From: Amoebophrya sp. A120
Lineage: Eukaryota > Protista > Dinoflagellata
Assembly: GCA_905178155.1 (NCBI GenBank)
Contig: CAJINV010000003.1
Coordinates: 11,520,733-11,584,732 of the forward strand
Length of the DNA: 64,000 bases
Direction: 5' to 3'
The position numbers and the translations under genes are program-made. Position 1 is the first letter of the stretch; the number at the start of each line of letters is the position of its first letter. Below, one piece after another: positions 1 through 64,000 of the stretch. The notes below the pieces were generated by a model. The model was not told where the DNA came from and did not search any database. It saw nothing but the letters and a program-made list of their open reading frames with translations.

Positions 1-1
1 G

Positions 2-544
2 ACGGTAAAGGTGTAGACCAGGGCCCCAGTCGTGTCTCAGAATCTGGCGTCCCGGAATCTGGTGCGCCGGCGTCTGGATCTGGAAGAGTTGGGGCGTCGC
101 TCTACGTACAAAAAAAGCACAGCTCGACTTTCATAGTGACAATTTGAGATGTCTCTCGTTAGCACTTTGAGCTGCATCCCTGTCCACTCAAGAAGTGCTT
201 TTGCTGGGAAACATTTCGAATACAAACGGCGCCCGTCGGTCGTGGCGTCTGACTGTGCTTCTTTATTTTTCATTTCATGACTCGGCGGCAGCTGTCGCTA
301 CTTGGCGTACCTCCTGGCCCGATGCTAGGACCTACATGTCATGACATGCGTACTTGGTGGCCCAGATACGCTGGTAGACAGCTCCGGTTCCGGCCGCGCC
401 TCGCCGTGTACCAGATTCCGGGACGCCGTTCAGTCCGTAGGGGCCCCAGTCCGTAGGGGCCCTGGTCCTGGGGGCCCTGGTCCTGGGGGCCCTGGTCCTG
501 GGGGCCCTGGTCTGAGCAGGGGCCCTGGTCTACCCGGATACCGT
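2..544. mobile_element. MITE/foldback-like element with TIRs and subterminal repeats
   Basis: 2-27 ACGGTA-aaggt-GTAGACCAGGGCCCC is the inverted copy of 519-544 GGGGCCCTGGTCTAC-ccgga-TACCGT. A second inverted pair lies at ~46-72 and ~402-427 (GGCGTCCCGGAATCTGGT / ACCAGATTCCGGGACGCC). The left flank is cut by the window edge, so the TSD is unknown. Confidence 0.65.
456..530. repeat. 15-bp tandem repeat (GGGGCCCTGGTCCTG)x3 plus partial copies
   Basis: Copies at 456, 471 and 486, partial copies at 501 and 519. The unit derives from the TIR of the element at 2-544. Confidence 0.9.
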
Positions 545-1009
545 AAACGACATCAAAATGACATCGGGGATGACGTCGTGAAATAAGATCGCAAGAGTGT
601 TTATTGATGTTTAGTCGTTGTTTTCAAAATTTGCGTTTGTGTGGTGGTAGGTTTCAGGTTTCGGTTTGCTTTGACTCCGAATCCAAAATGGAAGGAAATC
701 TTCACGTCAGGAAAGTTCGTACGCCATAATCTTTCCTGCTCATGCTTTAGATTCGCACATGGATTAATGGCTGCCTAAATGCTGTGACAGTGACACGTAT
801 GCGCCCGAAACAAAAGAGCTAACAATTACATGCGTCTTCATCTCATGTTGACGAAACGAGGTTTTTTTGAACGACATGCTACACCGACTAATTAAACAAG
901 CAGCTTTCTTTTCTCATTATGTCTGTGCTACGGAAAAAATGTTTCCATCAACCACGACATTGTACTTTTTCGGACGAACAAATAAATGCACACCATTCCA
1001 GGTAGTTGC

Positions 1010-1066
1010 ACGACTACCGACGTCAGGTTGTACGACTACCGACGTCAGGTTGTACGACTACCGACG
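1010..1066. repeat. 22-bp tandem repeat ACGACTACCGACGTCAGGTTGT x2.6
   Basis: Exact copies at 1010-1031 and 1032-1053, partial copy at 1054-1066. Confidence 0.9.
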
Positions 1067-1755
1067 ACCAGCGGTGCACGAACAGAAAGGCAAGGTAAAG
1101 CTAATAGACCGAAGCCAAGCAAACCACTTCACGCTCAACAAATTAAGATTAACCGACGGAGACCACAAAAACCGAAAGGCGAAGACGGGATATCGATAAT
1201 CGGCCTCGTCGGGCAAACCGAAAATCATATTCATACATAGATAAAGTACGCGTACAACCAAAAGCTGCCAGCACGAGCCTGCCGAAAAGCATTTATACTA
1301 TAGGTATAGATAGCTCCACTTTTATGCTATAAAATCAATGCTTCAAACACCGAGGGTGTCACCGAGCAGAGCTCTGGAGTACAAATCAAAATGAATTTCA
1401 ATTTTTAGAAAAACAAAAAGATACAAGATAAAGACGAACAGCAAGAGAGGGGAAACCTAAATCTTCTTGACAGCTCAGCTCTACTTCTATATCTTCGACT
1501 TCGTCGGAAGAAGTTGTGGCGCTACTGTGCATATGCTTTCGCTAGCGCTACAGCTGTAGTCCGATTTACTAGGTCGCTTGTCGCAAGCAGTGTTGAAAGT
1601 AGGGCAGCGCAACAATACCCCTCGTGTCGTGGAAGAGAAACTGATAGAATTCGATTCTCGCGATCAGCAATTTCATCTCCAGGAGTGTTGATCTAGAACT
1701 AGAACAAGAGGAGAGCAGCTGCAAATCGAAACATGCGTTTCTTATTCTTTCGCAT

Positions 1756-4700
1756 TCACTTCTCGTCTCCATGCCTCCCACTCGACGGCTCCGCGGTGGA
1801 ATCTTCGGCATCCGACAAAGAAACCACCTTTACGTGTAAATGATGGTCTTTGGTCTCGTGGTTCTCCCCACAGACCCGACACTTCGGTTCGTTTAGACAC
1901 TCTCGGTAGCTATGCCCAAACTCCAAACAGCGGAAACACTGGTTCTTTTTGCTATGCAGCTTTTTCAACTTGTGATCCGCCTGTTGGATGTCGACGTCAA
2001 TTTGAAACCGGCCTTTCTTCTGGAGGAGAAGAGGTGCATGTGCTTCTGCTTGCGATTTTTTGACACTGGTGTTCATTTTTGAGTCGTCATCGTCATCCTT
2101 GTGTTGTTGTCGTGCAGCGCCGTATGTCCCAGCTCCCGTAGGAGGTTGTACGACGGAAGATATTTCTGGTGTACGACAGGAGACCCTTGATGCCGGAGAG
2201 AAGTCGCCGGAGAGTAGAGGATACTCTTCATGAACAAGATTGTCCCTATGCTGATTCTCGGTTCTTGAGGTCCCTGAAAAATTATGATCGTCCGCTTTCA
2301 ACTTCGAACAAACAAACTCGTGGTACTCTAAGTAGTTCCGGCCCTCTCGGTCGTGCATGTTTACCCTTGCCTGGTGCTTCAGCAACAGATCAGCTGCTTT
2401 TCTTACAAACGGGTTCTCCTCCTTCTGCTGCTCTTCTCCGCTACTTCTATTCCTATTACCGGGAATCAAGTAGAAGAGAACCGTCCGCAACTCCTTATCC
2501 ACCGCGTCGAGAAACTGTGGCGCAAAATTCTCGTACTCCACCAGCAACCGGAAAATTTCGAAAGCTTTTGCGTCAAATTTTGCCGTGTTGATGTGTTGCT
2601 TGCCGTTACTGTCACTCCTTCCAACTGTTCGCTCATCTAGCTGCTCTAAGGCGGACCGGCAAATCTCGTGCAAGCAGGTACGCCCCTCATCGTCGCGGTT
2701 CTTTGCTAAGTTTAGTCGGTCTATACTTCTATTGGAAGGATTCTCTTGATCTACTTCGTCACCTGTTTCAGTTTGTTCATCAACCACTACCGGCGTAGCT
2801 CTCCTTGTCTTCATCAGCAGCTTCAGCATCTCGACGTTCCGATCCCTCACCGCGACACTGACCGGCGGCAAGTACTCCAGCATATCGTTCCGCCGGCGGT
2901 GCGCCCGTTGGAGAGGCTTGAAGTTGCTCTGGAGCAAGGGGTTTTCCAGCAAGAGCCTCACCATTGCGGTGTTTTGCTTCTCAACCGCGTAATGCAAGAC
3001 AGATTTCCCCCACCGGTCCAAATGGGTAACGGAGAGGAGCTTGTTGCTTTTTGATGTTGTCGTATTGGCCATTTGCGTTTCATTTGATGCTCGTCGTCCA
3101 CTTGGCGCTTTCTTGTTAGTTGACGAAAGCGCAGACAAATATGATGTTGATGTAGGAACTGTCGCTGTCTGTTCCTCCAGTAGGTACCGCAAAACATTCA
3201 GGTTCCCGCCGATCACGGCGTAGAACAACACACTCTGGTGGTTCGCGTCTTTCGCGAGCAGAATTCCATTGTAATCCGTCACTATCCTCTTAAAGAACGT
3301 CTGACGTTCCACTCTATCCTCGCGTCGATCAAACGCCTTGCTCCCCGCTATCAAATGCACGGGAGTTTGTCCGTTCCCGTCTGCCAGGTTGATGTCGGCT
3401 TTCGCCTCTAGAAGAAGCCGAGCCAGCTCTCGCTGCATGCTCTCTTTTAGTTTTTGTTGCGCAAGATCGTTGTTTATGGCGTTGATGCCCCCGGCGCCGT
3501 CACTTCCAGCCAGCAACCGCAATAGCGGTGTCCTGCCTCGGTACTTCTTGTCAAACCCGCCGTTCGGGTCCACAACGTTCGCCTGCAACAGGATCTTCGC
3601 CACAAGAATGTCGCCCCGTTGGAAACTACTGTACAGAACTTCTTCTTCGGTTGTAGTTGTGTAGTTCTCGTACTTATTTTCTACTTTGAGATTATCGACA
3701 TAAAAACCCTCGTTATTTGATGACGACGTGATATATTTGTTAGTATTCAACACCGTCTGCTGTTCCGTCCAGTCCAAATACGCTGCGTACTCCCTCAATC
3801 TCGGTTTCCGGATCAACCCGCAGAGTTTCCGGTGCATCGCTTCGGCGTTTTCGTAGCCCCGTGCTGCAACTTTTTCTTCCTCCAGCCTCCGGACCATCTC
3901 CACGGCGTTCGCGGACGTACCCCCGAGCTCGAAGAAATGGCTCTTGTTCGTGATGGCGGCTGGCTTCAGATGGAGAACTTCGGACCAGAGAAGTTGCAGC
4001 TTTTGCTCGGTTGGAGTGGCAATGAGGACTGGTCGTGGTGGTCGCGTCGTCCCTGGTGACGTCGGTGTGGCCCCGGCTAGATGGTTTTTCCTCTCCCCGT
4101 CGTGTTGTTGCTGCGCACTATCAAGCACAGCCTCATCACTTTCCGCATCCGCTGCGCTCAAGCTGGTCGTGGGAGCAACGAGTGTAAAAAGATGCTCTAG
4201 GTCGCTCTCATCTACTTTCGAATCGTAGCTGGAATGGCCCTCGATCACTTCTCTTTCTTTTCTCCTCTTCATGGCTTCCAACACCCGCAAGCGATCAATT
4301 TTCCCCGAGGTTGTCATGGGCAGGGCTCCTCGCAGCTCCAAAAACCGGGCTGGAACGGCGTGTCGGGGCAGTTTTGACTCGCAGAAAGCACGCACAGCGA
4401 TGATGAAGTCGGAGGTTGGGGACGAGGAAGTCATGGCATCATAATTTTTATCAAGAGGACCCACTTTTCCTGCAGACTGGTCTGCAGGATTTCTCAGCGT
4501 GTTTCTCGTTTCCTCGTACACAATGGCCACGAGCGACTTCTTCGTTCGGGTTCGCAAAGGAGGAGCACTTGCCGGAGCTTCATCCTGTTGTTTACTAACA
4601 CTGACCTGAGTCAGCACAGGAGTCTTCACTTCTGGACCCCCTTTCTCGTTGGCGATGGAAGCGGTAGCCGTGTCAGTTGCTCCGTCGATGTTCTTGCCAG

Positions 4701-7233
4701 TCGTGAACATTTCGGAACTAAAAATCTCCTCTTGAACCACCGTGCAGATGCAACATGTCGCAATTTCGCTGACAACTGCTTCTACCTCACCCAATTCGAC
4801 CCGAAACCCATTCAGCTTGACCTGCCGATCCAAACGGCCGCAAATCCGAAAAGCATCTGTAGTCATGTTCACTTCGTGATTGTGCTCATCTGAAGCGGCC
4901 GAGGAAACTGAGAGTACTTCCACCGCATCTCCGCTACGAAACCATTTTGATACAGACGCTTCTGCCGGTACTAGAAGTCCTCGTGCACTAGCTCCAGAAG
5001 TGGCCAAACCAGCTGCTTGGTTCTTTGGCTCGCTGAAAAAACCGTGCGCGGACCATGCGGCTTGCGTAGTTTTTGGTGCATGTTCACTCTGAGCAGCGGC
5101 GTACGACAGTACCTGCGCGCCGCCAATCAACAGTTGCAACTCCCCAGTCCCGGCATCTTTGACGGCTTTAAACATAGTGTGGTTTCCCCGTAGTGGGTAC
5201 AACAGCTGCGATTTCTTTTGCGCAGATGCTGTATCGCGGCCGTCTAGCAACAGGAGGTTTTTCGAGACCGCCTGATACACCGTCGCTTCCGTCACGCCGT
5301 AGATGTTATGCAGCGCGCGGAGATTTTTCGGCACGAAGATATCCTCCTTTCGCCACGATTCACCACCGAGCAAGAGCATGCGCAGCGAACTGCAGACCAT
5401 CTCGTGGTCCTCGTGCTTCTCAGAGCACGACGACCTCCTCAGGAGCTTCCACAGTGCCGGGGTGGCCAGAACGTGGGTCACGCCGAATTTCTCGATGCAG
5501 CCTCGCAGGTCGGATACCAACTCCGCCCTTGCTGGCAGGACCAGGGTTGCGCCGTACAGCAGTGTTCCAAAGACATCGGAAATGGAGGGGTCCCAGGTAA
5601 CAGCGCTGCACAAAAGAACGACGTCGGCACGGGTCGTTTTTGTTTCGTTTATTTTTCCATTTTCTGCGACACATACTTCACGCTGGTCGCTCTCAATTCC
5701 TCGCCCTCGTGGCGCTTGAAGCCCCCGATGGTACGTCGTCCCTCTCTTTCGATATAAAACGTCGCTTTTCCTCTCGTCCTCATTTGCCCATGTCCCTTGG
5801 AAGAGGTAAGCATCCAGCGCAAACTGCGTTCCCACCACCGCTTTCGGCACGCCGGTGGACCCACTTGTGTAAACCTGGTACAGAGGCAGCGGGTCAGATT
5901 CGCTGCACCACGATGGGTGCCCGTGGGTACCAGGGGTACTGAAAATAGGAGCTTCATCATTCTCCCCAATCGTGATCATGTCACTCGCCTCCGCCAAGAT
6001 CTTCTCAGTGGCGTCGATATTGAGACGTTCCTGCAGGTAATCTTGCAGAACCCGGTCGCCATCCACATTCCTCGAAATTTCTGCCAGGCCATTTCTGCAT
6101 ACCAAAAGGTCTTCCTCGAGCAACAATTCGCTTGTTCCTAAACTTTTCATCCTACGTGTTGCACCTGATGATCCTCGGCCATCGCTCGGCACATCTCCAT
6201 CCCGGTGTCGTGCCCAAATCTGCATTAGAAGCGAGTTCTCCGTCTTCTTTGCGACGCAGGACGTACTGCTTCTTTGGCGAGATAAATCAAGTTCGACTTC
6301 ATCTTTCTCGCCGGGAATGTTGACCATATGGCCTCGCTCCGCTGCAGGTCGCAGGCTGATGGTTGGACTCGCCTTGGCCCAATCGATATTCGCGAAAGAA
6401 GACAATGTAGAGGACCTACCTCTATTTGCACGACCTATGCCGCGTTCGCGCTCCTCCTTTCGCTGCTCTCGTCGGCTTTCAGCCTCATCTTCGAGCTGTT
6501 CGCAAGTACCGCGTTCCATAGCCGCCCTGTTCGGCTCGGTTTCCGTTTTCTCAGTGATAACCGCCTTCTGTTCCATTTTTTCAGCCGCTTGCAGCAGGTT
6601 TTCGACCACAGCCTCGTATTTTGCATCGTACACCAGCAAGGCGCAATCCTGCAGCATGGTGATCAGTCTGGAAACCGGGTACGTTGGGTCTAGCGGCACA
6701 AACACCGCGTTGATTTTCGCGGCGGCCAGCTGGGACACCGGCACAACGACCCCCTCGTCGGCGAGCACGCCAAAAGTGATTATTTTGGAACAGCTTGATC
6801 CTGCACTCGTTTGTCTTTGGTGCATCTTTTTGTTCTTCATTCGGTCCAAATGATCTCCCTTGCCCGCCTGGTCGCGCAAGAAGAACGCGTTTGAAAGAAG
6901 GTGCTTTCCCAAGGACGTCGCCATTTGCTTCACCTCCAGATACGAATAGGAAACCGCAAAAGGCTGCGACGCCGCGTCAATCAGCGCTATGGGTTCGTCT
7001 GCTTCGGTATCATCGTTTTTATGGGCAACACCCGCGAAGTAGTGATCGCGAGCTTTCGAAGTAGAGTTGTCAGTGCTTTCGTCTGCGGCGTCATCATTCT
7101 TGCCAGTCCTCGTGTCGTCCGGCTGTTGATGCAGCCTGCTTGGATACATTTCTTCGCATGTTTTCAAAAACCGTCCCCACAAAGGGCCAGGCGGGGCCTG
7201 AGTATCTGATTCTCGGAGAGATGAAGGAGCCAT
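1756..7233 (-). CDS. Single-module NRPS-like protein: adenylation domain, carrier (PCP) domain, ankyrin repeats, C-terminal zinc knuckles; 1825 aa, intronless
   Basis: A-domain motifs FVPLDPTYP, YTSGSTGVPK, NIYGVTE, FRSGD, GRLDRQVKLNGFRVELGEVE and LPMTTSGKIDR. PCP motif HFFELGGTS. Ankyrin-like GQTPVHL, GKSVLHYAV and GRTCLHE. Knuckles CFRCLEFGHSYREC and CRVCGENH. Confidence 0.88.
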   Translation of the reverse strand: MAPSSLRESDTQAPPGPLWGRFLKTCEEMYPSRLHQQPDDTRTGKNDDAADESTDNSTSKARDHYFAGVAHKNDDTEADEPIALIDAASQPFAVSYSYLEVKQMATSLGKHLLSNAFFLRDQAGKGDHLDRMKNKKMHQRQTSAGSSCSKIITFGVLADEGVVVPVSQLAAAKINAVFVPLDPTYPVSRLITMLQDCALLVYDAKYEAVVENLLQAAEKMEQKAVITEKTETEPNRAAMERGTCEQLEDEAESRREQRKEERERGIGRANRGRSSTLSSFANIDWAKASPTISLRPAAERGHMVNIPGEKDEVELDLSRQRSSTSCVAKKTENSLLMQIWARHRDGDVPSDGRGSSGATRRMKSLGTSELLLEEDLLVCRNGLAEISRNVDGDRVLQDYLQERLNIDATEKILAEASDMITIGENDEAPIFSTPGTHGHPSWCSESDPLPLYQVYTSGSTGVPKAVVGTQFALDAYLFQGTWANEDERKSDVLYRKRGTTYHRGLQAPRGRGIESDQREVCVAENGKINETKTTRADVVLLCSAVTWDPSISDVFGTLLYGATLVLPARAELVSDLRGCIEKFGVTHVLATPALWKLLRRSSCSEKHEDHEMVCSSLRMLLLGGESWRKEDIFVPKNLRALHNIYGVTEATVYQAVSKNLLLLDGRDTASAQKKSQLLYPLRGNHTMFKAVKDAGTGELQLLIGGAQVLSYAAAQSEHAPKTTQAAWSAHGFFSEPKNQAAGLATSGASARGLLVPAEASVSKWFRSGDAVEVLSVSSAASDEHNHEVNMTTDAFRICGRLDRQVKLNGFRVELGEVEAVVSEIATCCICTVVQEEIFSSEMFTTGKNIDGATDTATASIANEKGGPEVKTPVLTQVSVSKQQDEAPASAPPLRTRTKKSLVAIVYEETRNTLRNPADQSAGKVGPLDKNYDAMTSSSPTSDFIIAVRAFCESKLPRHAVPARFLELRGALPMTTSGKIDRLRVLEAMKRRKEREVIEGHSSYDSKVDESDLEHLFTLVAPTTSLSAADAESDEAVLDSAQQQHDGERKNHLAGATPTSPGTTRPPRPVLIATPTEQKLQLLWSEVLHLKPAAITNKSHFFELGGTSANAVEMVRRLEEEKVAARGYENAEAMHRKLCGLIRKPRLREYAAYLDWTEQQTVLNTNKYITSSSNNEGFYVDNLKVENKYENYTTTTEEEVLYSSFQRGDILVAKILLQANVVDPNGGFDKKYRGRTPLLRLLAGSDGAGGINAINNDLAQQKLKESMQRELARLLLEAKADINLADGNGQTPVHLIAGSKAFDRREDRVERQTFFKRIVTDYNGILLAKDANHQSVLFYAVIGGNLNVLRYLLEEQTATVPTSTSYLSALSSTNKKAPSGRRASNETQMANTTTSKSNKLLSVTHLDRWGKSVLHYAVEKQNTAMVRLLLENPLLQSNFKPLQRAHRRRNDMLEYLPPVSVAVRDRNVEMLKLLMKTRRATPVVVDEQTETGDEVDQENPSNRSIDRLNLAKNRDDEGRTCLHEICRSALEQLDERTVGRSDSNGKQHINTAKFDAKAFEIFRLLVEYENFAPQFLDAVDKELRTVLFYLIPGNRNRSSGEEQQKEENPFVRKAADLLLKHQARVNMHDREGRNYLEYHEFVCSKLKADDHNFSGTSRTENQHRDNLVHEEYPLLSGDFSPASRVSCRTPEISSVVQPPTGAGTYGAARQQHKDDDDDSKMNTSVKKSQAEAHAPLLLQKKGRFQIDVDIQQADHKLKKLHSKKNQCFRCLEFGHSYRECLNEPKCRVCGENHETKDHHLHVKVVSLSDAEDSTAEPSSGRHGDEK

Positions 7234-8514
7234 GGTTTGGGTAGTTGGGTGCGCGTTCTAGACCACCTAGAAGGCCATAGTTCGAGTATGATAGATTCTG
7301 ACTCACATCTTCGTCGTGGTAGAATTTTTTTGAAATGTTAATGTCACGGGGACGCAGTTGAAAGGCACAGACACTCAATGGATCATCAACATGCTTTGTC
7401 GCAATAAGTAAAGTATACAACCACCCGCCAATTCTGAATACGAATTGCTGGTTCTTCTCGTGTAATAAGCACAGATGTCGCTAGTAGAGCTAGAAGGTAC
7501 AACTTCTTATACTAATGTTTACTACTACTTCAGGGATGCAAGAGGAGTCGGTGAGCGTAGCCCATGGCCCTGTGATAGATTGATTTGTAACGACCGACAC
7601 ATGAAGACACTATTTTCATCACGAGAAGCGACGGCAAGAAATAGACAAGCGGTTCTTGTGTAACTTTGGCGTTTTTTACATCTTCCTCGTGCTGATCCTA
7701 CACTGATCAACAACGTCATCATCTTCTTTGCCATCTAACATTCCTTGTTTTTCTCCTCGTTGTGACCTCCTGCTGCGCATAATTTCCATCTGCGATTATG
7801 GAACGAATTCTTATTAATTTTGGAACCTCCTCCTCCTGACAATTTATTTTCTACGCCTCAGTCACGGACAGTTCTAACAATACACGTCATGGTCATTTTT
7901 AACATTCATCCTGAAGATTTGCACGCACAGACTAAACGACGTGAACCACCGATCGACGCGAGCGACTTAATATTGTTCTCAAATACAGTAGACGTTGACG
8001 TACGAATTCCACCAAACGACATATGTGCAATTGGCGAACGAGACACAACATGACGCACAACTGCACACAAAAAACATCATACCCTAGGAGCAAAACCATT
8101 CGATAGAAGACAGGAACCGAACTCGTGGTTGCTTGGTCTCTTAGGTCGAAGAAAGGAGCCCGGGGCTTTGGCGTTCCTTTTTTTGCCCCCGATTTCCTCA
8201 ATCGCGGCTGTCGAAGTACAAAGATTCAGTGGGAATAAGTGCTTTAGCTGCTAGCAAAGAAATCTTCACAGCGGAGCGACCAAAAATGAAACCTCGATCG
8301 TAGACACCTGCTGCAGTAGTTCATTCCGCAGAAATGAAGAGAGACTCACGTCGGCTTGTCTTTGTCATGGCAAGGTAGAGATTCATGGAGTTCATCTGCG
8401 CATGCCCCTCACTGTCATTGTCTACATCGAGCAAAAAGTTCAGCTACACTCGAATACGGTTCATTCATTCTTCCTTCGTAGTGTAAGAACTACATCATCA
8501 TCGAAATTTCATTT

Positions 8515-11500
8515 TCAATCCGAGTCCGAACTCGGTGGCTGCTCGACTTTGATCGCCTTCGCAAGACAATCAAGCTGAGACGACTCATCATGGCCGAGCA
8601 GCCCCCGTGGTACTGTAGTTGCAGAAGCGCGACTGTGCTCGTCCCGGGTTATGATGTCCACCACCTTTTCCTTTGCAGCTATTTCGTTTTGCACGCGTTG
8701 CCATCCTTCTGTCCCCGCCTGCAGTTCTTCCTGCTGTTTCTGATGAAACTCAATCTGCGTTTTGGCCTGAACCTGCTGCGCCGGCGCCAGCAGAAGTCCG
8801 ACATTCACATTAGCTCCGCTGCCGCTCAAACCACTCGCCGTGGTGGACTTTGTCGTGGTTCGGCTGGCCGGGTGGAAAATACTCGGCGACTGGACGGACT
8901 TCTTCTGTAGTAGCTCCTGATGTCCATGATCCGCGTGTTGTGCATCTTGGTGTGACTGTGAGAAATTTCTTGTCGCACTATTCGCAATAAAAGCCTTCGT
9001 GTTTTTCGGATTTCGACTCGTCGGAGTGTCACTAGCTGTGACACCACCAGCTTTCCCTTTTGACTTTCCACGAGCTGTGGCACTAGTAGTAGACGACGCT
9101 GGTTTATCGAAAGGAAAAATCCCCCCTCCCCATAACAAAACGGAATTTCTGATGCTGCACTTGTGTACACAAATCAGCTTTGTATTGCAGGGCGGCATTG
9201 CGGCCAGATCCCCAGGCTAGGTAGGGGCGTATGGATCTAGTTGCTCAGCATGGCAAGCGGCTCCCTTTTAGGCTCAACAGCATGACAAATTGCTTCCAAA
9301 GTAGGGCGGAAGCTTCTGCCCTTGTCTTCTTGCAAGATCAATGTGATTTGTGGCCTCAAATCAGCAACACAAATTTTCGGAAACATACCTTTTCAATATG
9401 GGGAGGGGGGATTTTTCCTTACGATATGGTTTATTAGCTGCAGAAACCCGCGGCCCACCAGGACCTCCAGCAGCCCGCTTGCTTCCCCGCGCAGCTGCAT
9501 CTATTGAGGACGACGGTGGCGCGCTCGACTTGGTCGAAGCTGCTGCTGCAGAAGGAATGGCAACTCCTGATGGCGCTGGAGGTGAAGGTGCTTTTTTTAC
9601 ATTTTGATTTGTACCTGCTGAAACGTGTTCGCGAGTGACTCTCCTTCCTGCGGGTCTCATGCCCGCGGCTTGGGCACCATGGGGTTGCGCTTGCCCGCCT
9701 GCATTACAAACGGGTCTCGACGAGGACGAAGAGGACGAACTCGCCGGCGCTGCTCCTGTTCCTGTATTTATTGCGGCCCCGCCTCTACTATTACTAGACG
9801 CGGTGGATGAAGGACCTGCTGTAGGTCGTGGTGCAGACACAACGACATCATCGCAGCTGTCACTGCTCGTTTTGATACCCATCTTCATCACTTTGCTCTT
9901 CTGCACAACCACTCCCGCAGGGGTCTGGTCCAGTCTCGGTCGATGCTGCAGTACTTTCAACGAGGAAGCAGGAGGAGGGGAAGCGGCAGGAGCAAAAGCT
10001 GCCGGAGTGGAGAGAACTACCTTAGCAACACTTTCACTCGGCGACGGCGTTTTACTCTTGCTGTTGTTCGAAACAGCTGCAGCTCCCGTCCCCGCCGGCA
10101 CGTGCAAAATACACTTGCTGCTCGCGCTCCTGGCCGGCCGGATTCCCCCTCCACTACCATAGTTCACCATCCCTCCAGTCGCCGTGCTTTTTAACTTGCC
10201 GTAGTTCGCCCGCACCCGTTGGCTCTTCGTCAAAGCGGTGTGATGCGGCGCGTTTGCAATGGACATGCGCTGTTTGAGTCGTGTCTTCGGGCGGCTGAAG
10301 CTGCTCGCGGAGGAGGATGGATGGTGTTGCGGCAACGATTTGGGCTTGGGCTTCTCAATCTTCGGCCGGGGGTGTAACAGATTCTTGTCGCTCTGGTGTC
10401 GCCCGCTCCACCGCGGACGTACTACACGTAGATGGCTGGTGTTCTCTCGGTCGTGCAACCGGCCAGGTGCCCCCGCTGGATTTATTGCTATAATTGGTTT
10501 TTCCGGCCGTCCGAAGTGCAGCTCGTTTCGTTTCCGTTCTTTGGATAGAAAGTCCTCTAAGATCTGCGACCTCGGGACGCCCGGGACAATGGCCACTGCA
10601 GGTGGGCTCATCTTCGGCGCCCCAATTGCTGTCTTTGGCTGCTGGTGAAGACCAGCAGAGGCAGACGAAGAAGAGGAGGAGACACTTACTACAGTTCGAG
10701 TTGGTCCTGTCGTAGCAGTAGCAGCTGTCGTGGTTCTTGGCGCAGGGTTAAACAGGTTCAGGTTGGTCTCCGAAAACCGGCACTCCGACAACCGTGGTGA
10801 TGCCCCAGAAAATAACGGCGCACCGAGACCGACCTGTTGGCCACGTTGTACTAGCTGCATTTTTTGCGCCGGCTCCTCCTGCTGTGGCACACCAGGTGTC
10901 GAAACCTCACACAGGTCCTTGTCGGTGACCTCCCGTGATTTCCGTATCCTGAGTAAAAACGTACCCACACCAGAGTTGTAATGCAGATTTGCACAGACAG
11001 GAAGACTTGTAATGCGCATCCCCATGAGAGCCATTTCCAGTCGTGTTTTGGAATTTGTGATGCTGTGAACAGGATGAGCAGATGAATCTGTGATGCGGCT
11101 GCACTTGCTAACCTGGCTGCACTACACTGCAGAGCGCGACTTGTCATGCGTGACTCACAAAACTCCTAGGCTTGTGTTGCAAAATCCCCATCCTGACTCT
11201 GGTGTGGGTACGTTTTTACAAATGATATTCCGCAGAACCTCCCTAGCCAGCGACAGGTAGTCGATTGCCGGGCTGCTCACATCCGTCACTACTTCAACTT
11301 CCGGCCGAAACGGCAACAGGTTCGTCGCCTTCGCCTTTTTATCCATTGCAAAAGTTGTTGTATCGTGCTCGAAGCAATTGCAATACTGCATGACAAACCT
11401 CTTTGTTCCTGAGGCAACTTCCAAACACAAATTCCACTATCGTTTCCGTTTCGCTTTTGACTCGAGCGAAAAAATTGCATTTAAGTGCAATTACGAATAC

Positions 11501-14500
11501 AAGGAGGACTAGCACGAAGATACAACTTTTGCAAGACATACTCCTGCTTCCAAGATTTCGCGGTGAGAAGGTTGCCGGGTGAAGAAGATGCGGGGGAGAA
11601 TCTGTTCTGGTTTTTATGTTGGTCGTTCTTTCCAAAGACGTCGCCGTGAAGAGCTGAGCCCTCACTAATCCTCCCCTCCTCTTGGGCAGACACGGAGGAC
11701 TGCGATTCCACGTCTTTGGAGTTGTGCGAAGACTGTTCCTGGTGCGGCGACCCTCCGGCACCGAAGCCGCTGGCGCCACCAGAAGAGGAAGATGCGTTGT
11801 TTGTTTTACTCGCTTGTTGTCCTTTCTGAATCTGTTTCAGCTCGCGGCGCAAGGTCGCATCGCCGGAGGGCACGGCGAAAATGTTAATGTCATCTTTCTG
11901 TTCCCCCGGCGAGTCCTGCCAGAGGCTGGAGATTTTTGCTCGAAGGTTGGCCACGAGATGGTCTTGCTGGTCGTCCTGGCTGTGGCTGGTCACAGATTGC
12001 AGAAACATAGAGTTATTGGCTGTCCCAAAACCGTTGTTGTTCTTCTCTTTGCCCCCCGCCATAATTCCGGCGCTGCTCCTTTGGTCGTGCTCCGCATTGC
12101 TATCCGTGGCTGAAAACTGCTGAAACTTGGACAAGTCCTGCCTTTTCAGAAACAGGCGCGACGACGACTTGTCCAAGTCGTCCGAAGCAATGCCCGGAGA
12201 AGACGACGGCGTGATTGCAGGGCTATACCCTCCAACTCGATTCAGATTTTCTTGTTTTCCACCATGATCTCCATGCGGATTTGTTCCCGAAGATGGCCGC
12301 GGCGCCTCCCCGTTCGTGCGAAGAAGATCATTGCAGCAGTTTTCGCCGTCTTTCAAGTTGTAGGCCTTGGGACTCCTCTTGGGCACCGGGGTTGTCGTGG
12401 TGACTCCAAATGAAGAAGTCTTCTTTATTTCTTGCGTCTTCTCGAGATTTATGTCATCGTGCTGTCCCCCATTTGCAAATTGCGCTTCGCGGTCTTTCGC
12501 CAATAGTTCCTGTAGCGCTGGGGATTTCACCTTCTCCTTCGCAGCCACAGCAAAATTCTGCGAGCAGGAAGAAGAAGAAGTTCCACTAGAACTAGAAGAA
12601 CTCAGGTTATAATTGTTTTTACTTGCAGGAGGAACAACGACTCCAGCACCGGTTCCGCTGACGACTGGGGAAGCACTGCTGGTGGACTTTGAAGTAGATT
12701 TCTGCGGCGAGCCTGAGCTGTTGGAAATGATTGACGATCCCGTCGCGTTGCTACCATGAAGATGATCACCTTTGGCTGAAGAATTATCTTCTGCTTCCTT
12801 CACCTTCTGTTCCCAGTGCTGGATCATCCCGGAGATCTTCGCCGACACTCTGCCCTTGTTGTGCCCCGGAGCGTTGGATGGTGGAGCTGGAGGTGGGCTC
12901 TCTAGTACTTCTGCTGCATTTCTATTCGGGGAGGCACCAGGATCCTTCCCGTTGCTCACACCTCCTCCACAGCTGGTCGTCGTCAGGTGGAACGTGCTCG
13001 TCAGCGTCCCCCCGTTGTCGTCGCTTGGAGAAGGTGGGGATGCAGAAGATGGTCGAGGGACAGATGAACTCGCAGTGGCTGGTTCTGCGCCGGTGGTGCT
13101 GGAAGAGGAAGTAGAACTACAAGCGCCAGGGGAAGGACCGGCGGGTTGTGGTGCTGGACGAGAACGAGAAGCCACCGTCTTGACAGAAGACTTCTGTGTA
13201 ACGTCATTTCTTACGCTAGTGGGACGACCTCGCAGCAACTCGTCCTCGTCCGCCGTTGTTCTCGTTTCGGCTTGTTCATCTCGTCGTTCATTTGATTCTT
13301 CCTCGACGACAGGAGCTGCCGAGGATTTCATCGCACTCGTCTCTACTGCTGGAGCGGAAGATGTTCTTGGGCTCGTCTTGATGATGGACGATCGTTCACC
13401 CGGCAGGGGCTGCTCTTGTTTCAAGCAGGAAGTACTACTGCTCCCAGCACCCGGAGCAGCGTGTCCCGCACGCTGAACAACCTTCGGCAGCTGCGGGGGC
13501 AGCTGGGACCACCGGTCCGGTAGAGGTGGGGGAAGTTCGATCTTCATCGTGGCATCTTCGTCGGAGTCGTCTTCTTCTTGCTCGTAATGTTGAAGTTGAT
13601 CACGACGACGAGACACTACACTATCTTCGGTCTCGGTAGTTCTTTCAACATTTTTGGCAACAGATTTTTGGGCAACGTCCGTTTCCCCCGTCAGCACGAT
13701 CTCAAGAGATTTTACAGTTTCTGCCTCATCTTGTTCCACCTCCTCCCCTGCCTCGCCTTCAAGAGCCGAGGCAAACGTTGCTGTTCTTGCCGGATCTTGT
13801 TCATCAGCAGCAGCGCTCGTTTTATTTCTCTTATCTTCATTTTCTTCAGTTGGTGATGCTGATGCTGTCTCCGGTGCTGCGGGGGCAGATGCTGTGGCTG
13901 CGATTATAGCAGGCTGCTGGAGCTGATGCGGACGCTCTTCTTCCGCCGGCACTTGATGCGGTCCAACTTCTGCAATGCAGCAGCTAGAGGAACTACTTGT
14001 GATCTTCTGAAAATCCCTTGGCGTGCTGACCGCGTGCTTGATTTTCCCTACGACAGTGAGAATGTCAGATAAGTTTCTCTGCAACCCCTCAACGAGGGGA
14101 ACCTCTTTGTTGTTCAACTGGCCAGCTGGTTTCTTATCCTTATTCTTGTTCACGCCGACCTCCCCCGGAACAAGATCGCTCTTGCTGCCTATTTTGTCTC
14201 TCGCCGACCGCAGCGGCCGTAAGTTCAAGCCCTTGTGGAAATCCTTTCGGTAGTCATACTCGCGCAGAGAAGAAGTAGCAGAGCTTTCGCCATTCTTGTT
14301 CGTACTCGACGTCCCGGATCCCCTGCCGGGGTGCGGTTCCAGACGGGATTCAGATTGCGAATTTGACAAAGACGACCGGTTTGAATCAGATGATACTAGG
14401 CAAGGCGCGCTTCCCCGTCGGTGGTCCTTCGCACTGGAAGAGGAACTACTGCTCGCTCCACCTCGTCCCTTCGCACCGAAGAGCGAGGAGGAGACCACAG

Positions 14501-16127
14501 GTGGAGGTGGCGCGCCGCTTGCAGCTCCTGGGCCAGAAGCAGCAGGAGGCACCGAGACTGCACTGCAGTCGCTGTCTTTTCTCGGTCTCTGCGGAAGGAA
14601 AGAAGAAGAAGAAGAAGAGCCTGTAGCTCCGGCGCCAGGACCACGGGCAGCAGATTTCTTACTTTCCGGTGCATGTTCGAGCAGTTGGTCCGCACTAAGG
14701 TCTATGATTGAAACGCTGCTGGCTGCGGACGAGGGAGATGGTTTCATCTTGTTCACCCCCTTTGTCCTACTACTGGTCGACGAGTTCGACGCGGCCCCAC
14801 AATGATTATCATACAAGAAGCTATTTTGCGACACAGCTGCATTCGATACGCATGGCCCGTTTGAGATACTTTCTGCAACGGCGTCGCCGTCTAAATACTC
14901 CGGACGATCGGAGAGCAGCTGGTTATTCACCCTCGGTTCGTAAAGCCCCAACCGCTTCAAGGACTCGATGGCCTTCGCGAAAACCTGACACGCGGCTGCG
15001 CAGCTCGGGCGTCTTTGCGGGCGCTTTGACAAGCACTGCGACACGCAGCTCACCACGTGGCGGTTGCTCACCCGAAAGGCCAGGTCCTCCGTCTTCAGCT
15101 GCGCCGTGGCAATTTGCAGAATGATCGCGGCGGCCGGTTTCATAGCGGCGGGGGGCGGTTGGTTCTTGTCGCCTTTTGCGAAATTCCCTTGTCGGGGAGC
15201 AAACGGCGCTACGCCGGTAAACATCTCGTAGGAAATCGTTCCCAAGCCCCAGCAGTCGGATTTTTCATCGTACTTCACATTCTGGCAAATTTCGGGGCAC
15301 AGGTACAGTGGCGTCCCGATCATGGTACTAGCGAGTTCGCCCGTCGCGTCTTGGATTTTGCAAACACCGAAGTCCCCAAGACGAAGTTCGTAATTAGAGG
15401 AGAGAAAGATGTTGCCTGTAGTCGTGGTGACAGGGAGGGCGGTCTTTGATCAAGAACATCATGCCGATAGGACAGCGACAAAAGATACATTGATTCACAT
15501 TCATGCGAGGCGAAAAGAATGGCAGGTTCAGGTAAGAACAAACGCAGAGTCATTTGAATGTCGTTGATGGCATCGATCGTTTCCACCAGTCAGTGTTAAA
15601 CACTACACAAAAATCTAAAAATCAATACGTGGCTTCAAATCTCGATGGAGGACTTTGTGCTGGTGGCAGTGTGCCAGGGCCGTGGCTAAGTGCTTGCTGT
15701 ACAAGAGCGCCACGGATTCGGGCAAGAATCCCTGCTGCTTCAGCAGTTGCGCCAAGTCGCCATTGGCGCAATACTCCATCACAATGCAGATACTGGTGGA
15801 ATCGGCTTGTTTCCGGAAGCTGTCCAGACATTTCACGATGTGCGCACAGTTCAATTGCTTCAACACCGCGACTTCCTGCAAGGCAAAATCCAGAACTTGG
15901 TTCTTTTTTTTCTCCTCTGAGGCCGCGGCTGGGGATGAGGCCGAAGTCGTGTAGTTATTTCCCGCTCCGCCGACGTCGATGGTCTTCAAGCAGACAATTT
16001 CTTTGGTGACAGTGTCAAAGCATTTCTGGACAAATCCGAAACTGCCACGCCCAAGGTCCGACTGGATGCGGTAACGGTCTTCAGGCCGCCGTGTTGACGG
16101 CGATGTGGATAATTGTTCAGGGTTCAT
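8515..16127 (-). CDS. NIMA-related (NEK) Ser/Thr kinase with very long low-complexity C-terminus, 5 exons, ~2,200 aa
   Basis: Motifs LGRGSFG, VCLKTI, HRDLKP-NIF, LGDFG and GTPLYLCPEICQNVKYDEKSDCW. GT-AG intron at 15416-15628. Three introners (11340, 10945, 9105) whose removal joins the ORFs in frame: KQE|AKAT, LR|KSRE, NKP|ASST. Confidence 0.85.
9105..9426. mobile_element. Introner, family B (322 bp)
   Basis: TIR TATCGAAAGGAAAAATCCCCCCTCCCCATA / TATGGGGAGGGGGGATTTTTCCTTACGATA. Perfect TSD TGGTT. Confidence 0.92.
10945..11227. mobile_element. Introner, family C (283 bp)
   Basis: TIR core GTAAAAACGTACCCACACCAGAG at both ends, TAT...ATA termini. Perfect TSD TTCCG. Confidence 0.92.
11340..11540. 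mobile_element. Introner, family D-like (201 bp)
   Basis: TIR TATCCATTGCAAAAGTTG / CAACTTTTGCAAGACATA. Flanks CTTTT/CTCCT (3/5). Removal restores the frame. Confidence 0.8.
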
Positions 16128-16965
16128 TTTCCTCGGGGGATAGGCATTGGGAGATCAAGAATGTCGTCGTGATTCAGATTCATTTTTCGAGGCAATACTT
16201 TAGAAGATCTTTTCAAAAAAAAGGGGAGAAGCAAAAAAGAAAGGAAGAACTTCTAGTAAACCGTAAAAGACATTGATCATATGCTCTGCACTGAGCTTCT
16301 GCAACAGCGCAGGTCGTGGTTTTTCTTTCGTGGGGATCTACTTCCAGTTCTACCTTTTGATTTTTCTCTCTCGGCCAATTTGCTTCCTTGAATCACAGAC
16401 GACGAGCACAACCATGAAATAACGCGATTTGCCGTACAATATCGAAAACGGAGCGAGAAACCAAGCATCAAACGGACGAATTGGCTTCAGTCGTTGCAGT
16501 GCATGTAGTTCTCTCTGACCCACACAAACGCTGACCCGAGCAAGATCGAGAACTACATGATCATCAAAACGAGCGAGCCGCTCCGTGTTTTGAAGACCTG
16601 CTCGCGGTGCGACTGAATCTTCATCCATGTACAAACTCAAACGTACACTTTTGCGAGAGAATTTTTCCTTCATATTCAAACTTGCGCGTGCGCTGATCAT
16701 GTCAATACGGATACATTCGTTCGATTCGACGTTTTCCACTTCCACAACTGGTCGCTGATACACTGAATTCTCAAAATAAAGGGTTTGATTTGCGATAAGA
16801 AGTACCTTCAGGCTTATTTTCTTTGGGTATCTACAAATTGGTTCATTTTGTTCTTCGTTCTGCGTAGTTTTTTGAAAAATTCATACGCATGATCGTGGGA
16901 CGGCGAGGGGGTAGTTTTTGTACAAACACACAGGTAGTCCACCGCCTGCTCCATTACTTCCCCAA

Positions 16966-19900
16966 TTACCTTGCCGTCCCGCTGTCCAGGGTGAACAGCC
17001 CCTGCGCAAACCTGGTCGACGGGTAGAACGCCGCGCAGACGACGCGGTTGTCGAATTTCCGCCCGTTTACCTCCGCCTGGAACCGTCGCGCGCTCGTCAC
17101 GTTGGCGTAGTGGACGAAGACTTTGCCGACCCCGTTCGCCAGTGTGTCCGCGAAGTTGGACGTGGAGGGCCGCGGGATCCGCACCTCCTCGATGACCCCG
17201 TACTTTTTCGCGACCGAGGTGATGTCGTTTTTCACGGACTGGTAATCCTTCTCGTCCAACAGATCCGTCTCGGACACACAGTTCAGCAACTGCACCACGG
17301 TGGACGGCAATTTGCCGGTCTGCAGGCCCTCCGCCAGCCGGTGGGACACCAGGGGGTTCTTGAACAGTTTCGCGGTCACCGTCTGCGGCTGCTGAATGGT
17401 GTTCAGGTGGGCGGCCAGGGACGATTGCTGCGTCACCTGGGTGGCCTGGGCCATCAGGTGCTGGACCTTCAGCGCTTTGCCCTCCAGAACAAAACCGTTC
17501 AGACACTGTTGGATGTGTAATGGATGAGGATGATGTGAATGTGTTCGTTCTTCGATAATGGTCAACATAACTTACCTTGGCAATAAATCAATTACAATTA
17601 GGGTACATCATGAAGAAGATGACCTCCCCTCTGTTAACAGAGGGTTCAACATCTTTTTTGACATTCAAAAGAGCAAGACGAATTTCCAGTGTATCATATT
17701 CATACCTGAAAAACCAAGTCGAAGTCGACTTCTGCGTTGGGTTCGTATTCCAGCATCCCGTAGCCTTTTGACCCACCGTCCCGATGAACCATCAGCTCGA
17801 AATACCTGTTGTTTATGATGTTTATCTTTTTATTTCAGACCACTTGCCTGGTGAAGCACTCTGTAGTTCTTCTCCCTTGCGAGCTCCTCTACTAAAGTGA
17901 GACGAGCTCTTGAGTTGTCATTGTCAAAGACAAACCCCAACATTAAGTCGGCTTTGTTATATTCTTTATTATTAAGTAAAAAGTATACTTGAGTTCCCCG
18001 AACTGTAGGAACAGCTCCCTGAGCTGCGATTCCGTCATTTGAACTGGCGCTTCGAGGAAGGACAGTTTTCCTGCTCGGCGTTTTTTCACTTCCTCCGTCG
18101 GGTCCGGAAGGCCCAAAAGTTTGTACAACGTCAGACTCGCATTCGTCAACTGGTCCTGCCGTAGCACAAAGTGGGTGGGCGGGAGAGTGGCTACCAAGGA
18201 TTCGAGCCGCTGTATTTTTGGAAGTTCTGGTTTGTTGATCATGCTGGCGTCATTATTTTCACTACTTACTCCTAGTATCTGCTCACGATTTACAACTTCC
18301 GCGGCTTGTTTCTTCTCTTGATTCAGAGGGTCGATGAGTTTCGATTCTGACGGGAGCTTGATTGGCGAAGACGTCTTGTTGGGGTCCTTGTTCTGATCCT
18401 TCTCGTCTATCACTTCTAGTACAACGTCAGGAGCTACTTGTTCTCCTAGTGGCTTCTTGTTTTCAACACCGTTCTTGGTCGGGGATAATTTTTGGGGGGA
18501 TAGCTTGTTCTGATCTTTGTTCGGTAAATCCTCGTCTTTTTCCGCTATCACTTTTTCGGGCGTAAACGGGTTGTTGTCAGTCGACGGGGAAAGTTTCGGG
18601 TCCTCGCCTCCTGCTGCGGCAAGGTTTTTCATGTTGCCCTGCTCCTCGGTAGTTGTATTCGCGTTTATCGCCTTCGCTACCGGTGAGGTGGCTGCAGCTC
18701 CAATTACGGGGGCCGCGGTTTGGGCCTGAAGATGATCTTTGTCACCACTAGAAATCGCCTTCGTCGCGCCATCTCCCTGTTCCTCGTCAACTTCCATTTT
18801 ACTCCCGTCCTTATCGGCCTGCTCGTCGATTTTCTTTGCTTCCCCTCTGCTCCCTGCTCTTTCTAGTTCCTCCTTCCTCTCCGCCGCCGCAGCTGCAGCC
18901 GCGGCTTTGCGCGCCGCTGCATTGGCTTTCTCGATTTCCTTGTTTCTCTTCTCGATTTCGATATTAACCTTCTTCAACTCCCTTTGATACACGTCCGAGG
19001 TTTCGAACTCGTTCCCCGGCCGGTACACCCACAGTTGCGCCCCTTCGTACTCGATCCCGTGCACGTTCAGCCCGACTTGCGTGCCCTCGAACGACCGAAA
19101 GTACAGCTTCGCCCTCGCGGCGCCCCCCGGATTCATGTTGTAATCCACTTCGCAGTCGTACACCGGCTTGAAATTGGACACTTGGGTCTCCAAAGAGGCG
19201 AGGTTCGCTTGATTTTTCGTCACGGCAAGAATGAAGCTGTGGTTGGATATTTTGGTTTTTGAGGATGAGGAAAGTCTGCTGAGGTGCTTGAAATTATGAG
19301 AAGACTATTTCGAGTGTAGACGCGTATAATGCTCTCAAGTATCTACTCGTCTTTTCTTTCATGCGGATGAAAGTGAAACCACTTCCACACCGACAAGATT
19401 GATCAAAATGATTGAAAATAAGCTACTATGTAGGAGCTTATACGTGTTCACGAACGTCATGAGGTTGGTCGCGATGGTTCTGGGATATCCCGAGAAAAAA
19501 GTACTGCTACAGTAACGCATTTTTTGTTGCAACAACTTCAGCAACGCGAACTTTCGCTGCACGACTGATAAAAGTATACAGTCATCCAGAAATTGGGATC
19601 ATAAATGGAAACAGCGCATGCCACGAGGCTCGCTCACAAGACAAGAAGGATTTATTTTCTGCATCACAAAGGTTGTTTTAACTTCTCTGCATTGCTTGTC
19701 CCGCAACACGATGCGTCGTAACTGTAACGCTTTTTTTCTCGCGATATGGGATTCAGGTTTTCCACTATGAGCACCCGGGACTTCAGTTCGTCGTTGTCGT
19801 AATTCGGTTTGCTCATGAAAGCCTTATTCACTTTCTGGGCGTGCACGCCCGCGGCGCCGCCTGCAGACGTGGAGGTGGACCCACTCGCGGCAGCAGACCC

Positions 19901-21113
19901 TGTCAAAGTTGAAGTAGATCCTACAAAGAATCAGATGGAAAAGTGCAGGAGGAATCGATTTTTGCTTGCATCTGTTTCGATTTCGATAGTTCCACCCTTT
20001 GATGTGTAGAAGAAGTAGAATTATAAATGCTAGAGATGCATGTTGTTCGCAGCGCTATGTTGTCATTTGGACGCTGTGGCTTTTCCAACTTTGTTCCTCG
20101 TAGAAGATAAAAATTGAGAACAAGTACTTCTTATGCAAAATCTGTACAAAAGTTCCTCTACAGTGGTACAACTTTTTAATGGCAGTCACCTATCTATGTC
20201 ATGATCTATTTTATGCACCAACCTGCATGATATGTTTATCGGTGAACAAGCTGTAAGCCAGTTTGATGCGCCTCTGCACGTTTCACACGCAATCCATATC
20301 GGCAAAGCAGATGCTCCTCCCCCCGTTTGCGTTGCCGACGGCACGTGTACGGAGATCGGTCCGTGGAGTCCCATTTTCACGACCATTCCGCCCGCTTCGG
20401 GAACGGGTAGGGAGGTTTGCGAGAGTTGGATGTCAGACCGCATGTAGTTTCCCGTCACGTCGTTCGTCACAAAGCCCTTCCTTTGCGTCGGGTCCGAGAC
20501 GCCCGCCACGTCCCAGTTGGACTTTTTCGGCAACGAGATGAGCTCCTTTTTCTCGGTGCTCTTCGAAGACTTGTTCTCCTTTTTCTCCTTCTCCCGGTCT
20601 CGCCTCCGGGAACGCGACCTGGATTTTTTCTTCTCCCGCTCTCTTCGTTCCCGCTCCCGGTCGCGGCTGCGGGACTTCTTCTTGTCCTCTCTTATGCACT
20701 GCGAAAGTAACTTCTTCGCGCTAGTAGATCGATGATGAAGCTGTGGGTTGCAATTTTTTTCCAAAAAAAAAAGTGGGACCACATGAGGTCCACGTTCAGA
20801 TTAAGTCAGATACATTATCTGTATCCGTCACGCACTAGTTATGCAATTTCATACGAAACGAAATACTACTTTTGCACGGGATAATGTCATCCTTCTTGTC
20901 CTTGTTTCCGCGTCGCTCCCGGTCGCGGCTTCGGGACTTCTTTTTCACGTCCTTCTCTTTTTTGTCAACATCGCGGCTTCGGGACTTCTTTTTGTTCACG
21001 TCCTTTTCTTTCTTGTCGTCGTTTTTCCTGTCCTTCTTACTTCTTGATCTTTTGCGGTCGCGGTCGGATCGGCTCCTGGACCGCTTGCGGTCCTTGGTGC
21101 TGGCTTTCGCCAT
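16966..21113 (-). CDS. U2AF2: Splicing factor U2AF large subunit (U2AF65)-like, divergent, ~7 exons
   Basis: N-terminal RS/K-rich domain, KSNWDV (compare U2AF65 KYWDV), RRM1 (SRVLIVENL), RRM2 with RNP1 SKGYGMLEY, and C-terminal UHM STVVQLLNCV...DLLDEKDY...KYG.IEEVRIPRP...GVGKVFVHY...NGRKFDNRVV. Confidence 0.82.
19486..19746. mobile_element. Introner in U2AF65 RRM1 (261 bp)
   Basis: TIR TATCCCGAGAAAAAA / TTTTTTCTCGCGATA. Perfect TSD TGGGA. Removal gives ENLNP|RTIATNL. Confidence 0.88.
20693..20883. mobile_element. Degenerate introner, family D-like, in U2AF65 RS domain (191 bp)
   Basis: TIR TATGCACTGCGAAAGTA / TACTTTTGCACGGGATA. TSD decayed, but removing the element plus 5 nt joins the two RS-rich ORFs in frame. 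Confidence 0.7.
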
Positions 21114-22517
21114 TTTTACTACAACAATGGGAGATGGGTACTTACTACTACAAAAGCTAGATGCTGGGTGTCAGGAGCAGGGTCGTCGGGTCCGTCGTGG
21201 TGCGGCGTCCTCGATAAATATTCTTCACCGCCCTCGCTGCCTCAACATGCTGGGGTAGTAGAACCTAGTGCCTGCTGATGTGCTGGTGCCTTCACGATTT
21301 GAGTGTCATTTTCTGCTGCTGCTCGGTTTTTGCTCATGATTGTGAACCACAACAAAAAATCTTGACATTCAATCGTAGTTTTTGTTTTTCCTTTTGTAAA
21401 TTATGTCGCTTGATGAACTGGCTACGCCAGTTACACATCGTAAAACGTCTTCCAATGTCGCCTGTTTTGTGAAGTAATATCATCATGATCGAACGGAGTC
21501 GGCACCATCGGAGGGATCTACCTTTTCAATCATCTGGGGCGAAGAATCAAAGACCATTCAACAAGAGGATTTTATTTGAATTTTCGGACCTCCAGAAAAA
21601 CTCTACATAGATCCTTTTTCTTCCTAACCACGAGTGCTTATGCTGGAGCCCATACAGTCACGTAAAAATGCTCGATAGCAGCAAAATCAAAATGGATGAC
21701 CTGCGGAACATTCCAAAGCCTCCCATTTCCATTGGGATCAGAAATTTCAAAATCGGCATCACATTCTCCTTTTGTCATTTTTGTTCCCTGCTTTTCTTCA
21801 GCCCGTTTCGCTTGCGGAGCACTTTCTCCTTTCATTTTGATTTTCATCCATACAAGTTTCAACAGTATTTTTAGCTCCTCCTTTCAGCATCGATCGATTG
21901 TACAGGAAAATTTGAGATTATAGCAAGTCCATTTATATCTTCAAGAGCCTCATTCTCTTCAAGTTCCAGTCGAGAACGAGATCGTACAAGCATAAAAAAT
22001 CAAGCTCCTCATCTGCATCTGGTAGTTGCGTTTACATTGATATGATACTTATATATGTTGTTGCAGTTGCTTAAAGTTAGATTTAGGTTTAGGTTTTGGA
22101 GGATATACCAGGAATTATTATGCTGTGCCAACGTAATCTTGTAGCTAGACAGCAAGTACTACAACAGAACTTTTCACTACAAACCGTATTCACGATTGAT
22201 TTTCAAGTTCAACCTCGTCAACGATCAACTGATTCCTCGACATAAACGACTCTATTTGTTTCTACTTTGCGGGATCGTACCAACGCTTGACTTTGTGTGC
22301 CAGATACAACGCAACGCAACAAGGAAACTACTCTACGTTTTCTCTTTACTATTTCGATTTCTTTAGGAAACTGACTCGGCCTCAGAAAAAAATCTTGAAA
22401 AAAAAAAAAATTCACTAGTGTAGAAGAACCCGCCCGGCACAACGAATCACAGGACGACCAGGAGCGAGGTCTTGCTCTTCTTGCACGACGCCATCATATT
22501 CCCCCCAAGAACCACCG

Positions 22518-25500
22518 CTACCTACAAAACGAGAGTTCTGGAAGCATGTCCGGTGTGGGCCTCCTGGCCCGTGGTTCTTTTGCGAACTCTTCCGCGTACA
22601 TCCTCAGCTCGTGCTTCGTGTTGCGAATGTTCGTGGTTTTCGTTTTTTTGGGGTACAACTTCGTGGTGTCGAAAGGGAAGCACTCCACTAGCGACACATC
22701 CGCCCAGTCCGCCGGTCCTAACAAGAGGGAGCCCGCCCCGGGCGGCGATCCGGGCTTGTTCATCCTGGTCCCGCCGCCGGCCCGGCCGGTGGTCTTCGGC
22801 CGCTGGTGGTAGTGGGAAAAGGTGGTCGTGCACTTTATCTTGCTACTGTCGTTTTCTGTGCGGACTTTGGAAACCAAATCGTCCAGCAGATCCCCTCCTC
22901 CGCGATTGATGTTTCTTGTGCGATTATAGCCACTCCCGCGGTTGCTCTGCCTGGTTTGTAATTTGTGTCGCTCCTCAGAAGTGGACGCAACATCTTCAGG
23001 AGATAAACACCGCTCGCTGTGACTAAGACTATTGTTGTTCTTCTTATGGACAACTCTGTTGTTTACATCCGCTTCGTTTGATTTCGTCACGGTGTAGTTT
23101 GATTTGTACCAATTTTGACTCGTCGAGGACGAAGGGGACGATGGTCCTGTGGTCTTATTATTTTTGCTCCCGTCGTTCCTCTTGCTTCCCGAAGCAGATC
23201 CAATTCCATTTCCAACGTCGTCTGAGGTTCTGCTCATCCACTGGGTTCCTCTATTACAACTCGAGGACGAGGAGGACGACCCCGCGCCAGTCGTGCCGCG
23301 TCCAATTTCCTCCTGCAGAATGTGACCGTCTTTATTTTTTCTCCGCAGCAGCGAGGCCGTCTGCAGCATGCTGCTGGCCTCCTTGTCCGGGGAGGCTAAA
23401 TTCGGAGCGGACTCGGGCCGCCGCGCTTTCTTCTGCTTTACTATTGAGGGGTCCTTTGGACGCGTAGAGGACGAACTACTTGCAGCACCTGCTAATGCTG
23501 AGTTTTGTTTTGTGCTCTGCAGCTGCCCATCTGCTCGTTCGTCTGTTGTCAACGCAGCTCCTTTTGGTACTTGTATTTCCACGTGCTTTTCAGGCTTTTT
23601 TTTGTTGCCGTCCAATTTCGGCGAGGAAATTGAAGTCGGCGCGACCAAGTCGTCGTCTACCGGCGTGTCCAACAACGGCTGCGCTTGTCGATACTGCTTC
23701 GTGGGGGGTATGACAGTGCACAACTCCCCTTCACCCTCATTTGTAGTAGGGCATGAACAGCAATACAAGCATCGGCAAGAATTATGCACGTTTTGCGTCA
23801 CAAATTATCCACAGAAGATTGTAGTGCTGTTTATTTGGGTTGTCCCGAAACTTGTCATGCGCACAGTGCCAAAGCCAAGTGACAGAAAGTGGATGTGGCA
23901 TTTAATATTTGCATGAGAAAGGCGGGGGACCACAAGTTGTGCACTCTCATAAGGGAAGATGACGCAGAGGCAGAAGCTGCGCTACCACTCCCAGCAGGAG
24001 CAAGATGTAGTGGATCAGTATCGTCCACGACACTCGGACTCGTTTCCCGCCTCTCCCGCTTACTACTGGTAGTTCCGCCCTTCGTCATGTTGAGCGGTGG
24101 TCTACTGCTACCATGCGATGTGGTTCCGCCTGTGACAATTACGTCGAAAGCGGACTTGACATCGTCGGGACTCGAGCCTGGTTATGCATTGCAAATATGT
24201 CTGAGTCTGGAAAGTTGTGATGCTGATGTCCGAATGATACGCAACCTGCACTAGGGGGCCGCGCATGACAAGTTTCTGAGCGGATATCATCATCATCATC
24301 AACAGGATACGTGTAGCGTGAACCGCATGACAAATGGCCTTTTTGCATGACAAACAAGCGGCACTGTAGCGCACCAAACATGACAGGCTTTTCTGTCTTG
24401 TCGGCCAAGCATGACAAACTTGCATTCTTCCAGACCCAGACATATTTGCAGTAGATACCGGTTCCACATCGACAATCTCCCGGCCGTGGATCTCCCCCCA
24501 TGTCCCGAGCCAGTTGCTGTCGATCGCCTCATCATTCAAGTCAAACTTTTCCATGCCCCGCTTGTAGTTTTCCGGATTCCGGTAGAATTGCCTCTGTTTC
24601 ATCTTTTTCTTGTCCTGCTCTACTACTCCGTTCCGACTTCGGCTGTCCATCAGGTATTTCGTTTTCATCACGCCTCCTTTGGGTACGTACTCCGACGAAA
24701 ACCGCCACCAGTCTTTGGTGTAGTCGTAGGGAACGTTGGCAAACACCCGGTTCATCGATTCGTGCTCGAATTTGTATTTCTGCGGGGTTTATGCATTGCA
24801 AATAAAGGAAAACATCGAGTGCAAATTCTTGCATGACAACGAATCTTTTTGTGCTGCTTTTCCCATAAAAGGAATGTTGAGACTTGTCATGTATAACTGC
24901 AAGAACTCGTATGCTTTTGCACAGGATAGGGGCTGCATCCCAATCGGAAACATCCACTGTGAGGACCCGGTCGACCACGCATTGATGTTTGTGCATTGCA
25001 AATATTTCCCAGGGTCCAGATTTGTGAAGATGCGAGATTTGGATAGTACTAGTACGACAAGGATCTGTATTGCATGAACACGATCTGTGAGTTTCTTTAT
25101 CCGCGTGCTGCAAGCCAATTTGTCATGCGGTTTTCTACGAATGAACGTGCAAGAAGCTTCGAAAAATAAACAACTTGTCATCATTATCATGCTCCAACAG
25201 CGTACAAAAGAAGTAGAAGGCCGCTCAGCCGTGCGAGGCTCATAAACAAAAGCTCATCGCATCTTTCCCCAGATGCACCCTGAGAGGACACGGACACCCA
25301 CCCCAAGAAAATATTTGCGATGCATAATTTTGTGCGCTATGTCCGGCGGGTGGTAGGACATGCTGTTGAGCACTTTGTTGTATCGGGCGTCGGGGTAGTC
25401 AAATCTCGACTTCTCGTAGGACGCGCCCTGGATCTTGTCGTGCCCCGCAGACACCAGCACCCGGTCGTTCCGGTACCCGGCGGAGTACATCCTGGACCGC

Positions 25501-28500
25501 AAAAACCGTCGTTCCGGGGTGGTTTGCGGTCGGGACAGGTCCTTGCTCACGATCTCCTTCCGAAGGGAGTACGAGCCCCAGGCGATCGGGCACTCTTGCG
25601 GCGGCGGCACGTCCAGGTAGAAGGACGAGTTTCCGGGGTGCGGCGGGGGATTCACTTTTCGGGAATACACCGCACCGGGCTGAAGACCGCGGGACGTGGG
25701 CAGGGTCTCGAGGGTGATGTCTTCAGGGGCTGTTGTGATTAGTAGATTTCGATCATTCATCCTTCGCATGCCGATGACTTCCAGTTCCAACTGAGAACAA
25801 AAAATACGATGTTGTCGCTCGAAAAAACATGTAAGTAAACCGATAGTACAGCTCATTCCACCCTGCAGTGGGCGATACGACTGCATGAGGCTCGTGTCGT
25901 TTTTGTGATCGCCCGTCATGACGGAAAGACACAAATCGGTTTCCTCCACAAAATTCCGGCAGTACTGCAATTGAATCATCCGCTCCTGCTGCTGCGGCGA
26001 ATGCAGCGCGTCCATTCGCCTTGGGCTTCCCAGCGCCGGCGCGCCGCGGAAATACTCCGGGTTGGTCATGAGCGCTTCATGTCGGTTCTCCCCGTCGTCG
26101 TCTGGCCACGCGTCAAGAAAAGCGAGGTCCTGATACCTTGTTTCGAATTTTGATTCAATTCGAAAAATCTAGCGGTTGCTTGTTGCCGACATTCCTTCAC
26201 TTTCACCTCCTGCGAGGCTGGTGCACAGAGCAACATTCTTGTCTACTAGAATTGCTAAGCAATCAAATGAAATGCCTATGCCGCGAAATCATTAAGAAGT
26301 TTCGAGTAAATCATCACTATCAATACCTGACCCCCCTTCGATTCGCGGTGATGCCTATTCCGCCCGGCGTGCTGGGCCGACTCCTATCAAATGTAAAAAT
26401 TATGTCTGGGTCTGGAAGAGTCATGCTGTTTTTGCATGACACAGAAGGTCTGGCATGGAAGCTCTAGCATTACAGGTTTCGAGAAGCTTCCGCAATGCCG
26501 AATCCGCATGACAAATCCCCCACTTTGGTGGCAGAAAGCGGGCAGCTTTTGCTACCCATGCATGAGAGATCTTTCTGTGTTCTGAAATGCGCATCACAAG
26601 TTTGTATTCTTCCTGACCCAGACATTTTTGCATTTGATAACTCCTGTTCGGGATCGATATCGCGTTGATCAGCTGCGTCAAGTCCGCACCGGAGAAGCCG
26701 TGCCACCGCTTGCACGCCGTGCGGAAGATGGTGAAGGAAATTTCGCCCTCCTGGTGCACGTCGAGTTGCGCAAACGTCTCGTGCACCGACCCAAAGTTGC
26801 GCTTGCACCACGAGCGGAACTTCATGAAGACCCCCGACGTGATGGGATCCACCTCCTCCATGCAAATGGCCCCGTCGCGGGACTCGTCTAGGTAAACCCA
26901 AGCGGAGGAGATAACCCGTTCGATGTCGTCCTCCGAGAATTTTTGCGCCCAGGACAGCACCGTGGTGGACTCGCGGTGAAACGTGTCCCAGTTCACGCGG
27001 TTGGATCCCTTCGCGTCGTAAAACCGCAACCAGTAGAGGACGAAGGAGCCGCCGCACCGGTTCTCCGGGTCTTCCAGAATCAAGTCCTTTATGTACGTCC
27101 AGGCACGCAACGACCCTCGTGCGGTGAGGTAGCGCGGGGGTTCCCACGCGTCCAGCCAATCGAAATCCCGTTTGGAAACACCGTGGGACGGGCCTTCCGC
27201 CAGGGAGAGCGACCGTACGAGGTATTTCAAAAACTTCGGGGAGAAACTGATAGATTTGTTTACGGTTTTTTGAGGCTGCGACTTGTTCTTGCAGCACAAC
27301 ATGATACCTTCAAATAATCATTCGGTCTAGGGAACTTCAAGTTCAACATTAATGAACTTCAAATGGAACAGAACATGACAACTTTCTGCAACAGCTTGCG
27401 ATTGCAGGGTGAGGGTATTGACTAAGAATCAAGCATCGGCATAAACGTCGAAAGCGAATCTTAATTCTAATTTTCACTTCGAAAAAATCCAACAACGCGT
27501 GCGCCACGCACAGAGTGCCTGTGCGTGCGGCTGATACAGTCGTCAAATTTCATTCACATTCAAGTTCTCATCCTAATCACAGTATATCTGTCATTACAAA
27601 AATCAAATACGCGTGTCGACTGGGAATCCGGGTAACGAAGAACGAGATCACGTGTCTTCCCGCGATTAAATCGTAGCCCGTGCCCTCGGTTTGCTTCTTC
27701 ACGGCTTCATCCCGCAGCTTCGCTTCTTCCGCGTCGAGCGCCGGGGAACTCGGCAGTTCTAACTCCGACATCTCCCGCGTAAACTCGTGTGAGTCGGGGG
27801 AGCCGAACCGCGCGTGCGAAACCCCCCCAACGTGCGCGACTGATCGGGACGGTGGGGTGTTTTCGAGGGGCGATTTGATGTTAACATTAGTGCTCCCATC
27901 GTGCTCTACTTTTTTACCGGTAGGAGAAGATGATCGTGCACCGCCGTCCTCCCCGCCTGAAGAGTCGGGTCCGGATCCCCCTTCGTCCGCGGAGAGCGGA
28001 TTTCTACTCGTTGGAGCAGGCCGCGCCGCCCCTCCGGGTTCCTCCGAACTGCTGCTGCCCGCGGCGCCGGCGATCGCCATGCTCGTTGTCCCTGTTCGCG
28101 TGAAGGCGGAGTCCTGTCGCGACAACTCCATGATGCTCAACCGCCGAGATTGCTGTCTCACGAATTCCACGGTCGTTTCCGGCGGCCCCTTCTTCAACGG
28201 CACGTCGTCCAGAATCTGCGTGGCGCCGCGGGTCATCGCGTAGCGGAGCAGTTTGCCGGCAGTGGGGCTGGCCCTGTAGTAGGGTTGGCCTTTCCCTTGT
28301 TTATTTTCTCGAGTTTGAGAACTATAAAAAATCTGGTAGAAGTTGTGTTTGTGTTTGTGTTTGTTTTTCTCAGCTCAGAGAGTTCTTGCGAGCGTGAACG
28401 TGATCAGCCGGAGTAAGAATAATTTGATCAATTTTCATATTCATTTTGCATTTGTTTTTGGAAGTAGAAGAACAAGTAACATTTTTAAAGTATCTGTAAG

Positions 28501-31500
28501 TTATTGTACCGAAATATTTTGCTTCCGTTGGGCGAGTCGATGCCTGTCGAGCTACTGGGCGAATTCAAGGTTGGGGATCCCCCACCGTTCGATCCTCCCG
28601 GCCCCCCGTTGGCCTTCTTCTTGTCGCTCAACACCATACTGTACGCCCGGTCCATTTTTCTCACTTCCGGCGACTGGCCCAAATTCTGCTCCTCGAACAC
28701 CGCCCGGCGCATGATTTTAAAGAACGTCGCGCAGCTCCCGTAGACCTGCCAGCACCAAAGTCTGAACTCCGCTAGAACAATCGCAGCTTTCAGATCGTAC
28801 TCCTGCATGTCCAGGATGCCCGACTCGTCCGAATCTAGCGCCTCCCAAAGGGTGTTCACGGCCGATTTGAAGTCAATCGACCGAAGGAATTTTCCAAGGG
28901 ACTGCTTTGTCACTTCGTATTTCCCGTCCTTTGCCAAGAATAAACGCCACCCTTTGATCAGCGGCCACCTGGAGGTGATAGCGATTTTTGGTTTCATCTT
29001 CCATGAAAATTAAGTACACGGCATACAAAGGTCAGCGTCACACGTGACGATAGAGTCAGAATAGACCTAGACACCAATGAGCATGAGCAAGATCTCCATC
29101 TTCTAAAGGATAATCTGTTCGTATCACTGTATGTGAAACCTAGTAGTACAACTACCTCTGCCGACAGAGCCTCTGCAAGTGCCAGTAAAACGCCCTTTCT
29201 GCCTTTCTCGTTCTCGCCCGCTGCTCCACGAGCCGCAGCACCCTTCCCCTCCGCTCCGCGTCCGCCTGGTTCTGCCCCCCCGACGGAGGCCCCCCGGCTT
29301 TTTTCTTGCTGTGCTCCTCGTGGTGATCCTTTGCTGCGGATCCACCACCTCCTGCGGTGTTCCCTACCCCGCCCTGGAACGGGATCGCCCGGTCGTAGTA
29401 CTGCAATTCCAGCGGCTGCATTTCCTCAATGGTGACAAAGCCCTTGCGGTTGCTGTCCAGAATCTGGTAGATCCAGCACAACTGGTTGAACTTCTCGGAG
29501 GGAGGTTTGACTACGCAATCCTCCTTCCCGTACCCGAGCGCCAGGACCAATGCCGGGAATTCCGTTTCCGTAATGTAGTCCATGTTCGACAAGTGCGAAA
29601 TCATCGGCATCGGGACGAATTGGGACATAATGTCTTCGTCGAAAGAGTGCTGGTGCTGCTCAGGAGAGCCAGAGGAAGAGGACTCATTTCTCCCCCTGGT
29701 AGTCAATTGTTCCCCACCGCGACCGGGTCCGGGATCTACCTCATCTCCGCCGTATGAGAGTACACAACTGCTGCTCCCCCGTCCCCTCATTTGCATGGGA
29801 AAGAGGGTTTAGGATTTTGCATGAAAAAAAATGAGGAAGCGGGGGAGACAGACACAGATTTGCACTCTCATATTACGCCGCTTCGCATGTCTAAAAACTC
29901 AAACGCCCGGATCTCCTCGACAGAAAAAAACGAGTACGGTCCAACCACGTCGCCGAAAATCCCGTAGTTGTCTTTCCGTTCTGTTACTAAATCCGACAGC
30001 TTCGGCTCGGGTAAAGACAACGACTCATCTTCTTGAAAAGAACTCTCTGCAGCAGACGCTCCGGCAGAGGAAGAGGCTGAAGCAGATTTATTACCTATGG
30101 AGGGGTGGACTAGTAGCGTTGGTTCCACCTTCACAGTTGTTGATATGATGTTTCCGTGCGCATCCGTTGTGTATCTTTGTTTTATCGCAGCTGCGAGTTC
30201 GTTAGTTGTGTCCTCGTAGTCAGCGCCGGTCTCCCTCGGATCGTGCAAGCGTGACTTGGACTTGCTTTCTGTGGTTAACTATGCATATACAAAAGTAGGG
30301 CACTTCAACTTCTAGTACCAAGCGCATGACAAATCTTTTCGAATGGAATCATTTGTCGTGCAGAGGATCACTCAGAAAAGAAAGCCTATCTGTCATGCAA
30401 TTATACTGCAGCAGGTTAGTCTTAGTACTCGTACTTCTAAATCAGTGCGCTACTTTCGTGCTGCATACTGTATCCGCGTGGTTTATTTCCTCCGTTGCGT
30501 CCACATCCACGGAGGATGTAATCGTGTCTCTGCTGTTACGTTTCGAAGAGTTTCGTTTGTGGTTGTGTCCGTGACCCCCACCGCCGTGCATGGTCGCCAA
30601 TTGTAGCTGCTGCATTTGGTGGTCGCTGGTGGTCATCGCCCGAGTCATCCTTCTTCTGGTTGCAGGACTCAGCTGCTCGGTGGAAGTGCGGAACTTCATG
30701 TCCCACGTTACTTCCGCCCTGGGGCTTCTCGGTGCGGGCTTTAATATCTGGAGATTACTGGTGTGCTGTGCCGGAAGATTTTTGGCATTCAATATTGAAG
30801 ATCCTGTTTGCTGAATCGAAGATGCGGAGGAATTTCTAAGTTGTATTCCAGAAACAGATGCAGTACTCGCGCCGGTGTTTCGAACTGCAACTTGTGGTCC
30901 CGATATTGAACCTTGCTGCTGCATCGACGTGGCGGCCGTGCCGGCTTCTACTGCTAACTGCCCTTTATTTTCCTTTCCAACAGCCTGATCCGCTAAAGAA
31001 CTACTTGTCGGCGGAGCAGGTGGTCGTGGTGGTCCTCCTCCTGGTGCATCAACAACATCGATTTGGTACTTCCCGAATCGCAACAGATACACCGGGAGAT
31101 TTGTCGCCACACCCAGTTCCTGTATCTGCGGCATCATCTGGTCCCGGAACCGTTTTTTCTGCGCGATGAGTTGGTGGAAGAACTGGAAGAACGTGGTGAA
31201 CTCCCTGTTCAGCCACTCCCGAAAAGTGTGAAACAAATTGTACGACTCCGCATCGACGTATTTGAAATACAGGATGGTATTGCTGGGTTTTGCATCGGCG
31301 TGAAACATATCCGTGTTGGACAATGTGGGGTCTAACTCCGCTGCTCCGTGGTGTCCACCTTTACTACTAGTTAGCAGCTTTTTGTACTGACTGTTCAGAT
31401 CCTCCGCCGTCCTGGCCAATTTAGAATGACTCGATGCAGTTCTCGTCGCCACGGCTACGCCTATGTGCTGCTGCTGCTCGTCTCCACCAGTCTGTTCACT

Positions 31501-32431
31501 CGCTGTCGCGCCGCCTGTTGAAGAAGTCCGCTTGCTGCTGTGTATGTTTTCGCCGCCGGTAGTTGTACCATGAAGATAATTCTCCTCGTTCTGTCCGCCA
31601 ACTCCGACCGGCGGGTAAACATCCTCTCCGACAAGTTTCACCTCATCGGAGAAAGATATTCTGGTGGTTGACCTTGGATCACCACCTACCGCCACTGCTG
31701 TTCCGCGAGTCTTGCTCGCGCTGGAACTCCTAGACCCGCTGGCGCTGCTCGACCCGGTGCGGACCGTGGGCGCGGACGGGGTGCTCGTCCCATTGGTGAT
31801 GCTCTCCACCACCGCGCTCGCCGCATCCACGTCGTCCAGCGCACCTCGCCGTTGCCCGAGGATGGAGTTCGCGCGCGCCTCTTCTGCCTTCCGGTGGTCG
31901 TGGAAAGCGTCTAAATCGCGCATGTAGTTGATCTTTCCCTCGACGAAAAGCTCCACGCAATCCCGGTCGTATTTGATCTTTCGGGACTGGTTGCAAAAGT
32001 CGCGGAAACTAACCTGATAGTAAAGTACTTTAGTTTTCGGATCAGCAGGAAGTGCAGCTGGGCAGTCGCAGTTCCTTCTCATTTCGATTTCGGTCCTGAA
32101 AATATTAATCCGCTGTGCTTTTTACATTTGGCTGACGAGCGATGATCTACTTTTACTCATCGATCATGTTTTTGAACTTGACAGCAGTCAGCACATCTTC
32201 AGTGTTGCAATATACTTTCAAGTGCAGTGTTGGGTCGAAGATATTCCGCCAGAGCCGCAGGGTATTGCTGTCGTACTTCCTAAGCGTTTCTTGCAGATCC
32301 CGCAGTAGGTGCGTTGGTGGCGCTTCCGCCAGCACGTTGGCCACCCTAACGGCAATCGCCGCCGCAGCCGCGCGGTTGCGCGACCCGCGTCGGCTGTTGT
32401 GGCGGTCGGATTTTGGCTCCGAGGTGGCCAT
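22518..32431 (-). CDS. Giant multi-EF-hand protein of unknown function (~13 exons, ~2,400 aa)
   Basis: EF-hand-like loops LDSNRKGFVTIEE, LDSDESGILDMQE, LDESRDGAICMEE and LDVHQEGEISF. ORFs join in frame via GT-AG introns (e.g. HLK|VSF, RQR|WPL, IFR|ASP, RHA|FSP, GVR|YQD) and 6 introners. The junction near 29.8 kb is unresolved. Confidence 0.65.
23709..23951. mobile_element. Introner (243 bp)
   Basis: TIR TATGACAGTGCACAACT / AGTTGTGCACTCTCATA (16/17). Flanks GGGGG/AGGGA. Frame restored (SSL|TKQY). Confidence 0.82.
24183..24457. mobile_element. Introner, family A (275 bp)
   Basis: TIR TATGCATTGCAAATATGTCTGAGTCTGGAA / TTCCAGACCCAGACATATTTGCAGTAGATA. Flanks CTGGT/CCGGT. Frame DVEP|GSSPDD. Confidence 0.9.
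24790..24928. mobile_element. Introner, family D (139 bp)
   Basis: TATGCATTGCAAA...TTTTGCACAGGATA. Flanks GGGTT/GGGGC. Frame MQP|PQKY. Confidence 0.78.
24990..25326. mobile_element. Introner (337 bp)
   Basis: TIR TGTGCATTGCAAATATTT / AAATATTTGCGATGCATA. Flanks ATGTT/ATTTT. Frame AHK|INAW. Confidence 0.82.
26385..26639. mobile_element. Introner, family A (255 bp)
   Basis: TATCAAATGTAAAAAT..ATGTCTGGGTCTGGAAG / GACCCAGACATTTTTGCATTTGATA. Perfect TSD ACTCC. Confidence 0.93.
30280..30467. mobile_element. Degenerate introner, probably spliced as GT-AG (188 bp)
   Basis: TIR TATGCATATACAAAAGTAGGGCAC / GTGCGCTACTTTCGTGCTGCATA. TSD lost. Minus-strand ACA|GTATG...GCATAG|TTA is in frame. Confidence 0.7.
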
Positions 32432-33227
32432 CTTGTTGCCTCGGGACGATTGTTGTGTCCGATGTAGTTTCAAAAAAGTTCTTTACAAAAACACGGCATC
32501 CTCTCCCAGCAACCACGGAAGATGCCTCTTCTCGCAAAAAACGAATGTTTTCGTGTTCTTAAGTAAAAAGAATATTTCAGTATGCTATGTTGCCCTCTCA
32601 CTTCTTGCACTTCTCTCTTAGAACGGCAGAGTATAACATCCTTCGCTCGTACAGGTACTAATGCGCACCCGACGGGGCTTTTGAGCTTATGCTCAGAATT
32701 GCGCTCCGCTGCTGGATTGGGAAAGAAAAGGATCACGACGCTGATCATTGAACAACGCGACAGACGACCACGGCCTTCCTTTTTCTGTCTTACAGTTTTT
32801 AGTACTAACCGATTCCAATTTGTCTGGATTCTTTTCCATCTTTTCGCTTGTGTAGTAGTTGAGACAGACTTTTTTCTTCTCGCCAGACTTTATCAGCACG
32901 TTGCTCGTGTGTATCCTCGTCGGGTTGCAGCATTTTACCAGACGTCCAACCTAGCAGCTGCCACAGTGTGTGGCAACTTCAGCATGTTAGACTTCTTAAA
33001 CTCAATTATCATGTAACCAAATAGACTCCGACGGTGGTTCCTTTTCAACCCCGAGCATGGCTTCTTAGTCCTCCCGAAATTATCTAGAAACAGGAACAAA
33101 ACGAGTTGAAAGTATTCATGTACGAAAGTGAAACACAGTATCTTCATGATTCCCCGTGCGGGACTACAAAGACCTACATCAATGGAGGACTCGCGAGGAA
33201 ATAAGTACTTCTATCTACCAGAGTAAA

Positions 33228-36200
33228 TTAGAGCAAAATATCCGTCCAGAACAATTTTTTCTCAACCGCGTAATAGCTCCCAATTTGCTGCTCCTCTTGC
33301 TCCAGCCACAACAGACCCTGCTGTATGTCGAAAATGTCGAAATGTACCACAATCCGTATTGCCAAGTACAAGCCCGTGATCGCGGTAATCGGACTTGTCG
33401 TGGGGGAAAAAAATCGTAAAACTCGCATCACCAGCTTCTCCAACACAGACTCCTTGTTTTGCATCCTCCGGATCCCCATGGCGAAAAGGCAGAAGCCGAG
33501 AACCTGCTCCGCTTTATTCAAAAACACATAGGCCCGAAGCGGCATCGGCGTGGCCTCGGGGATGAGCTCGTGGAAGGTCCGTGGGACTTGGAACGGATAC
33601 GCGACTGCGGGGCGGAACAGCGCTGGCAGAAGAGCCGCGGCGACCCAGGAGAGAGCTGTTGTGAAGTTTGTTTTTGGGAAAGATTTTTCTAGAAGATGAT
33701 GCACTTCTAATCGGTAGTAAAGTAACAGCAAGAAGTATCATAGATACATTGTGCCATTTTTTTTTTGCAATCATGTTTTTAGTTTTATATATTCATTTCT
33801 TGAAAGAAATAAAAATGAAGAAAGTATACCCGACAAATTTATCAGCCACAGTGCGGCGTTCAGGTAGCTCCGTGCCCTCGGCGACGCCCGGCTGGACCGG
33901 AGAAAGTAGGCGGATAGGAAAAACGTCACCAGGGACTTCCCCACCGTCCCCGCGGTAACCGCCACATACGCGAAAATCGTCAACGTGAAGGACTCCGGGT
34001 AAGCCGACAGGTTCGGGAACCGCTCCGCCCAGCTGGGGCAGGCGAGTTCGTGCCCGACCTGGAAGCCGACGAGAAGTTTCACCGCCACAGACCCGAGTAA
34101 AGTATGAACTGCAAAAGTATCGTGCTAGTAGTAATTGCAATACAAATTAGCTCAGCATGACAAATCCATTTGTCATGCTGTTTTGCCTTGGGATGGAGAT
34201 TTGTAATGCATGACTGCAATTACTGCGAGTACGATACTTTTGCACAGGATATAAAGAGACTAGTGGCAACAGATACGCGGCGAAGAATAACGTGTAGTTC
34301 CTCAGTTGCGTCTGCGGATCCAGTATGGAATGCAAAAATGTCTGGGTCTGGAAAGTTGGAACTTGTGATGCTAACTTTGGAATCTACATAAAATCTGTAT
34401 TGCATGAACAGCAAAAGAGGCGCAATTTGTGCTACACGGAGAGGGCATTTCTCATGCGGTATGAGCATCAGAAAGCCCTCGCAAAATCTCTGATGCTAGG
34501 GCATGCATCACAGACCTCATGGGTCATGCAAAATCTGCATGACAAACTCCTGCATTCTTCCAGACCCAGACATTTTTGCAATCCATATCCAGTAGCTCCC
34601 AGAGCTTCCCGACCAAGTAGAACCCAATCCCGGCGTAGATGTCCTGCCACGCGCTGGCCGCGCCGAGCTGGAAGAATTCCAAACGGGAAAGCTTGGACTG
34701 CTCCCTGTACGGCTTCTGCTTCAGCCGGTACCACTCCAATTCCAGGTAGACGGTGTAGAAAAAGATCCACCAGGGGGTAAGGGTGTCGCCAAACCGCTGC
34801 ATCCAGCGAGCGGCTTTGCGCACGTCCTTGTAGTCGTACCCGGCGAATTGGGTGGAGGTGGTAATCAGTTCTTTCGAGGAACGCCGCCTCGGAGCAAACA
34901 CGTTTCCCCACAAAGAAGCTGTCAGGGCGGTGACCTGTATGGAAGTCGGGGTATTCGTATTTCATATTACATTGAGTGTACTAGTCTAAAGAAGCCAAAG
35001 TCAAATGATCATTTCTGCTGGCCAATCAATATGCACACTCAAAGACCTGCGTGCTCTTCTACTCCTTAATCAACGCACACTGTGCGTCACACAGTAGAAA
35101 TCCAAATCCGAGTCCAAAAAGTAAACAACAAGAACTTATGCTAGTTGTACCTCCGCCAACTTATCGACGAGCGCGACCCCGGCCGTCGCCGTGGCGCTTG
35201 CTTGGAACTTCGCGACGAAGCCCTCCACATCCAAAATTTGCACGCCGGTGGCTTTCTTGATAAACTGCGTGTAGAGGAAACACAGGAATAACAGCCCGAA
35301 AACGCCGGCAATTCCGGTGGCCGCGACCGTGTTCGACGCCGTGTTCCACACCCAGGACAAAAGCACCGCGAAAATCCCAAGCTGTGCCAGAATCGCCAGC
35401 TTTTGCTCCTGGGAGAAGGCGAGAACCACGTGGACGGGGTAGTACACCACGTTCACCGCCTCCGCGCAGAGCAGGATCCAGGGTTTCAGAAACAACTGCT
35501 GCGCGATGACCGAATTCCGCTGTTCGAAAAAGGACAACCGCGGGTTGTAGCTGGTCGTGTAGGAAAACGTCGTCGTCGAATTCGACCCCGTGGTTGCCCG
35601 CACCGAGATCTTCGCACCTTTGGGGTCGTCGGTGTGGAAGGGGAGGTCGTGCAGAAATTTCTGCTGGTTCAATCCCCGGAAGTTGGTTGACAACCGAAAC
35701 GACCGCACCGCGTTCTCCAGCTCCTCGTAGTCAGCGACGGAATTCCCCAACAACCTCCGGCTGCTCAGCCGCATCGTCACGTTGGGGGTGAGGCCCGGTT
35801 TGGTGGTGGCCGCGGAGACAAAACTCTCCTGCGGCATCTTGGTCGACGACGCGAAGCCGCGCTGGTTCAGATACGCGCTGTACTCCGCCCCGCGGCTCCA
35901 CCGGCCGGAGGAGAGGTCCTTGTTGTACGTAAAAGTCCGGTTGATCTGCTTCAGTTCCTGCGGCTCCTCCCCGAGTTTCGCGCCCCCGAGCCGTTGGACG
36001 ATGTCCTCCTGCTCCTGCCGCTTCAGCTCGATCATGATCTTGTTGGCGAGTTGGGTCTCTTCTTCCGGCGTCAGCACCGTCCCGTCCTGCGGGTCGGAAA
36101 ACTGCTCCAACAAGTAGTCCCGCATCCGCTTGTAGTCCCCCGCCTGCAACCCCGCGAGCGTTAGCGTCTCGCGCTGCTCGTTCGCAATCGGGGCGAACAC

Positions 36201-39200
36201 GGAATGCGACTTCCCGCGGAGGGAGCTGTAGGCGGTTTCCGCCACGTAGGAAAGGCCGTGGTCCAACACCATCTGTGTATCGTAAGGAAAAACCCCCCCT
36301 CCCCATATCGAAAACGTATCCGTCTGAAAATTTGTGATGCGCATTTGCGACCTCAAATCCTGTCTGTCTTGCAAGAAGGCAAGCCCAGAAAGCGTTCCGC
36401 ATTTTGCAGGCGGTTTGTGATGCTGCTTCGCTTAGAGCATACACGTTTGCCATGCTAGGCGCCTACGTCAAAACCTATCGACTGAGGCTTGGCATATGCC
36501 TGCACTCCTCTACTGCAAGACAAATCTGATTTGTGTATGAAAATCCAGCATCAGAGACTTCGTTTCGATATGGGGAGGGGGGATTTTTCCTTACAATACT
36601 GTGCGTTGAAGGGCTTCAGGGAGAAGTCCGTGTCGTCAATGTCGGTCCTCTTCACGGTTTTCGCCCGTTGGAACTTATCAAATGCAAAAATGTCTGGGTC
36701 TGGAAGATTCTGACACTTGTTATGCACGTTTTGTATGAGCCCTAATGTCTGTGATGCATGCCCTAGCATCACAGATTTTTTGAAAGCTTCTTGATGCCTA
36801 TTCCGCATGACAAATGCCCTCTCCACGTAGCAAAAAACGCATTCCTTTTGGTACTCATGCAATACAGATTTTTCTGGAATCCAAATGCAGCATCACAAGT
36901 TGCGTTCTTCCAGACCCAGACATTTTTACATTTGTATTTGATAGAACTCACCGAATTCCAGTTCCGTTTGCCGTCGGGACCCAGTGGACGCGGCCCGCGC
37001 GTACTGGGACCGCACGGCGGGGAAATTGTTGTTGTTCGTGTTGGCTCCTCCTGCAAAGGAAGAACTAGTACCGGGCATCAGTTGCTTCTTTTTCGAAGTA
37101 GAATTTTTCCTCGAAATATCAACCGTCGAGTCCGGCCTCTCGTAGCCGTCGGAGGAAAATTTCGAGACGTCCGCCCGGCTCCCGGTCGACGCGGCCGCGC
37201 GCGTGGCGTCGCCCGCCGGGGCCGCTTCGGCTGCGGACTCCCGCGTGGCACTTGAAGTAGATGTGTCGCCGCCCAACCCCATGCGGAGCAGGTGGCGGCC
37301 GACCTCGCTGTGGTCGGGCGGCGGCGCGGCGTGCACCTCGTCCTCCTTGTCGCGAAAGAGATACCCGTTCGTATCCCGATCGTTGTACCCCTTCACCACG
37401 TGTCTCAGCCCAGTGGACTTCCGTTTCTCCTGGTGCTTGTCCGTATCCGTGACGCCCACGACTGCTTCTTGGTTGGCGTTCTGCTTCTGCGTCAGCGCGT
37501 CGGAGGAATGGCCAACCAGCTCCGCCGTCAGCCCCCGCTGCATCGTGATCCGCGAATCACTTTCCGTCGTCATCCCCCGTTGCAGCGCGAGCGGGTTTTT
37601 GGTTTGATAATCACCCCCCGCTCCGTACAAACTCGCGCCCGTGATCTGCAGGGACGCGCCAAGCGACGACCCGCGGTTCGCGGAGATTCTCTCCCCGTCC
37701 AGCCCCTGGCGCTGCGCGCGCACCGCCGCGAGCGACCACGCGAGCACGAAGACGGTTTGGAGGAGGAAGATTAGTGGTAAAATCTGTTGCGTCCCGTTGT
37801 TCGCAACCATGTCGTCCACCGCGAGAATTTCCCCGATCGTGCGCAAGCTGACCCAGCCGGGGAAACTGGTGGAGTACGCTTGCAACACGAGGAGAAAAAT
37901 CGAGCAGATAGTGATGGAAAAAAACCCAATTGTTTGGCAGAACCAGAGCACGTGGTCCTCGATTCCGCACTCCAGCCCGTAGCCCAACTTGTACAATTCC
38001 GCCAGCAACATCGTGTCCAGCGACGGGATCTCCGAAAACCGCGGGCCGATATCAAATGCAAAAATGTCTGGGTCTGGAAGAGTGTAAACTTGTCATGCAG
38101 GTTTTTCATGACCCATGAGGTCTGGAATGCGGGACCTAGCATGACAGAGTCTGTGAGGTCTCTGCCATGCCTATCCTGCATGAGAAACTCCCTCCAAACT
38201 TGGTCGAAAGTGGACAGCTTTTGGCACTCATGCAACACAGATTCCTGCATGATTCGGATTTAGCATGACAAGCTGCAATCTTCCAGACCCAGACATTTTT
38301 GCAATCCATAGCCGAAGGACTCGGACAAATTCACCGAGGCGTCGTCCTTGATCATTTGCACGGACTGCCGCAACCCCTGCTCCGTGAAGGACAGACGAAT
38401 AGTGCTGCTCGGCGGCAAGTTGATACTGGCGCCGAACAGCGTTTTCCCCTGCGCGAACTTCGGAAATTTCCGCACCACGTCGGGCGTGATCGCCGCCGCA
38501 TCTTGGTAGCAGCACGCAACCGTATCAAATGTAAAAATGTCTGGGTCTGGGAACTTGTGATGCTGGGTAGCGTCTCATGATGAGGCTGCAAATGCTGGCT
38601 CAGCATGACAAGTTTCTGAGCTCCTAGGTGGTGCCTATTCCGCATGACAAACTGCGCTTCTGCATCACAGAAAAGCGCAGCTCTTGGGTAACGTGCATGA
38701 CAGATTTAAGAGTCATGCCAGACAAGCATGACAAACATGAATTCTTCCAGACCCAGACATTTTGACAGTTGATAAACCGCGGTCCAGAGCAACGTCGCGA
38801 CGCGGTTTTGCTCGTACCAAATGAAGAACAAAGAGAACGCGGAAACCAGGATTTCCGGGACGAGGACAAAAATCGCGGCCATGTTGAGGTTCACGTCCGC
38901 GGTGACGACGCAGCAGAGCAACAGGGTCAGGAAGCCGGAGAAGAGACTTGCCATCCGCATCAATTTCAGCAGGCTCGTCTTCTTGAACGCCGTCTTCTGG
39001 TAGAGCGCGTGGTACCGGAAAATCCCCAGCAAAACCTGCACCGCGGCGAGCGCTTGGAGGTTCGTCAGGAAACTCTGCTCCTCCTGCGACGAGCTGAAGT
39101 AGGGCCCGACGGGGTTCAAATAGGACAGCACGGACTTCGGGGAGAAGGGGAGGGAGTTGAAGTCAAACTGCTGCAGTTCGTAGGGCAGGAAACTGAAGAC

Positions 39201-40055
39201 CTTCTGCTTGGTGGGGTCGATCAGAGCGTGCCCGAGGTACTCCCCGACCGCCTATCAAAGTGAAAAATCCCCCCTGTCCATATGAAAGCCGAAATCTGTG
39301 GTGCGGGATTTTTGTACACAGTTCCAATCTGTCTAGCAGTAGAGGACTGCAGGCAGATGCAGCGCCTGAGTAGGGGCGTTTTGCTGTAGGCACCTAGCAA
39401 GGCAGGCATATCCTCTGTAGGCGATACAGCATTACAAAGTGCCTGCGCAACGCGGCTGATTCTCTGGCTTTGCCCTCTTGCAATACAACAGGGCCGATTT
39501 GTGGTCTCAAATCAGCATCACAAATTTTCAGTAGTGCCCCTTTTTGGTATGGGAAGGGAGGATTTTTCCTCACAATACCGCCGTCGCGGTCTCTTCCACG
39601 CCGTTGCGGCAGGTGTTGACGTTGGAGAAGGACAAAGGCGCGCACACCAGTTCGGCCGCCTTGTCCTCGGGTAACAAAGCCGCCGCGAGCGGGTAGCCGG
39701 CGAACCGCAAGACTTCCGCCGGGGTGCGAACGAGCAGGTTAAACGGCCCCTTCACGAAGATGTTGTCCCGCATCTGGTCCACGTCGTACAGCTGTTTCCC
39801 GGGGGGCAGAATCTTGTAGAAGAAATACGGGTCGAGGAGCACAAACACGAAGAACAGATTGTACAGCAACCCCAGAAACTCCGTGAACTCGATCATGTCG
39901 GGGCAGTGGAACTGCAATTGCTCGTCGTCCCAGATGTCGTCCAATTCAGAAGAAGTCGTGGAATCGAGGGACTCCGACCGCTGCCGCGCCGCAAATGATC
40001 CAGGAGACTTCGGGGAGTCCGGGACGGTCTGGCGGCCAAAGATGGAATTCGCCAT
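33228..40055 (-). CDS. Large multi-pass membrane protein of unknown function (~10 exons)
   Basis: Many hydrophobic helices (e.g. FLGLLYNLFFVFVLL, FFSITICSIFLLVLQ, ILAQLGIFAVLLSWVW). ORFs join in frame by removing 7 introners and 2 GT-AG introns (LAE|VTAL, NLS|ALSW). Start and end uncertain. Confidence 0.65.
34103..34251. mobile_element. Introner, family D (149 bp)
   Basis: TATGAACTGCAAAAGTATCGT / ACGATACTTTTGCACAGGATA. Perfect TSD TAAAG. Confidence 0.92.
34324..34587. mobile_element. Introner, family A (264 bp)
   Basis: TATGGAATGCAAAAATGTCTGGGTCTGGAA / TTCCAGACCCAGACATTTTTGCAATCCATA. Perfect TSD TCCAG. Confidence 0.95.
36278..36598. mobile_element. Introner, family B (321 bp)
   Basis: TATCGTAAGGAAAAACCCCCCCTCCCCATATCG / CGATATGGGGAGGGGGGATTTTTCCTTACAATA. 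Perfect TSD CTGTG. Confidence 0.95.
36676..36943. mobile_element. Introner, family A (268 bp)
   Basis: Family A TIRs, with a short TTTGTA duplication in the right TIR. Perfect TSD GAACT. Confidence 0.93.
38050..38310. mobile_element. Introner, family A (261 bp)
   Basis: Family A TIRs. Perfect TSD GCCGA. Confidence 0.95.
38523..38774. mobile_element. Introner, family A (252 bp)
   Basis: Family A TIRs. Perfect TSD AACCG. Confidence 0.93.
39253..39577. mobile_element. Introner, family B (325 bp)
   Basis: TATCAAAGTGAAAAATCCCCCC / GGGAGGATTTTTCCTCACAATA. Perfect TSD CCGCC. Confidence 0.9.
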
Positions 40056-42168
40056 GCGCCCGAAGAAACCGAAGGCGGAAGCGCGGGCGGGGGCGGACTG
40101 TCGTCGTGATAGGGTTTACTTTGTTCTTGTTCCTATGCCATGCGATGAAAAGCGACAGTTTTAGCAGGAAAAGAACTAGGCATACAGCATGTAAAAATGA
40201 TCGCATACCGTGAACGAGCCTTATACAGAGGAATTGGAAAAATACTAAAACAAAAATGAAAGTCTATTTTATACCCCCTTATCCTCCTTTTTCGCTCCAC
40301 GTTTCGACTGCGCCCTCTGCGACCCGGCCCAGGAACCCGCCCGGCCGTCCCGGTAGTCGGGTTGGTCAAAACCACCGGACATTGACTGGATGGAGTCGTA
40401 ATCGAGCGGCATTTTTTAGAATTTATTCCGCGGCGCCGAAAGAGTGCAATAGTCTTCCGTATCCTGTTGAATAAAAAGTGGCGAGTTGGAATTTAATATT
40501 TCAAGAGAGAATGATAAAACTAGCCGTAGTCAAGATGACCGGAGGGGATTCTCAATCACTGGTGAGGAAGGGGTTTTTTTTGGCGAAAATTTCTAGTTAG
40601 CAAAACGAAAAGTGGCAAAAATGAACCACGGCTAGTAGAAGCAGCCAGCTCGTGGATTTGTGTTTGTGTACCACCACGCGACAACGACAAAGGACGACAA
40701 ACGACCGGGTGTATCTATGAACGACTGATAAATTCTTTCCAAATTGCACGAGGAATAAGAACCGATAGTTCATTTGTACCACAAAAGTTGTGTAGGCATG
40801 ATCAATGACACCGAAGCAGAGTCGCTGGTTGTTGCAGAGGTTGCACGATAGCCTCAAACCTGTCAACATATTACCGACGTGCGTACTCGGTTTTATAGTG
40901 TTGCACGAACCGAAGAACTGGCTTCTGAGAAATGCAAAAACCGAAGTGCAGAAGCAGATGATAATCATGATATATCCTGTAACTACGTCTACGTCTATTT
41001 CGACTTCAGTGAAAAAATACAGCACAATAGACAAGCGAAATCGCTGACCTTGTGGCGCCTTGTCGACCATCATGATCCCGCCATGTGTGTCGAGGCTTGT
41101 AAACCAGTTGCTTTTATTGTGTCTGTTGCAACTAGTGTATAAATGTCGCACATTTTTTGTTCATCACACGTTCTATTTCGTCCTTTGCAACGACCTCGAG
41201 CTCGTTTGGATAACCCATGATCTTTCTAAAGCTGTATTCTCATACAAATCTGAATCTTGTGACAATTTCCTATTGCTAATGTTTATCTGATGAAACGGAT
41301 ATTAGTTCTGTACCCCGACAAAGTAGAGGTTTTGGTTGTGAACCAGTTCGAAACAAAGTGAATCGAAACTCTTGCGCGTTGTGATGCATTTTGTGTTGTC
41401 TTAGTTCTGCTCGGCTAATACTGCTGGATAAGCAGATGACAAAACAATAGCAAACTCTTAGTTCACAATTCAACCTTTCTTCGCTTTAACCTAGGGGGTG
41501 TAGGATGGTGAAAACATAATAGTAGATTTATTTGTTACTGTACAAAGCATTTGCATAATGAAAATTTTTAACACGCTTCTGAACTTGTTCTATCTCTAAA
41601 ACTCTGCGGACGATGGTGCCATATCATCTGGCGATTCGATTTGCGATTGGATGTTATAACGATAAAGAATAAGGTCTGATTTATTTTGTCTGATTAACTT
41701 TAACTGCTATCACCTGATAGGTTTCTCCTGCTATATAATGTCTGATATCTAGCAAAGTCTGATTTCTCTTCCAATAAAAGTCTGAATTCTCCTGCTCGTC
41801 TGATGAAGCCAATCTGAAGGAGGCTTTTCTGTTTTCACAAGGACCCTCTTTGCAGTGAAAGTTGTGCTATTTTTCTTCACGCTGGAAGTGTTTTCTAGTT
41901 TCTCACGCTCCTGTACTTTTGCTATTCAATTTGGAAGGCAAAAACCACAAATCTTCAGTTCGAAAAGTTCTTTCTACATGATGCTATTTCATCTCGGCCG
42001 GAGATTTGCTGCAAGAACGTGGACTCGCATCTTGTCGACGTTGCTTGTTAACAAGAAGTTTGATACAGTAGTTTTTCCTGCTTCTATCGGTTGAAACTCA
42101 TGTAACAAAATTTCACCGCGCGGAACAGTGAGACCAACCGGAACTGTAGTGCGAGCAGCAGAATCAGT

Positions 42169-45100
42169 TTAGGCAAAGAGCAGCTTCATGTCGATGTCCG
42201 TCGACTCCGGGGTGCAGTACTTGCGCAGCAGCGTGATAATTTCCTGGTCCACCAGGCAGCCCATCTTTTGCAGGTCATCCGGCGAGTAGCACCCCTCGAG
42301 CCCGAGGCCTTCCTTTTCGAGGTAGGCTTTCAGCCGGGCCGCCACACGCGTCACGTCGGCGTACGGGAAGCTGCGAGTTGTAGAGTTGTTTAGTTGTTAC
42401 GTGCTGGTGTCGGGAGGCGCATGAGTACAATCAGCATCTGCTATCATGCATCGTCCGCATACATGATTGGGCGCGCTAAAGTTTGGTGAAGACCATTTGC
42501 CATGCAATAACACGACTATCACTATAGGAAACAAGCAGTTGTCTATTTTTATACTCTTCCGGGTGCTGTTCCATGTAGGCGAGAGAGTACTCGTCCGGTC
42601 GGAGCAGGCGGAATTCGACGGATGAAACGGTGATCATGTTGCCGACGAAGAAATCCGTAGACTTGTACCTGATAACGATTAGAAAAATTATGTATCTCAG
42701 CAAATCATGATGACCAATAGAATTTTAGCACTACAACCCATAGGTACCTCCTGCAACCATGCATTCGGAAAGTTCTCAGCCGCTGCGAACAGCATGAAAC
42801 ACCGCGACGAACCCAGCAAACAAGAAATCGATTGATAGATACCAAGTGCCCGTCTTCGGGTTCCTCTTTCTCTCCCTCTGCGCGAACTTGCCCTCCATGA
42901 ACCCGGAATTTCTTCGCTTCATTTCGTAGCAGGCCATGGTGTCCGTGCCGAGGTAGTAGGCGATAATGAATTTCCTGTCGGTATCTTCTGGGTACACCGG
43001 GTTGGCGATTTCGGCTTCGAAGCGCAGGATCATCGCGGCCTTGGTCATCATCTTGCGCAAGTCCTGCTTTGGCGGCTTCGGCATCAAAGTAAGGCAACCT
43101 GGGGACGATAGGGTAGTAGAGTTGCGTTGACGAGGTCACAAATGATTTTGAGTTCTAATAGCAGTATGTGGCGGGGGTATTAAAAGTGTTTTTGTCATTA
43201 TAGAGAAGAACCACGAGCCGCACTTAATAAAAACAAGTTCAGTACTTCCGAGACTGTCTTCCTCCGTGCCGACGCCCACGTGCGGTGGAATAGGCATTGG
43301 CATGGCGTAGCTCTTCGGCTCTGGAATGGTAATCGCCGTGAAGTCCTTGTTGTACCTAGTTTTTATTTTTGTGTTTGTCATGCGATAGAGGGCCAGGGCA
43401 TACAAGGAAATACAACAAGGCTGCCCTTCGCATCACAATTTTTTCTCTAGGTAGTACTAGTATCAGAAAAGCATGATAAATCTCCACTGGTTTGTCCTTG
43501 CTTGTTTGCCATGACAGAGCAAGTAAAAGTCTTATATCCATGTTTATCTGGTAATGTGTAAATTTATACCATGTCTTGTAGAACTCCTTGGTGAAGGGAT
43601 CGCAGTCGTAAATTTGCAGTTCCCGGCCGAAGACCGAAAGACTGCCGCCAACCTCCAAGTCAATCGGGAGGTAGACCTCTGGTTTTGGCTCCAACATACC
43701 CGGCAGGATCTTGTACAGAGGCTCCTTCTTGAGCGGACCTTATTTTTTGTTGTCAGGAAACAACGTGGAAAAGGAAATCGTACAACCAGGATCGTGAGCA
43801 TGCGAAAACCAGATGCTAGCGCAACAAGAAGTAGTGATGGTTAACAAGTCAATGGGGACAACTTTGGCGACCTATCCACCTGAATGCAGCAAGAACACGA
43901 ATAGAAAAAAAAAACACATTCTAACAATACCTTTCTTGAAGAACACCGGATAGGGGTCCCGACCGGAATTTCTAATGTGGTTGTCCGCAATCTGGATGTT
44001 GTTATCGGCGAGGAAGAAGGAGAGTGTGTAGTACGTCCTGCACCCGTACACCGTCTTGTCGTCCCAGTAGCAGTAAAAGCGCAACACTCGGAGGTCGTTC
44101 TTAAGAAACTGTTCCAGCTTGTTGTTGGTGCCACGGTTGCCGCCGATAGCCTGATGATTCGATGTTGATGGAATGATAATGAACGTAGTCTTTTTACAAA
44201 TTTTTTTGAACACTTCTTGGTAATTTACCAAAAGCGGCAAGACACCGCTGGCTCTATCACGCATCTACTTCGCAAACTGCGTGCAAAAATGATGAAAATC
44301 AAAGTTGTACAGTATACTACGTACCTTCTCGTTGTAAATTTGTCCCTCCACCACCTCGGTGTAGGTGGGCTTCTCCTCGTGCTCTTTGGCTGTTCGCTTC
44401 ATGGCGGTGAAGAAGTCCTCTGGGACATCCTCCTCCTGGCCGGCGTCAATGCCGTTCTTCTCGTAGTACCACCGGGTAAAGGCGTCGCACGCGACAATAC
44501 GATAGACGCGGGAGTAAATTTCGAGGTTCTGCCCGCACTTCAAGTCGTCGAGGCCTGGAGTTCATGTGTTGCAGTTTCGGTTTGGTTTCTCGCCCTTTGC
44601 ACGAATGATGATCCCATGAAGTAAAACGAAAATCAAAATGTGCGGATTCGCAGCTGCGCATGACATTATGGAAACACTCTGCTAGTACAGTCAAACAGAA
44701 ACATCTCTGTACCAAGAGTCCCTGATCCGTCCGCCCGCATGATGCAGTGTCTCGTGAGTAAAGCGCCACCCATGAGCCCGGCGTTCTGGACTTTTGACTC
44801 GGTCAGCTGCATGGTGCCGTCTTCCAAAAAGTACATAATGGTGACAAATCGCACCCGTGCGTTTTCTATGCATTGCAAAAGTATCGTACTAGTAGAAATC
44901 GCAATACAAATTTTTCCAGAAGGAAAAATGGAATTTGTAATGCTGATTTCGCTAAGAAACAAGACTTGTCATGCATGATTTCAATTAGTACGAGTACGAT
45001 ACTTTTGCACAGGATATTTTCGTAGTTTGACTCCGTTACGGACTCCTGCGTGTAGGCGAAGAATCGGCACACTTGTATGGAAGCGTCAAGATTGAAATCC

Positions 45101-46018
45101 TCAAAGTTGAAATAATTTCTCATGCAGAAATTGCAAGGCATGAAGTGCCTGTCTTGCAGGGATTGCACATGAGACCGATTGTGAGCCTGTTTGGGGTCTG
45201 CGATAGAGCTGCTAAAGTAGCATGGCAAAAGACTCCTTCCGTCCCTAAACAGCATGACAAACTGGATTTATACGGCGCCAAAAGTTGTCATGCACCGCTT
45301 GGAAATTGGGCTTCCAACTGGTATCGGTTTTATGCATTACAAACTATTTCAACTTTGACGATTTCAATCCTGACAGTTCCATAACTTGCTTGTCGTGCTT
45401 GATCCTGCGTTGTCGATAGTTGATTCTTTACGAATACAATCTATTTTGTCCCGTCTACTGCTCCAATTTTCCTCCCAAAAAGCATCTGCATCCTGCAACA
45501 ACACGTAAGTACAGTCCTAGGTTTTTGATCCATAAAGAGAAAGACGGAAACAAAGTGCGCAGTAAAGAATAGAAATAGATACCATGCTGGCCCATTCGAT
45601 GGAACGGCTTCTGCTCTTCGGATCGCCTGAAGTTCCTCTGGTGTGTACTTGATAAATTCCCGAGCCTTCATTTCATCGGTGAACCTGTTCGTGTTTTGTT
45701 TTGTGTACTATCGTGTGGTTTAGCAAAAATCTTCGCATATACAAATTTTCTGCTTAAAAGAACTCGCACTTGCCATATTACATAAGTAACTGCAATCTTT
45801 AAGTACCTCCAGTCCGCCTTCTCCATGGTGGAGCAGAGCTCCTTCGCTTCCTCTGCGTTGTATTCCGGCTCGTGCTGTGGAATCGGGAAATCGTACATGG
45901 TGTTTTTGAAGTAGCAGAGCTTCTGCGGCTTCGCCCGTCGCTCCTCGCCCTTCACCGGCATGGGGTGGTTGATGCTGTACCCCGGCAGCAGGGGGACGCC
46001 CGGCTTGCGAGTCGTCAT
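42169..46018 (-). CDS. EFHC1: EFHC1/Rib72-like axonemal protein with three DM10 domains (~12 exons)
   Basis: Motifs PLLPGY, PAWIKHDKQVCRFFAY, IMYFLEDGTM, VACDAFTRWYY, LRVLRFYCYWDD, FFLADNNIQI, NSGRDPYP, YDCDPFTKEFY, GTEEDSLGSC, PKPPKQD, RKFIIAYYL, RNSGFMEGKF and DEYSLAYME. Nine GT-AG introns and 2 introners. Confidence 0.9.
44867..45016. mobile_element. Introner, family D (150 bp)
   Basis: TATGCATTGCAAAAGTATCGTACT / AGTACGATACTTTTGCACAGGATA. Perfect TSD TTTTC. Frame YEN|ARVR. Confidence 0.93.
45076..45383. mobile_element. Introner, family E (308 bp)
   Basis: 39-bp TIR TATGGAAGCGTCAAGATTGAAATCCTCAAAGTTGAAATA (4 mismatches). Perfect TSD ACTTG. Confidence 0.92.
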
Positions 46019-47483
46019 CTTTGGTTTTATTCTCGTAAGCTAGATGTCCACTTCAGATTGTTCTTGAGAATTAATATTATGTTCCCGGGAAAAAAAAGAC
46101 GCTGTGACGTGAGTTGATAGTAGAAAGAATCGACTGTGATGGAGAAGTGACGGCGCTCTGTGCTCTTCCCCTTGTTCTTGTAACTGTAAATACGTTCTTG
46201 CTGCGAAAGAATAGATACGTGTTGCAACGAGCACGTGTACTGCAAGTAAACCACGTAGTTTTTGATTTCTGCAAGACGAACGAAAACTACACGAACGATC
46301 CAGATGGCATCAAGCTTTCGACGAAGAGCCACTCCGTACGGTTCGCACGTTTTTTTGTGTGGGACGATGCACGAAAAACGAGCTACACGTGAGTAACTAC
46401 TAGCCTGGAAGTGCTTACGAACGAGCTTTTGTTCCGCTCCTATTTTTTACGTCGAGCAGAAATAGGTGTAGGGGTGAAGATGACTACAACTCTGCAGAGC
46501 CTCACGCTCATCCGACGTTGCACGAAAATTTTCCTCGTAAACATACTCTCTTATACGTAGCTGGTTCACCTCTCGCACACAAAAAATCGAGGAGCCTCCA
46601 GACGACGACGGGACAGCACCATTACAACTTACGATGCAGTTCACATTTTGCACATGGAACGATTGGGCGAAGAACCCGGTTTTCAAGCAGGCGTCGCTTC
46701 GAGACAAATCAGCACAACGGCGCTGTTCGTTTCTTTGGATCGTACTAGTTTGGGTTTCGTATTTTAGCAGAAAGGTGGAGGTCCTTTTCGAGCGCGATCA
46801 GAATTCAAACAGCAAAAGATGCCAAAAAGTTCTCCACTCACGTCATCTCCAGTATCAAAACTACCTGACAATTCGCATCGAAAAAATGTAGGATGTCGGC
46901 GGTGGTCTCATCATGTATCTTTTTTATTCTTGTCGATTTATGTGAAAAGTCCGCCGATCAAAAGAGTTCGTTGTTCTCCTGATAGATGCCTACAGATAGG
47001 GCTCTGAAACTTCCAAACGCTCGCGAAAATTACAGTATGGCATAAAAAGGGCGCCGGCTGGTGTGATACTAATCTGTCATCAAAATAAAGCAAATTGCAG
47101 CACTAGACAGTTGCACTTTTGTTGTTACGACCGCGACGAAACAACTTACATGTAGCTTGTAGTTGCTGTAGTAGTGCTACAACCTCTAGCTCTGTTCGTC
47201 CCATCAAAAAGCGTCGGGCTCTTCAACGTCGGCAAGTGCTTGTGCTTCCTCTTCCAAAATGATCCATAGGTCTTCAATTTTTTTCCTCACCCAAAACAGA
47301 AGCTTCACTAGTTCATACTGTAGATCTGGAAGATGATCCAGAGTAGTAATCGTAACTGTGCCCGCATCCTCACTCAGCACTGCGGTGGACAGATGTTGCG
47401 TACAAAGTACATTTTAACATATGTTTACCTTCAGGCGGTCTATCTAAATTCATTGCTGTAGCGTAGATGGTGCACCTAGTAGC

Positions 47484-48794
47484 CTACATCATCCCGCCCA
47501 TCATGGTCATGTCAATTCCTCCCATGTGATCGAAGCCGCCTTTCTTACCAAAGCCCTTCGGCTTCCCGAATCCCTTACCAAACCCTTTTCCGAAGCCTTT
47601 TGGCTTACCCCAGCCAGACCCGTCGTCGAAGCCCTTGAAGCCTGACATAATTGAGGTAGCTAGTAGTCAGTTGTCATGAAGAAAATCATGACTCTGCATC
47701 TTCAGTCGAAAGAAACTTCTACCCGCCAGGGCGAACATAAAGGCGCGATGCTGGGAAAGGGAATGCATATGCAAGTGCAAAAATCACACAAGAATTAGTA
47801 GTAATACTGTCGTGTCTCTGTCATCGTATAATAATCTATACCGAACCCGCCGCCAAAGTGTGGCGGAAACCCAGCTCCCATGCCGCCAAAGTGCGCTGCG
47901 TCGCCAAAGAACGGGGGTGGTCCCATCCCGTGATATCCACCGCCCTTTCCAAAGCCGCCTTTGTGCTGGTTCTGCGCCTTGCCCTTCGCAATGAATTCGC
48001 TCATTGGCATTCCCGAGCCGCCGGTTACCTCCATTGCAACCGGTTTGTTTTTCTGACCGTCCATACCAACCAAGTAGGTGACCTCATCGCCCGACTGAAG
48101 TGAATTACCTGCAAACAGTGTATAAATCAATGCGAAGCAACAAGCTACCGCTTTGGCTTTGCCCTTTTGTATGACAAACAAAACATCGTCCTCCTCCTCG
48201 CGCAAAAGAATCATTATCATACATTCATATAGTATTTCGCAGCATGATGATGATGTACCCAACTGTGGGGTCTACACTGTAATTTAAAAAAATCAGTGTT
48301 CCTGTGGTGCGCTATCGCTGTCTGATTGCACTTGATCAATGAGCACTTCTGTCTCTTTTTTCATTTTCTTCTTAGCACAACGCTCCTCATGTTTTTCCAT
48401 CATGCCGATTTTCTTCGCGAGGGAGTGGGAGTCGTAGCAAATCGGCTGCCCTGCTTCGGCGATCTGCTTCTTGTATTTGCTCTTGCAGATTTTGCAGCGC
48501 CTAGGCCTTTGTTGATTTTGCGAGCAGAAGAAGCTAGGCCTTTGATGTCCTCTCAAAGAGTGAGCTGCAAGTTCTTGCAGTGCTACTTCCAACAAAAATC
48601 ATACCTTTGATCTCCTTGCTGTGGACGAAAATTTCTTTGTTGTCTGGCTGCACGATAAATCCGTAGCCCTTTGTGGAGAAAAACTTCACTGTCCCCGTTT
48701 GCCTCTCGTTGGTCGCAGCAGCGGTTGCGGCCGTGGCGGGGGCGGCCGTTTGCGGAGCAACACCGGGGTCCTGTACCTCCTGATCACCAGCCAT
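47484..48794 (-). CDS. Cold-shock domain protein with Gly/Phe/Lys-rich tail (3 exons)
   Basis: QTGTVKFFSTKGYGFI...EIFVHSKEIK|GNSLQSGDEVTY...KPVAMEVTG and a GKGFGKGF tail. GT-AG introns at 48109-48604 and 47642-47841. Confidence 0.9.
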
Positions 48795-49758
48795 CTTGAC
48801 GTTTTATTACTTTTATTTCACTACGGAGGTTTTATGTTTCTTCAGAGGGCTACTTGTTCAATCCTCTTTTCGCTTGTGCTTTCGTCTTCGTGAGCGCGAC
48901 GAGGTAAATTTCAATAAATTCCGCAATTAGTATTAGACTATCCTGACAGCTCCTCGGGTCTTCTTGGCTTCTTCGATGGGGCAATTGCTTCTACCCCCTT
49001 CTGCAGTCATACAGAAGCACTGATTTACGGAGGTGCCTTCACGTGGCTATTCAGAAGAAAAAGGAAAAGCTGCAACAAGGAATCCGACTACAGCACAGGC
49101 ACAGACACGCTGATAAAAGGGAGATGACATTAAAACGCTCTGCTAGATGCCATGGAAAGCAGCAGCAGAGCGCTTTCTTTTGAAAGAAAACAAATCGAAA
49201 GTGCCAGGAAGCGAGTTTCCAATCATGTATCTGTATGATCAATCTTGCGAGATCTACGTGTGCTCTCGTCTGGGGACGTAGGATCTTCAGAAGAGGAAGA
49301 GAAGATAAACAATGAGACCAGAAAATGACACATACACAGACAGGCTAGTAAAGGAAAGCACCAACAGAACTAGTAATTCGTGCGGCGCCAGTGGTGGAGA
49401 TTCATAGAGTGGACTCGCTCTTAACAATACGAAAGAGCGCTGCCGAAAACGAAATCCGCATACGGCAGCAAAGACATGTCCTCAGTCGTTGTGAGCAGCG
49501 CAACGAATAGTCGTCATTATTTGAAGTAATTTTGTTCGTGTCGTGTCTGCAAAATGTATAGGCGTCGTGTTCATTTTCTCGTATTCATAATGGCATTGCT
49601 GTTGCATCTATTGTTGTAGAAAAACAGAAACTACACCCGAGCTACGCGTTCTTCAACTCATACTCTGTCGAAAAATCCTCAGAACGGAATTTACTTTTTC
49701 ATTTTCAACATATATTTATATTATTTTCTTGGAATTGATCCGACGCATTCTAAACATA

Positions 49759-52700
49759 TTAATCCGACGGCGCCACCCACTTCCACAGCTGCGACTTTTC
49801 GTGGATGTCGCACTTGACCAATCTGGCTGAATACGGTGACTTTTCACACTTTTCGCTCGAAAATTCCAGACACCGGAGGGAGCCGTGCACCAAGAAAACG
49901 CCCGTCTGCTCGTACAGGGACGCCGAGCTGTCTAACGGCACGAACTGCAGCGGCCGCGGCGTGGATTTTGCGCCCACCGTGTACCTCTTCCTCCGCTGGA
50001 CCAAAATCTTATGAACTGCAAAATTATCGTACTCGTAGTAATGCAATACATCAAATATGTCATGCTGATTTAGCTTGAACAAAAAAAATTGTGTTCCATG
50101 GCTGCGATTTTAGTGCGAGCACGATGCTTTTGCGCAGCATACATCTTCGACTCCAGCAAGTCCCGCGTTTCCTGGTTCGCCCAGGTTTTTTATCGTGAGG
50201 AAAATCGTCCGCAGCCCATAGTTTATTTCATGCAAATCAGCAAAACCATAAATATAGACGTTTATCATCCGCAGCTCCATGTTGAAAAGCATTTTTTAAT
50301 CGCTGTGCGGGAGTTTGTCTTGCTGTAATCAGGATAAATTCAAATTGATCGATTTGTGATGCGGCCGCAGAGTCTAAACCCGACCAAGCTGCGCAAAGAA
50401 TTTTGTCGTGCGCAACGCCCAAACCTGGCGGATCTGTGTAGCAATAAAGCCCTCATCTTTACTATGGACGAGTGGGGACGTTTTAACAACGGTATTTTTT
50501 CCTGGATGTTCAGCTGGTTCACATCTTCCTCTTCGAGAATCTTCGCTGCCTCCTCTTATGAATGGCAACTGTATCGGACTAGTTGTCGAAGTACTTAGTG
50601 TTAGTTGCAATACAAATTAGCTCAGCATTGCAACTGGAATTTGTCATGCCACTTTAGCTCGGAAAAGGAATTTGTCTTGCAGGACTGCGATTAGATTTCT
50701 CCGAGTGCGATACTTGTTTTGCACAGGATACCTCCTCCGAAACCGCCAAATCTTCGTCTTTTTCGCAGCTGTGCCATACCAGATCCCACACCTTCTTACT
50801 AACTTTCCGCGCCATTACGCAGTCCTTGAATTATGCATCGCAAAACAAAAACTATCGCGGTTCTCGTATACAAAATCCACTACAAAGTGTCGCACTTCAG
50901 GGAACAATTCAATACCTCATGCTAGTCTCTTAAATCTATCGGGTGAGAAGTTGTGAGAGAAGATTATCGCGCAGAAGTGTTGTAAGTAAGACTTTGTCCT
51001 ACGACAACGATAGAAGTTTTGCGCAGGAGGATATGAATTCCGACATGCCTATCCTCAGTTGGTTGTTGATTGCCAAGTACGCCTGGGATCCGTTTTCCCC
51101 GTGGCACGGGTACAGCCCGAGGTTCTGCCCGGAATGAGCCGCACCTAAAGTGTCCATGCACGCGTTGGCCTGTTCTAGCGACCGGATCGACCCGGCATGC
51201 AGTTTCGGTCGGGGTTGCTCGGTTTTGTCGTGCTGATGTTTCCCCTGTATTTCTATTGCGCCCGTGGCGTCGGTCTGAATCTGCTCGCTGCTGTCCTCCT
51301 CGCTGTCTTTTGCTGCTTGCTGTTTTCTTGCCGATATCCAACCGTGCAAAAATGGATCGCGATCGCATCGCACTTGTTTGTAAAACGTGACCATAGATTT
51401 ATCACAAACTATGTTTTGTTCATCTTACGATAAGAACAAAACATAGTATCAGTATCTGATAAAAGCATCTATCAATATCAAACTGGACTTACGACGTCAT
51501 ACGAAGAGTACAGAAATAGATGATAATTCCTCCACTCCAGCAGCATCAGGACCACCAGGAGCAGCATTTATTTTGATGCATCCTTTCGACGACTTGCAAA
51601 GCTTTTGATTTGCGTAGTGAAGTATTCCTGTGCATTTCTTTGTGCGATGGCCGAATGTTCATTTTCTCCCCGCTGCGTAGCTATGTCAAGCTGTTGTCTC
51701 AAGTTTCCGGGGACGTACATCTCCGGGTACACGTTCGTCATGTACCAGTGAAAATCTTTGCACTTCAGCTTCTCGCGCACCCGCAGCGGAAACTCCAGCG
51801 ACCCGAGTTTGTAGCCCCGGGTGCTCCCCATCACAATCTTTGCCAAGTCCGCATACTCGTCCATCCATACAATATATCCAGAGGAAAAAAACTACTGGGA
51901 TAGTACACTACAACATTTTTGGCGCCGCAGATATTTGCCTGATATAATTCAAATTCGCATATACAGAAAAGATTTTGCATGCGTCCCTTGTGCGCGCTCG
52001 TGAACTTGTTCGCGAGAAGCAAACGTTCTTGAAGAATGTCGGGTATGACAAGGTGAGTAGACTGCTCTGCATTGCAAACTTACACCGAACGCAGTTTCTT
52101 TCGTGCATACAGCGGCAGCGCGACGTTTGTTACGCCATATCACTGTGTCAGAGACGGGAAAGACCTGATTCATGTTAGTTCGTTGTTCTTGTGTGTGGCT
52201 TTTTATTTATCGTTGCATCATGCTAGTTCATCCATGTAAGTCTGAAGACGCATGAGAAAGTGGTCATGGTACCTTCGCATGTTGACACGTGTTTGTTCAC
52301 GACAATAATGTTCAACAGATGTTGCAAATCCAACTTACAAGTACAAACTTTTATCCGTACAGAAGAAGCACCATCATCTTCGCTCTACTACCTGCCCCTG
52401 CCAGTGCTCGCTGGATCGAAAAACGTGCCCAATCGCGGAGCAAGGGATGTAGTCGATTCGCCCGTGGCACTGCCAAACCTTGAAGCCGATCTCCATCCCC
52501 TATGCGTTGCAAAAGCATAATTTTAATATGTTCCATAGTAGCAGTAGAAATTTCAGGACAATTACTTATTCTCAGCACGAGAAATGAAACTTGCCATGCT
52601 GAACCAATTAGGATACCAGATATGAAGATGTTATGCCGACGTTCTGCATCTGCAATTAGTACAACGAGAAGGACGATACTTTTGCAAGGCATATTTCTTC

Positions 52701-55700
52701 TCCTCCGTAGATTTCAAATTCAGGGTCGTAGCCCTCCAGCTCGTCCAGAAAGAACTCCCGACTCGCGCCAAACAAGCCCCCGGCCATGATGGGACTCGCG
52801 CTGGGCTCGAACTGCGACCCGGACCGGCGGGGGACGGGGGACTGGCCCAGCTTCCAGGTGAACCCGAGGACCCCCAGGCCCCCGGCGCCCGCGCCGGGAT
52901 GGTAGTTAAACGCGTCGGAGCCGATCACCTCGATGGAGGGCGTCACGACATTCTCCTTTATGGGATTCGCAACCGTTACACTCTCAATTGTTGCAACATG
53001 AATTTGCGATGCAAGAACAGCAACAGCGAAAGGGGCAGGCTTGCACTTTGCGCCTCACAAATTCGGCACAGGTTTCCTCGACGCTGAAGCTGATGTTTAA
53101 AAGCACTTCGAAAATTTGTCATGCGAAATATCTTGATCACCCGGTGGCTTATGGTCGTAACTTCGCATGACAAATCATGCTGTACGCAGGTGAGAATGTA
53201 ACGTGTGACGAGACTCCCATAGTCTTGTCTTTCAGCATGTGTGCCATCAGGGGTTCGAGCCAGTGGCTGCGGCACTCGATGTGGGAGTCGAGGAAAACCA
53301 AATACTCCCCTACCGCAGCGCGCGCGCCGGCGACCCGCGCGCGCATCAATCCTCCGCGGACCGGGAGCCGGAGCAGCTATGATTTGTAACAACGTCCACA
53401 CCCCCTAGGCGTAATGCAAATCCGCATGGTGAGAATATTTCTCACGCGGAACCCCATGAGAGGCATTTCCTGGCCACGTTTTGGAATGTGTCATGCTCCA
53501 ACCAGCACTATATGCTGCTAGATCTGTGACGCTGCTGAACTACCTGAACAGCATGACACTACGAGGCCAAACTTGTCATGCGCAACAGCCAAAGCTGGTT
53601 GCTTTGTCTAGCGGATTCCCCATCTTGACGCTGGCGTGGGGGCGTTTTTCCTCAGGATAGCAGCTTGGTTTTCTTCGTGTCGGTCTCGATGAACTTTTTC
53701 AGCTTCTGGTCCAAGTCCGGCTTGAGGCTGAAGTCGGACGCGTCGTCCACTAGAACCACCTCTTCCAACAGCGAATCAGGCGTACGGTTTTATGCATTTT
53801 TGCAAAAGGTGTATCACAATCCCATGCGCATTTTTGCAATCTTCATGGACAGAGAAAGATAAGCGCAAATCTCATTCATATCCCAGCTGATGTTGAATAG
53901 AATGAACATGAAGATCTACTATAGTAGCATGACAAATTGCATTTGATTTCGAATGATACACAGTATCACATCTTCAATCATCTGTGCGAAGATTAATATA
54001 TTACGTTTGCAAGTCGTAGATTCAAGACGGTGACTAGTGATCGGATTAAGGTCGAGAGCAGTTCGTTGTAGAAGACGATAACCACGGAGGCGGTGACGCC
54101 GTCTGCGGTTTGAAGCAAACCCGACGTCTCCTCCTCATCGGAATAGTCAACGCACTTGCTGTGCCGGCCTTCCTATCAAATGTAAAAATGTCTGGGTCTG
54201 GAAGAATGCAACTTGTGATGCTGCGTTTCGATGTCTAAAAAATTTGTGTTGCATGAGCAGCAAAAGGAATCTAATGGGTGCCACGCGGAGAGGGCATTTG
54301 TCATGCGGAATGGGCATCAAGAATCCCTCAAAAAACCTGTGATGCTAGGGCATACATGACAGGCATCATGGGTCATGAGAAATATGCACGACAAATCTTG
54401 CATTCTTCCAGACCCAGACATTTTTGCATTTGATACTTCCGGAACAGGGCGGACGAGCGGAAGGGAATCTGACGTCCAGCTGTTGAAGCAATACCTGGAT
54501 TTGTTTTTCGCTGCGTTCCTTCCGAGTGTTATCCAGACAGAGCCAACACCGCCCAAGCGGCCCGTTGGAACGAGCCTGAAGGGGCTGGGCGAAGCAGGCC
54601 GGACCTAGCTTCCGTAGCGGGGAACGGCCCACTCCATCACCACTTGGCCCCCAGGGCAAGACCCCCCAGAACCCCACCTCCGGTGGTTGAATGGGGGGAA
54701 CAGCGCCAGCCCCAGCCCCACTTGCCCCCAAGGGAAGACAGGCAACCGACTGAATCCAACCCGCACAGTATGCCCAGGCAGCGCAACCTCGCTCCCAAAA
54801 GCACCTACCCCTCGTAATCTCCGGGCCCCTGACTCGCCGTGCCGAGCGCACGTAGCCCCTACCTCGCCGACCAACGCTAGAAGCGCGAGCATCTGCAACT
54901 CTAGCGGGAGCAGTGTATGCGAGTATCCGAAAAAGGAATGCCCTCCCACAGAAGGAAGCCATACTACTGGTGCGCGTCCTGTAAGCAATCTCCAACAACC
55001 CGCACGAAAGGTCCGCTCTCCCCCGTGACCTGGTGAGATAAACGACTTCCCGCGTAATGGCTAGCACGGAACGGCCTTGCGCCACAAGAAAAACCTAGGA
55101 TGATCCACCACCAAGCAATAGACAACAAGATACTGTGGTCCCCAAGACCAAAATCCTGAAAAAGTTTCTGCGTTGAAAGCGCCGGCCCAGAGCCCCCGCG
55201 CCGCGAAACTCAAAGTGCAAAGCGGCCACAGCCGGGCAACAAAACACAGTAGAAACAGTGAAGCGGTAAGACAGCACACCCGCCAAAAACCCGAGTATGA
55301 GAGTACCACAAGGCTTCCGAATGTGGCGGGAACTTCAGTCCCCTCTAGGGAAAGCCGGCCTGGGCGGAGAAAGAAAATGAAGGAGAGGCGAAACCGGCGC
55401 CAAGCCGTGGGCCGCGGTTGCGGCAAAGAGCAAGGGAGTGCGCCATTAATAGCAGGGGCAAACCGAGAGAGACGCAGCAGGCGCTTCCAGCACGAGCAAG
55501 ACACACGGCTTCCTCGTGAAGCGACCGGAGCAAATATCTACCTCTTCTTAAACCCAAAGCCCGGCGGCACGAAAAAGCCCCAGCAGGAATGTAGAACCTC
55601 AGAGAATCTGACGTCCAGCTGTTGAAGCAATACCTGGATTTGTTGATCATATCAACCGGGTTTTTTCTCCCGCTAGCCAGTGAGTCCATCTGGTGCTCAG

Positions 55701-56508
55701 CAACAAAAGATCGTGGCCAGCTGCAAGCCTACTTACAGTCTTAATGCACCAGCTGCGCCCATCAAGGCGCGACGACGACTGCTAGTCTCTCTCCTGTGGA
55801 GCCAACATGTATTAACTGGCTCATCACACGATCGATTGCCGATCAGGGCCTCGTTGGACGATGTCATTGTGATTTTCTGATCGTTGCCACAGATGAAGTA
55901 GTGGCTGTTTGTACCTACATCCAAGAATAGCCAAATTGGAATTTCATCCATTTGTTTCTTTCTCACCCTGTATGCGCGGTCCTTTTTTCCTCTTTCGTCA
56001 TCTCGCGCCCTTCTGCCCATTTCCTCTCGGGTTGCCAAGTGTGCCCAAACTCTTTCTCGGGGTCCACCGGGCGCCAGGGTTTCGACAGAATGGCCAAGTC
56101 TTCAAACACCTCCTCCTCAAATCGGTCGGCCTCGGCGACCCGCCGCGCCCGCAGGTCGCTGCAGGACGCCGCCTGCGTTGCGTTCCGCTTCTTCAAAGCC
56201 AGCTCGAACTCGTCCTCGTCTTCCACCGTGCTGCATTTCTTCTCCTCGACCGTCGCCAGTCGCCAGTACTCCGCCGGCCGGCTCCACCAGTCCAGGTCAC
56301 TGACGTCTTGCTTAGCAGCTGCAGCCGCGTGGAGCAATGCCGCTGCTGGGAGCAGTAGTGCTGTTCGGAGGACGAAAAGGGAGACGACCGGCGGCAGAAA
56401 AAGGCCTATTGAATGGTAGCCAGCACGCGCCGCTGCTCCGGTGCTGCTTCCTCCTCGGGTCGTTGAGAACAACATGAAAGCAGAAGATAAACGTGACGCA
56501 CGGCTCAT
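49759..56508 (-). CDS. Polypeptide N-acetylgalactosaminyltransferase (GT27) with ricin-B lectin domain, many exons
   Basis: Motifs [55 protein letters not shown] (DxH), [39 protein letters not shown] and LKCKDFHWY, plus lectin CMDT...[12 protein letters not shown] and an N-terminal hydrophobic segment. Junctions near 55.7, 51.5 and 50.3 kb are unresolved. Confidence 0.88.
50010..50141. mobile_element. Introner, family D (132 bp)
   Basis: TATGAACTGCAAAATTATCGT / ACGATGCTTTTGCGCAGCATA. Flanks AATCT/CATCT. Confidence 0.85.
50557..50730. mobile_element. Introner, family D (174 bp)
   Basis: Shares GCAATACAAATTAGCTCAGCAT and TTTTGCACAGGATA with the element at 34103. Flanks CCTCT/CCTCC. Confidence 0.85.
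50832..51033. mobile_element. Introner (202 bp)
   Basis: TATGCATCGCAAAAC / GTTTTGCGCAGGAGGATA. Perfect TSD TGAAT. Frame SEF|KDC. Confidence 0.85.
51875..52109. mobile_element. Degenerate introner (235 bp)
   Basis: TAT...ATA ends, weak TIR, flanks CAATA/CAGCG. Removal restores conserved AAA|VWMDEY. Confidence 0.65.
52501..52693. mobile_element. Introner, family D-like (193 bp)
   Basis: TATGCGTTGCAAAAG / CTTTTGCAAGGCATA. TSD decayed. Removal restores GGEE|[10 protein letters not shown]. Confidence 0.8.
52959..53221. mobile_element. Introner (263 bp)
   Basis: TATGGGA...CGTTACACTCTC / GAGAATGTAACG...TCCCATA. Flanks TCCTT/GTCTT. Frame KDKT|NVVTP. Confidence 0.8.
53378..53659. mobile_element. 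Introner, family C (282 bp), inverted relative to 10945
   Basis: Right end GCGTTTTTCCTCAGGATA is the inverted match of the left end of 10945 (TATCCTGAGTAAAAACGT). Perfect TSD GCAGC. Frame KL|LRLP..GLMRAR. Confidence 0.9.
53791..54018. mobile_element. Degenerate introner (228 bp)
   Basis: TATGCATTTTTGCAAA / TTTGCAAGTCGTA. Flanks GGTTT/GATTC. Removal restores conserved VLN|RTP. Confidence 0.7.
54174..54435. mobile_element. Introner, family A (262 bp)
   Basis: TATCAAATGTAAAAATGTCTGGGTCTGGAAGAATGCAA / TTGCATTCTTCCAGACCCAGACATTTTTGCATTTGATA. Perfect TSD CTTCC. Confidence 0.95.
54465..55644. mobile_element. 1,098-bp GC-rich insertion flanked by a perfect 41-bp direct repeat of exon sequence
   Basis: GAATCTGACGTCCAGCTGTTGAAGCAATACCTGGATTTGTT occurs at 54465-54505 and 55604-55644. 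Both copies encode [13 protein letters not shown] of the GalNAc-T. Confidence 0.85.
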
Positions 56509-58896
56509 TTTTGCTTGATAATGAGTAATAATTAAGAGACGGGAACAACATCAACCGCGTTCTGAAGCAGATTTGCTTGTAGGTTTGATCGCCCGTAGTA
56601 CAAAGAAAAGGATCCGTTCGTGCTGTTTCATCGAAAAACAGTATAGCGAAAAGCAGACTTCTTTCTGCAAAAAGAATATGTCATTACAATAAAGGTGGTT
56701 GCAGCACCTGCAAGGCAATGCCGCCTCGATGCGAAAAAAATAAATATCAGATACTAGGGGCGCAGAGAGACAGTGATGCTTACGGCCTGACGGACATGCT
56801 ACGGTTCTTGTTCCAGAGATGGTCTGCTTCTTTTCATGCAGCTGGGTCTGCTGTCTTTTGGTTCAAAATAGAAACAAAACTTATGCTCATGCTCAAACAG
56901 CTTCAACTTTTCAATTTGATCCGTGGTCACGAGTGGAATCAACATGAACAAAAACAAGTAAACAAAAGCACCCTGGTATCACGATCAAGCAGATTCTTCA
57001 CCGGTAATACGAGACGCACGATCGAACAGAATGGGTCCAGCTCTTCACCTCTGCCTTTCGCAGTTCGTCTGCCGGTGCACCATGGTTACAAGGGAAGTTC
57101 TCAGTGACTAAGATGAAGATGAAGATGAACTTAAAATAAATTAATTGTAAAAGCTCGCTCTCCTCCACCAATCTCGGTCAATGTCTCTACCGGTACTGCC
57201 ATGAAGAGCTCCAGTTTGGTTGAACAACACACATACACACACACACAGGTGAATAAAAAACAGTGTTCAATTATGGACGCTATGCAAACAATAAATATTA
57301 AGTATGTTAAAATAGAATGAGCAGACAAGTGAGAAACGCAAATAAAGTAAATACGACCACATCTCTATGTGTACGTAGTCTATCTCTATGTTCGTTGGGT
57401 TGTCGTAATAATCATGTATATTTTTCAAAAGCGTACTTACAGCGAAGAGCCGTGCTGGACCCTCTTTAGATAGGCCTGGGTGTGAAGAGCGATGGGAAAC
57501 TGAACTCAATGAAATAGACCGCGCTGTGCAAACATCTATTTTCGAAACGAATGTAGAAGTATCAAGAGGAAAACTACCCAAAAAAGACCGTAGTATCGAT
57601 ACCGTCGGGCCCGCATTTGGAAGCGGATGCGTAGCGTCGTCAGTACGGACATGCAAATAAACAATACAAACAAGAAAGAGAGAAGCGAGTTCATTTTTGG
57701 ATTGAAAGTCAAAAGGACGGCACCTAAACAGCTACAACGCACTCCAATTTGTTTCGGGGACAGTGCGGACAAGGTCGCGCACAATACCGCAACAAACCAA
57801 ACAGTCCGGAGACGAAATTCGAATGCCGACACTGATGATATGAAGTGTCCTGCTTAAGAAGTATGTCTATGTAAATGCACATCGTCTGGTTGCATGTGCA
57901 TATGGTATACTACTTATTTAAGCCCAGAGCTATCCCTATCTCGCAAAGCCAAAACCAAAAAAATCAGAACGAAAATAGCTCGTCCACGAAGCGCCACTAC
58001 GTCGACTTGTTGGGGCTCGCGGCCTGCCATGCTCGGAGAAAATTGAGGGAAGATTTTTTGTATTTACGCTTCGCCACTATCAAAAGAAACCCGCGGGCCC
58101 ATATTCAGATCGAAGCCTGCTGGCACGTTTTCCAATATCATATGACACAAAGGCACTCTTCCCTTCGCAGCGAAACCACGTGTCATACAGATGCACGACT
58201 TAATGGAGCTGCAGCATTCATTGTGCTGTGTGGTGCTGTGACTTGAATTACAAACGGACTGCGGTCGGGGCTGCGTCATGTGTTTCAATCATTGTCCCAC
58301 GGACACGTGATGCAGATGAGAAAGAGCCACTGGCCGCGCTAGGGCTCCTCGGTGCTTGCACCGGTCACCATAGCGGAGATTGGGTGCATCGCGTTGAGAT
58401 ACAGATGACTACCCTCTCCGCCTTCTTCATGCAATTGCAATTCATCTCCATTCTCTCAATTTATATGTTGCTTATGTAGCGTGCTTATGATCGAAAGGTC
58501 AACAAAAGGACATGTCGCTGGAAGGGGAACCCAGGACACGTGTCCGGGGTTCGCCTCCGCCCTGTTCAACGAGAATATGGGCACGCATGGTGAGACTGTG
58601 GTAGCTTCTTCAAGGTCCAGCCTGGCCTTGTCCCTTTTTTGTCGTATCATCATGAAGAGCTGGCCCACTTTTCTAACCCGCCATCCGCTGAAGCTTCGTT
58701 TCCAAAATACAACATGCTGAGGCTTTGCTTGAAGCGAAAGCGCTTTTCTTTTTCAATCGCGCGTTTGCAGCCCGGCGCCCTTACGAATTGGCGCGTCGCA
58801 TCAAACTTAACTAAGTCGCCCCTGAGACAGCTTCCGCTGACCCTGCGCGCGTCAACAAAAGGGAAAACGCGTTCGCTTGCTGGGTAAGCCAGCAGA

Positions 58897-61760
58897 TTAC
58901 TCGAGCGCGCCAGTAAATAGGACGTGCATAATGGCTAATCGATGGGCCCATAAAAAGAAACAGCTCTTGGGCAAGCCGTCGGTGGCATAAAAGTGTCCGG
59001 CTCTTCGTGTCTGGATATCTTTCACAGGTTGCAGATGCTCAGTCTTCAACTCGAAGGCCTTCCGACGGAGCTCCTCCTCCAGGCGATTCCACTTGTCTTT
59101 TTGGACTTCTTTCGGATCACCCTCCGTGATTCCAGCCTTGGCCTGCTTCAGGAGCTTCAAATCGGCGTACTCTCCGTAATGCAGCTCCTTCGCCGCATAC
59201 AACAGTGCTTCTGGGGAAGCAGAGAATTCGCTGACTCTTCCATGCTGAAGTTGATACGCTTTTTCTTCTTCGTCTTGCTATGGATTTCAAAAGTGTCCGC
59301 CTTGTAGACGCATTGACCCTTACGAAAAAAGGTGCCAGCGTAAGTTACTTATCACTTCGATCGACCAGTCGTGCCACTGGGTCACAGCTAGAGCTAAGCG
59401 CAACCTCAGCGGGCAGTGGAAACCACCAATACGGACGAGACCGCACGAGAGCGTGGACATGGGAATCAGCAACCACTACACGGCTATCTACGCCGCCCGA
59501 GAAGCAATACGGACGGGCCCCTTCAGAATCGTGCACAACAAGGGTAGCGACTCACACCTACTGAGCATTGCCCCAAAAATTATTCTGCCCTTGATCTCGT
59601 GTGCTGTTTTCTTGTTTGCCTGATTCTGCATTTTTCCGCCGGTGCCATCATGGCAGGTAAGGATGCGTCAGGGGCGCGCGCTACGAGCAGCAGGCTCTAA
59701 AGCCCAAACTTGCCACCCCGATGCGTTGTGGCCGCCAGGCTGACAGGACAAAAGTCGCGCCTTTGTCGGGCAAAAAAGTCGCGCTCATCAATTTTCGGAT
59801 TCCCACGGCAAGGCCCCTCGCTTGATTGTAAGACAACAAAAATCCCGCTTTTGGTTTTGGCTATCTGTTTCGTCCTGGGAAGCCAATTTTTTTTTTAGAC
59901 CTCCTGGAGTGCAAGCCGATGGCTTTGGTGTGGTGTAGAGGTAGATCTAGCTGTGCTTGTAGTGCATGTAGATGTACTTGAGTGCATAGACATACGGCGA
60001 GTCACAGCAGTTTGAAATATGTAGAAAAGCCTCGCCATCCGACTGCCTGCAATTGTGCGCTCCTCCCCTCACTCACTCGCATCTACGTCGTGCTGTCACT
60101 GTCCTGTCGCAGAAAATCAACACTGGCATCTTGTCAGTAGCACCTGCAAAGACGACGGCGCGGCTTCACATATGCAAATAAGAAACAGTGCAAAGTATCT
60201 CCATAGTGACGTAAACGTAATGCGGCCCGACTAAAGCTGACACGTGTTCCGGTTGTACGTATTCCTTCCACCGCTTCAGCTGCACACCTTCCGCCTCCTC
60301 AACTTTCAGCCGCGCTTCCTCGTCTACATTTGATGCGTTGGCCAACGTTTCAGACAATCGTGCTCTTTCTGCTTCTGCTTCGGCGCGTTCTGCAGAAAGC
60401 CGACTCAGATGCGGGTCATCTGCTATACTACGCAAAGTGGAAACCCTCATCATAAAGCAATCTGAAAGAGATGAAGTAAGTCCGAATTCTTGATAAAAAG
60501 TAGCATCTCTACGGTAGTTTCGATGTCGCTTTTGGTCAACGCCACGGAGGACGCCAGCAGCACGCACGACATCGACACCACGACGTGGTCGCGCATTATA
60601 CAAAATGATCATCATGATGAAGATGGCAATTGTGCGTAGGATACCGTCGCGAGCTGGTGAAGGAGTGTCACTAGATCGTGGTTTAGGCACAGTGGACTGG
60701 CCATCTATCAAGCAGTGCCAAACGCGTCCTAGTCACAAGCTGCCACGCGCGCACCTTCTGTCTCACTGTCATTGCTGCACCACGACATCAGAAGTGGCGG
60801 GCGCGGGTGGTGCTTTCGATTTATTACTTTTTGCCCTTTTCACTCAGATTTCATAGCGCAGCTTCTACATATATCCAAATATACACTTTTGATTTTTCCG
60901 GTGCGGCCGCCATGATGCAAAGGCAAGAGCCAACGTTCTTGAGTTGTATCTTTTCTTGATTGGAAATGCAAAGTAAACTCCGATTCCTGTTTTCTAGATC
61001 CTGGTCCATATTACATCACAGTGCCGCGGCGTTTGGGGGTTCACCAGACTAGTTGTGACCTCACGTTTGTAGCGTGGTGGATATTGGCGCTGCTGGAGCT
61101 GGAGCCCCCCGCCGAGCCTGCAGAGCAGTCCAAGCAGCTCTTGACCTCGGATGCCTTGCAAGCATGTGACGAGCGCAACTGTGGCAAAAATTCGGCTGAC
61201 AGGTCCATTCTTTTTTTTTTGAAATCGTAGAAGACAACGCGACTGACCCTTGATGCCTCTGCTTTACCTAGTAGTACTGTTTTCGTCTCGCCTGTCCTCA
61301 TCAGGAGTTATTTTACGTGCATGGATCCAGACTCCGCCACTACTCAGGATAAACTTCCTCCGTCCAGGATATTACCGCGGAACAAGCAACAAGTCGCATT
61401 GTGCTACAAAATGAAAAAACAAAAATTCCACAGATATTGTTGTGCTCACAGTTGAGATCGTCACTCCTCCTGAGCGGGGCATAATGCGCCGCGCAGCCGA
61501 TACTTCTTCTCCACCTTCTTGGTTTCCAGAAAGCCATCGGACTTCATCTTGCCGTCGGGTGTAGCCGAGGTGGGCGCCGATTCACCTTCTTCATCCGTGC
61601 CAACATTCGCTGACGGAGCGGGAGCACGATTAGCGACTGTGCCAGTGTCGTCACGCTCCGCTCCTTCCAGGTGCTCAGCCGGATCAGACCTGTTGTGTCC
61701 ACTCACATCCACCGCGGCCACCTCGTTGAGCAGGTAGACCGTGCGCGAAAGCTTCCGCAT
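58897..61760 (-). other. Possible exon fragments of an uncharacterised or decaying gene
   Basis: Protein-like charged ORF pieces at 58897-59202, ~60230-60430 and 61461-61760. No recognisable domain, and the junctions are not resolved. Confidence 0.25.
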
Positions 61761-64000
61761 GATGGATCTCGACGGGATTTACCGGAGGAAGTTCAGGCCT
61801 GTCGGTGCGATTTTGCCACATACATATAACGCAGCAAGAAGAAAGAACACACAATTTTTCGTTTCACATCGAGCAATTATGATCTAAGGGCTAATTGTAG
61901 TTCTTACATCCTCAGCAAAGGCGAGTAGATCATCTTCAGCAGTGGTTCTGCTTGCTTTATTAAACAAGGCGAGGGAAAACAGAATAGCTGAAAAATCGCG
62001 GACCTCGTATATGATCTTCCTCACGCCGAGCTGCTGGTGCTGGCGTTAGTCAGACAGGAGAATTCAAGGGAGCGTTGTAAGACAGCTGGTTCCCGCTCCT
62101 GTTGTAATCAAACATCGCATGCAGTGAAAAAAAGTGCGCTCATCTGCATCCGTCCTTTCTTTACAACGAACAGCTACTGACTTCTCGCTCCAGTGCCTAA
62201 ATTACTTGCCAACTTGGAAAGGAAAATAGTAAAACTCAAAATTCAGTAGCAAACATCACCAGACATTTTTCATGATAACGTGGCCAAACTTCTTTGCCTC
62301 AAAAATCTCCGTCCCCCCTGTTCTTGACCAGCAGCAAACTTCGAGCTGCCGAGCCGTGCAGCGGCCCAACTCAGCGTCTTGGGGTAACGGAAATTAATGA
62401 GGCTAGATCTGCTCCTCCTCCAGCTCAGTTACTCGCTACAGATGGCCTCATCATCATTTTTCCACGCGCCCACCCGTTAGAAACTTTTTACAACTCGTGA
62501 CGATTGCGCATTGGATAAATTTGTAGTGCTGAAAAATTAATGCGCATGCTCCTCCTGGACGAAAACTTTAAAACTACAATTCTTGTACTATCCTCGGTGA
62601 TTAGGTAAGCGGAAGCATCTCAAAACCCGCAGGCCTGTGATACGACCACCTCGTCACTTGATTGCGATTTTTGTATTTGTTAGAACTGAACAGATGCACA
62701 TAGTACTTCTATGCATTTGAACTCGAACGAGAGATAGAGGTACTCTTACTCTTAATTTTAATTTAATTATCAACAATAAAATGGAAATTCATCAAGATGG
62801 AAGGTTGGTCAGAACGTGAGCGTAGATGTGTAAGTGTAAAAGGAATTACAATGCTAAAACAATAGTGTACGTAAGTAAGATCATATGCTGTTTTGCAAGA
62901 AAAGTAAAGCAGTTGTGGATTTTTGCAGTGTGAAAAAAAGTTGTTGAACAAGTAGTACTAGTAGATGCAGATTGTAAGTTTTAAACAGTTATACCAGAAT
63001 CAGAAAAGAAAAACATGAATGCGCCTCAGAGTTGTAGAAAACGCACTTAGCAATAGAATTTTTGTAACTTCCGTCTACGGTTATTGTACATGAAATTTAA
63101 TCAAAGATGATCACAGCTTGGTGCATCAACGTACTTCATCATGTGTTTGATGGCTTTGAAGATAGTAAAGCACGTTCCGTGTGGCGTTCCCTCTCATCGT
63201 CGTGGCGTTTCGTAGTTTCCGGAACAGAAAAGAACTACATGAAGCCTCGCCAATCACGTTGAAATGAACCCCCGCCAGCACCACAAAGCAAAAACACTCC
63301 AGAAAGCCACCCTCTACCTCGTGTCGTCCTTTGCGTCGCGTGCGCAAGGTGCGCTGCGGACGCATCGCCCAAATTCGCTTTATTCAGGAGTGCTGCATTC
63401 GCTTAGTGGGCTCTTCGGGGGTATTTTTCAAAATGATACGGTCGTGGCGAAGTCAAGTAGTTCAGGCGGCAAAAACCCCAGGTGGTGCAGCTATCACGTC
63501 GAAAAAAACCAGCATACATAGGCACCTCATCATGGTTGAATGAATCAAATACGAAAAAACGCCTGCAGGTGTCCGTTCACCAGAGAAGACTTTAATTCAC
63601 TTTACTAGCCAGACGATATCGAAGATTGGAAATGGTCGGCTCTGCACCAGCTGCATTGAATCCAAATGCAAATCATTTCGCTACCTATACTAGCTTTTTT
63701 CTTACGTGAGATACGTGCGATGGTATCAACTTGGAAAAAATTCGCCTCCATGAGAAGTGCTGGAGAGGCTTGCGTAGCAGGGAACACAGCCTTTTCTTTC
63801 CCGACCAGAGGAAGTTTTCTGGTTGCTGTATGAGGATGTTCCACCTTGCACATGGAAGACTTACAGAGCTGTTGCATGATGGAGTTGGTTTTTTCCAAAT
63901 GGTATCCCACCGCGTAATTACACCCGCCCGCCGCCGGCTAACAGCACTTTTTCTTGTCGGACTTGGATTATGGAGGGGGCTCAGCTCTGACAACGCTAAC

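Follow-up and report, generated by a model that had tools for sequence, protein, structure and literature searches.

The 64-kb stretch of Amoebophrya sp. A120 DNA analysed here (the window; positions below refer to it unless a contig is named) carries on its minus strand a gene that, judged by similarity, is a single-copy polypeptide GalNAc-transferase-like gene (GT27). The catalytic exon matches one locus only in a search of the genome, one exon matches Pfam family PF00535 (Glycos_transf_2, GT2) at 2.5e-11, and another matches the PDB structures of GalNAc-T9, T10, and T1 at 3e-14 to 9e-11. Motifs of the GT-A domain are present in the form of FLDSHIE (DxH) and YGGEE, and the exons that carry these and the later motifs are open in a six-frame reading. 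Exon 1 (55967–56508, minus strand, as are all features described below) ends at the donor ACAGG/GTGAGA, in which the slash marks the cut, and shares 45% identity with protein g6041 of Amoebophrya sp. AT5.2, a 200-aa fragment that ends after exon 1. Intron 1 lies between this donor, after 55967, and 55673. Exon 2 is divided by a large insert into a first part of 39 nt (exon 2a, 55634–55672), which begins at the acceptor ctag/C and which splicing of the insert would turn into a micro-exon, and a second part of 58 nt (exon 2b, 54437–54494); exon 2a was delimited by frame reasoning, and the joined frame was checked. The exon-2 open reading frame (ORF) has no match in PDB. It contains FN..SD....R..PE, which we take, from its position before exon 3, to be the conserved N-terminal motif of GalNAc-transferases. 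Exon 3 (54020–54172, with an approximate 3' boundary) aligns with GalNAc-T chains 8uhv and 1xhb, and the GT-A catalytic fold begins with it. Between exons 2b and 3 lies an introner with terminal inverted repeats (TIRs) at 54174–54435, whose 38-bp TIRs are 97% complementary and which is flanked by a 5-bp target-site duplication (TSD), GGAAG; interpreted as a GT...AG intron, it runs from 54436 to 54173 with the donor G/GTATCA, and its removal leaves one extra codon. The exons were searched singly against databases and the joined model was examined by frame check alone, in which the exons around the insert, joined by script, gave an open frame with no stop.

The insert within exon 2 is bracketed by a perfect 41-bp direct repeat of host exon sequence (54465–54505 and 55604–55644, identical at 41 of 41 positions in a script comparison), the copies of which enclose 1,098 bp, just as the preliminary description of this locus had reported. 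The repeat search itself returns a slightly longer pair, 54462–54505 and 55601–55644 (44 nt with one mismatch, at a spacing of 1139 nt), so that the additional claim of a 44-bp repeat with one mismatch holds as an alignment; the three extra bases, however, most probably reflect the 5' terminus of the element itself (TCT...), aided by chance, since a related copy on C4 begins with CTCTGAGGTTCTAC at the same point. The length of the duplication is 41 bp, or 40 bp if its last C is derived from the element. The enclosed segment (54506–55603) shares the orientation of the gene, with a 5' end of TCTGAGGTTCTAC... and a 3' end of ...GGAAGGAACGCAGCGAAA, and has a GC content of 59%, compared with 50% for the window. 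As had been noted, it has no TIRs: the repeat search finds no inverted repeat at its ends, which read TCTGAGG... at the 5' side and ...GCAGCGAAA at the 3' side. Within the window, the 41-bp pair is the sole long direct repeat with an insert between its copies; all other long repeats are either tandem or TIRs belonging to the local introner family. The insert contains no ORFs of note and no long ORF with a family match, and a tRNA scan of it found none. An Rfam scan at a permissive threshold gave two chance-level matches only, with no family and no hammerhead motif, and a fold of the whole 1,180-nt stretch showed no helix joining the ends in the manner of A120 introners.

The inserted DNA had been described as GC-rich and unrelated, of which the first part stands and the second does not, as the insert belongs to a dispersed repeat family. 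The search for further copies and for the lengths of their duplications that the preliminary description suggested, in which the insert was compared with its own genome (115,520,608 bp), returned 42 matches, nearly all of which begin beside the downstream repeat copy and end at differing points. The family is non-coding and comprises about 27 close and 15–20 diverged copies, the 3' ends of which, ...GGAAGGAACGCANCGAAA, coincide to the base and the 5' ends of which vary. In gene sense, the 3' consensus is ...CTGGATAACACTCGGAAGGAACGCA(G/A)CGAAA, beyond which the flanks are unrelated, and approximately 25 copies end at the identical base. A pattern search of the genome for this 3' end found 42 ends (22 with at most one mismatch and 20 with two or three, the latter mostly from two diverged subfamilies) versus one for the reversed control. 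No poly(A) or simple-repeat tail is present, the copies ending in CGAAA (one in TTAAA) right at the duplication; no long terminal repeat (LTR) occurs on the family copies, and a genome pattern search found no inverted partner of the terminal 22-mer near any of them. The conserved 3' module extends over about 137 nt (54506–54642) and is 100% identical to C12:1567238–1567374. RNAalifold predicted stems for 17 of these tails, with no compensatory change, since the module is too conserved to reveal any.

Upstream of this module, the copies are considerably more heterogeneous. Among eleven bounded copies, every pairwise similarity reaches the 3' end and extends 134–673 nt upstream. One of them, C10a (671 nt), corresponds to the present insert with a simple truncation on the 5' side, matching its positions 444–1098, and the 5' parts of most others are mutually unrelated. 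The 5' end of the insert recurs in the rearranged C4 copy mentioned above; with its 3' tail lost and no flanking duplication, that copy is uninformative on the anchored end. Unrelated MITE-like repeats lie upstream of it. An ORF scan of the 1.5–10 kb upstream of other copies yielded no coding sequence or reverse transcriptase (RT).

Members of the family are flanked by duplications of 25 to about 130 bp, one copy of which directly follows the 3' end, with its partner 0.64–1.4 kb upstream. These duplications are perfect in the C21 copy (47–49 bp) and the C5 copy (45 bp), match at about 69 of 70 positions in the C3 copy and at 69 of 71 in the C14 copy, comprise 23+25 bp with an indel in the C8 copy, and measure at least 25 bp in the C4 copy; those of the C10 copy (~75 bp, ~80% identity) and the C7 copy (~130 bp, ~90% identity) are diverged. 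Tandem units of element plus duplication occur at two loci (C4:103–105 kb and C10:2097–2098 kb). That several duplications are perfect points to recent activity of the family, and at the present locus the 41/41 identity of the repeat bears out the earlier view that the insertion is very recent. The absence of inverted repeats and the duplications of 25 to about 130 bp likewise uphold the distinction that had been drawn between this insert and the TIR introners with 5-bp TSDs. In the literature on the genus Amoebophrya, no paper describing duplications of 25–130 bp was found.

The same comparison between loci bears on the assembly itself, since the A120 assembly consists of ALLPATHS-LG scaffolds closed with GapCloser (PMC7789003), and a repeat contig could have been misplaced between contigs overlapping by 41 bp during Illumina scaffolding or gap closing. 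Such an artefact is very improbable. At least eight further loci, located on other contigs, show the same architecture, with repeats of 25 to 130 bp that invariably adjoin the same 3' base; the repeats of older copies are diverged (80–97%), which is impossible from overlap, and both junctions of the present insert are seamless and without N.

Taken together, these observations argue that exon 2 was very recently invaded, in sense orientation, by a retroposon-like element that is non-coding and non-autonomous, plausibly giving rise to a newborn intron, a reading to which we assign a probability of roughly 0.5. From the constant 3' end, variable 5' ends, lack of terminal repeats, variable duplications, and lack of coding capacity, we infer that the element arrived by target-primed reverse transcription with an enzyme provided in trans. 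The first nick would fall at the left edge of the segment to be duplicated and prime reverse transcription of the RNA, starting in its conserved 3' module; the other strand would be cut tens of bases downstream (between 25 and 130 bases from the first cut across the family), and fill-in would duplicate the stretch between the two cuts. Each insertion would regenerate the target site at the upstream repeat copy, and re-nicking there could account for the tandem units. Several better-known types of element were considered and set aside: a SINE, because the tRNA scan and Rfam revealed no Pol III head from tRNA, 7SL, or 5S; a Helitron, because duplications are present and there is no CTRR end; a DNA transposon with a fixed duplication, because duplication length varies five-fold; and a group II intron, because there is no structure match.

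Some features sit uneasily with target priming, namely a tail that is not A-rich, 5' parts that are mostly unrelated, and the lack of a nearby partner, none of the 106 RVT_1, 7 APE, and 6 GIY-YIG matches in the genome being less than 10 kb from any of the 42 tail matches. The APE-type LINEs include ones near C3:8.30 Mb, C3:11.70 Mb, C5:6.19 Mb, and C11:2.97 Mb, and GIY-YIG ORFs are located at C2:0.45 Mb, C25:0.03 Mb, and C5:2.28 Mb. These same features lend some weight to an insertion at the DNA level, by which a piece of a transposon was captured at a widely staggered double-strand break, or moved by aberrant one-ended transposition, and fill-in of the overhangs produced the duplication. We consider this unlikely, as random capture does not yield approximately 25 copies with an identical end base and a variable other end, one copy corresponds to another shortened at its 5' end, and the terminal 22-mer, having no inverted partner nearby, does not mark the end of an element with TIRs. 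Of the two origins that the preliminary description had entertained, break repair capturing random DNA is accordingly a poor fit to copies that end at exactly the same base, and a retroelement with long TSDs is supported by a mobile family whose target duplications are regularly very long.

Read on the minus strand, the 41-bp repeat is AACAAATCCAG/GTATTGC..., and by chance it contains AG/GT, such that the upstream copy could provide a donor, CAG/GTATTG, and the downstream copy an acceptor, CCAG/G. The 41-nt repeat allows 42 equivalent cut registers, and only one of these (register 11) has GT...AG ends, at 55633 and 54495. The candidate donor GT, in the context CCAG/GTATTG, occupies 55632–55633, and the candidate acceptor AG, in the context AAATCCAG/G, occupies 54495–54496. 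A cut from G55633 to G54495 removes exactly 1,139 nt (3n+2), as the preliminary description had proposed, and a script check shows the frame restored with no stop. Use of this pair would remove the element together with one copy of the repeat and restore the original mRNA; the first 11 nt of the upstream TSD copy (55604–55644) would then be exonic and its other 30 nt intronic, and in the downstream copy (54465–54505) the first 11 nt would form the 3' end of the intron and the other 30 nt would be exon. The 1,139-bp offset had also been said to cause a frameshift if unspliced, and indeed, when the insert is retained, the reading frame enters it and runs to a stop at 55345–55347, after 85 codons. 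At the DNA level, the insertion might also be reversed by recombination between the two 41-bp repeats.

Exact removal of the 1,139-nt segment in at least part of the transcripts, which would make it a newborn intron, appears to us about evenly balanced or slightly favoured. Its principal rival accepts the same insertion as unrescued, the insert being retained or mis-spliced, transcripts ending within it or changing frame, and the allele a recent null or split one that became fixed by drift in the strain under culture; this falls somewhat short of an even chance and is a serious contender. AGGT is found in just 8.5–10% of the 41-mers of the gene or the window, so that its presence within the duplication is, for an unrescued allele, a coincidence of about one in ten. 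The flanks of the candidate sites, CAG/GTATTG and CCAG/G, are decent, and the neighbouring introner likewise has a GTAT donor. The host gene is single-copy and conserved, with all its other exons intact, which speaks for splicing and against a null allele; a perfect repeat may, however, mean that the insertion is too young for selection to have acted, in which case an intact gene proves nothing. An open-frame test across the empty site of seven copies placed only the present one in a recognisable coding exon. The six other duplication-bounded copies showed no convincing ORF across the empty site, where fast-evolving short exons could mask a coding context. A sole copy in a clear coding exon is what would be expected if exon hits that cannot be spliced are purged. 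More generally, the genome of A120 is rich in transposon-derived and non-canonical introns (PMC7789003; PMC12130899), non-canonical introns make up more than 60% of the total, and no U1 was identified (PMC7789003), so that splicing in A120 is permissive.

Other properties of the segment weigh against splicing and correspondingly favour an unrescued allele. The acceptor is preceded by a purine-rich stretch, with no pyrimidine tract, that contains several AGs, including the GCAG of the element's own 3' end (ACGCAG/CGAAA, 54511–54512), which lies 16 nt upstream of the exact acceptor and whose use would leave 16 further nt in the mRNA and cause a frameshift; intron 1 of the gene is also without a pyrimidine tract. 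By the standards of this genome, in which non-canonical introns average 240 nt (PMC7789003), a segment of 1,139 nt and 59% GC is long and resembles an exon, and its removal would leave a micro-exon of 39 nt. The identity of the repeat copies, indicating a very young insertion, and the stop reached after 85 codons of read-through are both in keeping with an allele that has not been rescued. Protein collections are similarly silent on the junction: exon 1 searched against 1.84 billion representatives retrieved just the 200-aa AT5.2 fragment, with no A120 protein showing the junction, and the exon-2 read-through ORF had no match among 5.8 billion proteins, a search in which only proteins of 70–222 aa were visible, such that the length filter or clustering could hide a protein with exon 1 or 2. 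At the transcript level, template switching by RT across the 41-nt repeat could fake the exact junction, and RT-PCR might thus give a false positive. Intron birth is plausible here, and a long-TSD retroelement as the source of the insert is supported.

A broader proposal is that the family represents an undescribed retroposition pathway in Amoebophrya with target duplications of tens to over a hundred bases, that such duplications often include a proto-splice site, so that hits in exons would frequently yield introns removable exactly from the outset, and that it constitutes a general second source of introns beside the TIR introners. We hold this tentatively and regard it as rather doubtful. 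If it were true, the locus would present an intron within a few generations of its birth, with both splice sites derived from the host. Newborn introns that retain two intact footprints are seldom encountered, most having been inferred long after the event. In this gene, the sequence before insertion, the element, and the candidate splice sites can each be read base by base, such that the locus could reveal whether a random hit in an exon can be neutral from birth. Duplications of 25–130 bp would give each exon insertion a chance of about 10–20% of carrying its own AG/GT pair, compared with less than 1% for duplications of 5 bp. The length of a transposon's footprint would thereby be tied to its potential to create introns, and this family-level result may matter more than the single locus. 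The published intron survey of this genome (Farhat et al. 2021) covered introns of 40–1000 bp only (PMC7789003), and introns like the 1,139-nt candidate would therefore have been missed.

The arrangement can be compared with several known systems. In the transposon-insertion model of intron gain, an element inserts into AGGT, which becomes duplicated on both sides (reviewed in PMC3443670). The present case resembles this model in that candidate splice sites would come from a duplicated host proto-splice site, with exact removal and an unchanged coding sequence; it differs in that the model involves short, fixed duplications that hit AGGT itself, whereas the 41-bp duplication merely contains AGGT, which lifts the probability per exon hit from below 1% to about 10%. 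In intron gain by tandem duplication, a duplicated exon segment with AGGT similarly offers both donor and acceptor (PMC3443670), although here the copies are separated by a transposed element and not by duplicated exon sequence. The preliminary description had presented the locus as a second route of intron gain, which in principle is not new, given that AGGT insertion is a textbook model (PMC3443670) and that non-LTR-derived introners have already been reported in Amoebophrya sp. A120 (PMC12130899). With the introners of A120 it shares the organism and the position of a mobile element in a coding exon, its removal being a candidate only (PMC7789003; PMC12130899). Classic A120 introners have inverted repeats, direct repeats of 3–5 nt, and many intronic copies (PMC7789003; PMC12130899). 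As judged against these published descriptions, the present family is set apart by its lack of inverted repeats and its duplications of 25–130 bp, and, among the family copies inspected, only the present insert lies in a clear coding exon.

In its constant 3' end, 5' truncation, variable duplications, and non-coding nature, the family is similar to non-autonomous non-LTR retroposons such as those of 'stringent' SINE/LINE pairs, but it differs from these in having neither a tRNA, 7SL, or 5S head nor an A-rich or repeat tail, and no partner LINE was found. LINEs usually leave target duplications of 5–20 bp, and those of the present family are several times longer. In Penelope-like elements, the distance between first- and second-strand cuts is variable, which leads to variable duplications, and 5' truncation is frequent and tandems occur (PMC8557442). 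The A120 family shows no hammerhead motif, the few GIY-YIG ORFs in the genome are not linked to it, and, unlike the pseudo-LTRs of Penelope-like elements, its tandems are units of element plus duplication. By analogy, Penelope-like elements are nevertheless the closest described parallel for its cut spacing, truncation, and tandem organisation (PMC8557442).

Homology between exon 1 of the host GalNAc-transferase-like gene and g6041, a 200-aa protein model of Amoebophrya sp. AT5.2 (P0001), ends exactly where the exon itself ends (...KAHEG, window position 55966), and past this motif g6041 goes on as apparent read-through. Comparison of the two sequences suggests that the position of intron 1 is conserved between the host gene and g6041, and that the public g6041 model is truncated in strain AT5.2.

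Next to exon 3, on the minus strand, lies a TIR introner (window 54169-54440) with 38-bp TIRs that are 97% complementary and a 5-bp duplication, GGAAG. It can be parsed as a canonical intron, G|GTATCAAATG...CATTTGATAG|G, and splicing at these boundaries would excise the element plus 2 nt, so that the 3 nt that stay behind supply one additional Glu codon (PE|EG). Exon 3 (...VTVLN) is separated from exon 4 by an intron, also on the minus strand and at about 53787-54019, whose edges are AAT|CTACGAC...AAAAC|CGTACG; with no usable GT or AG at these boundaries, it is a non-canonical intron of the same gene.

Inverted ends of about 55 bp bound a MITE-like element of about 308 bp, found at L023:3400-3740 (G000:C4:5656400-5656740) and many other loci of this genome; 8,487 first-look candidates were counted genome-wide, and scored copies share about 90-94% identity.

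Copies of the 1,098-nt insert's own family occur as head-to-tail units, each comprising the element and a 66-bp duplication, on C4 (L037/L038, G000:C4:103201-104768; 153 nt identical between units) and C10 (L042/L043, G000:C10:2097257-2098342; mismatches at 2 of the 66 repeat bases). These arrangements suggest either that a single site was hit more than once or that the long repeats underwent unequal exchange. Near the copy with a 45-bp duplication (L047, G000:C5:6557587-6560702), the translation contains an X run (withheld or masked bases).

Within the insert lies TCCGTGCTAGCCATT (window 55055-55080, minus strand), a sequence with a loose likeness to the dinoflagellate spliced leader; it is here that the similarity of the C21 copy to the insert starts.
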